This document shows, one piece after another, positions 1 through 12,658 of a stretch of 12,658 bases of DNA. Source of the DNA: a virus. Position numbers and translations under genes: made by a program. Positions within the stretch are counted from its first letter, which is position 1, and every line of letters begins with the position of its first letter. The notes below the pieces were generated by a model. That model made no database searches, was not told the origin of the DNA, and saw only the letters and a program-made list of their open reading frames with translations. The DNA is taken from UHGV virus genome UHGV-1796775. The stretch is one strand, 5' to 3'.

Positions 1-50
1 ATCGATACTGGAAAAAACTCTAACTCGGTGGCCAGTTTTTGTTGACCACT

Positions 51-1457
51 TCAGTATGCATAGCGAACGGCTGAGAGAACGTCGTCGTTAAGCTTGACGA
101 TCTTCCCGTTTTCATCACGGTGATAGAGGCGGAACTCCTCAAAGAATGGCTCACAGGTGTTGAATACTTTGAAGCGACCATCGAGCATCATGTCGCGCAA
201 TTCAGTGATGCCAGGCTCAACAGCATTACCGCCATCAGGCCATGTCGCATGCTCCTGTAACATCATAAAACCAGCATCTGCATACTGCCCTTTGAGCTGC
301 TCACCGCCGCCCTTCTCGTGCTGGTTTCCGTCATGAGGCCATGCGGTTGGCACTTTATGCGCCCATGATTTAACAGCTCCCCACGCCTGAACGGCTGTTT
401 TTTCTTTCGCCTTCCACACGCGTGAAACGTAGATTGTGTCTGCGTCCTTATCCCACCAAAGCTGAACCTGCGCCTGTGGGTGATCCCATCCGAAATCCAT
501 CCCGCCAATTACGTAGAAGTGATCAGGACACTCGAACGGCTGACACTTAATCGTCTCTTCCGGTATCTGGAAGATTCGACCACTACCCATCGTAGGAATG
601 CCGCGAGCACGCGCCTCTCTCTCATGCTCGGGATAGGATGCGATGATTTGCTCTTTCTGCTCGTCGGTGTAGTGCTCTGCGTCATAGATGGTCATGTTGA
701 CCACTTTCTGCGACTTGCTGGGATTCTTCAGGAACTTGGTAACAACGTCAGACATCCCCATCAGCGGGGTAAACGTCAGAATTGAGAATTGCCCGTATTT
801 GTTGGTACGGGTAAGACCTTCGCCATAAATGCTGTATGGTGGCTCTTCGTCAAACCACACGCCGTGGATTGTGTCACCCTGCCAGCGAGCACGGCCTTGC
901 GAGTATGGCTTGAAGTAGCAGATTGAAATGCCATCTTCAACGCCATCAGCCGTGTGATGCTTAACCAGAAGATGATCAACAAGGTTCGGAAAGAAAGGAG
1001 ACTTCTTCCAGCTAATGATGTCTTCTTTCGGTATGGAACCGTAGCCAGGCTCATCATTCTCTTCGATACGACCGCACAGGATGCGTTGAGTCGTTTTGGT
1101 TACAGTCTCGTTTGTCTCGCCACCAATCCAGAAGACAACAGGCTCATAGAAACGCTTACCTTTCCACTCACCGCCATATTTACCATCAGCAGGATAGCCT
1201 TTTGTGCCCGGGTAACGCCCTGTAAGGTGAAACGCGACTTCAGCAGCACCAGTAAATGACTTACCAAGCTGGTTACCAGCCATAAAACATCGCTCTGGAT
1301 AGTCATGTCCGGCGTCGATGAACTCACGCTGTTTGCTGTATGGCGTAAATTCATATAGCAGGTGTGTGTTCCGGTAGTTCTCTTCTTCTTCGAGTAGCTC
1401 GAGCAATTCGATTTGCTCTTCGTCGCTCAGGTTATCAAGAATCGCGTCCAGTTCCAC
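51..1457 (-). CDS. terL: Terminase large subunit (P22/Sf6-like), 468 aa
   Basis: Long minus-strand ORF. GTG start at 1457, with AAGGAG about 10 nt upstream, overlaps the terS 3' end by 23 nt. Placement directly after terS fits a packaging module; family assignment is by recollection only. Stop at 51-53. Confidence 0.85.
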
Positions 1458-1923
1458 GGTTGAATAGCTCCTTGATACGAGAGCGTCGCTTATCGCGATC
1501 TCCCTTATCAGGTGTCACGTCTTCAACTTGCGACTGCTCTTTGAGGCCCAAATCACGGGCGATGATGTTAGCGTTGAGAAGGTCAGCGGCTGCGCCAGAG
1601 AATTTCTGGTCGTAGATGATGTCTTCCGCTCGTGATGTGACGTCAGAAAAACCTTCCATTGACCGGAAGGTTCCCCATGTTTGCCTGGTGATATCAAGGA
1701 AGGTACACAATCCTGAAATAGTCATGGCTCGCATCTTAGGGACATTAGCCTTAATTATTTCTCCCTGATATGAAAATACCTTACCCTCCCATAGCGGGTT
1801 ATCATCAGCCCACTCGAAGTATTCACAACAAGCAGCCCACAGCGCCTCAGGCGATTCGAATTTAGGATTTCGCCCATGACTACTGCGGGCCTCCCAAAAT
1901 CGGTTGCCCTTTGGTGCTGCCAT
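1435..1923 (-). CDS. terS: Terminase small subunit (P22 gp3-like), 162 aa
   Basis: ORF track 1435..1929; I prefer the ATG at 1923 ([17 protein letters not shown]...), which has better spacing from a GTGAG Shine-Dalgarno than the ATG at 1929. The N-terminal sequence is characteristic of P22-type small terminases from memory. Confidence 0.8.
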
Positions 1924-1958
1924 ATTCATCTCACTTATTTGTTATTTCAGGTTGAGCA

Positions 1959-2201
1959 TCATGCTCCGGTAGTGAACAGGTCTAACGCTTCCTTCGATTT
2001 ACGCACCGCTTCGATAGTTCGGGTCGTGATATCTGAATTAGCGCCGCCTGACTGGAAGTGAATTTTGAATAGCTCAAGCTTCAGCTCGTCAGTGCCAATG
2101 AACTGAAATGCCTCCTCTGCGGCTGCGTTCTGGTTCATGACCAGTTTGTAAATCTCTAACTGGAATTTCTGTTCTTCAGTCATGGGAATAATCTCTGCCA
2201 T
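1959..2201 (-). CDS. Hypothetical protein, 80 aa
   Basis: Minus-strand ORF with ATG at 2201 and an alternative ATG at 2183. No convincing RBS for the first ATG. It sits between the lysis and packaging modules; no recognisable motif. Confidence 0.5.
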   Translation of the reverse strand: MAEIIPMTEEQKFQLEIYKLVMNQNAAAEEAFQFIGTDELKLELFKIHFQSGGANSDITTRTIEAVRKSKEALDLFTTGA

Positions 2202-2304
2202 TGTTGGCTACATTTATCCGTTAAAAGGGATATCAGTTAAGTTATCCCGTGTAGGGTATAAGCCATTATCAAAGCCACTCTGTAGGGAATGGCTTTTGTA
2301 ATAA

Positions 2305-2685
2305 CTACTGTTCGCTTAGCTTCTGCTTCAGCAAGTAACCTTCTAGCATCCAGATTTTGTTTACAGCATTTTGCCGGGCAATCTTCCGACCAATTTCTGC
2401 ATCAAAATTTTCCGGACTTGCACAGGCACTCTCTCCGGTGACGGTGAAGCCATTCTTCAGCACCAGTACGCAGAAAGTGAGCAACTTCAATGGCGATAAA
2501 TCACGATCGCCTTCTTCTGGTTTTTCTCTGCCACAATATTCGTTGCTGGAAATGGCACCATTACGTCCATCATAAGCAGTAAAGTAATGCTCGCTTTTAA
2601 TCACGTCTTCGATGTGCTGCGGGGTGATTCGCGGTGCCGTTTTTCCTTTCTCAACGATTTCTTTTTCGATTTGCTGGTCGTTCAT
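2305..2685 (-). CDS. Hypothetical phage protein, 126 aa
   Basis: Minus-strand ORF with ATG at 2685 and an AGGGT Shine-Dalgarno about 8 nt upstream. Its stop codon is immediately followed by a conserved hairpin element. Function unknown. Confidence 0.6.
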   Translation of the reverse strand: MNDQQIEKEIVEKGKTAPRITPQHIEDVIKSEHYFTAYDGRNGAISSNEYCGREKPEEGDRDLSPLKLLTFCVLVLKNGFTVTGESACASPENFDAEIGRKIARQNAVNKIWMLEGYLLKQKLSEQ

Positions 2686-2911
2686 AATTATGACCCTGTG
2701 GAGTGGTTGCTTGATTAGGATGTCTTTCCATCAGTCCGCCACCACAAAGAATCTTTTTTGCCATAAGGCAGGAGGTTCATCTTTCAGTGGCTGCCAGTGT
2801 TATTTCCCCACTTACTGGCTTGGGTTGTTTCGTGGTACTGCCGTTAACTGGTTACCCAGAATAAATTCCGGTTTCATTATCAAGCCCACCCGTAGATAGG
2901 CTTTGTAATGG

Positions 2912-3199
2912 CTACTTCTTCAGAAATGATTCGATGAACTCACGCCGGGGATGACGATAGTTCAGAATATCTTCTGGCATCCTCATAAAGCGGTTGTTGC
3001 CGTCTTTGGCAGTAACAAAACAGCTGTGAACTCCGCAGACATCCGTTTTGATTGTGTCGCTATACTCAAAAAGCAACTGAGCCATCTTCTCTTGCCATTC
3101 TGGCGGCATAGCCTCCATGAATACTCGCGGCATCACGCAGAACGGCGCATGCGTAAGACCAAACCACAGTTGCAGGTCTTTACGATATTCTTCATCCAT
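2912..3199 (-). CDS. Hypothetical protein, 95 aa
   Basis: Minus-strand ORF with ATG at 3199 and an AAGGT Shine-Dalgarno about 7 nt upstream. It is preceded by an intrinsic-terminator-like hairpin and followed by a conserved hairpin element. No recognisable motif. Confidence 0.55.
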   Translation of the reverse strand: MDEEYRKDLQLWFGLTHAPFCVMPRVFMEAMPPEWQEKMAQLLFEYSDTIKTDVCGVHSCFVTAKDGNNRFMRMPEDILNYRHPRREFIESFLKK

Positions 3200-3217
3200 C
3201 GTCTTTACCTTTGTTGC

Positions 3218-3242
3218 AATAAAAATCCCCGCAAATGCGAGG
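3218..3242 (-). terminator. Intrinsic terminator-like hairpin downstream of Rz
   Basis: Minus-strand RNA CCUCGC-AUUU-GCGGGG followed by AUUUUUAUU: a 6-bp GC-rich stem, 4-nt loop and U-tract, lying 19 nt upstream of the 95-aa ORF start. Confidence 0.5.
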
Positions 3243-3417
3243 CTAAATCCTGGTATTTGTAATGACTGGCTCTTATCTCAACGCAGCCCCTTACCGCGCG
3301 CCAGATGCTCAATATCAAGCATCAGCAATGAGATGTTTAATCTGGATTCACTCCAGAAGTGATCACCACCCTGTCTACAGAGCCAGATGTGAAGGATGAT
3401 GAGTAAAATTATCGCTA

Positions 3418-3855
3418 TCATCGAAGGCATTGCGTCCTGATGTATTCCTGCAGGTAGTTAACCTGCGCGGTTATCCTGTCGATTCCACTTCGGAGACGGT
3501 AATAATTGAGTTCAGCATCTGCTGTAAGTCCTGGACTTTCTCCATCGCCCATGCCGCTGGCTCCGGTCGTTGACTTTGCACAGGTGGCGGCGACTTGCAG
3601 GCGCTTACGCCCAGCAGAAACATCAGCACGGAGACTTTCGATAGTCGCGTTAGCATCAGCAAGCTCCTTTGTATATCTGGCGTCGAGTTCTGCTACATCA
3701 CGTTGACGCTTCTGCATGTCAGCGATTGTGGATGTGGCCTTATCGCGCTGCTCTTTGTAGGCGATGGCGTTATCACGGTAATGATTAACCGCCCATGACA
3801 GACAGACGATGATGCAGATAACCAGAGCGGAGATAATCGCGGTGACTCTGCTCAT
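3418..3855 (-). CDS. Rz: Rz i-spanin (inner-membrane spanin subunit), 145 aa
   Basis: ATG at 3855 overlaps the R stop (ATGA). N-terminal TM segment [23 protein letters not shown] matches lambda Rz from memory; the rest is homologous but diverged. Rz1 is embedded in the +1 frame. Confidence 0.85.
3471..3656 (-). CDS. Rz1: Rz1 o-spanin (outer-membrane lipoprotein), 61 aa
   Basis: Embedded inside Rz in another frame. ATG at 3656 with AAGGAG 7 nt upstream (the ORF track's 3662 start is a TTG). Signal peptide with lipobox VSAC followed by a proline-rich stretch, as expected for Rz1. Confidence 0.75.
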
Positions 3856-4328
3856 ACCTCAATCTCTCTGACCGTTCCACCCGCTTCTTTGAATTTTGCA
3901 ATCAGGCTGTCAGCCTTATGCTCGAACTGACCATAACCAGCGCCAGGCAGTGAAGCCCAGATATTGCTGCAACGGTCGATAGCCTGACGAATATCACCGC
4001 GATCAATCATCGGCAAAGCGCCACGCTCCTTAATCTGCTGCAATGCAACAGCATCCTGGCTTTTAGGAGAGAAGTCTTTCAGGCCAAGCTGCTTACGATA
4101 GGCATCCCACCAACGGGAAAGAAGCTGGTAACGCCCGGCGGCTGTTGATTTGAGTTTTGGGTTTAGCGTGACAAGTTTGCGAGGGTGATCAGAGTAATCA
4201 GTGAATAGCTCTCCGCCTACAATGACGTCATAACCATGATTTCTGGTTTTCTGTCGTCCGTTATCAGTCCCCTCTGACCACGCCAGCATATCGAGGAACG
4301 CCTTACGTTGATTATTGATTTCCACCAT
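3852..4328 (-). CDS. R: Endolysin R (lambda-type lytic transglycosylase), 158 aa
   Basis: Translation [39 protein letters not shown]... matches lambda R from memory nearly residue for residue. Start overlaps the S 3' end. Confidence 0.93.
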
Positions 4329-4635
4329 CTTCTACTCCGGCTTTTTTAGCAGCGAAGCGTTTGATAAGCGAACCAATCGAGTCAGTACCGATGTAGCCGA
4401 TGAACACGCTCGTTATATAAGCGAGATTGCTACTTAGTCCGGCGAAGTCGAGAAGATCACGAATGAACCAGGCGATAATGGCGCACATCGTTGCGTCGAT
4501 TACTGTTTTTGTAAACGCACCGCCATTATATCTGCCGCGAAGGTACGCCATTGCAAACGCAAGGATTGCCCCGATGCCTTGTTCCTTTGCCGCAAGAATG
4601 GCGGCTAACAGGTCATGTTTTTCTGGCATCTTCAT
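4312..4635 (-). CDS. S: Holin S (class I; dual-start holin/antiholin), 107 aa
   Basis: Translation [39 protein letters not shown]... is essentially lambda S. The Met1-Lys2-Met3 dual start (ATG at 4635 and 4629) gives S107 antiholin and S105 holin. Confidence 0.93.
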
Positions 4636-5041
4636 GTCTTACCCCCAATAAGGGGATTTGCTCTATTTAATTAGGAATAAGGTCGATTACTGATCGAACA
4701 AATCCAGGCTACTGTGTTTAGTAATCAGATTTGTTCGTGACCGATATGCACGGGCAAAACGGCAGGAGGTTGTTAGCGCAGCCTCTTGCCATCCGCTTTC
4801 ACGAAGGTCATGTGTAGAAGGCCGCAGCGTAACTATTACTAATGAATTCAGAACAGACAGTGGCTACGGCTCAGTTTGGGTTGTGCTGTTGCTGGGCGGC
4901 GATGACGCCTGTACGCATTTGGTGATCCGGTTCTGCTTCCGGTATTCGCTTAATTCAGCACAACGGAAAGAGCACTGGCTAACCAGGCTCGCCGACTCTT
5001 CACGATTATCGACTCAATGCTCTTACCTGTTGTGCAGATAT

Positions 5042-5098
5042 AAAAAATCCCGAAACCGTTATGCAGGCTCTAACTATTACCTGCGAACTGTTTCGGGA
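5042..5098 (-). terminator. tR' late terminator
   Basis: Long hairpin with arms at 5048-5056 and 5090-5098 (UCCCGAAAC / GUUUCGGGA) followed on the minus-strand RNA by a U6 tract (plus-strand A-run 5042-5047). Confidence 0.7.
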
Positions 5099-5233
5099 TT
5101 GCATTTTGCAGACCTCTCTGCCTGCGATGGTTGGAGTTCCAGACGATACGTCGAAGTGACCAACTAGGCGGAATCGGTAGTAAGCGCCGCCTCTTTTCAT
5201 CTCACTACCACAACGAGCGAATTAACCCATCGT
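5042..5233 (-). ncRNA. Lambda-type 6S late leader RNA (pR' transcript terminated at tR')
   Basis: Minus-strand sequence from ACGATGGGTTAATTCGCTCG... to ...GCATAACGGTTTCGGGATTTTTTAT matches the lambda pR'-tR' transcript as I remember it. End coordinates are approximate. Confidence 0.7.
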
Positions 5234-5240
5234 TGAGTCA

Positions 5241-5269
5241 AATTTACCCAATTTTATTCAATAAGTCAA
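5241..5269 (-). promoter_or_regulatory. Late promoter pR' with overlapping Q-utilisation (qut) region
   Basis: On the minus strand, TTGACT (-35, plus 5264-5269), a 17-bp spacer, then TAAATT (-10, plus 5241-5246). The arrangement matches lambda pR' from memory; it lies just downstream of Q. Confidence 0.7.
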
Positions 5270-5311
5270 TATCATGCCGTTAATATGTTGCCATCCGTGG
5301 CAATCATGCTG

Positions 5312-5935
5312 CTAACGTGTGACCGCATTCAAAATGTTGTCTGCGATTGACTCTTCTTTGTGGCATTGCACCACCAGAGCGTCATACAGCGGCTTAACAG
5401 TGCGTGACCAGGTGGGTTGGGTAAGGTTTGGGATTAGCATCGTCACAGCGCGATATGCTGCGCTTGCTGGCATCCTTGAATAGCCGACGCCTTTGCATCT
5501 TCCGCACTCTTTCTCGACAACTCTCCCCCACAGCTCTGTTTTGGCAATATCAACCGCACGGCCTGTACCGTGGCAATCTCTGCATCTTGCCCCCGGCGTC
5601 GCGGCACTACGGCAATAATCCGCATAAGCGAATGTTGCGAGCACTTGCAGTACCTTTGCCTTAGTATTTCCTTCAAGCTTTGCCACACCACGGTATTTCC
5701 CCGATACCTTGTGTGCAAATTGCATCAGATAGTTGATAGCCTTTTGTTTGTCGTTCTGGCTGAGTTCGTGCTTACCGCAGAATGCAGCCATACCGAATCC
5801 GGCTTGTGATTGCGCCATCCCCATAGCAGCCATCACATCAGTACCGGAAAGAGAGTCAGAAGCCGTGGCCCGTGGTGAGTCGCTCATCATCGGGCTTTTT
5901 GGCGAATGAAATTTAGCTACGCTTTCGAGTCTCAT
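5312..5935 (-). CDS. Q: Late-gene antiterminator Q (lambda-type), 207 aa
   Basis: Translation [27 protein letters not shown]...[12 protein letters not shown]...CGRCKGVGY is lambda Q with its zinc-binding Cys cluster. ATG at 5935 overlaps the NinI stop (ATGA). Confidence 0.93.
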
Positions 5936-6597
5936 GCGCCTTCTCCCTGTACCTGAATCAATGTGAGGTTTCCGCAGAACACTGCGCCGGTATCGATATA
6001 CATCTGGTTGGCAAACTTGAGTGGTTTCACTGCTGGCGTATGACCAAAGATGAACGTGTCCGCGCCTTTGATTTCTTTCACGATCCCGTCTTGTGAGTTG
6101 CTGATTCGTTCGCGGTTCCAGATTACCTGCTGATGATCAACTGGCTTTCCAAACTCGTATTCGTCACAAGGATAATCGGCGTGGCAGATGACATATTTTT
6201 TTCCTTTACTCACCAGTTCGATGATTAACGGAAGTTCATCTGCTTTATGGGCAAGAGCTTTAGCCAGAATTTCTTTGTCGTAATCGAGATTAAAGAACCA
6301 GCCACCGCCATTAAGCAGCCAGTGATTGACGTTTCCACGCTCTGATAAGCCATCAATCATCATTTGCTCATGGTTTCCACGTACAGCTCTGAACCAGGGG
6401 AATGTGATTAATTCCAGACATTCGACGTTCTCTGTACCGCGATCAACCAAATCGCCCACCGAGATAAGCAGGTCTTTTTTGGTGTCGAATCCTATCGTCT
6501 CCAGTTTTTTCATCAGGTTCGTGTAGCATCCGTGCAGATCGCCAACTACCCAAATATTTCGGTATTTGCTGCCATCAATTTTTTCGTAATAGCGCAT
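5932..6597 (-). CDS. ninI: NinI serine/threonine protein phosphatase (lambda PPase-like), 221 aa
   Basis: Metallophosphatase motifs GDLHG, GDLVDRG and GNHE. I place the start at the internal ATG (6597, MRYYEKIDG...), as in lambda PPase; the ORF-track N-terminal extension overlaps NinH and is probably not translated. Confidence 0.88.
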
Positions 6598-6781
6598 CTC
6601 TTTCACTCCATCCGCGATGAACCATGAGAACGTCGTTGACGATGGCGTGCATTTTCCCGTCTTTATCATCAACGTATTTTCTGACCGTACCGCGACTACA
6701 TTTCAGTCTGCGTGCTACTTCTGTCTGGTTTCCGTATGCTTCAACGAGCATGTCTGGAATGGTTTTTACTGAGAACGTCAT
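6575..6781 (-). CDS. ninH: NinH (small Fis-like HTH protein), 68 aa
   Basis: 68-aa ORF with ATG at 6781 overlapping the NinG stop (ATGA). Sequence and size match lambda NinH from memory. Confidence 0.8.
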
Positions 6782-7389
6782 GCGGCCTCACTTCTGCTAT
6801 TTCGCAGGTCTTTGAGTTTCTGCTGATACTCCGCCTTGATGGCCCTGCACTCTTCGACAGTCCAGCGATGGCGGTTATGGTTTGATTCGATTTCGTCTAC
6901 TGCTTCCTGCCCGATGCGATTAATCAGTTCGACGCGATACGGAACGAGATTTCCGCTTTTGTGCTGGTTGCACACCACGCATTGCTTGTGAATATTGCGT
7001 TCATCAAATCGGAGTTGAGGTGCCGCAGCAGTTGTCCGGTAATGTCCGGCATCCCACTGAGCAGACGTGAGCGTTCCGCACGAGATACATGGTAAGTCGC
7101 GGTCTCTTTCTCTGATGAAGGCGTTTACGGCTTGTTGGGCTTGTTTAATCCAGTAACTGCGGGGCTTTAAGGCGAGTTTTCGAATCTTAAGTTTATCTTT
7201 CTGTCTCTGATCCTCTCGTCGTCGTTTCTTCTCTGCTGCTTTTTCCGCTTTTTCGCGTTCTTTACTTCGTCGTTCGAGTGCTATCTTGGTTCCACACTCT
7301 GGAGAGCACCACCACTGATTAGCGAATGCAGGGTGAAACCATTCCCGACATTCATCGTTTTTACATCGTCTTCGCGCTGGTTTAGCCAT
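6778..7389 (-). CDS. ninG: NinG / Rap recombination-associated endonuclease, 203 aa
   Basis: Cys-rich N- and C-terminal clusters ([23 protein letters not shown]) separated by a basic stretch, typical of NinG/Rap. ATG at 7389. Confidence 0.85.
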
Positions 7390-7552
7390 CGTCTTCTTCC
7401 TCGTACATTGAGCTATTCGGATCGCTCATCAGTTCTGCGCAGCAGTGCTCACACACGTGAACTTCCAGCACATGCAGCTTCTGGCCGCAGTTAGCGCACG
7501 TTAAAGCCCGCTCGACGCTTCCTTGTTCGTAACTTCGATTTTGGTCAATCAC
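7382..7552 (-). CDS. ninF: NinF-like small zinc-finger protein, 56 aa
   Basis: Not in the ORF track. Hand translation from a GTG at 7552 (GTGA overlap with the NinE stop; GAGGA upstream) gives [56 protein letters not shown]. Its stop overlaps the NinG start. Confidence 0.6.
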
Positions 7553-7731
7553 CTTGTTTTCCTCGCACGTTCTCTAAGCCACCGGATATCCCACAGGTGA
7601 GCCGTGTAGTTGAAGGTTTTTACGTCAGATTCTTTTGGGATTGGCTTGCGTTTATTTCTGGAGCGTTTCGTTGGAAGGTATTTGCAGTTTTCACAGATTA
7701 TGTCGGTGATGCTTCGTCGCTGTCGTCTCAT
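7549..7731 (-). CDS. ninE: NinE, 60 aa
   Basis: Internal ATG at 7731 ([23 protein letters not shown]...) overlaps the methyltransferase stop (ATGA). The ORF-track 90-aa version is an upstream extension into that gene. Confidence 0.75.
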
Positions 7732-8255
7732 GCCGCCCTCCTGACGCCCTGCCCGATCGCCATCAATGCCGCTTTGGATACGGTAGTAAACATCCGTCGA
7801 GGACTGATGAACGGTCGCCAAATCAGCAGCATGGAGCCTTTGCTGTTTCCCTTCTTCTCCAGCCCTGTCGATGGTTCGATAAAATTAATCCGTCCATCAG
7901 TGATAATACGAACTTCGTCAACACTCTCCAGAGCCTTGCTGAACCATCCGACAGACATATCCTCTGGCACAAGCATCACTACCGTCTGTCGTTGTTGTAT
8001 GCACTGCTCAGCGGCTTTTTCCACCCACGGCCTGATATTGCTGTACGGTGGGTTATTCCAGATTGCACCGTGGCTTATCCACTCAGAATTTAGCGCGTCG
8101 TCGGCCTCAGTTAGCCAGTGAGCGCACAGAGCATTTTTGTCGCTCGCTGCCGAATCCAGCCAGAATCCAAACTCAATATCCAGTGCATCAAAAAGCCAAA
8201 GCGGCGTTTGCCAGCAGTCCTTGTCGTGTGCTGGCGTATTTGATTTGATAGTCAT
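7728..8255 (-). CDS. Phage Dam-type DNA N6-adenine methyltransferase, 175 aa
   Basis: Catalytic NPPY motif ([10 protein letters not shown]) and the typical N-terminal [13 protein letters not shown] block of the phage Dam family. Preferred start is the ATG at 8255 (ATGA overlap with the NinB stop, GGAAGG Shine-Dalgarno); an alternative ATG at 8282 would add 9 residues. Confidence 0.8.
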
Positions 8256-8698
8256 GCAGCCTTCCCTTTTCGTTGTGACCATTCATACTCTCGCCGGGAG
8301 TCATCACTCCACCGCACGTTGCGCTCTGAGCCGAACCAGAACATGATTTCGATAAGCTCAGTCATGCTGGCCTTTCGCATTTTGCTGGTACGCACTCCAA
8401 GCATAACAACGCCACCGTCGATACCAGGCGCACTTCGTTGCTCCAGTTTTTTGGTCTTAAGCCACAGAGCAGTGAACAGATCTTTCCAGTCCTCCGGCGC
8501 AAGTCTCTGTCCATGCCAAAGCACCTGACGCGAAACATCGTTCAGCATCGGCCACATACGGTCATTCTGCGCTTTGCTCCGCTTGGGTTCTTTAATGTGG
8601 ACTTCGTGAGGTGACTTGTCGTCGATGGGAAGTGAGAGTATTGCGTCTATGGCGTTGTTTCTGATTGCTTCGTTGCGAAGCATGTATATTTGCTTCAT
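8252..8698 (-). CDS. ninB: NinB (Orf-family recombination mediator), 148 aa
   Basis: Homologous to lambda NinB from memory (e.g. LNDVSRQVLWHG, RNVRWSDD). ATG at 8698 with GAGGT upstream. Confidence 0.85.
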   Translation of the reverse strand: MKQIYMLRNEAIRNNAIDAILSLPIDDKSPHEVHIKEPKRSKAQNDRMWPMLNDVSRQVLWHGQRLAPEDWKDLFTALWLKTKKLEQRSAPGIDGGVVMLGVRTSKMRKASMTELIEIMFWFGSERNVRWSDDSRREYEWSQRKGKAA

Positions 8699-8720
8699 CG
8701 TTACCTCGACTTAATTCTGC

Positions 8721-9047
8721 TCATTGATACCCTCTCTCACTTAATCGCCTCCACGCTTCGTTAAACTCCTCTCTGGTTGCGCCGGATTTTCTTTCTTCAA
8801 ACATCATGCATTCGCTGATGTCTCCCCATGACTTTGGTCGCTTTTCAGCGAACAGATCATCCCATTCGAATACCCAGCGGCCTGATTTTCGGTAGTGGTA
8901 AATGGTCAGCCATGTTGTGCTGTTCGCTGGATACCCATAGAGAACTTCGACTTTTTGATCACGGTCTTTATGCTTTTTCAGCAGGATAAAGCCAGCAACC
9001 AGTGAAGCTCCGGCAAGAATGATGATTGGAATTTGCCAGTCAGCCAC
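8721..9047 (-). CDS. Hypothetical membrane-anchored protein, 108 aa
   Basis: GTG start at 9047 with a strong GGAGGG Shine-Dalgarno 4 nt upstream. One N-terminal TM helix (IPIIILAGASLVAGFILL) followed by a basic stretch and a charged, Trp-rich soluble domain. No family recognised. Confidence 0.55.
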   Translation of the reverse strand: MADWQIPIIILAGASLVAGFILLKKHKDRDQKVEVLYGYPANSTTWLTIYHYRKSGRWVFEWDDLFAEKRPKSWGDISECMMFEERKSGATREEFNEAWRRLSERGYQ

Positions 9048-9059
9048 ACTTCCCTCCGC

Positions 9060-9266
9060 TTAACTCACAAAACTCCACGCCATTTTTGCTACGACAACAG
9101 GCATAACACCGATAATCACCCACAGGAGAATGCTACCGAAAAGCACACCCACCATGTCTTTACCTTCGCCTACCAACCGGACAAAACTGCTGGCAACCAC
9201 AATGAACGTCGCCACCATCCACATAGCACCGAGAATCCTCAATGCAGAGAAAATTAACTCAACCAC
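9060..9266 (-). CDS. Hypothetical small integral membrane protein, 68 aa (two predicted TM helices)
   Basis: GTG start at 9266 with GGGGGAGAG upstream. Two hydrophobic segments separated by a GEGKD turn. Its stop abuts the RBS of the next ORF. No family recognised. Confidence 0.5.
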   Translation of the reverse strand: MVELIFSALRILGAMWMVATFIVVASSFVRLVGEGKDMVGVLFGSILLWVIIGVMPVVVAKMAWSFVS

Positions 9267-9280
9267 GATTTACTCTCCCC

Positions 9281-9313
9281 CAAATAAAAAGGCCTGCGAT
9301 TACCAGCAGGCCT
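9281..9313 (-). terminator. Intrinsic terminator downstream of the helicase gene (tR2-like position)
   Basis: Perfect 8-bp GC-rich inverted repeat AGGCCTGC / GCAGGCCT (plus 9290-9297 and 9306-9313) with an 8-nt loop, followed on the minus-strand RNA by UUUUUAUUU. Confidence 0.7.
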
Positions 9314-9341
9314 GCTATCAGCTCAGTGATGTAGATGGTCA

Positions 9342-10778
9342 TCAGAATCCTCCTTTCTTCTTGGACTGCGGTTCCTCGCGTTCACGGCGGCGCATTTCAG
9401 CAGACTGTTGGTCTGTGTCATAAATAGCGCCATTTGCCTGAATGCAATACACCGTGCCGGTATTGCCATGACGATTGAGACGAAGGATTAGTTCAGTTTC
9501 ACCAGGTGGAACACTGTCATCAAAAGCGCCTTCACGATGGATCCCCACCCAATAATCGCAATCCTGTTCAATCTGCCCTGTATCTCGTGAGTCACTTGGT
9601 AATGGGCGTTTATTGGTTCGGCTTTCCAGTGCGCGGTTAAGCTGCGTCAGAAGCACAACAACGCAATCAAGCTCTTTGGCAAGGTTCTTCAGTCCTTTGG
9701 TGATCATGCCGTAGGCAAGGTCGTTGCGATCGGCCTTCTCAGCGGTCATTAGTGTCAGGTAATCGACCAGAATCATGCCAACACATCCTTTTTCTCGCTT
9801 GATTCGACGGCTTTCGCTGACGATTTGAGCCAGAGATAATCCCGGCGTGTCGTCGATGTAAAGCAGGTCGATTTCACTCAAGCGATTGGCTGTTTCGATC
9901 GCCCTGTTGAAGTCACCATCGTAATCACCCTGATAGCCGTCATCAGCGTCATTTGTCGCCGGAAGGTAAAAAATATTCGGGTTAACACCTGACTTCTGTC
10001 CTACCAGTTTTTCCAGTATCTGGTCACCGGGCATTTCAAGGCTGAACATCAGAGCAGGCTTTTTCTCATGCACTGCGCAGTTGATTGCCATCTGGCTGTA
10101 TAGTGTCGTTTTCCCCATCTTAGGGCGAGCGCCAATGACAAACAGAGAGCCTTTCACCAGACCTTTCGGTGACAGCATCCTGTCCAGCGATGGGATCCCT
10201 GTGCTCATTCCTCGCTGTTCGCCTGACGGGTCAAATCGCTTCTCAAGGTCGCTAACCCAGTCTTCCATGACCTCACCAAATGAGCGAAGGCCGCGACGCG
10301 ATCCGGTTTTTGCATGGTCTGTCAGTTGCGTGAAAATCGCCTGAATAGCTTCGTACTTCTGCGTTGCAGTCATTCCGTTGCGGGAATAGAGCAATTCCGT
10401 CGCTTCAGTCATGCGGTTGATGGCGTAGCGTTCCATTGCGGTTTCACGAACCTGCATTGCATAGGCAACGATGTTTGCGGCGCTTGGCGTGTTCTTTGCG
10501 ATCTCAGCGATATAAGCAAAACCGCCAACAGACGCCGTTAACGATTTACGCTCCAGTTCATCGAAAAGCGTCAGGCCATCTACTGGCTTTTGCTCCCGGT
10601 GCATTCTGGTTATTTCTTCGAAAAGGATTTTGTGTGGTCGGCTGTAAAATGAATCAGGCTTCAGCATCGCCAGAACTTTCTGGACGCGCTCACTGCTGTC
10701 ATCATCCAGAAGCAATCCACCAATCACCGCCTGCTCTGCCTCGATGCTATGGGGCGGCGCATAAAAATTATCGGTCAT
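9342..10778 (-). CDS. DnaB-family replicative DNA helicase, 478 aa
   Basis: Walker A GARPKMGKTT and conserved DnaB C-terminal domain blocks (LVDYLTLM, TGQIEQDCDY). ATG at 10778 with GAGGGTGA upstream (the ORF-track start at 10793 is a GTG). Overlaps the initiator gene end by 11 nt. Confidence 0.9.
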   Translation of the reverse strand: MTDNFYAPPHSIEAEQAVIGGLLLDDDSSERVQKVLAMLKPDSFYSRPHKILFEEITRMHREQKPVDGLTLFDELERKSLTASVGGFAYIAEIAKNTPSAANIVAYAMQVRETAMERYAINRMTEATELLYSRNGMTATQKYEAIQAIFTQLTDHAKTGSRRGLRSFGEVMEDWVSDLEKRFDPSGEQRGMSTGIPSLDRMLSPKGLVKGSLFVIGARPKMGKTTLYSQMAINCAVHEKKPALMFSLEMPGDQILEKLVGQKSGVNPNIFYLPATNDADDGYQGDYDGDFNRAIETANRLSEIDLLYIDDTPGLSLAQIVSESRRIKREKGCVGMILVDYLTLMTAEKADRNDLAYGMITKGLKNLAKELDCVVVLLTQLNRALESRTNKRPLPSDSRDTGQIEQDCDYWVGIHREGAFDDSVPPGETELILRLNRHGNTGTVYCIQANGAIYDTDQQSAEMRRREREEPQSKKKGGF

Positions 10779-11667
10779 CGTGTTCACCCTCACGAACTTT
10801 CAGGTAGGTATTGTCGTTAAGCAGGAAATCAAATCCCTTTTTGTGCCAGACAGTTCCGCGTTGATGGTTTGGACGCTCTTCGAACATCCATCGGCAATTT
10901 TCGCCTACGTAGCTCAAATAATTTCTCCAGTCCTGCATCGTGAACCCATGCCCGTCAAGCTGGCGGGTTATCACTCCGGCTTTGCGCCAGAACGTTCGGA
11001 TCTGGTTTTTACGCTTGTCATTCAGTGCGCGGATTCTTGGCGCTTCAGGAAGGATTTCGTGGTAAGCATCGACAACATCCTGACAGCTGACGGAAGGTTT
11101 TTTCTTGTCAGACTTTTTGTCTGCTGTGGCACTCTCTAATACGTCAGTATTAGAGATAATATTATTATATTCTTTATCTGTGGTAATTTGCTGGTAATCT
11201 GCTGGTACAGCATTGCTTACAGGCATTGGTATTGCTGGCTTTGAGGTGGTAATTTGCTGGTAATCTGCTGGTACAAAATTTGACTGATAATCGTCATATT
11301 TCTCTACCGAGAAAACTGAGAATTTACCGTGTGAAACCCAGTCAATCATGCCGAGTTTTTTGAACTTTCTAAGCAGGTACTGAACGCGATCTGGTTTGAG
11401 TCCTGTTTCAAACGCCAGAGAGTTTCTACCGCCAAGTAGCTTCCCTCTGCCTACCAGAATTTCTCCTGCGTCAGTCATTACATACTCAGGCGTATGCTTT
11501 GCTTTGAGGATTAAGTGAACCCACAGATGCGCAGCTTCTGCGTCCTTGTAAAACGGCACATCCATAATTTTACGGTGCAGCAAGGCATACCCCTTACCGC
11601 TGCTTTGATGCGGTTGTTGTAGCCTTCTGGCCTCTCTGGCTTCGGCTAGATTAGATATGTTACTCAT
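10768..11667 (-). CDS. Replication initiator (lambda O-like / P22 gp18-like), 299 aa, containing the origin
   Basis: ATG at 11667 with AAGGAG upstream. Iteron repeats and an AT-rich tract lie inside the coding sequence, giving the repeated peptide [10 protein letters not shown]. Followed directly by the helicase gene, as in lambdoid replication modules. Confidence 0.85.
11134..11178. promoter_or_regulatory. Origin AT-rich unwinding region with a 22-bp perfect palindrome
   Basis: CTCTAATAC-GTCA-GTATTAGAG (11134-11155; 9-bp perfect arms) followed by AT-rich ATAATATTATTATATTCTTTATC, immediately adjacent to the iterons. Confidence 0.6.
11180..11275. repeat. Origin iterons (ori) inside the initiator gene
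   Basis: Two exact 28-bp copies of GGTAATTTGCTGGTAATCTGCTGGTACA at 11182-11209 and 11248-11275, each made of two ~12-bp units GGTAAT(T/C)TGCTG. A degenerate unit sits between them (GGTATTGCTGG, about 11229-11239). Confidence 0.8.
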
Positions 11668-11806
11668 GACCTTTCTCCTTCTGCATCAGCTTCACCTTTT
11701 CCAACTCAGCCCGGAATCGACCAGGCTGCTTGAAGCTGGACAGGAAGCGATCACGTAGTATGTGTTTGTGAATTTTGTCCTGGTAAGGACTGAGTTGTTT
11801 TGTCAT
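11660..11806 (-). CDS. Small hypothetical protein, 48 aa, between cII and the initiator
   Basis: Not in the ORF track. ATG at 11806 with AGGAG 5 nt upstream; translation [48 protein letters not shown]. Its TAA stop overlaps the initiator ATG. The start context GGAGTCATTATGACAAA is the one I recall for lambda O. Confidence 0.5.
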
Positions 11807-11818
11807 AATGACTCCTGT

Positions 11819-11895
11819 GGATTGATCCAGTAATGACCTCAGAACTCCATCTGGATTTGATCAGAACGCTCGGTTGCCGCCGGGCGTTTTTTATT
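11819..11895 (+). ncRNA. oop: oop antisense RNA (lambda-type), overlapping the cII 3' end
   Basis: Plus-strand GATTGATCCAGTAATGACCTCAGAACTCCATCTGGATTTGATCAGAACGCTCGGTTGCCGCCGGGCGTTTTTTATT matches lambda oop from memory. Terminator hairpin CGCTCGG/CCGGGCG at 11867-11886 plus a T6 tract; CATAAT -10 at 11804-11809. The 5' end is approximate. Confidence 0.7.
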
Positions 11896-12132
11896 GGTGA
11901 GAATCGAAGCAACTTGTCGTGCCAATCGAGCCATATCGTCGTCAACGACGCCCCATTCAAGAACAGCAAGCAGCATTGAGAACTTTGGAATCCAGTCCCT
12001 CTTCCACCTGCTGATCTGCGACTTATCAACTCCCACAGCTTCCGCTGTCTTCTCAGTTCCAAGCATTGCGATTTTGTTAAGCAACGCACTCTCGATTCGT
12101 AGAGCCTCGTTGCGTTTGTTTGCACGAACCAT
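11839..12132 (-). CDS. cII: Transcriptional activator CII (lambda-type), 97 aa
   Basis: Internal ATG at 12132 gives [66 protein letters not shown]..., lambda CII nearly residue for residue. The ORF-track N-terminal extension runs into nutR and is not translated. Confidence 0.93.
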
Positions 12133-12201
12133 ATGTAAGTATTTCCTTAGATAACAATTGATTGAATGTATGCAAATAAATGCATACACCATAGGTGTGG
12201 T

Positions 12202-12232
12202 TTAATTTGATGCCCTTTTTCAGGGCTGGGAT
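12202..12232 (-). promoter_or_regulatory. nutR N-utilisation site (boxA + boxB)
   Basis: On the minus strand, boxA-like GCTCTTAC (plus 12224-12232) and boxB hairpin GCCCTGAAAAAGGGC (plus 12202-12216), between cro and cII exactly as in lambda. This implies an N antiterminator encoded outside the window. Confidence 0.75.
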
Positions 12233-12251
12233 GTGTAAGAGCTGGAATGTC

Positions 12252-12467
12252 TTAAGCGGCTTTGTGTTCCGGCGGGAACACGTCATCAAGACTGACTTTT
12301 GCGCCTAACTTGTTTAGGCACTCAACAAGAGCACGGCATGTTTTAAGGTCTGGGAAGCGACGACCAGATTCCCAATGTCCGATAGCTCCCTGTGTGCATC
12401 CAACTGCCTTAGCAAGTGTTGTTTGAGAGATATTCAGTGACTCTCGATATTTTCGTAGGTTGCTCAT
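12252..12467 (-). CDS. cro: Cro-like HTH repressor (XRE family), 71 aa
   Basis: ATG at 12467 with GGAGGG 3 nt upstream gives MSNLRKYRESLNISQTTLAKAVGCTQGAIGHWESGRR..., a helix-turn-helix protein. Not lambda Cro. The ORF-track upstream extension covers the operator region. Confidence 0.8.
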   Translation of the reverse strand: MSNLRKYRESLNISQTTLAKAVGCTQGAIGHWESGRRFPDLKTCRALVECLNKLGAKVSLDDVFPPEHKAA

Positions 12468-12493
12468 ATGCCCTCCATAGTAACCATGAAACA

Positions 12494-12522
12494 ATAATAC
12501 GATATGTACTTTTAGAATGCAA
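12494..12522 (-). promoter_or_regulatory. Candidate PR promoter for cro
   Basis: On the minus strand, TTGCAT (-35, plus 12517-12522), a 17-bp spacer, then TATTAT (-10, plus 12494-12499), about 25 nt upstream of the cro ATG. Lies in the AT-rich divergent intergenic region 12468-12578. Confidence 0.5.
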
Positions 12523-12578
12523 ACAAAAAATACATCTTGTGCATGGATGGTTTTAGTACAGAGCGTAATAATAAGGGT

Positions 12579-12658
12579 ATGAAAATGAAATGGTATGAAC
12601 TGGCTAGATCCAGAATGAAAGAGCTCGGCATAACTCAAGAGAAGTTAGCCGAAGAGCT
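12579..12658 (+). CDS. CI-like repressor, N-terminal fragment (truncated by the window edge)
   Basis: ATG at 12579 gives MKMKWYELARSRMKELGITQEKLAEEL, the start of an HTH (XRE-type) domain, divergent from cro. Only 26 codons are visible. Confidence 0.6.
   Translation, partial: MKMKWYELARSRMKELGITQEKLAEE

Follow-up and report, generated by a model that had tools for sequence, protein, structure and literature searches.

Lambda-like and non-lambda blocks meet at recurrent joints in the early-right, lysis and packaging end of a P22-like lambdoid prophage

Introduction

Where do the lambda-like and the unrelated segments of a lambdoid prophage meet, and how did such joints come about? The question is raised by the window analysed here, taken from UHGV-1796775 and forming nucleotides 1-12658, the end, of a 67,059-bp metagenome scaffold, in which a sequence-only reading had seen near-identical lambda modules alternating with unrelated DNA, and had taken this for modular exchange at defined boundaries. 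Since the source is a metagenome scaffold, the physical linkage of the blocks rests on assembly. PMC3233612, which cites Susskind & Botstein (1978), Clark et al. (2001) and Hendrix, sets out two models of how mosaics form as well as the notion of boundary sequences, and phages P22 and L show at least 25 alternations between similar and unrelated sequence (PMC8022706).

Results

A BLASTN search of the whole 12,658-nt window against lambda (NC_001416) returned three homologous blocks and no others: 3607-7724 (lambda 46235-42097, 96.6%), 9273-9343 (lambda 40636-40566, 95.8%) and 11799-12245 (lambda 38693-38247, 97.8%, with 10 mismatches in 447 nt). Compared without gaps, 7724-3746 differs from lambda at 86 of 3979 nt (97.8%). 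The same search found no lambda DNA homology for cro/cI, the DUF2740-O-DnaB helicase segment, dam-ninB, two small ORFs, distal Rz/Rz1, the accessory genes or the P22-type terminase (Table 1). The alternation of near-identical and unrelated DNA was thus borne out and uniform moderate identity across the window was not seen; the non-lambda character of Cro/CI, the O initiator, the DnaB-type helicase and the P22-type terminase likewise held, in BLASTN with lambda and P22 and in Pfam. The window represents the early-right, lysis and packaging end of a lambdoid prophage of P22-like (Lederbergvirus) type, whose genome is an ordinary mosaic; the block pattern is textbook lambdoid modular mosaicism, with switch points already catalogued in other phages.

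Table 1. Features of the window and their coordinates
Feature	Position	Strand	Remarks
IS911 (IS3 family) terminal inverted-repeat end	1-53		left limit of phage DNA, scaffold end
P22-type terminase module	54-1929	-	PF16677 GP3_package, PF03237, PF17289
TerL	54-1457	-	cut after codon 468/499 by IS
TerS	1435-1929	-	PF16677
Accessory-gene slot	1930-3430	-	without lambda homology
DUF2560 gene	1959-2201	-	accessory slot
gp49/Sf6-gene-66 family gene	2305-2685	-	accessory slot
orf95	2912-3199	-	accessory slot
orf50	3278-3430	-	accessory slot
Distal two-thirds of Rz with embedded Rz1	3418-3745	-	P22-type; PF03245, PF06085
Rz1	3471-3656	-	embedded in Rz
J5 patch, 5' part of Rz	3745-3821	-	roughly 75 bp; lambda-type to P22-type switch inside
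Lambda-like block, ninE to Rz 5' end	3746-7724	-	3979 nt
R	3852-4328	-	lambda-like block
S	4312-4635	-	lambda-like block
Near-perfect lambda tract	4853-5964	-	ninI 3' end, Q, pR', 6S/tR' region, orf64
orf64	5006-5200	-	lambda-like block
pR'	5269-5241	-	pR'-like hexamers
Q	5312-5935	-	lambda-like block
ninE	7549-7731	-	then ninF, ninG, ninH, ninI in same block
J4	7725-7746	-	dam stop/ninE start, overlapping ATGA
Non-lambda left half of nin region	7728-9272	-	PF05869, PF05772; phrog_5903, phrog_1165
Dam methyltransferase gene	7728-8255	-	nin left half
ninB, non-lambda allele	8252-8698	-	nin left half
orf108	8721-9047	-	nin left half
orf68	9060-9266	-	nin left half
J3 intergenic island	9273-9343	-	71 bp, tR2 region, conserved
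tR2-like hairpin	9313-9290	-	intrinsic-terminator-like, inside J3 island
Non-lambda replication module	9342-11806	-	HK620/HK022/HK630/Stx-phage type, 96-99%
DnaB-type helicase	9342-10778	-	replication module
O-like initiator	10768-11667	-	phrog_345 replication initiation O-like
ori iterons	11180-11280	-	inside O-like initiator gene
DUF2740 small ORF	11660-11806	-	48 aa; ATG at 11806
J2 patch	11799-11831	-	33 bp; RBS and ATG of first replication-module gene
Lambda-like block nutR-cII-oop	11799-12245	-	447 nt
cII	11839-12132	-	PF05269
oop terminator	11863-11890	+	inside conserved oop patch 11797-11900
tR1 region	within 11799-12245	-	lambda-like block
nutR boxB hairpin	12227-12213	-	nutR-cII-oop block
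nutR boxA AGCTCTTA	12243-12236	-	nutR-cII-oop block
J1, cro/nutR joint	12246-12254	-	cro stop codon and next 6 nt
Non-lambda immunity module	12252-12658	mixed	cro, OR/pR region, cI 5' end
cro	12252-12467	-	stop codon 12252-12254; module profile match HTH_3
pR-like promoter	12523-12494	-	immunity module
cI 5' end	from 12543 or 12579	+	leaves window at its edge

Joint sharpness was measured as lambda identity in adjacent 30-nt bins. At three joints it fell from 93-100% to chance (23-37%) between one bin and the next, with a switch no wider than 10 nt, while within Rz it dropped to about 65-70% and not to chance. Three joints had been placed beforehand (between the cro stop and boxA at 12233-12252, at about 11800 and in Rz at about 3765), and all three positions proved correct to within about 20 nt, the one in Rz falling inside the shared patch 3745-3821; neither the tR2 island nor the joint in ninE (7724) had been listed.

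At J1 identity to lambda stays at 0.93-1.00 as far as 12245 and drops to 0.33 at 12246, and the cro homology of E212 and an Stx1 phage stops exactly at the cro stop codon. The immunity module beyond it matches phage 683R2 at 98.8% and both E212 and the Stx1 phage at about 94.6%, and the index of the assembly collection lists this very Cro protein in 11,874 blocks. Exchange of the immunity cassette in the lambda imm434 and imm21 hybrids is classical and fits the modular theory of Susskind and Botstein (1978): cI, operators and cro are swapped as a unit, with the right boundary just after cro and before nutR, the position of J1. Those hybrids, however, are laboratory constructs of named parents, whereas J1 is natural and widespread in prophages.

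At J2 lambda homology extends 8 nt into lambda O and stops at 11799, where identity drops from 0.93 to 0.23; the gene that starts there is the DUF2740 ORF and not, as had been supposed, the initiator, which begins at 11667. By alignment, the J2 patch is common to lambda, P22, HK620, HK630, HK022, mEp213, 683R2 and Stx phages. It equals the feature "bsq5" of Sf6 (11185-11217 of the Sf6 locus, L002) and sits in the wider conserved oop patch; the oop promoter lies at the J2 patch, and oop promoter and terminator are annotated in the P22 record. An extra joint, relative to Sf6, IME10 and 683R2, lies inside the initiator gene at about 11177.

Much of the nin region had been read as non-lambda; this applies only to about 46% of it (7725-9266), and ninE-ninI are lambda-like. 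J4 lies at the edge of this segment: lambda homology begins 7 nt into ninE (7724/7725; identity 0.97 to 0.33), and that of P22, HK620, HK630, 683R2 and HK022 stops at 7739-7746. The J3 island is 95.8% identical to lambda 40566-40636, from the ren stop to just short of ninB, and 92.9% to the P22 ninA/tR2 region; it equals Sf6 "bsq6" (window 9262-9342), within which tR2 is annotated, and the genes on both sides of it vary among phages.

The J5 patch is conserved in lambda, P22, HK620, Sf6 and others, and overlaps Sf6 "bsq7" (about 3740-3787; L002 1685-1732); it is presumably the part of Rz that encodes the N-terminal membrane segment. Identity to lambda is at least 0.87 down to about 3746, about 0.6-0.8 to 3607 and noise beyond, with a lambda-specific 21-nt insertion in the diverged stretch. 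J5 thus has a diverged-homology flank, 60-80% identical to lambda for about 140 nt past the joint, of the kind expected as a trace of homologous recombination. Distal Rz/Rz1 is 94-100% identical to P22, against about 65-70% or less to lambda.

Inspection of the breakpoints for shared boundary sequences accordingly placed J2, J3 and J5 on the "bsq5", "bsq6" and "bsq7; boundary sequence" features of the Sf6 RefSeq record. These sequences were reportedly described in Sf6 by Casjens and colleagues in 2004, and the concept is said to go back to work on HK620 by Clark and colleagues in 2001.

Across 25 related phage and prophage loci, 297 homology endpoints fell into 57 clusters, and in 22 of these a start or stop codon is no more than 10 nt away, where 7% would be expected (p = 9e-12, binomial). 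The 57 include clusters at 9270-9273, 9311-9313 and 9339-9343 around J3, and one of 14 endpoints at 7724-7746 on J4. In wider samples of matching phage-collection records (60 rows of 304 and 60 of 333), endpoints pile up at 11660, 11797, 11831, 11900, 12130 and 12245-12263, with those near J1 at 12245, 12252 and 12263 and those near J2 at 11797, 11831 and 11900, and also at 3425 and, around J5, at 3740-3743 and 3855. Recurrent joints bound or split the accessory slot too (1957-1961, 2280, 2719, 2852, 2910, 3220, 3256 and 3425).

Within the ninE-Rz block, lambda gene coordinates coincide exactly with the window ORFs. Identity to lambda is 99.8% for Q, 99.0% for the Q-S intergenic region, 98.5% for S, 95.2% for R, 99.5% for ninH, 98.0% for ninG, 97.3% for ninI, 96.5% for ninF and 95.5% for ninE, so that the expected near base-for-base match holds for Q-pR'-tR', roughly for S and for nutR-cII-oop, and less so for R. 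The tract 4853-5964 has a single mismatch in 1112 nt, which leaves two mismatch-free runs (717 and 394 nt); the longer of them exceeds the maximum (624) of 10,000 uniform-mismatch simulations. Among the phages compared, identity of 99.9% over this tract is found only in lambda and HK630, other natural phages reaching 94.8-98.4%. Such patchiness inside the block fits repeated homologous exchange between similar alleles.

Might the mosaic instead be an assembly artefact, in which reads of co-resident lambdoid prophages, or lambda DNA in the case of the 1.1-kb tract, were joined at shared repeats? The window is a metagenome scaffold end, its joints coincide with short shared lambdoid sequences at which de Bruijn graphs branch, and the listed best E. 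coli complete-genome matches to 4853-5964, which carry annotated lambda-type ninI/Q, are mostly laboratory or K-12-derived strains and apparent lambda lysogens (99.9%). We nevertheless consider this very improbable. Every lambda/non-lambda junction is bridged by a single HSP of at least 94% in independent isolates, either finished phage genomes or isolate chromosomes: J1 in 683R2 and two further loci (L017 and L018), J2 in E. coli EN-1077 and the same two loci, J3 in HK620, HK630 and 683R2, J4 in 11 loci and J5 in 12. EN-1077 is collinear over 84% of the window, and HK630, a natural isolate, has the tract at 99.9%. Contamination with lambda DNA would not yield a tract that still has one mismatch and that continues, uninterrupted, into 1.1 kb and 1.8 kb of 95-98% lambda-like sequence on its two sides.

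Neither the phage nor the E. coli collection contains a record spanning the full window; IME10 and the EN-1077 prophage are the nearest overall relatives found. IME10 aligns with 75% of the window (97.6% identity), a share that takes in the P22-type terminase, Rz, S, R, Q and ninF-ninI, but has another cro/cI, ninX and a different cII. The EN-1077 prophage matches its 84% at 97.4%, with J2-J5 included, but has another cro/cI, carries tRNA genes upstream of S, and is without orf95, orf108 and orf68. Sf6 (NC_005344) has the same gene order, the same hybrid lambda/P22 form of Rz, and 96-99% identity over ninE-ninI, S-R-Rz, the helicase with the C-terminal half of O, and nutR. It differs in its phage-21-type Q and tRNA genes, in place of the lambda Q-pR'-orf64 tract, in its P22-type cII, its cro/cI, its Sf6-type terminase, and the N-terminal half of O with the iterons (joint at about 11177), and carries IS911 within ninG, which is intact in the window. 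Lambda and its natural relative HK630 share nutR-cII-oop and ninE-Rz 5' end (97.8% each), Q-pR'-orf64 (99.9%) and the tR2 cassette (95.8%), whereas lambda O/P, ren, ninB, ninC, ninD, cro/cI, distal Rz/Rz1 and packaging genes have no DNA homology to the window; HK630 is a lambda/HK620 mosaic with a replication module 98.5% identical to that of the window.

Discussion

The joints are inherited and common to many sequenced phages, and were not made in this element; they are old junctions in the lambdoid pool. As they are old and shared, the original parents and mechanism are not reconstructable. The block structure, the exact joint positions, the conserved patches, the clustering of endpoints at gene edges and the occurrence of every joint in other genomes are shown directly and support the idea of modular exchange at defined boundaries. 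From them we infer that the joints very probably arose and have been reused by homologous recombination in conserved patches, together with selection. Co-resident lambdoid genomes would most likely recombine by a homologous ("relaxed", Rad52-like or RecA-assisted) route, with crossovers falling in short sequences whose conservation reflects functions the phages have in common. These are boxA/boxB of nutR, the gene for the oop antisense RNA together with the RBS and ATG that open the replication module, the cassette with the tR2 terminator, the nin gene starts with their tight overlaps, and the 5' patch of Rz. Selection would then keep together interacting parts, namely cro/cI/operators, the O N-terminal domain and its iterons, the O C-terminus and the helicase, distal Rz and Rz1, and Q and pR'/qut; interacting genes such as cI/cro are known to be transferred together (PMC9836094). 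Between the segments shared with lambda at 95-100% identity (nutR-cII-oop, the tR2 cassette and ninE-Rz 5' end) lie alleles from other lambdoid lineages: an immunity module of 683R2/Stx-phage type, a replication module of HK620/HK022 type, dam-ninB as the left half of nin, and both distal Rz/Rz1 and terminase of P22 type. Lambda has been shown experimentally to take up prophage DNA by homology-driven exchange dependent on a Rad52-like recombinase (PMC3945230). The window does not include this prophage's recombination genes.

The alternative is illegitimate recombination at essentially random sites, as in the Hendrix model (described in PMC3233612), with gene edges reflecting only selection against gene-disrupting recombinants and the patches functional, without a targeting role. 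In its favour, identity to lambda falls directly to chance, with no diverged flank, where a gene stops or starts at J1, at J4 and on the side of J2 that faces replication, and flanking homology traces are kept in 31-35% of natural mosaics, about two thirds of lambdoid mosaics being without one (PMC3945230). Because J1, J4 and J2 on its O side show no residual lambda similarity outside the block (23-37% identity), a homology-driven crossover with a lambda-like partner is not demonstrable there from this pair alone, and a second crossover elsewhere or another partner is required. As a general account we nonetheless regard the random-site model as unlikely: three of the five lambda joints (J2, J3 and J5) lie in 33-80-bp sequences common to phages that differ on both sides, the Rz joint is deep within a gene at a conserved patch and not at a gene edge, and lambda x prophage crosses yielded fewer than 5e-9 recombinants without homology (none detectable) against about 2e-6 with it (PMC3945230). 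Illegitimate recombination followed by selection stays a viable origin for some joints.

At the packaging end, the terminase is 88-90% identical at the nucleotide level to genes 3 and 2 of P22, while its identity to IME10 is 97.4%. Positions 1-55 match Sf6 (L002 6114-6167, 98%) inside its annotated "mobile_element IS911"; the TGA stop of TerL at 51-53 comes from the IS911 end, which is separate from the mosaic finding.

Gene content and nearest relatives

The window is the first 12,658 nt of a metagenome scaffold 67,059 bp long (ENA ERZ28590147 scaffold_43), and phage gene order runs from 12658 down to 1, with every gene on the minus strand save the 5′ end of cI. The top phage matches were P22-like (Lederbergvirus), IME10 matching 75% of the window and Sf6 58%; no record in the phage collection searched reached 80% coverage, and three E. 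coli chromosomes covered 81-84%. The terminase is of P22 type (PF16677, PF03237 and PF17289; 88-90% nucleotide identity to P22 genes 3 and 2), and these gp3/gp2-type packaging genes sit downstream of a lambdoid early-right/lysis region, as in P22-like phages. Judged by its packaging genes and best overall matches, the window belongs to the P22-like phages (Lederbergvirus); the further genes expected of that group (portal, scaffold, coat, tail needle and tailspike) would lie past the IS911 end at the scaffold terminus. Collinear homology to lambda itself (Lambdavirus lambda) through the immunity, replication, nin, lysis and cos/packaging regions was absent, with only ∼4.5 of the 12.6 kb aligning. 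Searches of the window with Rfam (gathering thresholds) and ARAGORN gave no matches. The combination of modules is absent from the collections searched, which is normal for lambdoid prophages.

Features, lambda-like blocks and joints of the window
Feature	Window position	Strand	Remarks
cI 5′ end		plus	followed by OR/pR
cro	12252-12467	minus	followed by nutR
cII	11839-12132	minus	
DUF2740 ORF, 48 aa	11660-11806	minus	
O-like initiator	10768-11667	minus	iterons 11180-11280
DnaB-type helicase	9342-10778	minus	followed by terminator cassette, two small ORFs
ninB, dam, ninE, ninF, ninG, ninH, ninI		minus	phage order
Q, pR′, orf64, then S, R, Rz/Rz1		minus	phage order
Four accessory ORFs, then P22-type small and large terminase		minus	phage order
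Lambda-like block: nutR, tR1 region, cII, oop	11799-12245		lambda 38693-38247
Lambda-like block: 71-bp island	9273-9343		lambda 40636-40566
Lambda-like block: large	3607-7724		lambda 46235-42097
J1, cro/nutR joint	12246-12254		
J2, oop/first replication gene	11799-11831		
J3, tR2 island	9273-9343		
J4, dam stop/ninE start	7724-7746		
J5, Rz 5′ patch	3745-3821		

Lambda-like blocks

Comparison of the window with lambda (NC_001416) by BLASTN returned three blocks and nothing else, with lambda gene coordinates mapping exactly to window ORFs. The sequence-only reading had proposed alternating near-identical and unrelated blocks with sharp joints after cro, at the start of the initiator and inside Rz. 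This alternation is seen against lambda, uniform moderate identity is absent, and identity in 30-nt bins together with alignments places all three joints within ∼20 nt of where they had been put. Two details required amendment. The joint near 11800 is correctly positioned but was assigned to the wrong gene, as in the window the ATG aligned with the start of lambda O (11806) is that of the DUF2740 ORF and not of the initiator. Likewise, much of the nin region had been called non-lambda, which does not hold for ninE-ninI (lambda-like, and 54% of the region) but does for the remainder. Beyond the joints already proposed, we found a sharp joint at 7724 and the lambda-like island. With these amendments the observation is confirmed, and its interpretation as modular exchange at defined boundaries is supported by the block structure, the clustering of homology endpoints and their recurrence in other phages.

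The nutR-cII-oop block differs from lambda by 10 mismatches in 447 nt. From 7724 to 3746 the large block carries 86 mismatches in 3979 nt, and their distribution is strongly non-uniform: positions 4853-5964 (ninI 3′ end, Q, pR′ and orf64) hold a single mismatch, leaving stretches of 717 and 394 nt without a mismatch, against a longest run of 624 nt in 10,000 uniform simulations. Identity is lower elsewhere in the block (R 95.2%, ninE 95.5%).

This one-mismatch 1.1-kb tract could stem from a very recent natural exchange in the sampled community, with a lambda/HK630-like phage as one partner and a P22-like prophage as the other. Contaminating lambda DNA, or a chimera, is an unlikely source: the complete E. 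coli genomes listed as best matches to the tract are mostly laboratory or K-12-derived strains, apparently lambda lysogens, but the tract continues unbroken into 95-98% lambda-like DNA on both sides, which contamination would not give. Among the fetched loci, only lambda and the natural isolate HK630 match the tract at 99.9%.

Anatomy of the joints

Sharpness was measured as lambda identity in neighbouring 30-nt bins, which changes from 0.93 to 0.33 at J1 (12245/12246), from 0.93 to 0.23 at J2 (11800/11799) and from 0.97 to 0.33 at J4 (7724/7725); across these three joints, bins of 0.93-1.00 adjoin bins of 0.23-0.37. The Rz joint was aligned with MAFFT, since the HSPs hold indels. There, identity declines at ∼3746 from at least 0.87 to ∼0.6-0.8, at the site of a 21-nt insertion in lambda, and similarity is gone by ∼3600.

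At J1, where the immunity cassette classically ends on its right (as in imm434 and imm21 hybrids), cro homology to E212 and an Stx1 phage ends exactly at the TAA stop codon, and lambda homology begins 6 nt past the stop and continues through boxA and boxB; homology to Sf6 and mEp213 reaches 4 and ∼13 codons, respectively, into the 3′ end of cro. The nutR boxA (12243-12236, minus strand) reads AGCTCTTA, that of lambda and Sf6 CGCTCTTA. As boxB (GCCCTGAAAAAGGGC) is the same as that of lambda, a lambda-type N protein, encoded beyond the window, is predicted.

J2 is built around 33 bp, CATTACTGGATCAATCCACAGGAGTCATTATGACAAA, common to all compared phages and containing the RBS and ATG of the first gene of the replication module; the cII upstream is of lambda or of P22/HK620 type, and at least three types of sequence follow downstream. 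A wider patch (11797-11900), kept at 80% even in 933W-like phages, has as its limit the T-run of a terminator-like hairpin (11863-11890, antisense strand); this hairpin, the strongest of its kind in the window, is oop by position and P22 annotation. J3 is a complete intergenic cassette that contains a tR2-like terminator (9313-9290); the cassette lies between ren and ninB in lambda, between helicase and ninB in P22, and between helicase and orf68 in the window. J4 is the overlapping stop and start of ninE and the gene upstream. In J5, the lambda-type part comprises the first ∼35 nt of Rz, where P22 differs; the next ∼75 bp are common to lambda, P22, HK620 and Sf6, and the rest of Rz, embedded Rz1 included, is 94-100% P22-type.

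Recurrence in other phages

In two wider searches, with 304 and 333 matching phage records, 60 rows were sampled from each, and in these rows homology endpoints stack at 11660, 11797, 11831, 11900, 12130, 12245, 12252 and 12263, and again at 3425, 3740-3743 and 3855. We then compared 25 fetched loci, consisting of 12 reference phages or prophages and 13 prophages found by exact Cro/O look-up, whose 297 endpoints fell into 57 clusters. Because endpoints are not phylogenetically independent, clusters were tested instead: 22 of the 57 have a start or stop codon within 10 nt, compared with 7% expected (binomial p = 9e-12, the cluster-level test being only a rough control for shared ancestry). Among the 29 recurrent clusters, the only ones more than 20 nt inside a gene are 3740 (Rz), 11900 (cII/oop) and 3453.

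Independent isolates carry every lambda/non-lambda joint within a single HSP of at least 94% identity. For J1 these are phage 683R2 and two NCBI genomes; for J2, E. coli EN-1077 plus a further two; for J3, HK620, HK630 and 683R2. J4 is covered in this way in 11 loci and J5 in 12. We had considered whether chimeric assembly produced the mosaic, because the sequence comes from a metagenome scaffold and its joints lie at repeats shared among lambdoid prophages; with each joint independently attested in isolates, and an E. coli prophage collinear over 84%, this explanation is unnecessary. The ninB/orf108 (∼8705) and orf108/orf68 (∼9050) junctions, which are not lambda joints, were spanned in none of the 25 loci; in one E. 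coli genome, 8450-9420 is matched over 89% of its length by two separate pieces, and other E. coli genomes carry orf108 through helicase as a single piece.

Both the phenomenon and these particular boundary positions were known before, and the joints are not new: the “boundary sequences” bsq5, bsq6 and bsq7 of the Sf6 RefSeq record (NC_005344), mapped by alignment, fall at 11799-11831, 9262-9342 and ∼3740-3787, equivalent to J2, J3 and J5. The exact 71-aa Cro of the window is indexed in 11,874 assembly-collection blocks and the exact 299-aa O protein in 795. In fetched loci L017-L029 this O adjoins at least four Cro types and three cII lengths, so the modules reassort freely.

Mechanism of exchange

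Two models exist for the formation of mosaics, one being random illegitimate recombination filtered by selection (Hendrix) (PMC3233612). In the experiments of De Paepe et al., lambda took up prophage DNA only where homology was present; the same study showed that diverged substrates are tolerated by Rad52-like recombinases and that flanking homology traces persist in 31-35% of natural mosaics (PMC3945230). De Paepe et al. 2014 define a homologous-recombination trace by a flank identity at least 10% above background. J5 has a candidate for such a trace, a flank of 0.6-0.8 lambda identity over ∼140 nt against a background of 0.25-0.4 in the identity profile and alignment; no diverged above-background flank relative to lambda was present in the 30-nt bins at J1, J2 or J4. 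Conserved joint sequence among phages that differ on both sides is found at J2, J3 and J5, and these joints fit a homology-plus-selection picture in which exchange would occur via the conserved patches, J5 having a diverged flank as well. J1 and J4, with conserved sequence (nutR and the ninE 5′ end, respectively) on one side only, could equally have originated by illegitimate recombination.

Modules kept whole are cI/operators/cro, nutR/cII/oop, O N-terminal domain/iterons, O C-terminal domain/helicase, Q/pR′/qut and distal Rz/Rz1. The partners within each (for example, cI, operators and cro, or Q and pR′/qut) are established interacting sets. Co-transfer of interacting genes such as cI and cro has been described by Kupczok et al. 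(PMC9836094).

An extra intragenic joint at ∼11177 divides the iteron-bearing N-terminal half of O, of HK620/HK022/Stx type, from the C-terminal half and helicase, the C-terminal part being found also in Sf6, IME10 and 683R2. The origin iterons inside the initiator gene comprise two 30-35-nt units (11180-11214 and 11246-11280, 94% identical) built of GGTAAT(T/C)TGCT-type sub-repeats, with an AT-rich stretch adjoining. Homology to Sf6, IME10 and 683R2, which have different iterons, stops exactly at the iteron edge, a pattern that fits the N-terminal domain of O varying jointly with the sites it binds.

The intragenic exceptions to gene-edge clustering are 3740 (Rz), 11900 (cII/oop) and 11177 (O). 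Such recurrent deep-intragenic breakpoints could be other than random exceptions, two of them lying at the edge of an overlapping second element: 11900, in the cII 3′ end, is at the oop antisense RNA terminator, and 3740 is just upstream of embedded Rz1. The third, 11177, is beside the iterons within O. If true, overlapping or embedded elements would create dually constrained, unusually conserved intragenic patches that become preferred crossover sites and sub-genic module boundaries, in effect maintained recombination linkers. Taken whole, the reading that overlapping elements set the sub-genic breakpoints and that recent exchange supplied the lambda-like tract appears to us rather improbable.

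The mosaic has little importance beyond annotation, being a clean, well-resolved case of lambdoid modular mosaicism that makes no open question newly testable. On a practical level, its boundaries help to annotate the prophage, which has a hybrid Rz, a DUF2740 ORF before the initiator and lambda-type nutR, cII and Q beside non-lambda immunity. It also places, in a natural community, lambda alleles at 98-99.9% identity within a probably defective, IS-interrupted P22-like prophage, which fits the view of prophages as a shared reservoir of exchangeable modules.

IS911 and the large terminase

Positions 1-53 are the terminal inverted repeat of IS911 (IS3 family), the reverse complement reading TGAAGTGGTCAACAAAAACTGGCC...; these 53 nt are the extent of IS911 in the window and scaffold, and positions 1-55 match one end of the annotated Sf6 copy of IS911 at 98% identity. 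The scaffold end here is presumably an assembly break at a repeat. IS911 adjoins the large terminase gene (51-1457) at codon 468 of 499, with the TGA stop coming from the IS, and because it cuts this gene the prophage is probably packaging-defective. Exact matching did not turn up the IS911-TerL junction among species-representative genomes, nor was it found among complete E. coli genomes. Three other contigs with the same 468-aa product, ending within 1-2 nt of codon 468, raised the prospect of recurrent IS insertion at that codon; this was rejected, as TerL stays intact beyond that point in their sequence (...CATACAT), and looking up an exact product selects for such a coincidence.

Insertions and exchangeable slots

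Within the nin region, ninG (6778-7389) is whole in the window and split by IS911 in Sf6 (locus L002, 4403-6266); the window sequence bridges the IS911 site of Sf6, where 3 bp (7289-7291) overlap, consistent with the target duplication in Sf6. At ninE/ninF (7524-7558), an inserted ninX-type gene breaks homology for 34 nt in P22, IME10, HK630, 683R2 and many prophages; in lambda and the window the arrangement is uninterrupted. The Q-S intergenic region (4636-5311) is lambda-type (pR′, orf64) and without tRNA genes, whereas Sf6 and the E. coli EN-1077 prophage (closest) carry tRNA-Asn and tRNA-Thr between Q and S; recurrent joints at 4806, 4879-4885 and 5212 delimit this exchangeable segment.

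A 95-aa ORF (2912-3199, minus strand) has no Pfam match and aligns to the phrog_3527 profile (233 positions) over 139-230 only. It has the look of a longer gene reduced to its 3′ end. Its slot is bounded by recurrent joints at 2852, 2910, 3220 and 3256 and is occupied in related phages by Rha, KilA-N or GIY-YIG genes; HF4s alone among phage records spans it (98% of 2700-3500).

Follow-up and report, generated by a model that had tools for sequence, protein, structure and literature searches.

Layout of the region

The window, which is the whole stretch of 12,658 nucleotides that was analysed (virus genome UHGV-1796775), contains a group of small genes between its lysis and terminase genes. In the direction of the coding strand, Rz is followed by a gp65-like ORF, a half-site with a terminator-like hairpin, ORF95, junction hairpin A (element A), a leader of ~190 nt, ORF126, junction hairpin B (element B), a weak GGGAUA hairpin, ORF80 and terS (Table 1). 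Besides Rz and terS, the holin is recognized by a Pfam match in the window.

An earlier reading of this DNA from its letters alone (below, the sequence-only reading) had pointed out the ORFs of 80, 126 and 95 aa, and we found all three at the same positions on the minus strand. They are real genes, given that all three proteins are conserved elsewhere. The same reading called the gaps of 218, 226 and 103 bp unusually long for a phage. The sizes follow from the ORF coordinates, but the 218-bp gap is not empty, since it contains the 50-aa gp65-like ORF. This ORF is present in RefSeq as WP_001139680.1, has counterparts at the same place in Sf6 (Sf6p65) and Huey (Huey_CDS0063), and occurs with 90-100% identity in 36 of the 72 loci described below. 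For all four ORFs, NCBIfam and PADLOC (at E<=0.01) gave no match, and neither the gp65-like ORF nor ORF95 has a match in Pfam.

Table 1. Genes, hairpins and other elements of the region, in coding-strand order
Feature	Position	Strand	Description
Promoter-like site	5241-5269	minus	TTGACT-17-TAAATT, from the promoter scan; the only promoter-like site upstream of the cluster on this strand
Rz	3418-3855	minus	PF03245, E 1.3e-35
gp65-like ORF	3278-3430	minus	50 aa, hydrophobic N-terminus; homologue of Sf6 gene 65; overlaps the Rz stop
CATTACAAA half-site	3256-3264	minus	5′ arm of a junction hairpin without its partner; repeat family D1
Terminator-like hairpin	3217-3242	minus	Resembles an intrinsic terminator; after the lysis cassette; CCUCGCAUUUGCGGGG and AUUUUUAUU, then the ORF95 ribosome-binding region AAAGGUAAAGACG-AUG
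ORF95	2912-3199	minus	95 aa; large uncharacterized phage family; rare cargo, slot position 1
Element A	2872-2913	minus	CAUUA-CA-[9-bp stem, 4-nt loop]-GA-UAAUG; starts at the ORF95 stop codon
Leader (LDR)	2686-2871, core ~2693-2863	minus	Conserved, non-coding; between element A and the ORF126 start
ORF126	2305-2685	minus	126 aa; PF13876 ("Gp49/Sf6 gene 66", "Phage_gp49_66"), Acb4 family
Element B	2261-2306	minus	Outer arms as in element A, different 10-bp inner stem; starts at the ORF126 stop codon
GGGAUA hairpin (hpG)	2223-2248	minus	Weak GGGAUA...UAUCCC hairpin with UUUU; inverted repeat I1; just upstream of ORF80
ORF80	1959-2201	minus	80 aa; PF10834, 147.7 bits (cut-off 25); right-hand anchor, directly upstream of terS
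terS	1435-1929	minus	P22 gp3-type, PF16677, E 8.6e-31

ORF126 and ORF80 belong to known families

The sequence-only reading could assign none of the three genes to a known family, which turned out to be wrong for two of them: ORF126 falls into PF13876 (Acb4), ORF80 is DUF2560 (P22 Orf80), and both are named in RefSeq. The PF13876 profile matches residues 20-123 of ORF126 over all 82 of its positions, with 120.8 bits (cut-off 27) and an E-value of 3.4e-35. This family was described as the Acb4 family of anti-CBASS cyclic-dinucleotide sponges, with 1331 homologues, and Table S3 of that work lists a sequence identical to ORF126, A0A0H2Z1H7 (Chang et al., bioRxiv 10.1101/2024.12.30.630793). The structure of the Acb4 of phage SPO1 (PDB 9e4w) is found with ORF126 as single query at an E-value of 0.007, and with a family profile of 10 sequences including ORF126 at 7.4e-12 (48.5 bits, chain residues 14-87). 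On these matches, ORF126 is a genuine Acb4-family protein.

[quoted passage not shown] Specificity differs across the family, however, and homologues from phages of Gram-negative hosts have a wider one that includes 3′3′-cAA (bioRxiv 10.1101/2024.12.30.630793). The paper names ten residues of SPO1 Acb4 that contact the ligand (K36, F48, E49, V56, Y57, F62, N63, I66, T70 and K81). In HMMER alignments, three of these ~10 contacts are identical in ORF126 (F48, F62 and I66) and the ENF-x-EIGR core is kept, whereas the equivalents of K36, E49, V56, Y57, N63, T70 and K81 are substituted.

ORF126 is like SPO1 Acb4 in its PF13876 match, the three shared contacts and the core. It differs in being longer (126 vs 96 aa): it is extended at the N-terminus and has, ahead of the first β-strand, ~22 inserted residues that vary between alleles. 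We predict that ORF126 is an anti-CBASS cyclic-dinucleotide sponge. As such, it would soak up cyclic dinucleotides late in infection and so shield the phage from CBASS.

ORF80 is identical to P22 Orf80 at 79 of 80 residues (99%), and this match identifies it as P22 Orf80 (DUF2560). Equivalents of the same length are P22 Orf80, Sf6 gp67 and HK620 HkbM, all at the same site directly upstream of terS/hkbN. A search of PDB sequences with ORF80 by itself and with the DUF2560 profile returned nothing meaningful. No structural difference sets ORF80 apart from its equivalents. Its Shine-Dalgarno sequence is GTAG here and GGAG in 78 of 79 other loci.

ORF95 represents a large uncharacterized family

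We found 43 close clusters of ORF95 homologues of ~95 aa, and the family comprises 1386 representatives at E<=1e-3. ORF95 matches phrog_3527 (function unknown) at positions 139-230 only. This partial match could mean that ORF95 is a truncated gene, but we reject this possibility because most homologues are also ~95 aa long and have the same start. No PDB match was obtained by sequence, either with ORF95 as single query or with a profile.

Structure prediction was an avenue raised in the sequence-only reading. A first model, made from 35 close homologues, was unusable (pLDDT 56.6). The AF2 model from an alignment of 146 sequences is confident (pLDDT 86, pTM 0.72) and mostly helical with a small β-hairpin, but a fold search of the PDB with this model found no structural neighbour.

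We also looked for fusions. A Pfam scan of 20 longer proteins with a C-terminal ORF95 domain gave one match, to NlpC/P60, and two sub-threshold matches. None of these 20 proteins joined the ORF95 domain to a sponge or anti-defence domain that is known, and the precomputed Pfam column of 88 relatives was empty. Two published screens, the sponge screen of the Sorek lab and the accessory-gene screen of Silas, have no sequence motifs of ORF95 or Orf80 in their supplements.

ORF95 is rare: it is present in 28 of 50,697 phage records. In prophages whose terminases are of three different types, homologues lie between the spanin gene and terS, and in a Vibrio phage a homologue lies just upstream of terS. 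More distant relatives occur in early-region arrays of small genes, beside methyltransferases and Prim-Pol, or RecT/YqaJ. The position before terS might suggest a packaging accessory, a role that we reject given the early-region location of these relatives. ORF95 is thus a real gene of the accessory kind, both conserved and mobile.

The cluster varies between related phages

Across 72 loci with 99-100% identical Orf80, the interval from Rz to Orf80 ranges from 308 to 1917 bp and takes ~57 architectures. The synteny comparison with P22-like phages that the sequence-only reading had in mind therefore reveals a variable cluster. Acb4 is among the cargo in 16 of these loci, a Tad2-like gene in 4 and ORF95 in 1. 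An alignment of the window with Huey and Sf6 illustrates the exchange. In Sf6, the ORF95 cassette is wholly absent. In Huey, an unrelated Tad2-like gene (PF11195, E 1.7e-24) sits exactly at the position of ORF95, and homology breaks and resumes at the junction elements.

Other phages carry Rha or KilA-N proteins in the slot. These DNA-binding proteins are found at the ORF95 position more often than sponges are, which makes guilt by association a thin argument for ORF95. The P22 slot holds rha, orf25, pid and orf80, of which orf25 and orf80 are reported to be dispensable. In complete E. coli genomes, parts of the region are present in 2826 of 5426, yet at least 80% of it is covered in 6 and at least 90% in 3. 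The combination of ORF95 with Acb4 is rare. Cargos are thus exchanged combinatorially among otherwise near-identical phages, with breakpoints at conserved junction modules.

Given the Tad2-like gene at the same position, we also considered whether ORF95 could itself be Tad2 (PF11195). It has no Pfam hit, a BLASTP E-value of 0.6 against the Huey Tad2-like protein, and no PDB hit by profile or fold. The position shared with the Huey Tad2-like sponge makes it most likely that ORF95 is another host-interaction or counter-defence factor.

The genes could instead be core late accessories that modulate lysis timing or DNA packaging. They do lie within the late operon, flanked by Rz and terS, and DUF2560 is kept directly upstream of terS/hkbN, with at least 574 matches in IMG/VR viral contigs; even distant DUF2560 homologues precede terS or HNH genes, and the close ORF95 homologues and the one in Vibrio phage share this neighbourhood. 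However, P22 orf80 is reported not to be required for lytic growth or lysogeny, ORF95 and ORF126 come and go among phages with near-identical flanks, the distant ORF95 relatives are in early regions and not beside terminases, and the family of ORF126 has a demonstrated anti-CBASS function. We consider a core late role very improbable. The sequence-only reading had favoured an insertion of cargo or regulatory genes over core late genes. Cargo agrees with the differences from Sf6 and Huey, the 72 variable loci and the reported dispensability of orf80, but we found no evidence for the regulatory half: no DNA-binding domain was detected in ORF80, ORF126 or ORF95.

Junction hairpins and other non-coding elements

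All hairpins noted in the sequence-only reading are present, although they differ in strength. Element A folds with -18.3 kcal/mol (z -3.85) and element B with -20.6 kcal/mol (z -5.7), energies that none of 200 shuffles reached for either element. By contrast, the terminator-like hairpin is unremarkable in folding energy alone (z -1.0), and hpG is weak (z -1.35). The idea that each ORF is preceded by a hairpin needs to be turned around for A and B, which start at stop codons and are more aptly seen as 3′ appendages of the gene before them than as leaders of the gene after them.

A covariance model scores element A, which it finds on no strand but the minus strand, at 57.6 bits (E 3e-14) and element B at 56.3 bits (E 8e-14). 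In the window, Sf6, P22 and HK620, matches are limited to the coding strand and to the slot. Matches to the outer arms have at least 9 paired inner bases in 71 of 73 and 37 of 122 cases, compared with a chance of ~1.5e-4 per match. The covariation score is 0.55, vs 0.23 for shuffles (0 of 500 reached the observed value) and 0.05-0.13 for slid controls; this count used variants that were pre-selected for pairing of the inner stem, and independent evidence comes solely from the fractions of matches, the pairs in the flanks and the asymmetry between strands. One flank pair outside the selection, 3-44, forms in 23 of 30 sequences, through six types of pair. The stems are rich in G-U pairs, e.g. 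in columns 18-29 in 20 of 30 sequences. Element B nearly always accompanies Acb4 in other loci.

We conclude that A and B are members of a hairpin family of the form CATTACA-stem-GATAATG that lies at the 3′ ends of genes, is strand-specific and shows covariation. They are conserved junction modules common to many cargo combinations, not gene-specific regulatory sites. The invariant CAUUACA and GAUAAUG arms suggest recognition by a specific factor. The family has no gathering-score match in Rfam, which gave none in the whole window and none even at E<=1 in 1900-3460, a range that includes both hairpins and the leader. A full-text literature search for the hairpin sequences returned unrelated primer matches only, and the "boundary sequences" (bsq) of Sf6 do not coincide with A and B.

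The half-site and the start of element A form a 9-bp direct repeat, so that two CATTACAAA copies bracket the terminator and the ORF95 cassette relative to Sf6. In the Sf6 alignment, the full hairpin directly follows gp65. The order of half-site, terminator and ORF95 ("half T95") is seen in many architectures.

These observations raise the question of whether A and B act on the DNA level, as conserved linkers or attC-like recombination sites for cassette exchange. Phage homology breaks and resumes exactly at A and B, the direct repeat flanks the ORF95 cassette relative to Sf6, and each cargo ORF has its own 3′ hairpin, in which the outer arms are conserved while the inner stem varies. However, the G-U pairs of the stems would become A-C mismatches on the other strand, and the covariance model scores ~57 bits on the coding strand vs ~8 bits on the opposite one. 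There is also no dedicated recombinase nearby, and ordinary homologous recombination at any conserved junction of 40-190 bp would produce the same mosaic. Nor are the outer arms known to resemble the R boxes of attC. We therefore regard this explanation of the hairpins as unlikely. Rather, they may act in the RNA, as 3′ stabilizing or processing structures that punctuate a polycistronic message, and might additionally give recombination short conserved joints for the exchange of cassettes.

The hairpin after the lysis cassette has the predicted features of an intrinsic terminator, namely a stem of 6 bp (5 of them GC), a loop of 4 nt and the AUUUUUAUU tail, and a terminator consensus scan places a minus-strand site at 3242-3227, followed by ATTTTTATTG. 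Its folding energy is not unusual. It is kept before many different cargos in P22-like loci, including P22, and in prophages of Enterobacter and Yersinia it precedes the homologues of ORF95. hpG lies upstream of DUF2560 in most architectures.

The leader is present in 60 copies in the fetched loci, including P22 and loci that lack Acb4. It is not a small protein, as substitutions show no codon-position bias (8/5/7 and 10/10/10), nor does it appear to be a structured RNA, given a fold z of -0.88 and no Rfam hit. The promoter scan found no promoter-like site in it.

Transcription of the cluster

No sigma-70-like site was found on the minus strand in 1959-3430. The single upstream promoter-like site (Table 1) lies just downstream of Q, and we take it to be the lambda-type late promoter pR′, with a presumed tR′-like terminator at ~5050-5075. 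Since the cluster lacks a promoter-like site, it is probably expressed within the Q-antiterminated late transcript, a placement drawn solely from missing consensus sigma-70 sites, when weak or non-canonical promoters escape such a scan. The three genes would then be transcribed from pR′ in the late operon, reading through the post-lysis terminator.

Morons in the classical sense of Juhala and Hendrix have their own promoter and terminator and are expressed from the prophage. Several observations would be compatible with such genes, or with a prophage defence or lysogenic-conversion module that is expressed from a repressed prophage and benefits the host: the P22 slot holds the moron pid, the upstream terminator-like hairpin could insulate an independent unit, and the window is prophage-like, with parts of the region in half of the complete E. 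coli genomes. Yet the coding strand has no promoter-like site in 1959-3430, and the sole terminator-like site is upstream of ORF95. The hairpins that follow ORF95 and ORF126 (A and B) have no U-tract, which argues against a role as moron terminators. Moreover, all three genes are co-directional with the late operon, in contrast to pid, none matches a defence protein in PADLOC, and ORF126 as a predicted counter-defence sponge would help the phage and not the host. It is thus quite improbable that these are classical morons or a defence module.

An accessory-gene slot

Our best explanation, which we consider likely as a whole, is that 1959-3430 is the well-known, hypervariable slot for accessory genes between the lysis cassette and the terminase genes of P22-like phages (Lederbergvirus) and other lambdoid phages. 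It jointly covers the slot, ORF126 as an Acb4-family protein, ORF80 as P22 Orf80, ORF95 as an accessory gene, the hairpin family and late transcription from pR′. We regard the region as an ordinary islet of accessory or counter-defence genes. Two side-products, the ORF95 family and the junction hairpin, are modestly novel. Current understanding is not overturned, because the principal gene to which a function can be assigned had been listed before.

The fixed position in the late operon makes the slot a compact natural case of the shuffling of counter-defence cargo (Acb4, Tad2 and unknowns) in temperate phages of E. coli, Shigella and Salmonella. Since conserved junction modules define the slot, it can serve as a bioinformatic trap for new genes of anti-defence or host interaction; ORF95 and DUF2560, with the family sizes given above, are obvious candidates. 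The junction hairpin, in turn, could explain how promoterless cassettes are expressed or stabilized inside a long antiterminated transcript.

A further-reaching proposal combines two claims. ORF95 would found a new counter-defence family that has no relative with a solved fold, is interchangeable with Tad2 and also resides in early regions of many unrelated phages, and CAUUACA-stem-GAUAAUG would be an undescribed class of RNA at the 3′ ends of cassettes. We find this combination conceivable but doubtful. If true, the hairpins would couple the processing or stability of mRNA to the mobility of cassettes in the pre-terminase region of enterobacterial temperate phages.

Comparison with known systems

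In T7, early mRNAs contain intercistronic RNase III hairpins, and REP-type elements are 3′ stabilizer hairpins. By analogy only, A and B resemble both, being two-tier hairpins with an internal loop that lie between cistrons, immediately after stop codons, and lack a U-tract. Unlike them, they have no sequence relationship to those hairpins and are outside any Rfam family.

Tad2 (Thoeris anti-defence 2, PF11195/DUF2829), as found in Huey and 4 of the 72 loci, shares with ORF95 its position, the upstream terminator, the downstream hairpin and the pairing with Acb4. The two nevertheless lack sequence similarity, and the predicted fold of ORF95 is mostly helical and without a PDB neighbour.

The closest counterparts of the whole slot are the Rz-to-gene 3 region of P22 and genes 65-68 of Sf6, which agree with it in their flanks, their junction modules (terminator, leader and hairpin) and their interchangeable, non-essential cargo. 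One inhabitant of the P22 slot is different: pid is a moron that alters host dgo expression, has its own weak promoter and opposes the direction of the late operon, whereas the cargos here are co-directional with that operon and have no promoter-like site. More generally, the slot is comparable to the region after the lysis genes in which lambdoid phages have morons or accessory genes, and to what Silas et al. (bioRxiv 10.1101/2023.04.06.535777) call "accessory regions".

Gene content of the region

The cluster between Rz and the small terminase gene is real. Every gene of the window is on the minus strand, and the transcription order is nin-region genes, Q, holin S, endolysin R, Rz, the region in question, small terminase and large terminase. 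The three small genes proposed by the sequence-only reading (ORF95, ORF126 and ORF80, named for their lengths in amino acids) agree with our ORF list in their lengths and in the gaps of 218, 226 and 103 bp. The proposed hairpins are also where they were claimed to be: a consensus terminator, elements A and B, and a GGGAUA hairpin. However, the 218-bp gap is not empty, since it contains a gp65-like ORF. Elements A and B were described as preceding the next gene, but element A starts at the stop codon of ORF95 and element B at that of ORF126, and they thus belong to the 3′ ends of these genes.

The gp65-like ORF has a hydrophobic N-terminus, shares 13 nt with the end of Rz and occurs in 36 of 72 P22-like loci, P22 itself lacking it. 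It may encode a small membrane protein joined to the lysis cassette.

Features of the region and its surroundings
Feature	Position	Strand	Comment
Lambda-type Q	5312-5935	minus	after nin-region genes
TTGACT-17-TAAATT site	5269-5241	minus	right after Q
Late promoter region	5050-5269	minus	
Holin S	4312-4635	minus	
Endolysin R	3852-4328	minus	
Rz	3418-3855	minus	Rz1 embedded
gp65-like ORF	3278-3430	minus	50 aa, Sf6 gene 65 homologue, RefSeq-annotated
Consensus terminator	3242-3227	minus	U-run follows
ORF95	2912-3199	minus	
Element A	2872-2913	minus	
Conserved leader, ~190 nt	2686-2871 (core ~2693-2863)	minus	between element A and ORF126
ORF126	2305-2685	minus	
Divergent loop of ORF126	2485-2570	minus	residues ~40-67
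Element B	2261-2306	minus	
ORF80 Shine-Dalgarno	2202-2225	minus	just upstream of start
ORF80	1959-2201	minus	
Small terminase, P22 gp3-type	1435-1929	minus	after region in question
Large terminase	51-1457	minus	

A combinatorial slot

The region corresponds to a slot already known to vary. DNA at 1900-3450 is piecewise ~97% identical to Lederbergvirus phages (Sf6, HK620, Huey, HF4s, CUS-3 and others), and no phage record reaches 80% coverage of it. Fragments of it are found in 2826 of 5426 complete E. coli genomes, but coverage of 80% or more is seen in only six. The window and Huey agree almost completely from Rz across the gp65-like ORF to the terminator; beyond it their genes are unrelated, and homology resumes exactly at the stop codon and element A. 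The alternative cargo in Huey is Tad2-like (PF11195, E 1.7e-24). In Sf6, element A comes straight after gp65, whereas the window has the terminator and the ORF95 cassette in between, flanked relative to Sf6 by a 9-bp CATTACAAA repeat.

Across 72 IMG/VR loci encoding an Orf80 protein of 99-100% identity, the distance from Rz to Orf80 ranges from 308 to 1917 bp (median 1080). The cargo in this interval includes Acb4 homologues (16 loci, two alleles), Tad2-like proteins (4) and ORF95 (1); the remainder are Rha or KilA-N, GIY-YIG-like and unknown small proteins. The ~57 architectures are assembled from common junction modules, namely a half-site (an unpartnered 5′ arm of the junction hairpin) with terminator, the junction hairpin, the ~190-nt leader and the GGGAUA hairpin. 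P22 also has the terminator, leader and a hairpin variant, and according to the published P22 account its pid gene lies in the same interval. The cluster was therefore correctly judged to be cargo, as slot contents differ among near-identical phages. Recombination at the conserved modules would account for the exchange of cassettes.

The ~190-nt leader is retained in P22 and in loci without Acb4. It has no significant fold, Rfam match or promoter-like site, and its two micro-ORFs show no codon-position bias.

Cargo proteins

Two of the three genes, all thought to be unassignable, already belong to named families. ORF126 is a member of the Acb4 family, PF13876 (120.8 bits; Chang et al., bioRxiv 10.1101/2024.12.30.630793). 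A ten-member family profile that includes ORF126 matches the solved structure 9e4w (E 7.4e-12). ORF126 retains the ENF..EIGR motif and, among the named contact residues of SPO1 Acb4, F48, F62 and I66; the others are replaced. As a tetramer, the SPO1 protein sequesters four 3′3′-cGAMP molecules and defeats CBASS; all eight homologues tested bound 3′3′-cGAMP, none bound cGG, and those of Gram-negative phages also bind 3′3′-cAA (Chang et al., bioRxiv 10.1101/2024.12.30.630793). Table S3 of that study lists Sf6 gp66 (Q716B1) and A0A0H2Z1H7, whose sequence is identical to ORF126.

A ~22-residue insertion in ORF126 varies between two alleles of P22-like phages (126 aa versus 118-124 aa, ~75% identical). 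The alleles diverge almost only in this loop, inserted before the first beta-strand (GRNGAISSNEYCGREKPEEGDRDLSPLK versus GIRAANMGVGDSWTAHKSTD), a pattern suggesting that a surface or ligand-gating segment is under diversifying selection.

ORF80 is a DUF2560 protein (147.7 bits), identical to P22 Orf80 at 79 of 80 residues and equivalent to Sf6 gp67 and HK620 HkbM. Orf80 is conserved but, in P22, reported to be dispensable. Of 79 other loci, 78 have AAACGGAGCCAACAATG or a different GGAG variant as its Shine-Dalgarno sequence; in the window it is AAATGTAGCCAACAATG, where two substitutions abolish GGAG, so ORF80 may be weakly translated in this phage.

ORF95 has no match in Pfam, NCBIfam or PADLOC, and its PHROG matches are all of unknown function. 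It is not a truncated gene, as most of its 43 close clusters are ~95 aa. Searching 1.8 billion representatives with a family profile gave 1386 relatives (E<=1e-3), and the domain often forms the C-terminal portion of a longer protein. In a Pfam scan of 20 such longer proteins, the N-terminal extensions yielded one NlpC/P60 match and two below threshold, and 88 further relatives had no Pfam domain. Close homologues in Enterobacter, Yersinia and other prophages are always between the spanin gene and terS, while lysis and terminase types vary, and a Vibrio phage homologue is also upstream of terS. Distant relatives occupy early-region small-gene arrays, beside methyltransferases and Prim-Pol or RecT/YqaJ, so the family is not tied to packaging. 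A core lysis or packaging role for the cluster fits less well than accessory cargo. ORF95 is an accessory gene in a position shared with Tad2. Our best guess is a role in counter-defence or host interaction, a weakly supported one, since Rha or KilA-N proteins occupy the position more often.

In some longer relatives (P0072 and P0109) the C-terminal ORF95 domain follows a stretch that contains an HExxH motif (LMHEFGHVLQDY). P0072 also bears an NlpC/P60 fragment, and P0049 has the domain twice in tandem. These arrangements might point to a domain that serves in protein binding or targeting.

Junction hairpins

In elements A and B the same invariant arms (CAUUA-CA...GA-UAAUG) enclose differing 9-10-bp stems, and the two fold at -18.3 (z -3.85) and -20.6 kcal/mol (z -5.7), respectively; folding of the GGGAUA hairpin is weak (z -1.35). 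At least nine consecutive inner pairs, expected by chance at ~1.5e-4 per match, form in 71 of 73 arm matches in the fetched loci and in 37 of 122 matches from an IMG/VR scan with 14 fixed bases. The scan stems comprise more than 12 unrelated sequences, and a stop codon is usually 0-6 nt upstream. The members of a 30-sequence alignment had been chosen for pairing of their inner stems; its covariation score of 0.55 compares with 0.23 for shuffles, none of 500 reaching it, and with 0.05-0.13 for slid partners. Independent of that selection are flank pair 3-44, which is paired in 23 of the 30 sequences and represented by six types of pair, and plentiful G-U pairs.

Within the window the covariance model has exactly two matches, both on the minus strand (57.6 and 56.3 bits); scores on the other strand are ~8 bits. 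The model finds only two in the whole Sf6 genome, both inside the slot, one in P22 and two in HK620. The hairpins have no Rfam match, and a full-text search of one paper library met their sequences in no phage paper. The strand asymmetry and the G-U pairs favour a structure formed in late mRNA, and action at the DNA level fits less well. Lacking a U-tract, the hairpins are not intrinsic terminators. We infer that they could be 3′ stabilising or processing structures, presumably like those between the cistrons of T7 early mRNA.

In other enterobacterial temperate phages, the family occurs 2-70 nt upstream of genes for HNH endonucleases (IMG/VR loci L141, L194, L206) or small terminases (L158, L169, L189), with further loci L100 and L173. 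There it also follows Rha, spanin and distant DUF2560 genes. It is thus a general feature of the pre-terminase region, beyond P22-like phages.

Probable late transcription and relation to known phages

The TTGACT-17-TAAATT site is the only promoter-like site on the minus strand, so the cluster, which lacks one, is probably read from pR′. Transcription would proceed under Q antitermination, through the post-lysis terminator. ORF126 would then build up alongside the late proteins and sequester the cyclic dinucleotides of CBASS. A reading as classical morons or as prophage defence genes fits less well than late-expressed cargo.

With the GGTTTCGGGATTTTTTAT terminator downstream, the promoter-like site forms what we take to be the lambda pR′/tR′ arrangement. 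The late promoter region looks lambda-type as a whole (pR′, 6S-like leader, tR′). Sf6 has tRNA genes after tR′, whereas the window has none. The window thus mixes a lambda-type late promoter region, a P22-type terminase and Sf6/HK620-like accessory genes, which is a typical lambdoid mosaic.

Follow-up and report, generated by a model that had tools for sequence, protein, structure and literature searches.

A covarying stem-loop family at the boundaries of exchangeable cassettes in the late region of lambdoid phages

Between the lysis genes and the packaging genes of lambdoid phages, many unrelated ORFs have been joined, lost, and exchanged at one constant sequence, a short hairpin. The structure of this stem-loop is under selection, with a constant outer stem and internal loop and a covarying inner stem, and folding takes place on the sense strand. 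The hairpin is not a classic terminator, promoter, or coding element, and the family was previously unannotated.

The window, i.e. the whole stretch of 12,658 nt that was analyzed (UHGV virus genome UHGV-1796775), belongs to a P22-like phage (Lederbergvirus; Sf6/HK620/Huey-type) and carries the late genes on the minus strand, as judged from the ORF layout and BLAST. The gene order on the minus strand is Q, holin, endolysin, Rz, a 50-aa ORF, a 95-aa ORF, a 126-aa ORF, hkbM (an 80-aa DUF2560 gene), and the genes for the small and then the large terminase. Two full copies of the hairpin, el1 and el2, were found, and both lie within the variable stretch from Rz to the terminase genes. The features of this stretch are, in minus-strand order:

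3278..3430, minus strand: 50-aa ORF, Sf6 gp65-like (phrog_11822), after Rz; the constant left flank.
3256..3264, minus strand: partial left-arm copy CATTACAAA, identified by sequence; left border of slot 1, 5′ of the 95-aa ORF.
3217..3242, minus strand: terminator-like hairpin T1, CCTCGCATTTGCGGGG with the tail ATTTTTATTG, called by the terminator scan; left border of slot 1.
3200..3212, minus strand: RBS leader AAAGGTAAAGACG, directly 5′ of the ATG of the 95-aa ORF.
2912..3199, minus strand: slot-1 cassette, the 95-aa ORF; TAG stop at 2912-2914, 2 nt before the hairpin base.
2872..2913, minus strand: hairpin el1, sense sequence AGCCAUUACAAAGCCUAUCUACGGGUGGGCUUGAUAAUGAAA, 55.9 bits with the covariance model; after the slot-1 cassette.
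2686..2871, minus strand: non-coding spacer from el1 to the slot-2 cassette, conserved in Sf6, Huey, HK620, and P22.
2305..2685, minus strand: slot-2 cassette, a 126-aa protein of the N4 gp49 / Sf6 gp66 family (PF13876); TAG stop at 2305-2307.
2261..2306, minus strand: hairpin el2, 62.1 bits with the covariance model; after the slot-2 cassette, 62 nt upstream of the hkbM start codon.
2223..2248, minus strand: second small hairpin, GGGATA-N10-TATCCC followed by TTTT, from sequence and centroid fold; between el2 and hkbM.
1959..2201, minus strand: hkbM / DUF2560 gene (PF10834, E-value 1e-43); the constant gene 3′ of el2.

At the left border of slot 1, T1 is kept 5′ of differing cassettes in Huey, HK620, and lambda-like loci, and the leader AAAGGTAAAGACG is common to unrelated first genes in other loci (KilA-N, Rha, and T5orf172-like). 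In many loci, a leader of ~70 nt that ends in AAAGGTAAAGACGCT-ATG is common to unrelated first genes of slot 1. For the 95-aa ORF that fills this slot in the window, the Pfam search gave no match, and the PHROGs match was confined to the C-terminal part of phrog_3527. The same site contains no gene in Sf6, and at empty sites, including that of Sf6, the hairpin stands directly 3′ of the 50-aa gp65-like ORF. The spacer between the two slots contains only short, non-conserved ORFs. The gp66 gene of slot 2 is missing from HK620 and P22, where a diverged el2 hairpin follows directly after the spacer. The second small hairpin is present beside el2 in most loci and absent in L091 and L008, and in more distant phages hkbM has hairpins on either side.

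An earlier note on this sequence had described two related imperfect hairpins abutting the stop codons of consecutive small ORFs. They are real, and the two strings given for them occur exactly at 2875-2914 and 2264-2307. Read on the minus strand, each string has the TAG stop of the upstream ORF at its start and AUG at its end, and on the sense strand of the late operon the hairpins begin 2-3 nt past the stops that end the 95-aa and 126-aa ORFs. The note was right about the hairpins as such but placed GTAG in the loop; the functional strand is the minus strand, and the sense loop is CUAC. The stem of el2 is longer than had been stated (2261-2306), and the count of two copies holds for full hairpins but overlooked the third, partial copy of the left arm at 3256-3264.

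The pattern ATTACAAA-N17-23-TTGATAATG has two matches on the minus strand and none elsewhere in the window, and none of 200 dinucleotide-preserving shuffles matched it. A covariance model (R1), built from 11 variants, retrieved no further copies in the window beyond el1 and el2. The sense RNA of el2 folds with −20.6 kcal/mol (z −5.2) and that of el1 with −18.3 kcal/mol (z −3.5), while the antisense folds are weaker (−16.3 and −11.8 kcal/mol). The helix of el2 comprises 8 + 10 bp around a 2 × 2 loop, and that of el1 5 + 9 bp. No U-run is found 3′ of either stem and the terminator scan called neither el1 nor el2, in agreement with the earlier view that these are not classic terminators. No promoter was called anywhere in the window. 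Searches of Rfam release 15 returned no match, either for the whole window at gathering thresholds or for positions 1900-3450 at a permissive E-value of up to 5. Nor are the two elements a duplicated coding segment, as the earlier note had held. Beyond the window, the el1-type element comes after different genes in Huey, HK620, and numerous IMG/VR loci, and the position of el2 is the same in 80 related loci.

In its general layout, the family has an outer stem (C)AUUA/UAAU(G), followed by a 2 × 2 internal loop (CA/GA), 9-10 bp of inner stem, and 3-7 nt of loop. The outer stem CAUUA/UAAUG is near-invariant, and one U·G wobble is nearly fixed. The inner stem occurs in 32 haplotypes among 65 distinct sense copies. 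Positions A5, U6, C9, A10, G37, A38, A40, A41, and U42 are unchanged in these 65 copies, which had been filtered on C9-A10 and G37-A38; all rows that failed this filter were reverse-strand matches. At least six inner-stem classes keep the pairing and differ at most positions, among them classes with little common sequence (AAAGCCAUUC/GAGUGGCUUU, GCAGGCAUUC/GAGUGCCUGU, and GGUGGCCUUU/GAGGGCCAUC). The 3′ apical arm is G-rich in all deep variants.

A covariance model search of related phages had been proposed in the earlier note, and it showed that the structure is conserved and covaries. In the seed alignment, 94.7% of the cells are paired and 9 of the 17 pairs are double-changed, compared with 33-52% pairing when the partners were slid by 1-3 columns. 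For the 54 distinct rows from hkbM-anchored loci, the fraction of paired cells is 93.6%, with double changes in 12 of the 17 pairs. In an independent set of greater diversity, which was anchored on Acb2-like genes and has 72 distinct rows, the values are 95.3% and 14 of 17. None of 500 shuffles of this latter set reached the observed value on any of five measures (slid controls, 36-51%). The shuffle statistics should not be read as probabilities, since all the alignments had been fitted to the model and their sequences share common descent. Sliding the 3′ partners preserves relatedness, and this control gave 32-52% pairing over the three alignments.

The identity of the folding strand follows from the non-canonical pairs. 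The alignment contains 146 G·U cells versus 21 A·C cells, the latter mostly in the outermost, optional pairs, which identifies the sense RNA as the strand that folds. The sense RNA is more stable than the antisense RNA in 60 of the 65 haplotypes (mean −20.0 versus −15.3 kcal/mol), folds with DNA parameters are weak (~−9 kcal/mol), and all strong model matches are on the late-gene strand. The G·U excess, the stability of the sense RNA, and the strand of the matches together show that the structure belongs to the late mRNA. The covariation and this strand asymmetry thus support the earlier suggestion of a structured RNA element.

The family was found in P22 (one copy), Sf6, HK620, Huey, Stx2 phage 1717, and the siphovirus mEp460. 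The whole Sf6 genome contains only two copies detected with model R1, both between Rz and the packaging genes. In lambda-like phages whose terminases are of the Nu1/A type, the hairpin is located between Rz and the terminase genes, and further variants occur in contigs bearing other lysis-gene types. The scan of genome contigs based on hkbM yielded seven loci. A Citrobacter prophage keeps the hairpin although its hkbM protein is only 45% identical. An el1-like sequence is present in 1376 of 5426 complete E. coli genomes, i.e. in about a quarter. Recurrence at gene boundaries elsewhere, a check proposed in the earlier note, is seen across P22-like and lambda-like loci. No copy was found in lambda or in the K-12 prophages DLP12 and Qin, so that the published cleavage and 3′-end maps of K-12 are inapplicable. 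The hairpin is unannotated in the reference records of P22, Sf6, and HK620, and the Sf6 record has no feature at 37832-37873 or 38496-38541. It is not mentioned in the epsilon34 and BTP1 transcriptome papers, and a literature search, which did not cover the HK620 and Sf6 genome papers, found no description of it.

In complete loci, at least one copy of the hairpin is present in every case, while the surrounding cassettes come and go. The spacings between landmarks vary widely among 84 related sequences, and el2 is fixed at 62 nt before hkbM. Upstream of the hairpin, 34 distal contexts were distinguished, and 92% of the context pairs share no more than 3 nt directly 5′ of ATTAC. In 45 of 114 upstream contexts, the stop codon of an ORF lies exactly 2-3 nt before ATTACA, and in several cassettes a classic terminator lies directly upstream of the hairpin. 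Empty sites were also found: Sf6 has an intact el1 without a gene in front of it, and L031 and L072 have no cassette and a single hairpin. Hybrid hairpins, which combine the inner stem of el1 with the 3′ flank of el2 and lack the interval between them, occur in L029, L063, and Stx phage 1717, and are direct traces of crossing-over inside the hairpins. The joining of 34 upstream contexts within 0-3 nt, the empty sites, and the el1/el2 hybrids lend direct support to one of the options listed in the earlier note, a recombination boundary of a moron cassette.

The slot-1 insert of the window lies between the partial left arm CATTACAAA (3256-3264) and a complete hairpin. Since Sf6 has an intact hairpin at the point equivalent to 3256..3264, the slot-1 cassette is flanked by direct repeats of the arm. 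Distant phages contain arrays, e.g. Acb2-hairpin-x-hairpin-hkbM-hairpin, with up to four hairpins in 5 kb, and in these arrays the next gene often begins ~24 nt past the stem. The class of the hairpin goes with the upstream cassette, not with the downstream gene. As a hairpin is found 3′ of each swappable gene, it marks the gene-exchange sites of these phages.

Proteins of 35 families are encoded by genes that end no more than 80 nt upstream of a hairpin. Among them are Tad2-like (PF11195) and Acb2/Tad1-like (PF24729) proteins, so that some cassettes are anti-defense genes, as well as N4 gp49 / Sf6 gp66 (PF13876), DUF551, trypsin-like peptidase, Rha, KilA-N, and T5orf172/MUG113 nuclease-like proteins and many proteins without known function. 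The PHROGs search of the cassette proteins assigned no function. Neither the wide spread of the family nor the presence of anti-defense genes among the cassettes had been noticed in the earlier note.

With moderate confidence, we lean toward explaining the hairpin as an intercistronic mRNA stem-loop of the late operon that doubles as a constant linker for cassette exchange. The structural and the boundary parts of this explanation are close to certain, and the molecular role at the RNA level is what we infer. The stem-loop forms as sense RNA in the late transcript of lambdoid phages, which is Q-dependent, with one copy at the 3′ end of each accessory slot from the lysis to the packaging genes. 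In the polycistronic late mRNA, the quasi-continuous helix of ~16-20 bp would most likely represent an intercistronic structural element, acting as a barrier to 3′ exonucleases, as a double-strand-specific processing site of the RNase III type, or as both. Such a barrier or processing event would insulate the plug-in cassettes from the essential genes downstream. An element conserved for its RNA role would also supply a homology patch of ~40 nt, which phage or host recombination could then use for gene-by-gene swaps, probably alongside the conserved 5′ leader and T1.

In a P22-like prophage, the late genes form one large operon transcript (PMC7067206), and the lambda late transcript carries RNase III processing sites, according to the citation of Daniels et al. 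1988 in PMC7547250. The el1 helix (5 + 9 bp with a 2 × 2 loop) is short for a canonical RNase III substrate. The near-invariant CAUUACA/GAUAAUG module and the stop codon at a distance of 2-3 nt are unneeded by a simple exonuclease barrier, and they suggest a more specific recognition than the linker explanation covers. Homologous exchange, in addition, reshuffles joints that are already present, and the origin of dozens of joints at the same nucleotide is outside its reach.

A translation-coupling switch would provide one alternative, albeit an unlikely one. The ribosome that terminates after each cassette would melt the outer stem, unmask the AUG and the SD-like GRGKGG, and reload. It is in line with such a switch that the 3′ arm contains an AUG with GRGKGG 8 nt upstream, that both are covered by the 5′ arm, that AUG and GAYA hardly vary, with a G-rich 3′ apical arm in all deep variants, and that the conserved U·G wobble and the internal loop make the stem meltable. 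The stop codons exactly 2-3 nt before ATTACA in 45 of the 114 contexts would equally fit. However, the ORFs that start at the hairpin AUG comprise 3-60 codons, shift their frame among relatives, and have many amino-acid changes, and in some members the AUG is replaced by AUU, AUA, ACG, or GUG. The sequences GAGUGG and GGGUGG are only weakly SD-like, the downstream genes have their own RBS 20-60 nt further on, and several copies come after a terminator, not after a stop codon. A peptide encoded from the hairpin AUG was rejected as well, the 3-60 codons being unconserved.

It is quite unlikely that lambdoid phages possess a dedicated plug-and-play platform for cassettes, with the hairpin as its recognition element, in which the fold together with the stop codon 2-3 nt before it would direct either precise gene capture at the 5′ base or termination-coupled control. 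If so, the platform would be a phage counterpart of the integron and would serve, among other purposes, to shuffle anti-defense genes such as Tad2 and Acb2.

About as improbable is a hairpin without a function of its own, i.e. a hitch-hiking remnant, e.g. of an old terminator, the copies of which are similar through recent descent and frequent recombination. Many copies are near-identical, the phages of this group recombine often, and related sequences may beat column shuffles without any structure. Nevertheless, the slid-partner controls, in which relatedness is preserved, drop to 32-52% pairing, and at least six inner-stem classes still pair although they differ at most positions. The hairpin is also never lost from complete loci despite the turnover of cassettes, and it is retained beside a protein that is only 45% identical.

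Several properties of the boundaries would also be compatible with an attC-like DNA site, at which a recombinase or nuclease reads the folded single strand and inserts cassettes precisely at the 5′ base. The joints are precise to 0-3 nt in 34 contexts, direct repeats of the left arm CATTACAAA enclose an inserted segment, gene-hairpin arrays occur, the hairpin class is tied to the upstream cassette rather than to the downstream gene, and the structure is kept while the sequence of the inner stem is variable. We nevertheless regard such a site as very unlikely. No dedicated integrase or transposase is found beside the slots, core sites of the GTTRRRY type are absent, and the many G·U pairs would be weak as G·T in DNA, with DNA-parameter folds of ~−9 kcal/mol. 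In addition, the outer arms are conserved in sequence, as if homology-driven exchange sufficed.

It is highly improbable that the hairpin serves as an operator, with CAUUACA/GAUAAUG read by a sequence-specific ribonuclease or RNA-binding protein from the phage or the host. Inner-stem classes with hardly any sequence in common have an invariant outer stem and 2 × 2 loop, a pattern typical of protein-recognized hairpins, but no candidate protein was found and crossovers that homogenize the outer arms could give the same invariance. Equally improbable is a weak factor-independent terminator of morons acting on either strand, because, despite a GC-containing stem, A-rich 5′ and U-containing 3′ flanks (AUUACAAA / UUUGAUAAU), and UUUUGUAAU after the antisense el2, the terminator scan calls neither element, variants ending in CUCGACAAUG / CUUCGAUAAUGC lack a U-run on either strand, compensatory changes keep the A-U region as G-C pairs, several cassettes already have a classic terminator directly 5′ of the hairpin, and Q-modified polymerase reads through terminators.

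With the hairpin, the old “linker” hypothesis of modular phage evolution turns into a concrete, searchable object, i.e. a covarying RNA motif of ~43 nt that tags the slots holding exchangeable accessory genes of lambdoid phages. Since Tad2-like and Acb2/Tad1-like genes lie directly 5′ of the motif, a scan with the model is a cheap way of listing candidates for anti-defense and host-takeover genes, and by such scanning the 95-aa ORF of the window is one of these candidates. If the hairpin is a processing site or an insulator, it would furthermore be a compact natural part for multi-gene phage constructs.

The hairpin shares features with several classes of known elements. REP elements are imperfect palindromes of ~35-40 nt inside enterobacterial operons just past stop codons; at the RNA level they are barriers to 3′ exonucleases, and close to a stop codon they affect the translation of the upstream gene. 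They occur in hundreds of copies per chromosome and are associated with a RAYT transposase. The hairpin is likewise an imperfect palindrome within an operon just after stop codons, but it is present in one to four copies per phage, in one region, and without a RAYT transposase. To our knowledge, its sequence does not resemble the REP consensus.

In integrons, an attC site forms an imperfect hairpin 3′ of each promoter-less cassette, arrays are typical, and the structure is conserved more than the inner sequence; the system includes the IntI integrase, attI, and the core sites R″/R′ (RYYYAAC / GTTRRRY). The position 3′ of cassettes, the gene-hairpin arrays, and the stronger conservation of structure than of inner sequence are common to attC and the hairpin. 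In contrast to attC, the arms CATTACA/GATAATG are conserved in sequence and the fold is favored as sense-strand RNA. No IntI-type integrase, attI, or R/L core sites were found, the neighbors being lysis, accessory, and terminase genes.

RNase III processing sites span about two turns of double-stranded RNA, often with an internal loop, and their staggered cleavage in vivo depends on rnc. The intercistronic RNase III hairpins of T7 have an internal loop and lie some tens of nt ahead of the next start codon, and their cleavage leaves a protective 3′ stem. Like the RNase III sites of T7 and lambda, the hairpin has an internal loop, is placed between genes of a long phage transcript, and precedes the next start codon by some tens of nt, while its helices are shorter and without sequence similarity to these sites. 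Compared with an intrinsic terminator, it has the stable, GC-containing stem-loop (−18 to −21 kcal/mol) and lacks the U-tract, and this class was rejected; many family members end in CGAUAAUGC or CGACAAUGG, without a U-rich tract.

The closest analogues are the PeSLs (promoter-early stem-loops) of T4-type phages and the boundary sequences of lambdoid phages, and the hairpin resembles both in working as a recombination linker. PeSLs are conserved intergenic stem-loop motifs that flank non-essential ORFs in variable regions, consist of a strong sigma-70 promoter and a transcription-terminating stem-loop, and recombine with each other, which leads to insertions, deletions, and replacements (Arbiol et al. 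2010, PMC2839356; PMC4122927). The copies of the hairpin likewise border insertions, deletions, and replacements and recombine mutually. Unlike PeSLs, they belong to lambdoid phages, lie inside the late operon, and have a covarying stem around a fixed outer module. Their 3′ arm has a −35-like TYGAYA, but, across 166 members, −10 matches with a spacer of 16-18 were not better than those at random positions. A promoter in the 3′ arm was therefore rejected, given that no −10 box stands at the right spacing in the 166 members and none was called in the window. Having neither a promoter nor a terminator tail, the hairpin falls outside the definition of a PeSL.

The boundary or linker sequences of lambdoid phages are short, conserved, lie at module junctions, and have been proposed to focus homologous recombination and thereby to reassort genes (Susskind & Botstein 1978; Clark et al. 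2001, as cited in PMC3029335). The annotated boundary sequences of Sf6 (bsq2-7) lie at other coordinates according to the record, and, unlike the hairpin, the earlier boundary sequences are not described as structured or covarying in the Sf6, HK620, and P22 records. Like these sequences, and in the same group of phages, the hairpin is conserved exactly where the similarity of the flanking regions stops.

The left border of slot 1, the first of the two exchangeable accessory-gene sites between the Rz and terminase genes, is a second conserved border, in addition to the hairpin at which the slot ends (el1). It comprises T1, a terminator-like hairpin, and a leader that runs up to a start codon. 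The features of this region are:

3200-3242, minus strand: T1 and the leader ending in AAAGGTAAAGACGCT-ATG
2912-3199, minus strand: the 95-aa ORF, the slot-1 gene of the window
2686-2871, minus strand: a conserved spacer of ~190 nt between el1 and the gp66 cassette, i.e. the 126-aa gene of slot 2

T1 and the AAAGGTAAAGACGCT-ATG leader are conserved in six comparison loci (L003, L038, L032, L054, L042, and L029). The leader is common, up to the start codon, to unrelated first genes, i.e. those encoding KilA-N, Rha, T5orf172-like, and an unknown protein of 198 aa.

For the 95-aa ORF, the Pfam search gave no match, and the alignment with PHROGs was confined to the C-terminal part of phrog_3527 (positions 139-230 of 233). 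The ORF may be the remnant of a truncated gene or form a domain of its own. In other loci, the same slot holds Tad2-like genes, which makes the ORF a candidate for an anti-defence gene. In the Huey record (L001), the label “anti-CRISPR” is attached to both a gp66-family protein (382-762) and a 166-aa protein (997-1497). Pfam assigns the window counterpart of the former to PF13876, and a related protein of 173 aa (L026) to the Tad2-like family PF11195.

The ORFs of the spacer are all short. One of them (MNL[LQ]PYGKKDSLWWRTDGKTS...) extends into the HK620-type hairpin, and its stop codon lies in the hairpin loop. P22, too, has kept the spacer, with rha fused straight onto it. The start of the annotated P22 “orf25” (L092 2521-2598; BK000583 40329-40406) falls within the hairpin loop, which means that it is probably not a real gene.

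Downstream of el2, the hairpin that ends slot 2, the ribosome-binding region of the DUF2560 gene hkbM (2202-2218, minus strand) reads AAAUGUAGCCAACAAUG in the window versus AAACGGAGCCAACAAUG in Sf6, Huey, and HK620; GGAG has therefore been lost in the window phage. The hairpins, together with an hkbM that is 99-100% identical to that of the window, also occur in metagenome-assembled genomes (L087-L090) that bear the labels Bacillota, Collinsella, and Cellvibrionaceae; mis-binning of coliphage contigs is the most likely explanation. In more distant lambdoid phages (L289, L355, L343, and L365; about 2800-4100), an hkbM/DUF2560-like gene of 81 aa has a hairpin on each side and is followed by genes for an HNH endonuclease and the small terminase subunit. 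Because of these flanking hairpins, the “constant” hkbM gene also acts as a cassette.

In six sequences (L316, L310, L307, L320, L314, and L303; about 2391-2421), a shorter element related to the hairpin, UGCAAAAGGCAUUCACUGAGUGCCUUUGACA, is found ~80 nt upstream of an Acb2-like gene. This element is devoid of the AUUA/UAAU outer stem and has a perfect TTGACA at its end.

Elsewhere in the window, a 299-aa ORF contains a pair of repeats:

11180-11214 and 11246-11280, within the ORF 10768-11667 (minus strand): two 35-nt direct repeats

The copies share 94% identity, and each is composed of GGTAATYTGCTGGTA units. They look like origin iterons inside a replication-initiator gene.

The T1 stem (3227-3242, minus strand) is CCUCGC-AUUU-GCGGGG, followed by AU. 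Together with this AU, it presumably matches the E. coli type I-E CRISPR repeat in geometry and, almost completely, in its stem, a resemblance for which a GC-rich terminator alone may account.

What the first reader, a model, noticed from the sequence alone, without database searches (positions are those of the whole stretch)
7728..8255. Dam-type N6-adenine methyltransferase embedded in the nin region and translationally coupled to ninB and ninE
The NPPY-motif methyltransferase sits in the slot lambda uses for ninC/ninD, with ATGA start-stop overlaps on both sides. A phage-borne orphan methylase may protect incoming DNA from host restriction or alter host gene expression in the lysogen.
Basis: partly seen in the sequence, partly recalled or inferred. 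Interest (0 to 1): 0.4.

Follow-up and report, generated by a model that had tools for sequence, protein, structure and literature searches.

The report
Known phage GATC adenine methylase gene
This is the well-known small adenine methyltransferase gene that Shiga-toxin phages and many other lambda-like phages carry between ninB and ninE; it is real and intact, but ordinary and already annotated in about 29% of complete E. coli genomes.

Summary
Window 7728..8255 (minus strand) is an intact 175-aa ORF. Its ATG overlaps the ninB stop (ATGA, 8252-8255) and its TGA overlaps the ninE start (ATGA, 7728-7731). It matches Pfam PF05869 "Dam" (E 8e-65) and NCBIfam TIGR01712 "phage N-6-adenine-methyltransferase" (264 bits, cut-off 97) over their full length, and it keeps the invariant NPPY motif.

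It is 174/175 identical to the dam product of phage VT2-Sakai (M.EcoVT2Dam), which the literature reports as GATC-specific. The same ninB-dam-ninE block, with the same 4-base overlaps, has been annotated since about 2000. It occurs in 415 phage records and in 1566 of 5426 complete E. coli genomes.

Three caveats:
- It is "Dam" by target only. It does not belong to the host Dam family, and its model looks most like gamma-class m6A methyltransferases.
- ATGA overlaps are a generic feature of nin regions, and actual translational coupling was not shown.
- The gene lies behind a tR2-like terminator in the early-right operon, and an identical gene in phage Phi24B is expressed with the lytic cycle. 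A role in the lysogen is therefore less likely than methylation of replicating phage DNA.

Already known; low interest.

The parts
7728..8255 (-). dam: 175-aa phage N6-adenine DNA methyltransferase (PF05869 / TIGR01712), 174/175 identical to VT2-Sakai Dam (M.EcoVT2Dam)
8043..8054 (-). Codons AAC CCA CCG TAC = NPPY (residues 68-71), the catalytic motif IV. N68 and P70 are invariant and P69 and Y71 are at least 90% conserved across relatives at 32-66% identity.
   Evidence: sequence; alignments
8154..8156 (-). Codon for D34 in the L-D-x-A-A segment. It is invariant across the family and is inferred to be the AdoMet-binding (motif I) acidic residue. The invariant T17 and near-invariant P18 (the W-x-T-P segment) lie upstream of it.
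   Evidence: the role is inferred from the motif order of amino-methyltransferases
8252..8698 (-). ninB (Orf-family recombination mediator), 148 aa. Its TGA overlaps the dam ATG.
8252..8255 (-). ATGA overlap: ninB stop / dam start
8260..8266 (-). GGGAAGG, a weak Shine-Dalgarno-like purine run 4 nt upstream of the dam ATG, inside the end of ninB
   Evidence: sequence; function inferred
7549..7731 (-). ninE, 60 aa. Its ATG overlaps the dam TGA. The 98% DNA homology to lambda begins at 7724, 7 nt inside this gene.
7728..7731 (-). ATGA overlap: dam stop / ninE start. It coincides with the mosaic junction to lambda-like DNA.
7737..7742 (-). AGGAGG Shine-Dalgarno sequence for ninE, 5 nt upstream of its ATG, inside the end of dam
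   Evidence: sequence
9290..9313 (-). Intrinsic-terminator-like hairpin followed by a T run, just after the helicase gene. It lies in a segment 95.8% identical to the lambda ren-ninB intergenic DNA (lambda 40566-40636). It probably corresponds to tR2, which would make the nin genes, dam included, dependent on antitermination.
   Evidence: the assignment to tR2 is from memory

Best explanation
The gene encodes a small, single-domain, orphan DNA N6-adenine methyltransferase of the phage family PF05869/TIGR01712. It is essentially the same protein as M.EcoVT2Dam of the Stx2 phage VT2-Sakai, which transfers a methyl group from S-adenosylmethionine to the adenine of GATC.

Shown here: family membership, intact conserved motifs, near-identity to M.EcoVT2Dam, the position, and the overlaps.

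Taken from the literature: GATC specificity, and lytic-cycle-linked expression of the identical Phi24B gene.

Inferred:
- The gene is transcribed as part of the early-right (pR) operon after N-type antitermination through a tR2-like terminator. It would then be made during lytic growth together with ninB and ninE, with ribosomes passing from one gene to the next across the ATGA junctions.
- Its most likely job is to top up GATC methylation on rapidly replicating phage DNA, which host Dam alone leaves under-methylated. Packaged genomes would then be fully modified and resist GATC-cutting, methylation-sensitive restriction enzymes in the next host, including hosts that lack Dam.

My confidence is about 0.85 for identity and GATC activity, and about 0.45 for this biological role.
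For: - Family: full-length matches to PF05869 (E 8.3e-65), TIGR01712 equivalog (264 bits against a cut-off of 97) and phrog_111 DNA methyltransferase.
- Near-identity: 174/175 identical to VT2-Sakai Dam BAA94133.1. The only change is I60V, at a variable column.
- Specificity: M.EcoVT2Dam is reported to target GATC (PMC6602927, citing Radlinska & Bujnicki 2001, PMID 11720311). It is listed among phage Dam enzymes in PMC7556043.
- Motifs: across 35 family members at 32-66% identity, all invariant columns (T17, D34, N68, P70, W104, R122, F125) and all near-invariant columns (W15, P18, A37, P69, Y71, L95, N137, S141) are present in the window protein.
- Orphan status: the neighbours are NinB and NinE, and no nuclease is adjacent.
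- Expression: a terminator-like hairpin at 9313..9290 lies in DNA homologous to the lambda ren-ninB intergenic region. The Phi24B dam gene, a 528-nt gene whose product that paper lists as 100% identical to VT2-Sakai Dam, was among the CMAT genes with lytic-cycle-linked expression (PMC3342100).
- Role: virion DNA of P22 and lambda is under-methylated at Dam sites, "possibly because replication outstrips modification" (PMC8022706).
- The gene is retained intact in 1540 or more complete E. coli genomes and 415 phage records.
Against: - No activity was measured here.
- The primary paper on M.EcoVT2Dam could not be read.
- E. coli hosts already have Dam, so the benefit of a second GATC methylase is not obvious. 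[quoted passage not shown]
- GATC methylation makes DNA sensitive to DpnI-type methyl-dependent nucleases.
- The structure model is poor in exactly the cofactor and catalytic loops (pLDDT below 50 at residues 33-47 and 68-70), so the structure adds little about the mechanism.
- The PMC3342100 discussion entertains a role in lysogens.
Confidence: 0.85

Rival explanations
1. Epigenetic regulator in the lysogen. The prophage enzyme is made in uninduced cells and changes host or prophage gene expression, or helps keep lysogeny stable, by methylating GATC sites.
For: A small phage methyltransferase of Staphylococcus aureus, PamA, is 141 aa with NPPY at residues 64-67. It methylates GATC and alters host virulence-gene expression (bioRxiv 10.1101/2024.04.17.589803; PMC13076061). 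Host Dam is reported to be required for stable lysogeny of 933W, and the authors of PMC3342100 speculate that the phage enzyme supplements it. The protein was detected immunologically in lysogen cultures.
Against: The gene has no convincing promoter of its own. The scan found fewer promoter-like sites than the shuffled controls (6 against a mean of 7.9), and the ones near the gene match only 9 of 12 positions. The gene lies after a tR2-like terminator in the repressor-controlled operon. In Phi24B, expression followed the lytic pattern, so detection in lysogen cultures is attributed to spontaneously induced cells. E. coli GATC sites are already 99.9% methylated with or without extra phage copies. 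S. aureus, in contrast, gains GATC methylation (DpnI sensitivity) only with pamA; that it lacks a Dam of its own is my recollection.
Confidence: 0.08
2. Shield against mismatch repair. By rapidly converting hemimethylated GATC to the fully methylated form on replicating and recombining phage DNA, the enzyme blocks MutH nicking. That would favour the recombination between diverged phages promoted by NinB/Orf and Rap (NinG).
For: The gene is co-transcribed with, and overlaps, the recombination mediator ninB. NinG lies downstream. ninB and dam share composition (GC 0.51, GC3 0.57) and form one mosaic block that ends exactly at the ninE start. That MutH acts only at hemimethylated GATC is established knowledge, not tested here.
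Against: The linkage to NinB is not conserved. Relatives at 66-80% identity sit next to NinF, RusA or unknown genes, and the Yersinia relative sits in the left-operon region near int. There is no experimental support.
Confidence: 0.12
3. Broader or different specificity. Because the protein has no separate target-recognition domain, it might methylate adenines in relaxed contexts, or in single-stranded DNA, rather than strictly at GATC.
For: The protein is only 175 aa and has no extra domain. Non-specific phage adenine methyltransferases do exist (PMC3299994; PMC7556043).
Against: Those non-specific enzymes carry DPPY and FxGxG motifs and a region of about 90 residues corresponding to a target-recognition domain. 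This protein has NPPY and no such domain, and I do not count them as relatives; their sequences were not compared here. The 99%-identical M.EcoVT2Dam is reported as GATC-specific. SMRT data for a strain with two copies showed no unexplained m6A motif, although the gene may be silent in lysogens.
Confidence: 0.04
4. Inert passenger. The ORF is conserved only by hitch-hiking inside a frequently exchanged nin block and confers no benefit.
For: nin genes are non-essential (PMC8022706). The function of phage Dam enzymes is unsettled.
Against: The family has 8734 cluster representatives at E <= 0.001, with strictly conserved catalytic residues. The reading frame is intact across 1540 or more E. coli genomes. 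Both argue for purifying selection on activity.
Confidence: 0.03

Closest known systems
M.EcoVT2Dam (dam, H0105, BAA94133.1) of phage VT2-Sakai, and the equivalent genes of 933W (L0094), Phi24B, HK97 and mEp213
   Same: 174/175 residues are identical and the length is the same. The ninB-dam-ninE order and the 4-base overlaps on both sides are the same. It is reported to be GATC-specific.
   Different: One conservative change, I60V, at a variable position. Here the block sits in an IME10/Sf6-like P22-type phage backbone rather than in an Stx phage.
Phage Dam family PF05869 / TIGR01712 (the VT2-Sakai annotation names HP1 Orf13 and T1 M.T1 as similar proteins)
   Same: Full-length profile matches. 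The family-invariant T17, D34, N68/P70 (NPPY), W104, R122 and F125 are all present.
   Different: None found. This is a typical member.
Host Dam of E. coli and T4 Dam (alpha-class, Pfam MethyltransfD12)
   Same: Same reaction and, according to the literature, the same GATC target. Same general SAM-methyltransferase fold.
Lambda ninC-ninD interval
   Same: Same slot: directly after ninB, with a 4-base overlap, and directly before ninE.
   Different: Lambda has a PAPS-reductase-like NinC and a NinD there instead. The DNA homology to lambda starts only at ninE.
PamA, the prophage GATC methyltransferase of S. aureus mPhi11
   Same: A small orphan phage enzyme with NPPY at a similar position (residues 64-67 of 141) and GATC methylation.
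   Different: By my recollection its host has no Dam of its own, which would explain why the enzyme has regulatory consequences.

Membership tests
Phage N6-adenine methyltransferase (PF05869 Dam / TIGR01712 phage_N6A_met) | Full-length profile match above the curated cut-off | tested here: met
   PF05869: 218 bits against a cut-off of 28.1, profile positions 1-167 of 169. TIGR01712 equivalog: 264.2 bits against 97.05, positions 1-165 of 165.
Phage N6-adenine methyltransferase (PF05869 / TIGR01712) | Catalytic motif IV (N/D)PP(Y/F) intact | tested here: met
   NPPY at residues 68-71 (nt 8043-8054). N68 and P70 are invariant and P69 and Y71 are at least 90% conserved in 35 relatives at 32-66% identity.
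Phage N6-adenine methyltransferase (PF05869 / TIGR01712) | Other family-invariant residues retained (T17 with near-invariant P18, D34 with near-invariant A37, W104, R122, F125) | tested here: met
   All are present in the window protein. Their roles, such as AdoMet binding by D34, are inferred and not shown.
Phage N6-adenine methyltransferase (PF05869 / TIGR01712) | Class I SAM-dependent methyltransferase fold | tested here: inconclusive
GATC-specific (Dam-like) methyltransferases, defined by function | Methylates the adenine of GATC | not testable with these tools
   This rests on 99% identity to M.EcoVT2Dam and on the literature statement that it targets GATC (PMC6602927). The primary paper, PMID 11720311, is not held.
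Host-type Dam (E. coli Dam / T4 Dam, alpha class) | Sequence-family match and a separate DNA-recognition domain | tested here: not met
Orphan methyltransferase | No cognate restriction endonuclease adjacent | tested here: met
   The neighbours are NinB, NinE, NinF, NinG and NinH. The same holds in annotated relatives.
Lambdoid nin-region gene | Lies between the replication genes/tR2 and Q, in the tightly packed early-right operon | tested here: met
   The order on the minus strand is helicase, tR2-like hairpin, two small ORFs, ninB, dam, ninE, ninF, ninG, ninH, ninI, Q. Lambda is given for comparison.
Translationally coupled gene pair | Stop of the upstream gene overlaps the start of the downstream gene | tested here: met
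   ATGA at 8252-8255 and at 7728-7731.
Translationally coupled gene pair | Downstream translation depends on upstream translation | not testable with these tools
   This needs nonsense-polarity or reporter experiments. Both downstream genes also have their own Shine-Dalgarno-like sequences, so independent initiation is possible.

The most novel reading that the evidence does not exclude
The most novel reading not excluded is that ninB and dam work as a functional pair, because here they form one mosaic block and are read through an ATGA overlap. The methylase would rapidly fully methylate GATC sites on recombination intermediates loaded by NinB/Orf. That would blind MutH-directed mismatch repair and so promote the recombination between diverged phages that generates lambdoid mosaicism.
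Probability: 0.06. Interest if true: 0.4.

Novelty: already known. Interest (0 to 1): 0.07.

Why it matters
It matters little as a discovery. The gene, its position and its overlaps have been annotated in Stx phages since about 2000, a near-identical protein has been cloned and assigned GATC specificity, and NCBI's pipeline names it automatically. The one open point is general and not specific to this window: why phages of Dam-proficient hosts carry a second, unrelated GATC methylase. The literature calls its role in the phage life cycle "still not well understood". This locus could serve as a test case, because the gene sits in a non-essential region and is easy to delete.

Tried and rejected
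- Upstream ATG at 8282 (184 aa) as the start. Rejected because the profile matches, the homolog N-termini and the public annotations all support 8255.
- Kinship with the non-specific adenine methyltransferases Hia5, Hin1523 and Nma1821. Rejected on motifs: those carry DPPY and FxGxG motifs and a region of about 90 residues corresponding to a target-recognition domain, which this protein lacks. Their sequences were not compared here.
- Sequence search of the PDB. Only chance-level hits (E 0.18 and 0.72), so the family has no solved relative detectable by sequence.
- Rfam and tRNA scans of the window found nothing.
- The two primary papers are not held: Murphy et al. 2008 and Radlinska & Bujnicki 2001. 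GATC specificity is therefore cited second-hand.
- A dedicated promoter for dam. The promoter scan found fewer sites than shuffled controls (6 against 7.9), and only weak 9-of-12 matches near the gene.
- A conserved NinB-Dam linkage. Not supported outside E. coli and Salmonella phages.

Full report
**1. The observation**

The window carries a minus-strand ORF that ends at 7728, with in-frame ATGs at 8282 and 8255.

The 8255 start is the right one:
- The PF05869 and TIGR01712 profiles align from residues 2-4.
- All 22 homologs in alignment A1 begin within a few residues of it.
- Both GenBank (VT2-Sakai) and RefSeq (E. coli A28) annotate 528-nt genes.

The junctions, read directly from the sequence, are as described:
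- ninB/dam is GGGAAGGCTGC-ATGA. The overlap is at 8252-8255.
- dam/ninE is AGGAGGGCGGC-ATGA. The overlap is at 7728-7731, and a canonical AGGAGG lies 5 nt before the ninE ATG.

The neighbours are NinB (PF05772, E 3e-48) and NinE (PF05322, E 3e-43). NinF, NinG, NinH, a NinI-type phosphatase and Q follow. In lambda the interval between ninB and ninE holds ninC and ninD, so the "slot" statement is correct.

**2. What the gene is**

The protein matches three libraries over its full length:
- Pfam PF05869 "DNA N-6-adenine-methyltransferase (Dam)", E 8.3e-65.
- The NCBIfam equivalog TIGR01712 "phage N-6-adenine-methyltransferase", 264 bits against a cut-off of 97.
- phrog_111, DNA methyltransferase.

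It is 174/175 identical to the dam product of phage VT2-Sakai (BAA94133.1). The single change is I60V, at a column that varies freely among homologs.

In VT2-Sakai the annotated gene order is ninB homolog, dam, ninE, with the same 4-base overlaps. The record's own note points to 933W L0094, HP1 Orf13 and T1 M.T1 as relatives.

The gene is very common:
- The 1.35-kb block matches 415 phage records at 80-99% identity. These are Stx1 and Stx2 phages, mEp213, Salmonella phages and others.
- The gene itself is present in 1566 of 5426 complete E. coli genomes. In the rows listed it is annotated "phage N-6-adenine-methyltransferase", with NinB and NinE on either side.
- The family as a whole has 8734 cluster representatives at E <= 0.001.

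**3. Is the catalytic apparatus intact?**

I aligned 35 family members at 32-66% identity to the window protein.
- The invariant columns are T17, D34, N68, P70, W104, R122 and F125.
- The near-invariant columns are W15, P18, A37, P69, Y71, L95, N137 and S141.

The window protein has all of them.

The linear order is W-x-T-P, then L-D-x-A-A, then N-P-P-Y, and no further domain follows.

The protein is therefore "Dam" by target and not by descent. It is a separate, minimal family whose layout resembles gamma-class enzymes. That class assignment is tentative, because the model is weakest in the N-terminal half.

**4. Specificity and expression, from the literature**

- PMC6602927 states that M.EcoVT2Dam "is known to target 5'-GATC-3'" and cites Radlinska & Bujnicki 2001 (PMID 11720311). 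I could not read the primary paper.
- PMC7556043 lists VT-2 among phages with Dam-like enzymes. [quoted passage not shown]
- PMC3342100 detected the Phi24B dam gene product, which it lists as 100% identical to VT2-Sakai Dam, in lysogen cultures. By qPCR, four of the five tested CMAT genes had expression linked to the lytic cycle. The one exception was CM18 and not dam (CM2).

**5. Context in this window**

All genes run on the minus strand. The order is cII end, O-like gene, DnaB-type helicase, two small ORFs, ninB, dam, ninE-ninI, Q, lysis cassette, small and large terminase. Overall the window is closest to phage IME10 and to Sf6.

A comparison with lambda gives three matches:
- 98.3% identity from window 7724 down to at least 4321, which is lambda 42097-45500, the end of the fetched lambda stretch. 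This homology starts 7 nt inside ninE, so the mosaic junction coincides with the dam/ninE ATGA.
- 95.8% identity of window 9343..9273 to lambda 40566-40636, the ren-ninB intergenic DNA. This segment contains a strong terminator-like hairpin with a T run at 9313..9290. From memory, this is the tR2 position.
- 96% identity of window 11992..11799 to the end of cII.

ninB and dam have no lambda DNA match, and they share composition (GC 0.51, GC3 0.57).

No convincing promoter lies in front of dam. The gene should therefore be expressed only from pR after antitermination, during lytic growth or induction. This is an inference, and it is consistent with the Phi24B data.

**6. The overlaps**

ATGA or GTGA overlaps also join ninE/ninF, ninG/ninH and ninI/Q in this window. 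ninF and ninG overlap by 8 nt. Lambda shows the same pattern.

PMC8022706 describes this as a property of all lambdoid nin regions, citing Kroger & Hobom 1982 and Cheng et al. 1995.

More distant dam homologs also overlap their neighbours by 1-4 nt, although those neighbours differ:
- Pectobacterium: NinF downstream.
- Edwardsiella: RusA downstream.
- Providencia: unknown genes on both sides.
- Yersinia: the gene lies in a left-operon position near int.

The overlaps are therefore real but generic. Actual coupling is untested, and adjacency to NinB is not a conserved feature of the family.

**7. The most likely mechanism**

The enzyme is made with the delayed-early genes and methylates GATC adenines on replicating phage DNA. 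Virion DNA of lambda and P22, which lack this gene, is under-methylated at Dam sites, "possibly because replication outstrips modification" (PMC8022706).

A phage-borne enzyme would close that gap. It would also supply GATC methylation in Dam-deficient hosts. Incoming genomes would then be protected from restriction enzymes that cut unmethylated GATC.

I rate it the most likely role, at about 0.45.

The second suggestion, altering host expression in the lysogen, is disfavoured for three reasons:
- the operon position;
- the lytic expression pattern;
- E. coli GATC sites are already 99.9% methylated.

That second role has a precedent in the S. aureus prophage enzyme PamA; by my recollection S. 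aureus has no Dam of its own.

A role in evading MutH-directed mismatch repair during recombination is possible but unsupported.

**8. Verdict**

The finding is accurate, and the thing it describes is already known and routinely annotated. The novelty rating is "already known" and the interest is low.

Noticed in passing
window 7724-7731 (and 4321-7724): DNA homology to lambda (98.3% over 3404 nt, covering ninE through the start of the lysis genes) begins 7 nt inside ninE. The mosaic junction between the VT2/933W-type ninB-dam block and lambda-type DNA therefore falls exactly on the dam/ninE ATGA overlap.
   Followed up: partly
window 9273-9343, hairpin 9290-9313 (-): A strong terminator-like hairpin (8-bp stem with 6 G-C pairs, then TTTTATTT) lies directly after the helicase gene. 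It sits in a segment 95.8% identical to lambda 40566-40636, the ren-ninB intergenic region. It is probably the tR2 equivalent; that assignment is from memory.
   Followed up: partly
window 11799-11992, hairpin 11863-11890 (+): The best terminator-like site in the scan (12-bp stem followed by a T run) is on the strand opposite to the genes. It lies inside a segment 96% identical to the lambda cII 3' end. That placement fits the oop antisense RNA terminator (from memory). Rfam returned no match.
   Followed up: no
whole window: GATC is depleted: 36 sites against 58.5 +/- 6.2 in dinucleotide-preserving shuffles, and all 200 shuffles had at least 36. The Markov expectation is 74. Only one GATC lies inside dam (7755). 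The literature notes GATC-poor regions in prophages (PMC6602927).
   Followed up: partly
window 8721-9047 (-) and 9060-9266 (-): Two small ORFs lie between the tR2-like terminator and ninB. One is 108 aa, with a full-length match to phrog_5903 (unknown function) and no Pfam hit. The other is a hydrophobic 68-aa ORF. The function of both is unknown.
   Followed up: no
database proteins P0001, P0013, P0116: Public assemblies contain fused ORFs: Dam+NinE (233 aa, a cluster of 41 member sequences) and NinB+Dam. These presumably arise from mutations or sequencing errors at the ATGA junctions, and they are indirect evidence of how tight the junctions are.
   Followed up: no
L005-L008 (Yersinia), L009-L013 (Pectobacterium, Providencia, Edwardsiella): Relatives at 66-80% identity occupy different non-essential early-region slots. 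In Yersinia the gene is beside xis/int-side genes. In Pectobacterium it is before NinF and NinG. In Edwardsiella it is before RusA. In most cases the gene still overlaps its neighbours by 1-4 nt. It behaves as a mobile single-gene cassette.
   Followed up: partly
representatives P0139, P0140, P0144, P0147, P0241: Some family members are 500-690 aa long, with the Dam-like domain at the C-terminus (about 46-51% identity). These are fusions to unidentified N-terminal domains.
   Followed up: no

What the first reader, a model, noticed from the sequence alone, without database searches (positions are those of the whole stretch)
8721..9313. Unrecognised two-gene membrane module at the ren/tR2 position between the replication genes and ninB
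Directly after a strong intrinsic terminator (9281-9313) lie two tightly packed genes with GTG starts and strong Shine-Dalgarno sites: a 68-aa protein with two TM helices, then a 108-aa protein with one TM anchor and a charged, Trp-rich soluble domain. In lambda this slot holds ren, and such slots in lambdoid prophages often carry superinfection-exclusion or abortive-infection cargo. I recognise neither protein, so a small membrane-acting exclusion, defence or toxin-like pair is plausible but unproven.
Basis: partly seen in the sequence, partly recalled or inferred. Interest (0 to 1): 0.65.

Follow-up and report, generated by a model that had tools for sequence, protein, structure and literature searches.

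The report
Two unlinked small prophage accessory genes
The two small membrane-protein genes are real, but they are separate, already catalogued accessory genes of unknown function that shuffle independently among lambda-like phages, not a new two-gene defence module.

Summary
On the minus strand, the tR2 terminator (9313-9280) is followed by a 68-aa two-helix membrane protein (9266-9060) and a 108-aa protein (9047-8721). The 108-aa protein has one N-terminal membrane helix and a conserved soluble domain. Both have GTG starts and Shine-Dalgarno sites.

- **Both genes are already catalogued as hypothetical proteins.** The 68-aa protein is PHROG 1165 (as in HK630, HK022 and Stx2a phages). The 108-aa protein is PHROG 5903 (Sf6 gp46, 98% identical).
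- **They are not a module.** They sit together in 11 of 5426 complete E. coli genomes; ORF1 alone is in 454 and ORF2 alone in 108. In 80 viral contigs carrying ORF2, 8 also have ORF1. Recombination junctions lie within about 10 nt of each gene's ends.
- **The slot is not ren's.** It lies after tR2, and ren coexists with these genes in other prophages.
- **A lysogen-expressed defence role is disfavoured.** No promoter was found, so expression should need read-through of tR2 during lytic growth. The ORF2 domain also occurs in virulent phages, mostly without a membrane helix.

Charge distribution suggests the ORF2 domain faces the cytoplasm. It matches no known fold or Pfam family. Function is unknown; interest is low.

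The parts
9342..10793 (-). DnaB-like replicative helicase, the upstream neighbour. Its stop codon overlaps the NinA start (ATGA).
   Evidence: Pfam DnaB_C E = 3e-60 and DnaB E = 3.5e-31; ORF list; sequence.
9259..9342 (-). 27-aa NinA ORF (MTIYITELIAGLLVIAGLFIWGRVNRG). This is the conserved 'boundary sequence' that contains tR2. It overlaps the ORF1 start by 8 nt.
   Evidence: Translation. Annotated as NinA / bsq6 boundary sequence in Sf6, HK620, HK630 and SPN9CC. 93% mean DNA identity across five phages whose flanks differ.
9280..9313 (-). Intrinsic terminator tR2: stem AGGCCTGC/GCAGGCCT, 8-nt loop, T-run.
   Evidence: Terminator scan; RNA fold; annotated as tR2 in Sf6 and HK620.
9060..9266 (-). 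ORF1: 68-aa two-helix inner-membrane hairpin protein, PHROG 1165, GTG start. An independent single-gene cassette.
   Evidence: Homologues are 68 aa long. Conservation over the full 68 aa down to 41% identity. AlphaFold2 hairpin at pLDDT 91.7. Clean indel of about 220 bp relative to Sf6 and Oslo.
8721..9047 (-). ORF2: 108-aa protein, PHROG 5903 (Sf6 gp46 family), GTG start. An independent single-gene cassette.
   Evidence: AlphaFold2 pLDDT 86.8. Junctions lie 9 nt upstream of the start, and at the stop codon or 6 nt before it.
8979..9035 (-). ORF2 residues 5-23: N-terminal membrane anchor. Its sequence is variable, and it is absent from most distant family members.
   Evidence: Hydropathy; model helix 5-27. 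25 of 29 close relatives but only 14 of 36 in the broad set have it. N-flank acidic, C-flank basic.
8724..8957 (-). ORF2 residues 31-108: conserved soluble alpha/beta domain (four strands plus a C-terminal helix), inferred to be cytoplasmic. Core motif YGYP...WLT.YH.R...FEWDDLF..RP.
8252..8698 (-). ninB, the downstream neighbour and the start of the conserved nin recombination genes.
   Evidence: Pfam NinB E = 2.8e-48.

Best explanation
These are two separate single-gene accessory cassettes, stacked in the variable slot just downstream of the conserved NinA/tR2 boundary sequence. The slot lies in the early-right (pR) operon of a lambda-like prophage, between the replication genes and ninB.

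Shown:
- Both are real, conserved protein-coding genes.
- They assort independently.
- Recombination junctions lie within about 10 nt of their start and stop codons.
- No promoter-like site was found near them.

Inferred: they are transcribed only when pR transcription reads through tR2, that is, during N-antiterminated lytic development. Translation is chained helicase -> NinA -> ORF1 by overlapping stop and start codons.

ORF1 is a 68-aa inner-membrane helical hairpin. ORF2 is a small alpha/beta domain held at the cytoplasmic face of the inner membrane by a dispensable N-terminal helix (N-terminus out, C-terminus in).

Most likely function (inference only): ORF2 binds a conserved cytoplasmic partner in enterobacteria through its invariant aromatic/acidic surface (YGYP, WLT.Y, EWDDLF..RP). 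That would make it an early host-takeover or counter-defence type accessory factor. ORF1 would act separately at the membrane. Neither is likely to be essential.
For: Independence of the two genes:
- Sf6 and Oslo run from NinA/tR2 straight into ORF2. HK630 has ORF1 followed directly by ninB.
- In E. coli genomes ORF1 is in 454, ORF2 in 108, and both adjacent in 11.
- In IMG/VR, 8 of 80 ORF2 loci have ORF1 upstream. Upstream modules: DnaB type 53, toprim type 12, P/ren type 13, unidentified 2. Downstream: ninB directly 33, or Sf6 gp47/48-like genes first 46.

Real genes:
- ORF1 homologues keep the 68-aa length and 23 invariant positions down to 41% identity.
- The ORF2 family keeps a motif core down to about 25% identity.

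Operon context:
- No sigma-70-like promoter on either strand in 8200-9800, and the only minus-strand terminator upstream of the genes is tR2.
- The helicase stop and NinA start share ATGA; NinA and ORF1 overlap by 8 nt.

ORF2 domain is the functional part and is cytoplasmic:
- The membrane-helix sequence is variable, and 22 of 36 family members lack it.
- Several helix-less members carry C..GxH plus CxRC motifs that look like zinc ligands.
- In helix-bearing members the N-flank is acidic and the C-flank basic.

Early or lytic role:
- Relatives occur in virulent phages: T5-like KookSpook, jumbo phage Goslar, and IME207/Seszw, where the gene lies between primase and helicase.
- One relative lies next to DNA polymerase A and HNH genes in a 148-kb contig.
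Against: - No functional data exist for either family. Literature searches found nothing.
- The topology and the binding role are inferred from sequence alone.
- The promoter scan covers only canonical sigma-70 sites, so weak or activator-dependent promoters and leaky read-through in lysogens are not excluded.
- Stacking of three small membrane ORFs (NinA, ORF1, ORF2) could still allow an interaction when they co-occur.
- The neighbourhood with replication genes may only reflect early-region placement.
Confidence: 0.6

Rival explanations
1. One reading: ORF1 and ORF2 form one co-functioning membrane module (superinfection exclusion, abortive infection, or toxin/antitoxin-like) that protects the lysogen.
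For: Both have membrane helices and are adjacent and tightly packed. Both are variable cargo. Small membrane proteins are a common kind of exclusion factor (general knowledge; review PMC11436027 listed).
Against: Co-occurrence is rare: 11 of 108 ORF2 genomes and 11 of 454 ORF1 genomes have the pair, and 8 of 80 IMG/VR loci. Each gene has its own junctions. There are no PADLOC hits. No promoter was found, and the genes lie behind tR2. The ORF2 domain occurs in virulent phages and mostly without a membrane helix.
Confidence: 0.08
2. Each protein independently blocks secondary infection during lytic growth, as T4 Imm/Sp or T5 Llp do, by acting at the inner membrane on incoming DNA or on injection factors.
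For: Both localise to the inner membrane by prediction. Their position implies early expression. Virulent phages also carry ORF2 relatives. The known exclusion proteins are cited from general knowledge.
Against: Most ORF2 family members have no membrane helix, which fits poorly with a membrane-level block. There is no sequence or fold similarity to any annotated exclusion protein.
Confidence: 0.15
3. ORF1 is a holin- or antiholin-like lysis-timing protein (two membrane helices, 68 aa, the size of a class II holin or pinholin).
For: Two transmembrane helices in a 68-aa protein. The size and topology resemble class II holins (general knowledge).
Against: The C-terminal tail is only about 8 residues with one or two positive charges. 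The gene lies 4.4 kb upstream of a complete lambda-type lysis cassette, in the early operon rather than the late one (holin 4312-4635, endolysin 3852-4328, Rz/Rz1 3418-3855). It is always located right after NinA.
Confidence: 0.05
4. One or both ORFs are chance reading frames in a non-coding spacer behind tR2.
For: The ORFs are short, and the window has 100 ORFs of at least 40 aa. HK620 leaves the ORF1 homologue unannotated.
Against: Conservation at the protein level over the full length down to 41% identity (ORF1) and about 25% identity (ORF2). Confident structure models. Shine-Dalgarno sites and coupled starts.
Confidence: 0.02

Closest known systems
Shigella phage Sf6 gene 46 protein (NP_958221) / Salmonella phage Oslo gp62; PHROG 5903
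   Same: 98% identical over 107-108 of 108 aa. Same position directly after NinA/tR2. Same GTG start context, GAGGGAAGTGTG.
   Different: In Sf6 and Oslo there is no ORF1 between tR2 and this gene. In Sf6 it is followed by genes 47-49 before ninB. No function is assigned in any record.
HK630 gp52 / HK75, HK022, mEp235 and Stx2a-phage hypothetical protein; PHROG 1165
   Same: 88-94% identical. Same position overlapping the end of NinA. More distant 68-aa homologues (41-55% identity) sit at the same place in HK620 and P22-like Salmonella phages.
   Different: In those phages it is followed directly by ninB or by other cargo, not ORF2. Some records call a shorter 52-aa product from an internal ATG, or leave it unannotated. 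No function is known.
Lambda Ren
   Same: A non-essential accessory gene between the replication genes and ninB in the pR operon (general knowledge; context).
   Different: Ren lies upstream of tR2 and coexists with ORF2, or with ORF1 plus ORF2, in E2348/69 and CFSAN018748. There is no sequence relationship and Ren has no membrane helix.
Phage morons (for example HK97 gp15) and prophage exclusion proteins (P22 SieA/SieB, T4 Imm)
   Same: Small, dispensable, horizontally shuffled phage genes, some of which encode inner-membrane proteins.
   Different: Morons are defined as independent transcription units (PMC3594210, listed); in the classic description each has its own promoter and terminator (general knowledge). 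No promoter or downstream terminator was found here. There is no sequence or fold similarity.
Pfam DUF1660 (prophage protein)
   Same: One distant ORF2-family member of the C..GxH / CxRC type gives a weak hit, E = 0.0025.
   Different: The hit is below Pfam's threshold, is found in 1 of 36 members, and is not found for the window protein. DUF1660 itself has no known function.

Membership tests
PHROG 5903 (Sf6 gp46 family) | Significant full-length match to the family HMM | tested here: met
   E = 9.1e-76 over 1-108 of 108. All 36 members of the broad alignment match it.
PHROG 1165 | Significant full-length match to the family HMM | tested here: met
   E = 2.7e-35 over 1-68 of 68.
Two-gene defence or toxin-antitoxin type module | The two genes co-occur and are inherited as a unit | tested here: not met
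   The pair is adjacent in 11 genomes, against 108 with ORF2 and 454 with ORF1, and in 8 of 80 IMG/VR loci. The cassettes have separate junctions.
Two-gene defence or toxin-antitoxin type module | Similarity to a known defence-system protein | tested here: not met
   No PADLOC family matches ORF1, ORF2 or NinA at E <= 1.
Two-gene defence or toxin-antitoxin type module | Phage-resistance or toxicity phenotype | not testable with these tools
   This needs expression and plating experiments.
Moron (independent transcription unit expressed from the prophage) | Own promoter upstream of the gene | tested here: not met
   0 sigma-70-like sites in 8200-9800 on either strand; shuffles give 1.6 +/- 1.5. 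Only a consensus scan was run.
Moron (independent transcription unit expressed from the prophage) | Own terminator downstream of the gene | tested here: not met
   No minus-strand terminator-like site lies between ORF2 and ninB. The next one is a weak site at 8420-8407 inside ninB.
Class II holin / pinholin | Two transmembrane domains in a protein of about 70 aa | tested here: met
   Hydropathy and model H2-33 / H38-67.
Class II holin / pinholin | Highly charged C-terminal cytoplasmic tail | tested here: not met
   The tail is KMAWSFVS, about 8 residues with one or two positive charges.
Class II holin / pinholin | Location in the late lysis cassette next to the endolysin | tested here: not met
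   ORF1 is in the early operon, 4.4 kb from a complete S-R-Rz/Rz1 cassette at 3418-4635.
Lambda Ren | Occupies the position between P and tR2 and is homologous to Ren | tested here: not met
   Ren-carrying prophages have ren upstream of the same NinA/tR2 sequence and ORF2 downstream.

The most novel reading that the evidence does not exclude
Probability: 0.3. Interest if true: 0.5.

Novelty: already known. Interest (0 to 1): 0.22.

Why it matters
Little changes as it stands. The window shows a textbook case of lambdoid mosaicism: single-gene cassettes swapped at a conserved boundary sequence (NinA/tR2). The proteins are catalogued but uncharacterised.

The practical value is negative. The pair should not be screened as one defence system. 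If the genes are tested at all, each should be tested alone and in a lytic-cycle context.

The ORF2 domain is a reasonable but not urgent candidate for host-takeover or counter-defence screens. The reasons are its strong conservation, its orphan fold, and its presence in both temperate and virulent phages.

Tried and rejected
**Searches that found nothing for ORF1, ORF2 or NinA**
- Pfam, NCBIfam and PADLOC gave nothing above threshold.
- A profile search of PDB sequences with the ORF2 alignment gave 0 hits at E <= 10.
- Foldseek against viral models found only two uncharacterised phage relatives for ORF2 and nothing significant for ORF1.
- The afdb50 fold library was unavailable.
- Rfam found no RNA family in the window.
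- A degenerate-pattern locus search with the broad alignment A3 failed for lack of a conserved stretch. The closer alignment A1 was used instead.
- An exhaustive profile search of 1.84 billion representative proteins found only 35 clusters, all short stand-alone proteins, so no informative domain fusions exist.

**Literature**
- Searches on ninA/ninB, Sf6 gp46, nin region plus exclusion, and DUF1660 gave no functional data.
- The 'gp46' in the Gifsy-prophage defence paper is the SP6 tailspike and is unrelated.

**Ideas considered and dropped**
- EWDDLF as a beta-clamp-binding or SSB-tail-like motif. In the model it is partly inside a beta-strand of a folded domain, so mimicry of a linear motif is unsupported.
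- ORF1 as a holin (see the membership test).

Full report
**What is in the sequence**

The window is a lambda-like prophage read on the minus strand. The gene order, from high to low coordinates, is:
- cro-like and lambda-type cII genes, then a DUF2740 ORF and an O-like replication protein;
- a DnaB-like helicase (9342-10793);
- the region in question;
- ninB (8252-8698), a Dam-type methylase (7728-8282), ninE/F/G/H-like genes, a phosphatase and Q;
- a lambda-type lysis cassette and the terminase genes.

Searches give the ORFs and their family matches.

The region itself reads as follows.
- An intrinsic terminator has an 8-bp stem at 9313-9290 followed by a T-run.
- ORF1 (9266-9060, 68 aa) starts at a GTG with a Shine-Dalgarno site upstream.
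- ORF2 (9047-8721, 108 aa) also starts at a GTG with a Shine-Dalgarno site upstream.
- ORF1 has two hydrophobic helices. ORF2 has one N-terminal hydrophobic helix and a charged domain with 6 Trp.

The terminator sits inside a 27-aa ORF, NinA (9342-9259). NinA starts in an ATGA overlap with the helicase stop codon, and its end overlaps the ORF1 start by 8 nt.

**Are they genes?**

ORFs of this size are common by chance; the window has 100 of at least 40 aa. The case for coding rests on conservation.
- ORF1 matches PHROG 1165 (E = 2.7e-35) and ORF2 matches PHROG 5903 (E = 9.1e-76).
- ORF1 homologues are 68 aa long. Copies at 41-55% identity in HK620 and P22-like Salmonella phages keep that length and 23 invariant positions. 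Some of these lie in the first 16 codons, which supports the GTG start over the internal ATG used in some records.
- ORF2 relatives have a variable N-terminal helix and a strongly conserved soluble part (YGYP, WLT.YH.R, FEWDDLF, RP). The core survives down to about 25% identity.
- Structure models are confident. ORF2 has pLDDT 86.8, with helix 5-27, four strands and helix 92-104. ORF1 is a helical hairpin with pLDDT 91.7.

**Are they a module?**

They are not.
- A DNA alignment shows that Sf6 and Oslo run from '...TTTATTTGGGGGA' at the end of NinA/tR2 straight into 'GAGGGAAGTGTG', the ORF2 start. ORF1 is thus a clean indel of about 220 bp. HK630 has ORF1 followed directly by ninB, with no ORF2.
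- In 5426 complete E. coli genomes, ORF1 DNA is in 454, ORF2 DNA is in 108, and the two are adjacent in 11.
- In most ORF2-bearing genomes, homology begins 9 nt before the ORF2 start. It ends either at the stop codon or 6 nt before it.
- Among 80 IMG/VR contigs with near-identical ORF2, ORF1 is upstream in 8. The replication module upstream is DnaB type in 53, toprim type in 12, lambda P/ren type in 13 and unidentified in 2. Downstream, ninB follows directly in 33, Sf6 gp47/48-like genes come first in 46, and one contig is cut. The window's exact arrangement occurs once.

The 84-bp NinA/tR2 segment is almost invariant across phages whose flanking genes differ (93% mean identity). The Sf6 record annotates it as a 'boundary sequence'. 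It probably serves as the homologous anchor that makes this slot a swapping point; that step is inference.

**Position relative to ren**

E2348/69 has O-P-ren, then the same NinA/tR2 sequence, then ORF2, ninB and the methylase. CFSAN018748 has ren, ORF1 and ORF2 in that order. The slot is therefore the one after tR2, not ren's.

**Expression**

- No sigma-70-like promoter is found on either strand in 8200-9800.
- The only minus-strand terminator upstream of the genes is tR2.
- No terminator separates ORF2 from ninB.

By established lambda biology, genes behind tR2 are transcribed from pR only after N-mediated antitermination. The expected expression is therefore in lytic growth, not in the repressed lysogen. 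This is inferred and not measured, and a consensus scan can miss weak promoters.

**What ORF2 is**

The family is small.
- It has 58 clusters at 90% identity.
- It has only 35 representative clusters among 1.84 billion proteins, all 73-133 aa and stand-alone.
- It has no Pfam, NCBIfam, PADLOC or PDB sequence match.

Relatives occur outside lambdoid phages.
- Jumbo phage Goslar and Salmonella phage IME207 are the only significant Foldseek matches among viral models.
- By tblastn, relatives are found in T5-like KookSpook, Seszw/IME207-type virulent siphophages and C1-like coliphages.
- In IME207 the gene lies between primase and helicase.
- One relative lies next to DNA polymerase A and HNH genes in a 148-kb contig.
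- A Pantoea prophage carries it near the integrase end of the genome, not in the nin region.

The membrane helix is an optional add-on. It is present in 25 of 29 close relatives but only 14 of 36 across the whole family. Many helix-less members carry C..GxH plus CxRC motifs that look like zinc ligands.

In helix-bearing members the short N-terminal flank is acidic and the flank after the helix is basic. By the positive-inside rule, this puts the conserved domain in the cytoplasm.

The activity therefore lies in a cytoplasmic domain. It is not primarily a membrane-acting protein.

**What ORF1 is**

ORF1 is a two-helix inner-membrane hairpin found in 107 phage records, all named as lambdoid, Stx-converting or P22-like phages. 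In every record inspected it sits directly after NinA. It has no informative similarity to anything annotated.

A holin-like reading fails for three reasons: the tail is short and weakly charged, the gene is in the early operon, and the window already has a complete lysis cassette.

**Most likely mechanism**

Well supported: two independent, dispensable delayed-early accessory genes, placed by recombination at a conserved boundary and translated in a chain from the helicase.

Inferred with low confidence: ORF2 binds a conserved cytoplasmic partner of enterobacteria through its invariant aromatic/acidic surface. In this subfamily it would hold that partner at the inner membrane. This would be a host-takeover or counter-defence type role, in keeping with its presence in virulent phages and its early placement near replication genes. 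ORF1 would act separately in the membrane.

Exclusion of secondary infection during lytic growth remains a live alternative. A lysogen-protecting two-gene defence module is the least supported reading.

**Novelty and score**

Both proteins are catalogued as hypothetical proteins and are 94-98% identical to entries in well-known phage genomes. Their arrangement is ordinary lambdoid mosaicism. Function is unknown, and no paper in the searchable library addresses it. Interest is low. The one mildly interesting point is that the ORF2 domain is an orphan fold shared by temperate and virulent phages.

Noticed in passing
window 9259-9342 (-): The tR2 hairpin lies entirely inside the 27-aa hydrophobic NinA ORF, which starts in an ATGA overlap with the helicase stop codon. 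Ribosomes reinitiating at NinA would cross the hairpin, so translation might lower termination at tR2. The segment is 93% identical at the DNA level across phages with unrelated flanks, so it is unclear whether the peptide, the terminator or the recombination anchor is what is conserved.
   Followed up: partly
proteins P0189, P0193-P0196, P0198, P0200, P0204: Distant ORF2-family members lack the membrane helix and carry C..G(W)HK plus CxRC motifs that look like zinc ligands. One gives a sub-threshold hit to Pfam DUF1660 (E = 0.0025).
   Followed up: partly
window 8643-8655, 8666-8682, 8772-8786 (+): Three terminator-like hairpins with T-runs lie on the plus strand, antisense to the 5' end of ninB and to the 3' part of ORF2. 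Counting both strands, the 1.6-kb region has 5 terminator-like sites against 1.5 +/- 1.2 in shuffles. The 8666-8682 palindrome would also fold in the sense ninB mRNA, at codons 6-11.
   Followed up: no
window 11660-11806 (-): A 48-aa ORF between cII and the O-like replication gene matches Pfam DUF2740 (E = 8.9e-29). It is another conserved small gene of unknown function in the early-right operon.
   Followed up: no
window 1959-3199 (-): Three small genes lie between Rz/Rz1 and the small terminase subunit: a 95-aa ORF with no Pfam match (2912-3199), a Phage_gp49_66 family protein (2305-2685, E = 3.4e-35) and a DUF2560 protein (1959-2201, E = 1.1e-43). This is a second cargo slot of unknown function.
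   Followed up: no
window 8252-8282 (-): The Dam-type methylase ORF as listed (7728-8282) overlaps the 3' end of ninB by 31 nt, so its true start may be an internal ATG. In E2348/69 and Oslo the ninB and methylase genes are annotated with a 4-nt overlap.
   Followed up: no
L006 and L007 (Pantoea prophage contigs): A 57%-identical ORF2 relative sits in a different prophage region, near LexA-like repressor, DUF1233 and integrase genes. It overlaps small unknown ORFs on both sides. The family is therefore not tied to the nin slot.
   Followed up: partly

Follow-up and report, generated by a model that had tools for sequence, protein, structure and literature searches.

A 48-codon open reading frame between cII and the initiator of a lambdoid virus is the known gene orf48, selected as a protein and linked to its initiator

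In the viral DNA studied here (the window, the whole 12,658-nt stretch of UHGV virus genome UHGV-1796775), the ATG that in lambda opens the initiator gene O opens a 48-codon open reading frame (ORF), and an initiator of a different kind begins at its end. This arrangement raises the question of whether the small ORF is a gene and, if so, what ties it to the replication module that it precedes. A sequence-only reading had described a basic ORF of 48 aa between cII and the initiator, and this description was accurate (12 K/R versus 6 D/E; Table 1). By length alone such an ORF is within chance, since, counting from 25 aa upward, 35 ORFs overlap the surrounding 2.6 kb. Homology places it beyond chance: it has a full-length match to Pfam DUF2740 (PF10872; 99.4 bits versus a cutoff of 27; E = 8.9e-29), in which residues 6 to 48 cover profile positions 1 to 43 of 43, and it matches phrog_1913 over positions 1 to 48 of 48 (E = 2.7e-28).

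The ORF is the lambdoid gene orf48, a genuine and already catalogued protein-coding gene. HK022 orf48 (AAB60271) and HK620 hkaW are 100% identical to it, and P22 orf48 (NP_059609) has the same length and 85% identity. The suggestion in the sequence-only reading that P22 has an orf48 at this position was borne out (P22 positions 32349 to 32495, where it likewise overlaps gene 18 by 8 nt). The HK022 record carries the annotation [quoted passage not shown] Databases and print already cover the ORF, how conserved it is, that lambda lacks it, and the recombination seam, and the comparison with lambda at orf48 has been published (Hayes 2012, PMC3349717). As a discovery, orf48 weighs little. Every homologue found carries PF10872, and genera differ hardly at all in the core KQPGRFRAE(L/W)E. 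PHROG 1913 is labelled "tail protein," a label that has also spread into RefSeq records. None of the loci examined places the gene in a tail module; its position is invariably between cII and the initiator in the early-right operon, so the label is an annotation error.

Table 1. Features at and around orf48 in the window
Feature	Position	Strand	Basis or remarks
DnaB-like replicative helicase (HK022 "P"), third module gene	9342..10778	-	DnaB and DnaB_C domains
HK022-type O-like initiator, 299 aa	10768..11667	-	296/299 identical to HK022 O; phrog_345
orf48 (DUF2740) CDS	11660..11806	-	ATG start, 48 aa + TAA
Predicted mRNA hairpin	11661..11760	-	11734-11760 pairs with 11661-11706; inner hairpin 11707-11728
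Putative Po promoter for oop	11781..11809	+	-35 TGGTAA 11781-11786; -10 CATAAT 11804-11809
Boundary sequence bsq5, conserved 33 nt	11799..11831	-	Alignments; Sf6 annotation "bsq5; boundary sequence"
Putative oop-like antisense RNA	11817..11893	+	Antisense to cII 3' end; ~77 nt
Lambda-type cII, 97 aa	11839..12132	-	95/97 identical to lambda cII; PF05269, E 5e-48

Selection on orf48 was analyzed in 158 loci, which yielded 46 distinct ORF DNAs. The frame was open in all 46, and third codon positions varied in 30 of the 48 codons, compared with 14 each for first and second positions. Over codons 11 to 42, pN/pS was 0.22 to 0.31 in the orf48 frame and at least 1.0 in four of the five alternative frames; antisense frame 2 gave 0.41 to 0.43, yet it contains stops in 28 of the 46 variants. 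As protein identity had guided the choice of loci, we checked for ascertainment bias by keeping a single DNA for each distinct protein (17 proteins; pS 0.48). The result held, with pN/pS of 0.23 to 0.29 versus 1.35 to 1.66 in the other two sense frames. The Orf48 peptide sequence is under frame-specific purifying selection. The suggestion that the ORF is a real small protein was therefore sound and, because it is selected as a protein, orf48 is not an annotation artefact.

Some stretches of the ORF bear other constraints. Synonymous diversity is low in codons 2 to 10 (pS 0.12; pN/pS 0.85), as expected because the Po -10 and -35 hexamers overlap them; codons 27 to 34, which form the inner hairpin, show very little synonymous change; and the initiator Shine-Dalgarno sequence and start leave the last codons no freedom. 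These stretches are what one would point to in arguing that orf48 is not a gene and that its open frame is a by-product of constraints on Po, the boundary sequence, RNA structure, and the initiator ribosome-binding site (RBS). We consider that account very improbable, given that the frame stays open in all variants and in family members as low as 58% identical, that third-position substitutions dominate and low pN/pS is confined to the orf48 frame, and that orf48 persists in loci without any bsq5 or oop sequence.

The start of orf48 lies in sequence shared with lambda. The minus-strand sequence upstream of it, CCACAGGAGTCATTATGACAAA, is the lambda O initiation context, and alignments placed the start of lambda O (38686) at the same ATG, as the earlier reading had stated. 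Four- and five-way alignments identified ACTGGATC.ATC.ACAGGAGT.ATTATG.CAAA as common to the window, lambda, P22, HK022, HK97, and Sf6. Through ATGACAAA, 31 of 33 positions of the window agree with lambda, and divergence sets in directly thereafter, as had been claimed. These 33 nt are the boundary sequence bsq5, which is likewise 31/33 identical to the annotated Sf6 bsq5 and which contains the Shine-Dalgarno sequence GGAG (11812 to 11815), the ATG, and the first 8 coding nucleotides. In lambda the bsq5 ATG opens O; in other phages it opens orf48 or gp53. Going by its mention in PMC3349717, bsq5 is "sequence 5" of Clark et al. 2001. Because Sf6 is annotated with a boundary at this site and three different left flanks join lambda O, orf48, or gp53 exactly at bsq5, the site is a recombination joint, in agreement with the sequence-only reading.

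On the opposite strand, Po was located from the annotated P22 oop promoter (32346 to 32374), with which it is homologous position for position, and was read from the sequence, with the -35 hexamer 17 bp upstream of the -10. The putative -10 reads ATTATG on the complementary strand and so contains the orf48 start codon. When positions 11500 to 12300 were scanned for a strict sigma-70 consensus, no promoter was called, Po included. The oop-like RNA has a GC-rich terminator stem (11863 to 11890, plus strand) followed by a T-run and homologous to the annotated P22 oop terminator, and the region is near-identical to lambda in alignment (fold z, -2.68). In Rfam, nothing matched oop above threshold, and the sole hit was a sub-threshold one to AgvB. 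By sequence-level criteria, then, oop and Po appear to be present, in keeping with the lambda-like cII, oop, and Po recognized earlier. With the extent of oop taken from PMC3349717, its 5' end would lie ~11 nt upstream of the orf48 ATG, adjoining the orf48 Shine-Dalgarno sequence. The small ORF had been said to overlap both Po and the oop 5' region. The first overlap stands, as the P22 oop promoter covers the orf48 start; the second does not, as the oop 5' region falls within 11660 to 11838 and outside the ORF.

To the right, the sequence-only reading had seen a non-lambda initiator, and BLASTP of the window initiator against lambda O indeed found no similarity. The initiator and the helicase form the HK022 replication module, the helicase being identical to the HK022 P fragment at 237 of 239 positions and 31% identical to P22 gp12. 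orf48 is the first cistron of this HK022/P22-type module, which consists of orf48, an O-like initiator, and a phage-encoded helicase. The initiator Shine-Dalgarno sequence, AAGGAG (11675 to 11680), sits inside orf48, in its last codons. orf48 and the initiator gene have 8 nt in common, ATGAGTAA (11660 to 11667; initiator ATG at 11665 to 11667), and the orf48 stop codon lies 2 nt after the initiator ATG, so that the ORF ends 5 nt after it. The claim that the TAA overlaps the initiator ATG was right about the genes, which do overlap, and wrong about the codons, as ATGAGTAA is not of the ATGA type. The earlier reading had also staked its case on conservation of the ORF in related phages, unequal synonymous and nonsynonymous change, and a lambda O start context; the ORF is conserved, its pN/pS is skewed, and the context is present on alignment.

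We asked which neighbors orf48 keeps across loci. No locus examined lacks the overlap between the ORF and the initiator start, which measures 8 nt where orf48 has 48 codons and 4 nt in locus L160. The upstream neighbors of orf48 fall into seven clusters, including ParB-like and YdaS/YdaT genes, and the overlap with the initiator is unchanged among them. In one locus (L162), a 249-aa gene lies between cII and orf48, and orf48 still adjoins the initiator. A lambda-type cII is joined to the left of orf48 in other contigs as well as in the window, and P22-like synteny is kept in members from Erwinia, Klebsiella, Pluralibacter, and Citrobacter. orf48 travels with the initiator and not with cII and oop. 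Wherever the gene after the initiator could be identified, it encodes a DnaB-like helicase or a primase-helicase. All 79 of the 79 lambda-P loci are without any small ORF, but this sample is near-uniform (98 to 100% identical to lambda P), and the link between orf48 and a phage-encoded helicase is confounded by lineage.

The initiators beside orf48 have two unrelated types of N terminus and five types of C terminus, and the overlap is kept with all of them. Free reassortment pairs each initiator type with orf48 in some loci and with the unrelated gp53 in others, which argues against a specific partnership between Orf48 and an initiator N-terminal domain. Such reassortment also fits an account in which orf48 encodes a moron-like or host-directed protein (for host takeover, anti-defence, or similar) that merely fills a permissive slot separating bsq5 from the initiator, its function having no relation to the latter. 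Two unrelated families of small ORFs, orf48 and HK97 gp53/Sf6 gp42, alternate in this slot; lambda manages without either; and the orf48 family is very narrow, with 16 representatives among 1.84 billion proteins, all from Enterobacterales. We nevertheless consider a host-directed protein rather unlikely: orf48 is without a promoter or terminator of its own, the overlap with the initiator start is kept in every locus examined when the upstream gene changes, and neither NCBIfam nor PADLOC returned a match for orf48 or gp53.

Further searches for a function gave little. The predicted fold of Orf48 is a basic two-helix hairpin (helices at residues 7 to 23 and 28 to 44; mean pLDDT, 79), for which a structural search returned no informative match. 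The family profile matched nothing among PDB sequences with an E value better than 0.7, and the 16 matches from the deep profile search included no remote relative of known function. The searched literature assigns no function to orf48, and the papers that name the gene use it merely as a landmark; the term "DUF2740" was not found there, and "hkaW" gave unrelated matches only. An entry named "orf48: gnarl1" (Silas et al. 2025) proved to be an unrelated protein of Klebsiella phage KpV79, named by the numbering scheme of that paper.

In the predicted mRNA hairpin (Table 1), the 5' arm consists of orf48 codons ~16 to 25 and the 3' arm contains the initiator Shine-Dalgarno sequence, the AUG, and the first codons. 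Its z score in the window was -3.7 to -4.2, the lowest minimum free energy z of 19 gene starts, and the same topology was predicted in all 10 of the diverse homologues folded, with a z of only -0.7 in L160. The anti-Shine-Dalgarno/Shine-Dalgarno helix has two compensatory pairs. In a wider alignment at fixed register, the number of covarying pairs was not above that of shuffles (400/500), and the pairedness of the initiator RBS (0.69) was not exceptional, a value that 20% of upstream shuffles reach. A test of cognate versus non-cognate duplexes gave a nominal 1/20000 that is confounded by relatedness, with mixed per-lineage ranks. The occluding hairpin shared by all ten folded mRNAs suggests translational coupling, but its support from covariation is weak; we regard coupling of initiator translation to orf48 as plausible.

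If coupling operates, the act of translating orf48 might be all that matters (for coupling and possibly for oop control), and the peptide might have no function. The geometry suits such a leader: the ORF ends just past the initiator AUG and holds its Shine-Dalgarno sequence beneath a predicted occluding hairpin, the oop 5' end would abut the Shine-Dalgarno sequence of orf48, and the unrelated gp53-type ORF of HK97 occupies the same slot with a similar predicted Shine-Dalgarno-occluding hairpin (z, -3.85). The peptide, however, is under purifying selection (pN/pS 0.23 to 0.31 at pS 0.48) with a nearly invariant core, and the hairpin statistics are weak, so a functionless peptide seems quite improbable to us.

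Starting from its identity, position, coding selection, and initiator linkage, we slightly favor a reading in which orf48, a known coding gene and the first cistron of its module, acts both in cis by coupling and in trans through an accessory peptide; its expression, the coupling, and a role of the peptide in replication are what we infer. In this mechanism, orf48 would be read from the early-right (pR) transcript and would use the strong RBS embedded in bsq5 and the same ATG as lambda O. Ribosomes translating orf48 would open the hairpin that hides the initiator Shine-Dalgarno sequence and AUG and would terminate beside that AUG, and initiator synthesis would therefore be coupled to orf48 translation. 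In trans, the Orf48 peptide would be a small accessory factor that assists replication modules of the initiator/helicase type.

Leader ORFs that gate translation of a plasmid initiator under antisense control are found in R1 (tap-repA, with CopA) and ColIb-P9 (repY-repZ, with Inc RNA). A more elaborate possibility, which we hold to be unlikely, is that orf48, and gp53 by convergence, is the leader cistron of an oop-controlled initiator switch laid out like R1 CopA/tap/repA. The oop RNA, pairing up to position -11, would hinder 30S binding at the bsq5 RBS, orf48 translation would melt the hairpin, and the peptide would add a second function in trans. Were this so, oop would set the dosage of the initiator in addition to the level of cII in helicase-encoding lambdoid phages.

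How does the locus compare with known systems? P22 and HK022 orf48 and HK620 hkaW belong to the same family and have the same length and position, between a cII-like gene with oop and the initiator. The 8-nt overlap is shared by the window, P22 (32488 to 32495), and HK022 (836 to 843). The window differs from P22 and HK022 in that its left partner is a lambda-type cII, not one of the HK022 or P22 type, and otherwise in nothing material. The lambda O start has the same Shine-Dalgarno sequence, ATG, and first 8 nt, and the same Po -10 on the other strand; however, the lambda ATG opens the 299-aa O directly, whereas the window ATG begins the 48-aa ORF and lies 139 nt ahead of the initiator start, which has a Shine-Dalgarno sequence of its own. 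The putative Po -35 hexamer of the window is of the P22 type, unlike that of lambda. HK97 gp53 and Sf6 gene 42 (53 aa) occupy the same slot after bsq5, overlap the initiator start, and accompany the same initiator and helicase types. Their first codons, which span Po, encode the same MTK..YQ(D/E)K as those of orf48, but no homology is detectable past the first ~11 codons, and their overlap is 14 nt versus 8.

To what is known of these phages, our analysis adds that orf48 is selected as a protein, that it travels with the initiator, and that its widespread labelling as a "tail protein" is mistaken. The coupling hairpin, if real, would show how helicase-carrying lambdoid phages meter their initiator, and oop RNA could gain a second target, a modest addition to a classic regulatory region. 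The resemblance to tap and repY lies in a short ORF that ends at the initiator start, an initiator RBS that is predicted to be structured, and an antisense RNA, oop, that would begin beside the leader Shine-Dalgarno sequence. It differs in that the Orf48 peptide is under purifying selection and in that the known target of oop is cII. The likeness of orf48 to tap and repY appears to be one of layout and not of membership.

The 48-codon ORF orf48 is a real and already catalogued gene of unassigned function, located at a recombination boundary that has been described before. The sequence-only reading of the feature as a whole was correct: the gene is annotated as orf48 in P22 and HK022, is represented in Pfam as DUF2740, and begins at the conserved boundary sequence bsq5. 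Our additions are protein-level selection, which is robust, membership in the initiator/helicase module, and a tentative predicted coupling hairpin.

The window cII is identical to lambda cII at 95 of 97 positions. The downstream initiator had been called non-lambda, and BLASTP found no similarity between it and lambda O; it matches HK022 O at 296 of 299 positions and P22 gp18 only through weak C-terminal similarity. The helicase matches the HK022 'P' fragment (237/239). Alignments revealed a block, ACTGGATC.ATC.ACAGGAGT.ATTATG.CAAA, common to the window, lambda, P22, HK022, HK97, and Sf6. The window agrees with lambda at 31 of 33 positions up to ATGACAAA and diverges completely beyond it, in agreement with the claim that the frame departs from lambda O immediately after a shared start. 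The ATG of the block starts O in lambda and an annotated 'orf48' in P22 (32349-32495) and HK022, where the overlap with the initiator is 8 nt, as in the window; the suggestion of such a gene at this position in P22 was thus accurate. The HK022 record describes orf48 as 'sequence well conserved in phage p22; orf48 gene product; unknown', and the Sf6 annotation labels the 33 nt 'bsq5; boundary sequence'. Hayes et al. (PMC3349717) report a 33-nt block in 23 lambdoid phages, with the ATG of either lambda O or P22 orf48 at position 1, and divergence of a lambda/P22 hybrid inside Po. Because the comparison with lambda, P22, and HK022, the database annotations, and Hayes et al. agree, the proposed recombination joint at the start of the replication module is correct, as an observation and as an interpretation, and already in print. 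Among lambda-P loci (L246-L325), an identical lambda O start (ATGACAAATACAGC...) follows at least three left flanks in the 45 nt upstream of O, with lambda-type, P22 c1-type, and HK022 cII-type 3' ends, all joined exactly at bsq5. These flank swaps directly illustrate recombination at the boundary.

Database searches identified orf48 as a full-length DUF2740 member (99.4 bits) and a member of PHROG 1913. The peptide is conserved across phages, with homologues in 54 clusters of a 5.8-billion-protein set, 127 of 50,697 phage records, and ~370 IMG/VR contigs, and 16 matches among 1.84 billion cluster representatives. Within these sets, all homologues belong to Enterobacterales phages or prophages (Escherichia, Salmonella, Shigella-type, Citrobacter, Klebsiella, Pluralibacter, Enterobacter, and Erwinia). 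The PHROG 1913 label 'tail protein' has been carried over to many RefSeq records, including those of P22, HK620, HK630, and others (NC_002371 [P22gp50], NC_002730, NC_019723, NC_070949). This assignment is contradicted by genomic context, which is always the early replication module, and looks like a propagated annotation error.

The orf48 frame was open in all 46 distinct ORF DNA sequences drawn from 158 loci, and 30 of 48 third codon positions varied, compared with 14 each of the first and second positions. No known signal overlaps codons 11-42, where pN/pS was 0.22-0.31 in the orf48 frame and at least 1.0 in four of the five others; antisense frame 2 gave 0.41-0.43 and contained stops in 28 of the 46 variants. 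Retrieval of loci by protein similarity biases dN downward, and we therefore repeated the calculation with one DNA per distinct protein (17 proteins, divergent genera included; pS 0.48). The ratio was 0.23-0.29 in the orf48 frame; the two remaining sense frames gave 1.35-1.66. Codons 2-10 deviate (pS 0.12, ratio 0.85), as expected because the Po hexamers constrain the DNA there. Synonymous and nonsynonymous changes are thus far from equally frequent, specifically in this frame, and the small ORF that had been thought possibly real is under protein-level purifying selection.

At all 48-codon loci examined, orf48 abuts the initiator via ATGAGTAA (once ATGGATAA); at the divergent locus L160, the overlap is 4 nt. 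The genes upstream form seven clusters, several of which do not resemble cII. The DUF2740 gene directly follows and overlaps a ParB-like HTH gene in L334 (1-747) and a YdaS/YdaT pair in L335/L336 (1-834), cII being replaced in these loci. The called L335 product is 77 aa long, with an N-terminal extension. In L162, cII and DUF2740 are separated by an inserted 249-aa gene, and the initiator overlap is kept. Some orf48 loci wholly lack the bsq5/oop sequence. The initiator has two unrelated N-terminal types (HK022 O and P22 gp18/lambda-like) and five C-terminal types, and the next gene, wherever identifiable, encodes a phage DnaB-like helicase or primase-helicase. In HK97 and Sf6, an unrelated 53-aa ORF (gp53/gene 42) occupies the orf48 slot and pairs with the initiator and helicase types that orf48 pairs with. 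Retrieval with lambda P gave 80 contigs, 79 of which contain lambda O, with none detectable in the 80th; in all 79, the small ORF is absent and O begins immediately at the bsq5 ATG. This association is confounded by lineage because identity to lambda P in the sample is 98-100%. Together, these loci show that orf48 is part of the initiator/helicase module, not of cII/oop.

Features of the orf48 region in the window
Feature	Position	Strand	Remarks
cI		+	start only
cro-like HTH gene	12252-12467	-	minus-strand reading
cII	11839-12132	-	lambda type
orf48	11660-11806	-	48 codons
O-like initiator	10768-11667	-	299 aa
DnaB-like helicase	9342-10778	-	
Initiator Shine-Dalgarno	11675-11680	-	AAGGAG, inside final orf48 codons
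Predicted hairpin, upstream arm	11734-11760	-	L-R-D-R-F-L-S-S-F codons
Predicted hairpin, downstream arm	11661-11706	-	initiator Shine-Dalgarno, AUG, first codons
35-nt direct repeats	11180-11280	-	within O-like gene
Near-direct repeat	11810-11836	-	GAGGTCATTA and GGAGTCATTA
Po -10	11804-11809	+	CATAAT; homology with annotated P22 oop promoter (32346-32374)
Po -35	11781-11786	+	TGGTAA; orf48 codons 7-9; same homology
oop-like RNA	start near 11817	+	homology with annotated P22 promoter and terminator
oop-like terminator	11863-11890	+	strong
AgvB match	11831-11892	+	sub-threshold

The orf48 ATG is preceded at 5 nt by a GGAG Shine-Dalgarno. The stop had been described as overlapping the initiator ATG; since the genes share 8 nt (ATGAGTAA), it instead lies 2 nt past that ATG. 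The mechanical ORF start of the helicase is GTG 10793 (-), and HK022 annotation and alignment place it at ATG 10778 (MTDNFY...), giving an 11-nt overlap with the end of the initiator gene. The repeats in the O-like gene are 94% identical, 66 nt apart, and composed of tandem ~11-nt units (GTGGTAATTT GCTGGTAATCT GCTGGTACA) encoding a repeated 10-residue peptide. They look like an iteron-type origin inside the initiator gene; the equivalent Sf6 region is annotated rep_origin. The whole window (1-12658) is a mosaic that extends from terminase to the immunity region by way of lysis, Q, and nin genes; any single phage record covers at most 75% of it, and the best matches (IME10, Sf6, HK630; ~97-98% identity) cover differing segments.

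On the opposite strand, the Po -10 contains the orf48 start codon, as CATAAT is the reverse complement of ATTATG. The ORF had been said to overlap Po and the oop 5' region; the overlap with Po holds, and that with the oop transcript does not, the RNA beginning ~11 nt upstream of the ATG. Po was missed by a strict sigma-70 scan, and Rfam returned no oop match. Its sole match, located exactly on the oop-like RNA and extending over the whole model, was to AgvB, a prophage anti-GcvB sRNA (22.3 bits versus a gathering threshold of 56, E 0.2). AgvB-type sRNAs may derive from the oop locus, or the match may be due to chance. A Tyr/Asp polymorphism at orf48 codon 8 (TAC/GAC; column 22 of alignment A5) falls in the Po -35 (TGGTAA versus TGGTCA), so that the amino acid variant also alters the match to consensus. 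The near-direct repeat, with one copy just past the cII stop and the other just ahead of the orf48 ATG, brackets the oop 5' region. L160 (2985-3003) has one copy without the ~22 nt between; its cII-to-DUF2740 gap is just 11 nt, and it lacks both bsq5 and the usual oop start.

Folding of the mRNA between the orf48 and initiator starts predicted a ~100-nt hairpin whose z score (-3.7 to -4.2) is the lowest among 19 gene starts in the window. All 10 of the diverse DUF2740 genes that were folded share this topology in their MFE structures, with z scores of -0.7 to -3.9, as does the unrelated HK97 gp53-type ORF (z -3.85). The anti-SD/SD helix contains both of the compensatory pairs that RNAalifold found, namely 62:132 (UG in 35 sequences, AU in 17) and 64:130 (CG in 47, UG in 5, UA in 1), and 99.7% of alignment cells were paired overall. 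Other results weigh against the hairpin: in a wider 39-sequence set, the covariation pair count was not above shuffles (400/500), and the mean pairedness of the initiator RBS (0.69) was matched by 20% of upstream shuffles and is not exceptional. Cognate duplexes were predicted to be more stable than noncognate ones (-24.9 versus -22.7 kcal/mol; 1/20000), but this statistic does not correct for relatedness. Given the 8-nt overlap, the internal Shine-Dalgarno, and the stable predicted hairpin, translational coupling of orf48 and the initiator can reasonably be inferred from this geometry; a role for the hairpin in coupling is tentatively proposed. It is conceivable, though we consider it improbable, that oop, the leader ORF, and the initiator would form a switch resembling those of antisense-controlled plasmids.

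Follow-up and report, generated by a model that had tools for sequence, protein, structure and literature searches.

A perfect palindrome maintained by paired changes in the putative replication origin of HK022/L-type lambdoid phages

The replication origin of phage lambda lies within the initiator gene O, in the central part that codes for the linker, and is transcribed from pR. In the direction of transcription, four iterons of 18-19 bp with internal dyad symmetry, spaced at 20, 24 and 23 nt, are followed by an AT tract and a dyad with a 4-nt loop. Read from the lambda genome (NC_001416), this dyad has 12-nt arms of which 11 of 12 positions are paired (92%); in phage 933W, 10 of 12 are paired. 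Dyads of the lambda type are imperfect and are conserved in sequence, not by compensation. The lambda replicative helicase is the host DnaB, delivered by the P loader. P22, with its origin in gene 18, has the same layout of iterons, AT tract and hairpin, combining a lambda-type N-terminal initiator domain (TIGR01610) and four lambda-style iterons of ~20 bp (spacing 20/24/23) with a short, GC-rich hairpin (CCCCCT..AGGGGG) and its own DnaB-type helicase, gp12. A short GC hairpin occupies the same place in HK97. Our set of lambda-type origins for comparison was taken from spread rows of a tblastn search against a phage collection.

Direct repeats bound by an initiator beside an AT-rich unwinding element are also found at theta plasmid origins such as those of pSC101, R6K, F and P1, where the iterons measure ~17-22 bp, are usually spaced at two helical turns and usually lie outside the rep gene. 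Gram-positive phages have origins inside genes for a 'replisome organizer' or DnaD-like initiator, as in oriL of SPP1. To our knowledge, a conserved perfect palindrome is not a recognised part of either kind of origin.

Among the closest described systems are the predicted origins of the Salmonella phages L and ST64T (gene 18) and of the Shigella phage Sf6 and HK620 (gene 43), which consist of six 11-bp repeats TGTCCAACGGA. The origin of L was predicted in this form in an earlier study, which also cites genetic data according to which P22 accepts the L replication region in place of its own only as a whole (PMC8022706). In the L and Sf6 records, rep_origin features are annotated at positions homologous to those discussed below. 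In our literature search, no experiment was found that shows an active origin or binding by the initiator in the HK022/L type, where annotation is by analogy.

Here we analyse an element of this type in the virus genome UHGV-1796775, a stretch of 12,658 nt that we refer to as the window. To judge by its sequence and that of its relatives, the element is probably the theta (bidirectional) origin of an HK022/L-type lambdoid prophage, located within its own initiator gene, in the middle part that codes for the linker. As an origin call this adds little, since the element is labelled in GenBank and the type has been discussed in print. The new point is that the symmetry of a palindrome within it is held through paired changes across many relatives.

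The initiator gene and the architecture of the element

The initiator gene (10768-11667, minus strand) was identified by its open reading frame and translation and codes for a 299-residue protein of the HK022 O/phage L gp18 type. Its DNA is 99% identical to that of HK022, VT2-Sakai, the Stx1 phage and mEp235, and the protein is 65% identical to L gp18 and matches PHROG 345 ('replication initiation O-like') over its full length. We distinguish an N-terminal domain (residues ~25-125), a linker coded by the origin DNA (~126-190) and a C-terminal domain (~191-299). The C-terminal half aligns with P22 gp18 at 25% identity (E=1e-4). Matches to the N-terminal domain come from phage proteins of Staphylococcus and Lactobacillus and from the N-terminal regions of PHROGs that bear the label 'DnaD-like helicase loader'. 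The domain is not of the lambda O type: the TIGR01610 model gives 132.6 bits with lambda O and 85.9 bits with P22 gp18, whereas the window initiator has no match at E<=0.01. A Pfam search of the initiator returned neither Phage_rep_O nor any other family, and BLASTP against lambda O was not significant. A sequence search of the PDB with the N-terminal domain gave nothing significant, the weak match to a wHTH-like fold at residues 83-117 having an E-value of 0.6. A single-sequence AlphaFold model of the protein had a mean pLDDT of 43.8, too low for use.

Directly downstream, and overlapping the end of the initiator gene with its start, is a gene for a DnaB-type replicative helicase (9342-10793, minus strand; Pfam DnaB 3.5e-31, DnaB_C 3e-60), annotated in relatives as 'P' of HK022 or gp12 of P22 type. 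It encodes a full-length DnaB-family helicase and not a loader of the lambda P type, and its product is the presumed partner recruited by the initiator C-terminal domain. The gene order is cI-like HTH, cII, orf48 (DUF2740), initiator, DnaB-type helicase, NinB and the remainder of the nin region. The element is common: of 5426 complete E. coli genomes, 374 have it. Among the phage records with the initiator gene are those of the O157:H7 Sakai Stx phages VT2-Sakai and Stx1.

The core of the element is an exact 30-nt direct repeat at 11180-11209 and 11246-11275, with a start-to-start distance of 66 nt; in a wider comparison of 11180-11214 with 11246-11280, 33 of 35 positions are identical. When the window was shuffled 200 times with dinucleotides preserved, exact direct repeats within 150 nt reached 14 nt at most (mean of the longest, 10.3). 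Read on the coding (minus) strand, each repeat resolves into three units with a period of 11 nt (TACCAGCAGAT, TACCAGCAAAT, TACCAC..). Block 1 (11241-11273) comprises TACCAGCAGAT at 11263-11273, TACCAGCAAAT at 11252-11262 and TACCACCTCAA at 11241-11251, and block 2 (11175-11207) comprises TACCAGCAGAT at 11197-11207, TACCAGCAAAT at 11186-11196 and TACCACAGATA at 11175-11185. All are direct repeats, and none has a dyad inside it. Within the 12.7 kb of the window, exact copies of the 11-mer TACCAGCARAT number four, all of which lie in the two blocks. Between the blocks lies a spacer of 33 nt, or three unit lengths (11208-11240, minus strand), of which the length is kept but not the sequence. The repeats fall at positions 393-493 of the 900-nt gene and are translated in frame, so that the same 10-residue peptide is coded twice. 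A preliminary description of this DNA had recognised the two identical blocks, their 66-bp offset and the one-turn spacing of the iterons, all of which we confirm, but had taken the blocks to be 28 bp long with two iterons of ~12 bp each, where we find 30 nt and three units of 11 nt. It had also pointed to a degenerate unit; the sequence that we assign to it, AGCCAGCAATA at 11230-11240 in the first slot of the spacer, is in the 11-nt register and matches at 7 of 11 positions, a weak resemblance, and the slot holds unrelated sequence in other iteron lineages.

An additional in-phase candidate, TACCACGAAAT at 11054-11064, downstream of the palindrome and 132 nt from a true unit, was rejected as a seventh iteron. 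It codes for AYHEIL, belongs to the shared C-terminal module, and is present in L and Sf6, which have different iterons, and absent from L020, which has the same ones. Across the window, iteron-like 11-mers number 22 against 6 expected at up to two mismatches and lie mostly on the coding strand, an excess that we attribute to oligonucleotide and codon bias destroyed by shuffling. No DnaA box (TTWTNCACA, up to one mismatch) was found within 1 kb of the origin, and their total in the window is below expectation.

In the direction of transcription (minus strand), block 1, the spacer and block 2 are followed by an AT-rich tract and a palindrome. The tract (11157-11181; 25 nt, 88% AT), already noted in the preliminary description, overlaps the last unit of block 2 and is the presumed DNA-unwinding element. 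The 30-nt GC minimum of the initiator gene, 13%, is located here, at 11150-11179. The palindrome (11133-11156), TCTCTAATAC-GTCA-GTATTAGAGA on the plus strand, is perfect, as had been reported, with arms of 10 nt around a 4-nt loop and not the 9-nt arms previously assigned to 11134-11155 (22 bp); it codes for ISNTDVLE. No other palindrome in the window has arms of at least 10 nt. Since 12% of shuffles contain such a palindrome somewhere, its mere occurrence is not improbable, and what makes it significant is that relatives have conserved it. For the DNA hairpin, the predicted energies of the two strands are -7.6 and -7.5 kcal/mol (z = -5.1 and -5.5). Rfam gave no match, either for the whole window at the gathering threshold or for 11050-11350 at E<=1.

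Relation to described origins

Comparison and existing annotation (VT2-Sakai, L, Sf6) support the earlier proposal that an origin lies inside the initiator gene. In the VT2-Sakai record (AP000422.1), two misc_binding features, 'ori iteron 1' and 'ori iteron 2', map to 11246-11275 and 11180-11209. HK022, VT2-Sakai, the Stx1 phage (AP005153), mEp235, HK630 and CP-1639 carry the same element with no substantive difference, HK022 deviating at a single position of block 2 (TCCCAGC) and at a few in the spacer. The records of this group label the two blocks only, and neither the AT tract nor the palindrome.

The L/Sf6 group shares with the window the initiator family (65-67% identity), the arrangement of 3 + 3 units of 11 nt at an offset of 66 nt, the AT tract, the palindrome TCTCTAATAC..GTATTAGAGA, a near-identical C-terminal domain and the adjoining DnaB-type helicase gene. 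It differs in the sequence of the units (TGTCCAACG vs TACCAGCA) and in the N-terminal domain, which is ~50% identical. We read this pattern as a different origin specificity placed on the same right-hand module, with the joint at the boundary between AT tract and palindrome. The locus resembles the putative HK022/L-type origins in its location within the gene, its two sets of three repeats at 66 nt, its public annotation and its AT tract and palindrome, the last two being established as a feature of the family in this analysis.

The order of iterons, AT tract and dyad is common to the window and lambda, as are the site within the initiator gene, the 4-nt loop of the dyad and transcription from pR, in keeping with the earlier view of an ori-lambda-like layout with shorter iterons (here 11 nt). 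From ori-lambda in the strict sense (lambda, 434, 21, 933W) the locus differs in the DNA-binding domain of the initiator, in iteron type (six direct 11-nt units in two blocks in place of four, or up to six, iterons that are each an imperfect inverted repeat) and in helicase delivery, the phage having its own DnaB-type helicase in place of P and host DnaB; it agrees in having an AT tract followed by a short-loop dyad. The palindrome had been described as an addition to the lambda arrangement, but this does not hold, since in lambda, too, a dyad (12/4/12) comes immediately after the AT tract. The lambda-type dyad tolerates an uncompensated change, so that pairing is not obviously needed in that branch.

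Conservation and covariation among relatives

All 36 relatives have two sets of three units with an AT tract and a palindrome, and in 33 of them the blocks are offset by 66 nt. Within a genome, blocks 1 and 2 are alike at a mean of 28.8 of 33 positions, whereas the spacer reaches 8.4 of 33, the level expected by chance (30 distinct genomes). Differences between the blocks number 35, 44 and 46 at codon positions 1, 2 and 3, with no concentration at synonymous sites; from this even spread we conclude that the likeness of the blocks is maintained at the level of nucleotides. The units themselves fall into types by lineage (TACCAGC, TGTCCAA, TGTCCAG, TGCCAAC, AATCCAA). Typing by these 7-mers, on which the comparison with protein domains rests because identity by register is blurred by small register shifts and was left out, shows that unit type follows the N-terminal and not the C-terminal domain of the initiator; this holds even between initiators with unrelated C-terminal domains, and the converse is also seen. 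A duplicated 10-residue peptide is found in all relatives, but its sequence differs completely between lineages while the geometry of the DNA is constant. At the same place in almost all relatives a 24-mer of 83-92% AT is found, the lowest value being 79%. More distant relatives in Pseudomonas and Vibrio phages (~27% identity) have repeats with an 11-nt period in two groups, followed by an A-rich tract; the long perfect palindrome is absent from them.

In all 36 relatives, and also in Erwinia phage 59, a perfect palindrome with arms of 9-11 nt occupies the same position in the gene. Its geometry (22-24 nt, loop of 2-4 nt) is retained down to ~45% protein identity and across different C-terminal modules. 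The sequence of the arms is not retained: there are at least 12 variants, all within one order of bacteria, an example being ACTTACTACC-TAAC-GGTAGTAAGT in CobraSix. Across the 18 distinct sequences, each of the ten arm pairs shows change in both partners. For the inner nine, Watson-Crick pairing holds in 162 of 162 cells, and no one-sided (G-T) state is seen in spite of 45 double changes. The covariation score of 0.79 compares with 0.18 in shuffles, none of 500 reaching the observed value, and with 0.08-0.19 for slid controls. Some positions are near-fixed, namely C6/T7, pairing with A26/G27, and a centre of the form C-T-R-A-M-G. The peptide coded by the palindrome varies among relatives, and symmetry therefore overrides coding. 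Taken together, the covariation of the arms suggests that intrastrand pairing of the DNA, as a hairpin or cruciform, is a selected component of the origin.

We considered whether the arms co-evolve with either domain of the initiator. Arm identity is correlated with C-terminal-domain identity (Spearman rho 0.55), but there are counter-examples both ways. The same arms accompany C-terminal domains of 48-59% identity; conversely, where C-terminal domains are at least 80% identical, the arms may differ at 2 to 7 of 10 positions, 7 being the value for the most divergent pair. In Erwinia phage 59, the palindrome precedes a lambda-type C-terminal domain and a lambda-P-type loader. Co-evolution with the N- or C-terminal domain was accordingly rejected and the correlation put down to linkage across a mosaic joint, which recurs at the boundary between AT tract and palindrome; the palindrome sits exactly there.

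A model for initiation and alternative explanations

In the model that we favour, the six 11-nt units, arranged on one helical face as three units, a 33-nt spacer and three units, would be bound by the N-terminal domain of the initiator; the location and covariation of the units are observed, and from these we infer binding. On supercoiled DNA, the initiator-DNA complex may then destabilise the adjacent 25-nt AT tract, by analogy with the lambda O-some. The C-terminal domain would recruit the DnaB-type helicase of the phage itself, replacing lambda P and host DnaB, as homology and gene order suggest. At the far edge of the AT tract, the palindrome would pair within each strand, forming a hairpin or cruciform as the tract opens. 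In what is the least certain step, this structure would hold the bubble or set its limits, and would provide a junction of single strand and duplex where the helicase could load. Comparison among relatives points to selection for pairing of the arms; the particular part of the palindrome in initiation is what we infer.

We tentatively propose, as one possibility among several, that the palindrome is a structure-specific part of the origin, selected to self-pair on both strands whatever its sequence, as a cruciform in duplex DNA or as hairpins after melting of the AT tract, trapping or delimiting the open complex and providing a junction for the helicase, and that it may also be a target of defence systems and a hotspot of breakage and recombination. 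A hotspot of this kind may account for the position of the mosaic joint, which separates the iteron/N-terminal module from the C-terminal/helicase module exactly at the edge of the palindrome. The defence systems Lamassu and OLD have been reported to detect an origin hairpin at the origin of phage lambda (PMC12663957; bioRxiv 10.64898/2026.07.10.737580).

The iterons and AT tract could form an origin in which the palindrome is a dyad site for a dimeric protein, either a co-evolving phage protein or a host factor, and the DNA never pairs with itself. The near-fixed positions do look like a contacted site, the correlation of the arms with the C-terminal domain is of moderate size, and the lambda-type dyad is conserved in sequence and not by compensation. 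A protein site, however, needs no complementarity at positions that are not contacted, and the variable positions of the palindrome are complementary in every inner cell. The number of arm variants within a single bacterial order argues against a host factor, and a co-evolving phage protein fits poorly with the mismatch between arms and C-terminal domains in both directions, with the occurrence of the palindrome beside the C-terminal domain and loader of Erwinia phage 59, and with linkage at the mosaic joint as the explanation of the correlation. We regard a dimer site as rather unlikely. An action as RNA is highly improbable, whether as an O-mRNA hairpin with an effect on pausing, processing or stability, or as an intrinsic terminator of antisense transcription on the plus strand. 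In a loose consensus scan, 11133-11156 on the plus strand, together with the tail TAATATTATT, does score as terminator-like, and the phage L record has an antisense-strand 'terminator' over the same palindrome; the stem, though, has only three G-C pairs, and A residues break up the tail. The scan picked up no promoter-like site on either strand in 10700-11900, the hairpin is not followed by a U-run on the sense strand, and Rfam is silent on the region at E<=1. RNA helices, moreover, normally tolerate G-U pairs, and no G-U-type state occurs among the inner-pair cells for all their double changes.

Template switching is an established mutational mechanism that introduces paired changes in a single step. 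The palindrome could on this basis be a neutral passenger at the mosaic joint, with no function of its own and kept perfect by hairpin-templated (quasi-palindrome) correction. Such a process would explain the absence of one-sided intermediates, and the palindrome does lie exactly at a recurrent recombination joint. Yet the same position and geometry are found in 36 of 36 lineages and across different C-terminal modules, although the linker peptide is free to vary and loss would therefore be tolerated, and a dyad is present at this place also in the lambda, P22 and HK97 types, whose N-terminal domains are unrelated. A passenger without function is improbable on these grounds. Hairpin-templated strand switching may nevertheless account for part of the perfection of the palindrome, in place of a role in initiation. 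We give almost no credence to the remaining reading, that the repeats matter only as protein, forming a duplicated linker peptide for protein interaction with the origin located elsewhere. The repeat is in frame and translated, and every relative has the duplicated peptide, but the differences between copies are even over codon positions, the 11-nt period is out of step with codons, the peptide changes between lineages at constant DNA geometry while unit type tracks the N-terminal domain, and no alternative structure of repeats plus AT tract was seen in the replication module.

Implications for lambdoid and Stx phages

Within the literature found in our search, the role of the dyad at lambdoid origins is not addressed, and nothing relevant describing the origin palindrome of lambda was found. 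Biochemical work on Stx-phage origins has so far concerned the lambda type, and a study of these phages covers only lambda-type O proteins and origins (PMC7466680). The element analysed here would represent a second type of Stx-phage origin, with a different DNA-binding domain, direct 11-nt iterons and a helicase of its own. This second type would drive replication, and hence the copy number of the toxin genes, in important Stx phages. The complete covariation of the palindrome arms is unusually clean comparative evidence that a secondary structure of the DNA, and not its sequence, is the object of selection at a phage theta origin.

The predicted origin and its genetic context

The predicted origin lies in the middle of the initiator gene (10768-11667, 299 aa). 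The window covers the early-right and late-left regions of a lambdoid prophage, and nearly all of its genes are on the minus strand. An exact 30-nt direct repeat on the plus strand forms two iteron blocks, block 1 at 11246-11275 and block 2 at 11180-11209, which are 66 nt apart from start to start and match at 33/35 positions over 35 nt. When the window was shuffled 200 times with dinucleotides preserved, no exact repeat within 150 nt was longer than 14 nt. Each block consists, on the coding strand, of three units with an 11-nt period (TACCAGCAGAT, TACCAGCAAAT, TACCAC..), and all four copies of the exact unit TACCAGCARAT in the window are located in the blocks. Downstream in the sense of transcription follows an AT tract (11157-11181, 88% AT); the GC minimum of the gene is 13%, at 11150-11179. 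Beyond the tract lies a perfect palindrome (11133-11156) with 10-nt arms and a 4-nt loop, whose folding energy as DNA is -7.6/-7.5 kcal/mol for the two strands (z about -5). No other palindrome in the window has arms of at least 10 nt, although one of this size also arises in 12% of shuffles and is by itself not improbable.

The blocks, their 66-nt spacing, the AT tract and the perfect palindrome within the initiator gene are thus all present as recorded in the preliminary description. The blocks are an identical pair of 30 rather than 28 nt by exact match, the palindrome arms measure 10 rather than 9 nt, and each block holds three units instead of two. A degenerate unit that had been proposed (11230-11240) is in register, but matches weakly, at 7/11 positions, and does not characterise the family. 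The window as a whole is enriched in iteron-like 11-mers (up to two mismatches to TACCAGCARAT), with 22 copies against 6.0 +/- 2.4 expected; 0/200 shuffles had as many. The majority lie on the coding strand, and the excess probably reflects codon or oligonucleotide bias, not additional binding sites. An in-phase copy at 11054-11064 proved coincidental and was rejected as a further unit.

Genes for a cI-like HTH repressor (12252-12638), cII (11839-12135, placed by correspondence with VT2-Sakai) and the small orf48/DUF2740 product (11660-11806) precede the initiator gene. A DnaB-family helicase gene (9342-10793) follows it, and then, in order, NinB, Dam, NinE, NinG, phosphoesterase, Q, holin, Rz and the small and large terminase. 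The Dam-type adenine methyltransferase of the nin region is encoded at 7728-8282. Packaging is encoded by genes of P22/Sf6 type (51-2685; gp3 small terminase, Terminase_6 large subunit, Sf6 gene 66 family), which makes the prophage a P22/Sf6-like podovirus mosaic; its replication module is common to Stx phages. A strong intrinsic-terminator-like hairpin on the plus strand (11863-11890; 12 pairs, 6 of them G-C, then TTTTTTATT) is antisense to the cII 3' end, where lambda and P22 have the oop RNA terminator. The window contains three further perfect palindromes whose arms measure at least 8 nt, at 1650-1672, at 9290-9313 just downstream of the helicase stop codon, and at 12167-12188 upstream of cII.

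As a predicted origin, the element is already on record. The initiator gene shares 99% identity with O of HK022, VT2-Sakai, the Sakai Stx1 phage, Stx2 phage 86, CP-1639, mEp235 and HK630, and VT2-Sakai (AP000422.1) has 'ori iteron 1' and 'ori iteron 2' annotated as misc_binding features that map exactly to blocks 1 and 2. Salmonella phage L and Shigella phage Sf6 have ~65%-identical initiators with rep_origin features at the homologous place, with the notes 'putative origin of replication' and 'repeat region reminiscent of the phage lambda origin; similar to phage HK620'. We found the 171-nt origin in 374 of 5426 complete E. coli genomes.

Iterons and the initiator N-terminal domain

Lambda O and P22 gp18 match TIGR01610 (phage_O_Nterm), whereas the window initiator matches neither this model nor any Pfam O model. 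BLASTP against lambda O gave no significant alignment, and with P22 gp18 the C-terminal half alone aligns (25% identity, E=1e-4). Among PHROGs, family 345 ('replication initiation O-like') matches the entire protein, and families named 'DnaD-like helicase loader' match the N-terminal part as well; tblastn reaches proteins of Staphylococcus and Lactobacillus phages. Judged from these comparisons, the window initiator is not a lambda O orthologue in its putative DNA-binding part. Its N-terminal domain is unlike that of lambda O and P22 gp18, and a different N-terminal domain therefore pairs with iterons of another design: the window has direct 11-nt units in helical phase, lambda and P22 have four ~19-bp iterons with internal dyad symmetry and 20/24/23-nt spacing. 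The C-terminal domain goes with the phage's own helicase.

We compared 36 initiator genes of this HK022/L family, from eight phage records, the window and 27 full-length loci drawn from a scan of Enterobacterales with one genome per species. All 36 encode a duplicated linker peptide of ~10 residues and share one DNA layout, in which two sets of three units flank a 33-nt spacer and are followed by an AT tract (79-92% AT over 24 nt) and a perfect palindrome. The block offset is 66 nt in 33/36. In two prophages, from Silvania (L033) and Leclercia (L034), the three units of each block repeat every 12 nt and the blocks are 68 nt apart (gene positions ~416-520); their AT tract and palindrome (TCTCTTCTAC..GTAGAAGAGA) are unchanged.

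The unit sequence varies by lineage (TACCAGC, TGTCCAAC, TGTCCAGC, (G)TGCCAAC, TTACCAAC, AATCCAA) around a common CCA(A/G) core. Within a genome, the two blocks are identical at 28.8/33 positions on average (30 distinct genomes), against a chance-level 8.4/33 between spacer and block. Between-block differences number 35/44/46 at codon positions 1/2/3 and are therefore not concentrated at synonymous sites. The TACCAGC type is confined to initiators whose N-terminal domain shares at least 75% identity with that of the window, and is found in the locus L020 although its C-terminal domain is merely 43% identical. Phages L and Sf6, with C-terminal domains 94-100% and N-terminal domains ~50% identical to the window's, have TGTCCAA iterons. 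Initiators of only ~27% identity from Pseudomonas and Vibrio phages also contain two groups of 11-nt-period direct repeats followed by an A-rich tract; the groups are 79 nt apart in Pseudomonas phage Orisa01 (L127, 520-700) and Vibrio phage 1.228.O (L129, 980-1170). After the A-rich tract, Orisa01 has GAAGAAG-N8-CTTCTTC, and 1.228.O has tandem 9-mers (AATAAGGAG) and no palindrome. Because the blocks agree within genomes, the unit type tracks the N-terminal domain and distant relatives keep such repeats, we conclude that the repeats are selected as DNA and tied to the N-terminal domain of the initiator.

Covariation of the palindrome arms

In all 36 genes the palindrome is perfect and constant in position; its arms measure 9-11 nt and its loop 2-4 nt, and it spans 22-24 nt. 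At least 12 different arm sequences occur, for example TCTCTAATAC, TCTCTTCTAC, ACTTACTACC, CAATACTATC, ACTCATTAGAT, ACTCAATATCT and CTCTATTAC. Across 18 distinct 32-mers, 10/10 pairs have changed on both sides, and the inner nine pairs are Watson-Crick in 162/162 cells, with zero one-sided (G-T/G-U) states. Overall, 97.8% of cells are paired, compared to 64% in shuffles (0/500 as high as observed) and 29-51% when the partner is shifted by 1-3 columns; for the covariation score, the corresponding values are 0.79, 0.18 and 0.08-0.19. As read from this alignment, covariation demonstrates selection for pairing of the arms. The encoded peptide varies freely among relatives, so the DNA symmetry is imposed on the protein rather than the other way round. 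There is no coupling between arm sequence and either protein domain: identical arms accompany C-terminal domains 48-59% identical, and arms differing at two or more of ten positions (seven in the most divergent pair) accompany C-terminal domains at least 80% identical.

Strict complementarity at otherwise free positions is predicted by intrastrand pairing and not by a duplex protein site, such as the palindrome would be if a dimeric binding protein co-evolved with it. It might also act as an RNA hairpin or antisense terminator, in line with the terminator-like appearance of the palindrome in a loose scan and a terminator feature at this place in the phage L record; the absence of wobble states argues for pairing of DNA rather than RNA. 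Alternatively, the palindrome may persist neutrally through hairpin-templated correction. On account of the complementarity at free positions and the lack of wobble, we favour a DNA hairpin or cruciform that would form as the adjoining AT tract opens. AT-rich flanks promote cruciform extrusion. An antisense ORF of 119 aa within the initiator gene (10780-11139, plus strand), annotated as hypothetical protein ORF b66 in the Stx1 phage record, ends at the palindrome; it is probably not a gene, as our scan revealed no promoter-like site for it.

The observed location and gene context, the DNA-level selection on the iterons, their link to the N-terminal domain and the selection for arm pairing lead us to propose a mechanism in which this domain would bind the six in-phase units and the initiator complex would melt the AT tract on supercoiled DNA. 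The C-terminal domain would then recruit the phage helicase encoded next door, while the palindrome would self-pair at the edge of the bubble, where it may keep the bubble open, delimit it, or provide a junction for helicase loading.

A shared layout of lambdoid origins

The palindrome had been described as an addition to the ori-lambda architecture, but lambda itself (NC_001416) has a dyad after its AT tract, and this part of the preliminary description was wrong about ori-lambda. With this and the number of units per block corrected, the origin interpretation is supported. In lambda, four iterons and ~40 nt of AT-rich DNA precede GTCAGAGAATTC-tggc-GAATCCTCTGAC, a dyad with 12-nt arms (11/12 paired) and a 4-nt loop. 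933W, PhiR30_1, SEN34 and HK225 keep the lambda dyad sequence with one or two positions unpaired, and the dyad position is taken by a short GC hairpin (CCCCCT..AGGGGG) in P22 and HK97. Every lambdoid origin examined here thus has iterons, AT tract and dyad in this layout.

Erwinia phage vB_EhrS_59 (L128, 1082-1230) encodes a hybrid initiator with an HK022-type N-terminal domain. Two identical 31-nt iteron blocks of HK022 type, 66 nt apart, are followed by a perfect palindrome (ATCTAATAC-TAAC-GTATTAGAT) and immediately by GTCAGAGAATT, half of a lambda-type dyad; further on come a lambda-type C-terminal domain and a lambda-P-type loader gene. A mosaic joint recurs exactly at the boundary of AT tract and palindrome (~11157-11161, gene position ~507-511) in the comparison loci L004, L005, L015 and L020. 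Relative to phages L and Sf6, DNA identity is ~40-60% upstream of this boundary and 93-100% from the palindrome on; the pattern is reversed relative to L015 and L020. The lambda record places two misc_recomb features (39157/8, 39165/6) at the equivalent boundary of AT tract and dyad.

For phage L, PMC8022706 predicts that six 11-bp repeats form the origin. According to that paper, the initiators of lambda, P22 and L each bind different iterons within their own coding region, and earlier genetics showed that the P22 replication region can be replaced only by the whole L region, not by single genes. The Stx-phage origin biochemistry in PMC7466680 concerns lambda-type O and origins only. The HK022/L-type origin represents a second lambdoid origin type, common in Stx phages, for which our literature search turned up no experiment. 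The covariation of its arms makes the role of the origin dyad directly testable with arm-swap and compensation mutants.

Follow-up and report, generated by a model that had tools for sequence, protein, structure and literature searches.

A probable three-operator right operator region of the VT2-Sakai (Sp5) immunity type between the divergent cro and cI genes of a P22-like phage

Which sequences between the divergent cro and cI genes of a lambdoid phage are read by its two repressors, and to which immunity type do they belong? We considered these questions for a stretch of 12,658 nucleotides of the virus genome UHGV-1796775, analysed as a whole and referred to here as the window. A sequence-only reading had placed a lambdoid immunity region with divergent promoters near the end of the window, and had proposed that two direct repeats act as the operators of what may be an uncharacterised immunity specificity. 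Both promoters, PR and PRM, can indeed be placed there. The region is very probably a right operator (OR) with three dyad sites, part of a lambdoid CI/Cro switch that belongs to the VT2-Sakai (Sp5) immunity type. That immunity type is already known: its operators were predicted about 25 years ago and are annotated in public records. The feature is thus an ordinary, very common and already annotated one.

The cro-cI intergenic region, read from the sequence, spans positions 12468–12578 (111 bp) and has divergent genes on both sides. It is AT-rich, as had been proposed, with a GC fraction of about 0.30–0.33 versus about 0.50 within cro. The cro gene (12252–12467, minus strand) codes for a lytic repressor of 71 amino acids belonging to the XRE-type HTH_3 family (Pfam, E 1.4e-12) and is labelled cro in both AP000422 and ON470594. 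Its Shine-Dalgarno sequence, GGAGGG (12471–12476, minus strand), is located 3 nt 5' of the ATG and is invariant in all 28 haplotypes of the region that we compared. On the plus strand, the 5' end of cI (12579–12658) is cut by the window end and comprises the first 26 codons, with in-frame ATG codons at 12579 and 12585; in an identical locus, L003, the complete gene has 218 codons. A repressor gene and a cro gene that diverge from a gap of about 100 bp are a mark of a lambdoid OR, and the gap of 111 bp agrees with this.

The 419 bases around the region match Escherichia phage vB_EcoP-683R2 (ON470594) with 100% identity and are 94.6% identical to VT2-Sakai, Stx1-converting phage, Stx2 II, 2851, Nil2 and many Stx2a phages of the PA series. 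Over VT2-Sakai and dozens of other Stx phages, the identity to the region is 91.8–94.6%, and the phages at about 92–95% also include 1717 and YYZ-2008. The region was found in 776 of 5426 complete E. coli genomes (about 14%), and a search of IMG/VR with Cro gave 210 loci, the best 80 of which have a Cro that is 99–100% identical. The window itself is a mosaic: identity of about 99–100% to vB_EcoP-683R2 is confined to 11797–12658, and the parts for replication, nin, lysis and terminase, all within 1–11796, have their nearest matches in the P22-like phages IME10 and Sf6 and in HK630. An assignment of the whole window to vB_EcoP-683R2 was therefore rejected.

The complete CI of L003 contains an HTH_3 domain (E 8e-11) and a Peptidase_S24 domain (E 9e-29), giving it the N-terminal helix-turn-helix and the C-terminal LexA-like S24 domain that go with a lambdoid OR. 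Cro is 35% identical to the N-terminal domain of CI and has the recognition helix in common with it, TQGGIGHW in CI and TQGAIGHW in Cro; such near-identity fits two proteins reading the same sites. Compared with the PDB, Cro has its best matches among the classic repressors to P22 C2 (E 6e-3) and the 434 repressor (E 0.1), both marginal, and the N-terminal domain of CI matches that of the lambda repressor (1lli) with an E-value of 3.6e-3 only. The solved structure nearest to Cro is PDB entry 28tn, a 'lambda repressor-like protein' of 82 amino acids, which matches Cro residues 1–69 (E 2.4e-16); this Cro family thus has a structural template. Residues 82–216 of CI (L003 3589–3996) are nearly identical to the C-terminal domain of lambda CI (PDB 3bdn and 8gmu). 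Judged by these matches, CI is a mosaic at the level of domains, in which a lambda-like C-terminal domain is joined to a different, HTH_3-type N-terminal domain. The likeness of the C-terminal domain implies lambda-like oligomerisation and RecA-dependent cleavage. According to PMC10742460, it had already been noticed by Fattah et al.

Three dyads are present in the intergenic region. OR1, TAATACGATATGTACTT (12495–12511, centre 12503), has the core ATACGATATGTAC (12497–12509), reading ATAC-GATAT-GTAC, and is the sole perfect match to RTAC-N5-GTAY in the window; it is located between the -35 and -10 hexamers of PR, overlapping the latter by 3 bp. OR2, AAATACATCTTGTGCAT (12528–12544, centre 12536), has the core ATACATCTTGTGC (12530–12542), reading ATAC-ATCTT-GTGC; its right half, GTGC, contains the one mismatch to the motif. 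It adjoins the PRM -35 hexamer, and its centre is near position -43 relative to the start predicted for PRM. OR3, TAGTACAGAGCGTAATA (12554–12570, centre 12562), has the core GTACAGAGCGTAA (12556–12568), reading GTAC-AGAGC-GTAA, likewise has one mismatch, and overlaps the PRM -10 hexamer. The centres are thus 33 bp (OR1 to OR2) and 26 bp (OR2 to OR3) apart, and, with the promoters as predicted, the operators overlap core elements of both PR and PRM, as in a lambdoid OR. The inverted motifs TGTACT (12505–12510) and AGTACA (12555–12560) had been placed exactly in the sequence-only reading, and they correspond to operator half-sites, TGTACT to the right one of OR1 and AGTACA to the left one of OR3. 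A hairpin formed by these two motifs was rejected: a stem of 6 bp would have to close a loop of 44 nt, and each arm is accounted for as an operator half-site. Neither the stretch between OR1 and OR2 (12510–12529), considered for a fourth operator, nor the conserved cro leader (GGTTACTATGG), considered for a half-site, provides a dyad partner.

In AP000422, three 17-bp 'putative operators' are annotated that correspond to window positions 12496–12512, 12528–12544 and 12554–12570, and AP005153 has the same operators, as well as PR and PRM, at matching positions. The annotation in these two records also includes three OL operators at PL. The predicted OR1–3 and OL1–3 are cited in PMC4587872, and the operators were used as oligonucleotides in PMC10742460, where the 17-mers of supplementary Table S1 are these same sites; both papers cite Fattah et al. 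2000 (Genes Genet Syst 75:223) on the VT2-Sakai immunity region. The annotated Sakai operators are likewise reused in PMC9803871. Binding data turned up for heterologous lambda CI alone, at micromolar concentrations (PMC10742460), and they are uninformative on the cognate CI and Cro. The searchable literature yielded no footprinting, EMSA or reporter results for the cognate proteins, and a full-text search with the operator 17-mers gave nothing relevant; PMC5977221 does not cover this repressor.

The same kind of site recurs at the left operator of this phage type, outside the window. In L003, OL1 (AAGTACAAATCGTACTA, 4136–4152, centre 4144), OL2 (TAGAACATTTTGTATTG, 4111–4127, centre 4119) and OL3 (AAATACAAAGCGTTATA, 4078–4094, centre 4086) accompany a PL that reads TTGACT-17-TACTAT. 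Counted from the first operator, the OL centres are spaced by 25 and then 33 bp, versus 33 and then 26 bp in OR. Related dyad operators in OR that are repeated at OL, here three plus three, are again what a lambdoid switch has. Together, the six sites give the consensus WARTACA-N3-YGTAYT, with the core RTAC-N5-GTAY. All seven matches to this core motif in L003, at most one mismatch being allowed, lie in OR or OL, and the only perfect ones are OR1 and OL1, each in the spacer of a lytic promoter.

Every 4+4 dyad with a spacer of 0–10 was enumerated over OR plus OL. TACA-N3-TGTA ranks first, with five non-overlapping sites, a number reached in 59 of 3000 shuffles (about 2%). Non-overlapping sites were counted because a count that allows overlaps is a weak null, inflated by T-runs and reaching at least five in about 15% of shuffles. 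Across the whole window, RTAC-N5-GTAY with at most one mismatch is not above chance (12 matches, versus 8.0 ± 2.9 expected), and with the total so near expectation an overall motif excess was dropped as an argument. Only the clustering and the conservation of the matches are informative: five of the 12 fall within 12497–12580, and, if the other 7 matches in 12.5 kb are taken as the background, at least three in 111 bp have a Poisson probability of 4e-5. Three further one-mismatch matches are found in 160 bp at 5556–5716, within an open reading frame of 207 amino acids (5312–5935, minus strand); this trio is probably due to chance.

The conservation of the dyads was assessed in 28 distinct OR haplotypes, obtained from 82 sequences. 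Of the 24 half-site positions only 1 varies, compared with 4 of 15 spacer positions and 26 of 72 positions elsewhere between the two genes (Fisher p = 0.0016). The one substitution in a half-site, 12556 G>A in OR3, turns GTAC into ATAC and so retains RTAC. The half-sites of OR1 are invariant and its spacer varies at 12501 alone; those of OR2 are invariant too, with variation at spacer bases 12535 and 12536 (AAGAT versus AATGT in the cro orientation). There are two main classes of haplotype, the window type and the Sakai type, which diverge strongly between the operators and in the central spacer bases; all half-sites are identical between the two classes, with the OR1 spacer having C or T. The OL sites follow the same pattern when the window type is compared with Sakai. 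By analogy with 434-like operators, this is the pattern expected if the outer bases are contacted and the centre is not.

The PR candidate of the sequence-only reading, TTGCAT-17-TATTAT, is sound. On the minus strand, its -35 hexamer TTGCAT is at 12522–12517 and its -10 hexamer TATTAT, 17 bp away, at 12499–12494, with a predicted start near 12487. Sakai-type haplotypes have TTGTAT and TATTTT instead; the 12495 T>A variant in the -10 hexamer retains the TA...T pattern. A simple consensus scan returned the same promoter in a register shifted by one base (TTTGCA-18-TATTAT), and it is labelled 'putative major rightward promoter' in AP000422.

The direct repeats proposed as operators, two copies of TAGTA-N7-10-AATAATA bound in one orientation, one at the PR -10 hexamer and one at the cI start, also exist, each starting one base before the position given for it (12478 and 12554, not 12479 and 12555). 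They span 12478–12499 and 12554–12573, with TAGTA at 12478–12482 and 12554–12558 and AATAATA at 12493–12499 and 12567–12573. An exact bipartite repeat of this build (a 5-mer, a gap of 7–10 and a 7-mer) arises in just 25 of 5000 mononucleotide shuffles, so its presence is more than a simple effect of AT-richness; moreover, the second copy overlaps OR3 and the AATAATA of the first overlaps the edge of OR1. However, when conservation among phages sharing the repressor was checked, both copies turned out to be broken: eight Sakai-type haplotypes read AAAAATA in the first (12495 T>A) and CAGTA in the second (12554 T>C), and their Cro is 99–100% identical and the HTH of their CI identical. The gaps of the two copies are unequal (10 versus 8 bp), and the TAGTA of the first is downstream of the start predicted for PR, within the cro leader. 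The OL of the same phage lacks TAGTA-N7-10-AATAATA but has the three RTAC-N5-GTAY dyads, and the conserved OR2 would be left unexplained. Dimers of HTH_3 proteins, as in 434 and P22, normally read dyads. That the direct repeats are the operators is thus very hard to credit. The AATAATA copies are best read as -10 boxes, TATTAT of PR on the minus strand and AATAAT of PRM on the plus strand, each adjoining an operator half-site. A repeat search with 6-nt seeds returned neither the TAGTA...AATAATA repeat nor the operators; apart from an 11-nt direct repeat at the cI start (see below), it gave only a 9-nt inverted pair with arms 120 nt apart, which was treated as chance.

A reading nearer to the three-dyad one would keep only OR1 and OR3 as true operators, together with OL1 and OL2, and have OR2 not bound on its own and conserved as an UP-element or as -35 context. 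The GTGC right half of OR2 agrees with this, and so do its distance of 33 bp from OR1, farther than in lambda, and the site at the same position in the Vibrio phage H20 (described below), which has one good half only (TTAC-ATAAT-GGCG). Yet both half-sites of OR2 are invariant in the 28 haplotypes and two of its central bases vary, the same signature as at OR1 and OR3. Its centre at -43 from PRM coincides with the position from which CI activates in lambda, and AP000422 annotates it as an operator. We regard a role for OR2 other than that of an operator as improbable, and retain three dyads as the preferred reading of OR.

For cI, the predicted PRM consists of a weak -35 hexamer, TGGATG (12544–12549, plus strand, 3 of 6 consensus matches), and, 17 bp away, the -10 hexamer AATAAT (12567–12572, plus strand, 5 of 6 matches), which is invariant in the 28 haplotypes. 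The -35 hexamer falls within the 'putative maintenance promoter for cI' of AP000422, equivalent to window positions 12544–12572. The -10 hexamer puts the predicted transcription start on the first cI ATG, whose A is at 12579. This ATG is kept in all haplotypes and in H20, where AATAAT is likewise located 7 nt 5' of the ATG and no Shine-Dalgarno sequence precedes it. A leaderless cI mRNA made from PRM, which the sequence-only reading had also suggested, is on these grounds plausible. There is also a Shine-Dalgarno-like AAGGG at 12573–12577, spaced correctly for the second ATG, at 12585. The records differ in the start that they assign to cI: MKW..., at 12585, in AP000422 and ON470594; MKMKW..., equivalent to 12579, in H20; and an open reading frame extended upstream in AP005153. 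An 11-nt direct repeat across the cI start, AAGGGTATGAA (12573–12583) and AATGGTATGAA (12589–12599), 16 nt apart, is absent in H20 and is probably due to chance.

A second route to cI expression is suggested by a box for cII binding in the establishment promoter (PRE), read from the sequence as TTGCGTTTGTTTGC (12110–12123, plus strand), located inside the 5' end of cII and of the form TTGC-N6-TTGC, the cII consensus of lambda. A CII binding site and a promoter are annotated at the matching place in AP000422. Transcription from PRE would run through cro in antisense and into cI, and such a cII-dependent transcript could use the AAGGG run and the ATG at 12585. The cII gene is itself of lambda type (11839–12132, minus strand), and the reverse complement of 12212–12226, GCCCTGAAAAAGGGC, presumably corresponds to the boxB of lambda nutR, which it matches. 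With a lambda-type cII, the PRE box and the boxB match, lambda-like sequence flanks an immunity core that is itself not of lambda type.

The assignment to the VT2-Sakai type follows from both the proteins and the operators. Cro is 99–100% identical in VT2-Sakai (Sp5), and CI is 97% identical, with residues 1–44, which include the HTH, identical. All 24 OR half-site bases are the same as in the window and in the same positions (compared in locus L001), and PR, PRM and the OL triplet are the same as well. The two thus have the same DNA-binding domains in Cro and CI and the same half-sites, and the specificity suspected to be uncharacterised turns out to be one whose putative operators are annotated in AP000422 and AP005153. 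The differences are few substitutions in operator spacers (C or T in OR1, AAGAT or AATGT in OR2), many between the operators, and the PR hexamers, TTGCAT/TATTAT in the window versus TTGTAT/TATTTT in Sakai. In addition, the window phage has a P22-like (IME10/Sf6-like) genome without stx, and its cI is followed directly by OL, whereas Sakai has two extra open reading frames there.

With lambda, the locus has in common the divergent cI and cro genes, three operators over PR and PRM, an OR2 at about -42/-43 of PRM and a probably leaderless cI, in addition to the lambda-type cII, PRE box and nut boxB and the nearly identical C-terminal domain of CI. It differs in the N-terminal domain of CI, which is here an unrelated HTH_3 domain, in a Cro that is an all-helical HTH_3 protein and does not have the lambda Cro fold, and in its operator, RTAC-N5-GTAY as opposed to the TATCACCGC-type of lambda. 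The likeness to 434 and P22 is of another kind: repressor and Cro are paralogous HTH_3 proteins with a common recognition helix, and the operators have contacted half-sites of 4 bp around a variable spacer that is not contacted. The sequence similarity to these proteins is marginal, however, and both the half-site sequence and the spacer length are other than those of 434, where the operator is ACAA-N6-TTGT. Neither the DNA-binding domains nor the operator consensus, therefore, are those of the lambda, 434 or P22 specificities, in agreement with the sequence-only reading.

A sensitive DNA search extended the comparison to a group of Vibrio anguillarum phages that includes H20 (L085, 1419–1588 and 2723–2760). 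They have 76–77% nucleotide identity to the window from OR3 to the 5' end of cI, a stretch that includes the ATGAAAATGAAATGG start; a weaker likeness in the same stretch was seen in Pseudomonas phage phiPSA1. H20 has the same gene layout, with an AATAAT -10 hexamer directly before the MKMKW start. In its OR there are perfect TTAC-N5-GTAA dyads at the positions of OR1 and OR3, the counterpart of OR3 being TTACACTGAGTAA, and a half-matching site at that of OR2, with a spacing of 32 and 26 bp. In its OL, two sites with a spacing of 25 bp are located downstream of the repressor operon; one matches perfectly, the other has one mismatch. The half-site of H20 is TTAC rather than RTAC, its CI is 44% identical, and the C-terminal domain of its CI is not lambda-like. 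Since the sites and their spacing recur with a repressor only 44% identical, the operator architecture is conserved well beyond E. coli phages.

The positions of the three operators suggest how the switch may work. We infer that CI and Cro bind the OR sites as dimers; the order of affinities, like the activation step and the leaderless initiation, is put forward in the same conditional sense. OR1 is located in the spacer of PR and overlaps its -10 hexamer, so its occupancy would exclude RNA polymerase from PR, and CI bound there would maintain lysogeny. CI at OR2 would activate PRM, as happens in lambda, where CI activates PRM from a comparable position, about -42/-43. OR3 overlaps the PRM -10 hexamer, and cI would be switched off when Cro, or CI in excess, occupies this site.

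The operators of lambda OR are spaced by 24 and 23 bp from centre to centre. The 33 and 26 bp found here differ both from this and from the spacing in the phage's own OL, and therefore lambda-style cooperativity between OR1 and OR2 cannot be assumed. An unusual spacing of OR and OL that is kept even in a Vibrio phage, here joined to a lambda-like C-terminal domain of CI, raises the possibility, tentative and rather unlikely as it stands, that cooperative pairing differs from that in lambda. OR2 with OR3, and OL1 with OL2, would then be the close pairs, and OR1 would depend on its intrinsic affinity or on looping between OL and OR. If this were true, such rewired pairing would alter the stability of the lysogen and the threshold for induction in many Stx phages of this type. 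The correct operator positions matter for the design of reporters and repressor assays and for immunity typing, and the immunity type itself governs induction, and hence the release of Shiga toxin, in Sp5/VT2-Sakai and many other Stx phages.
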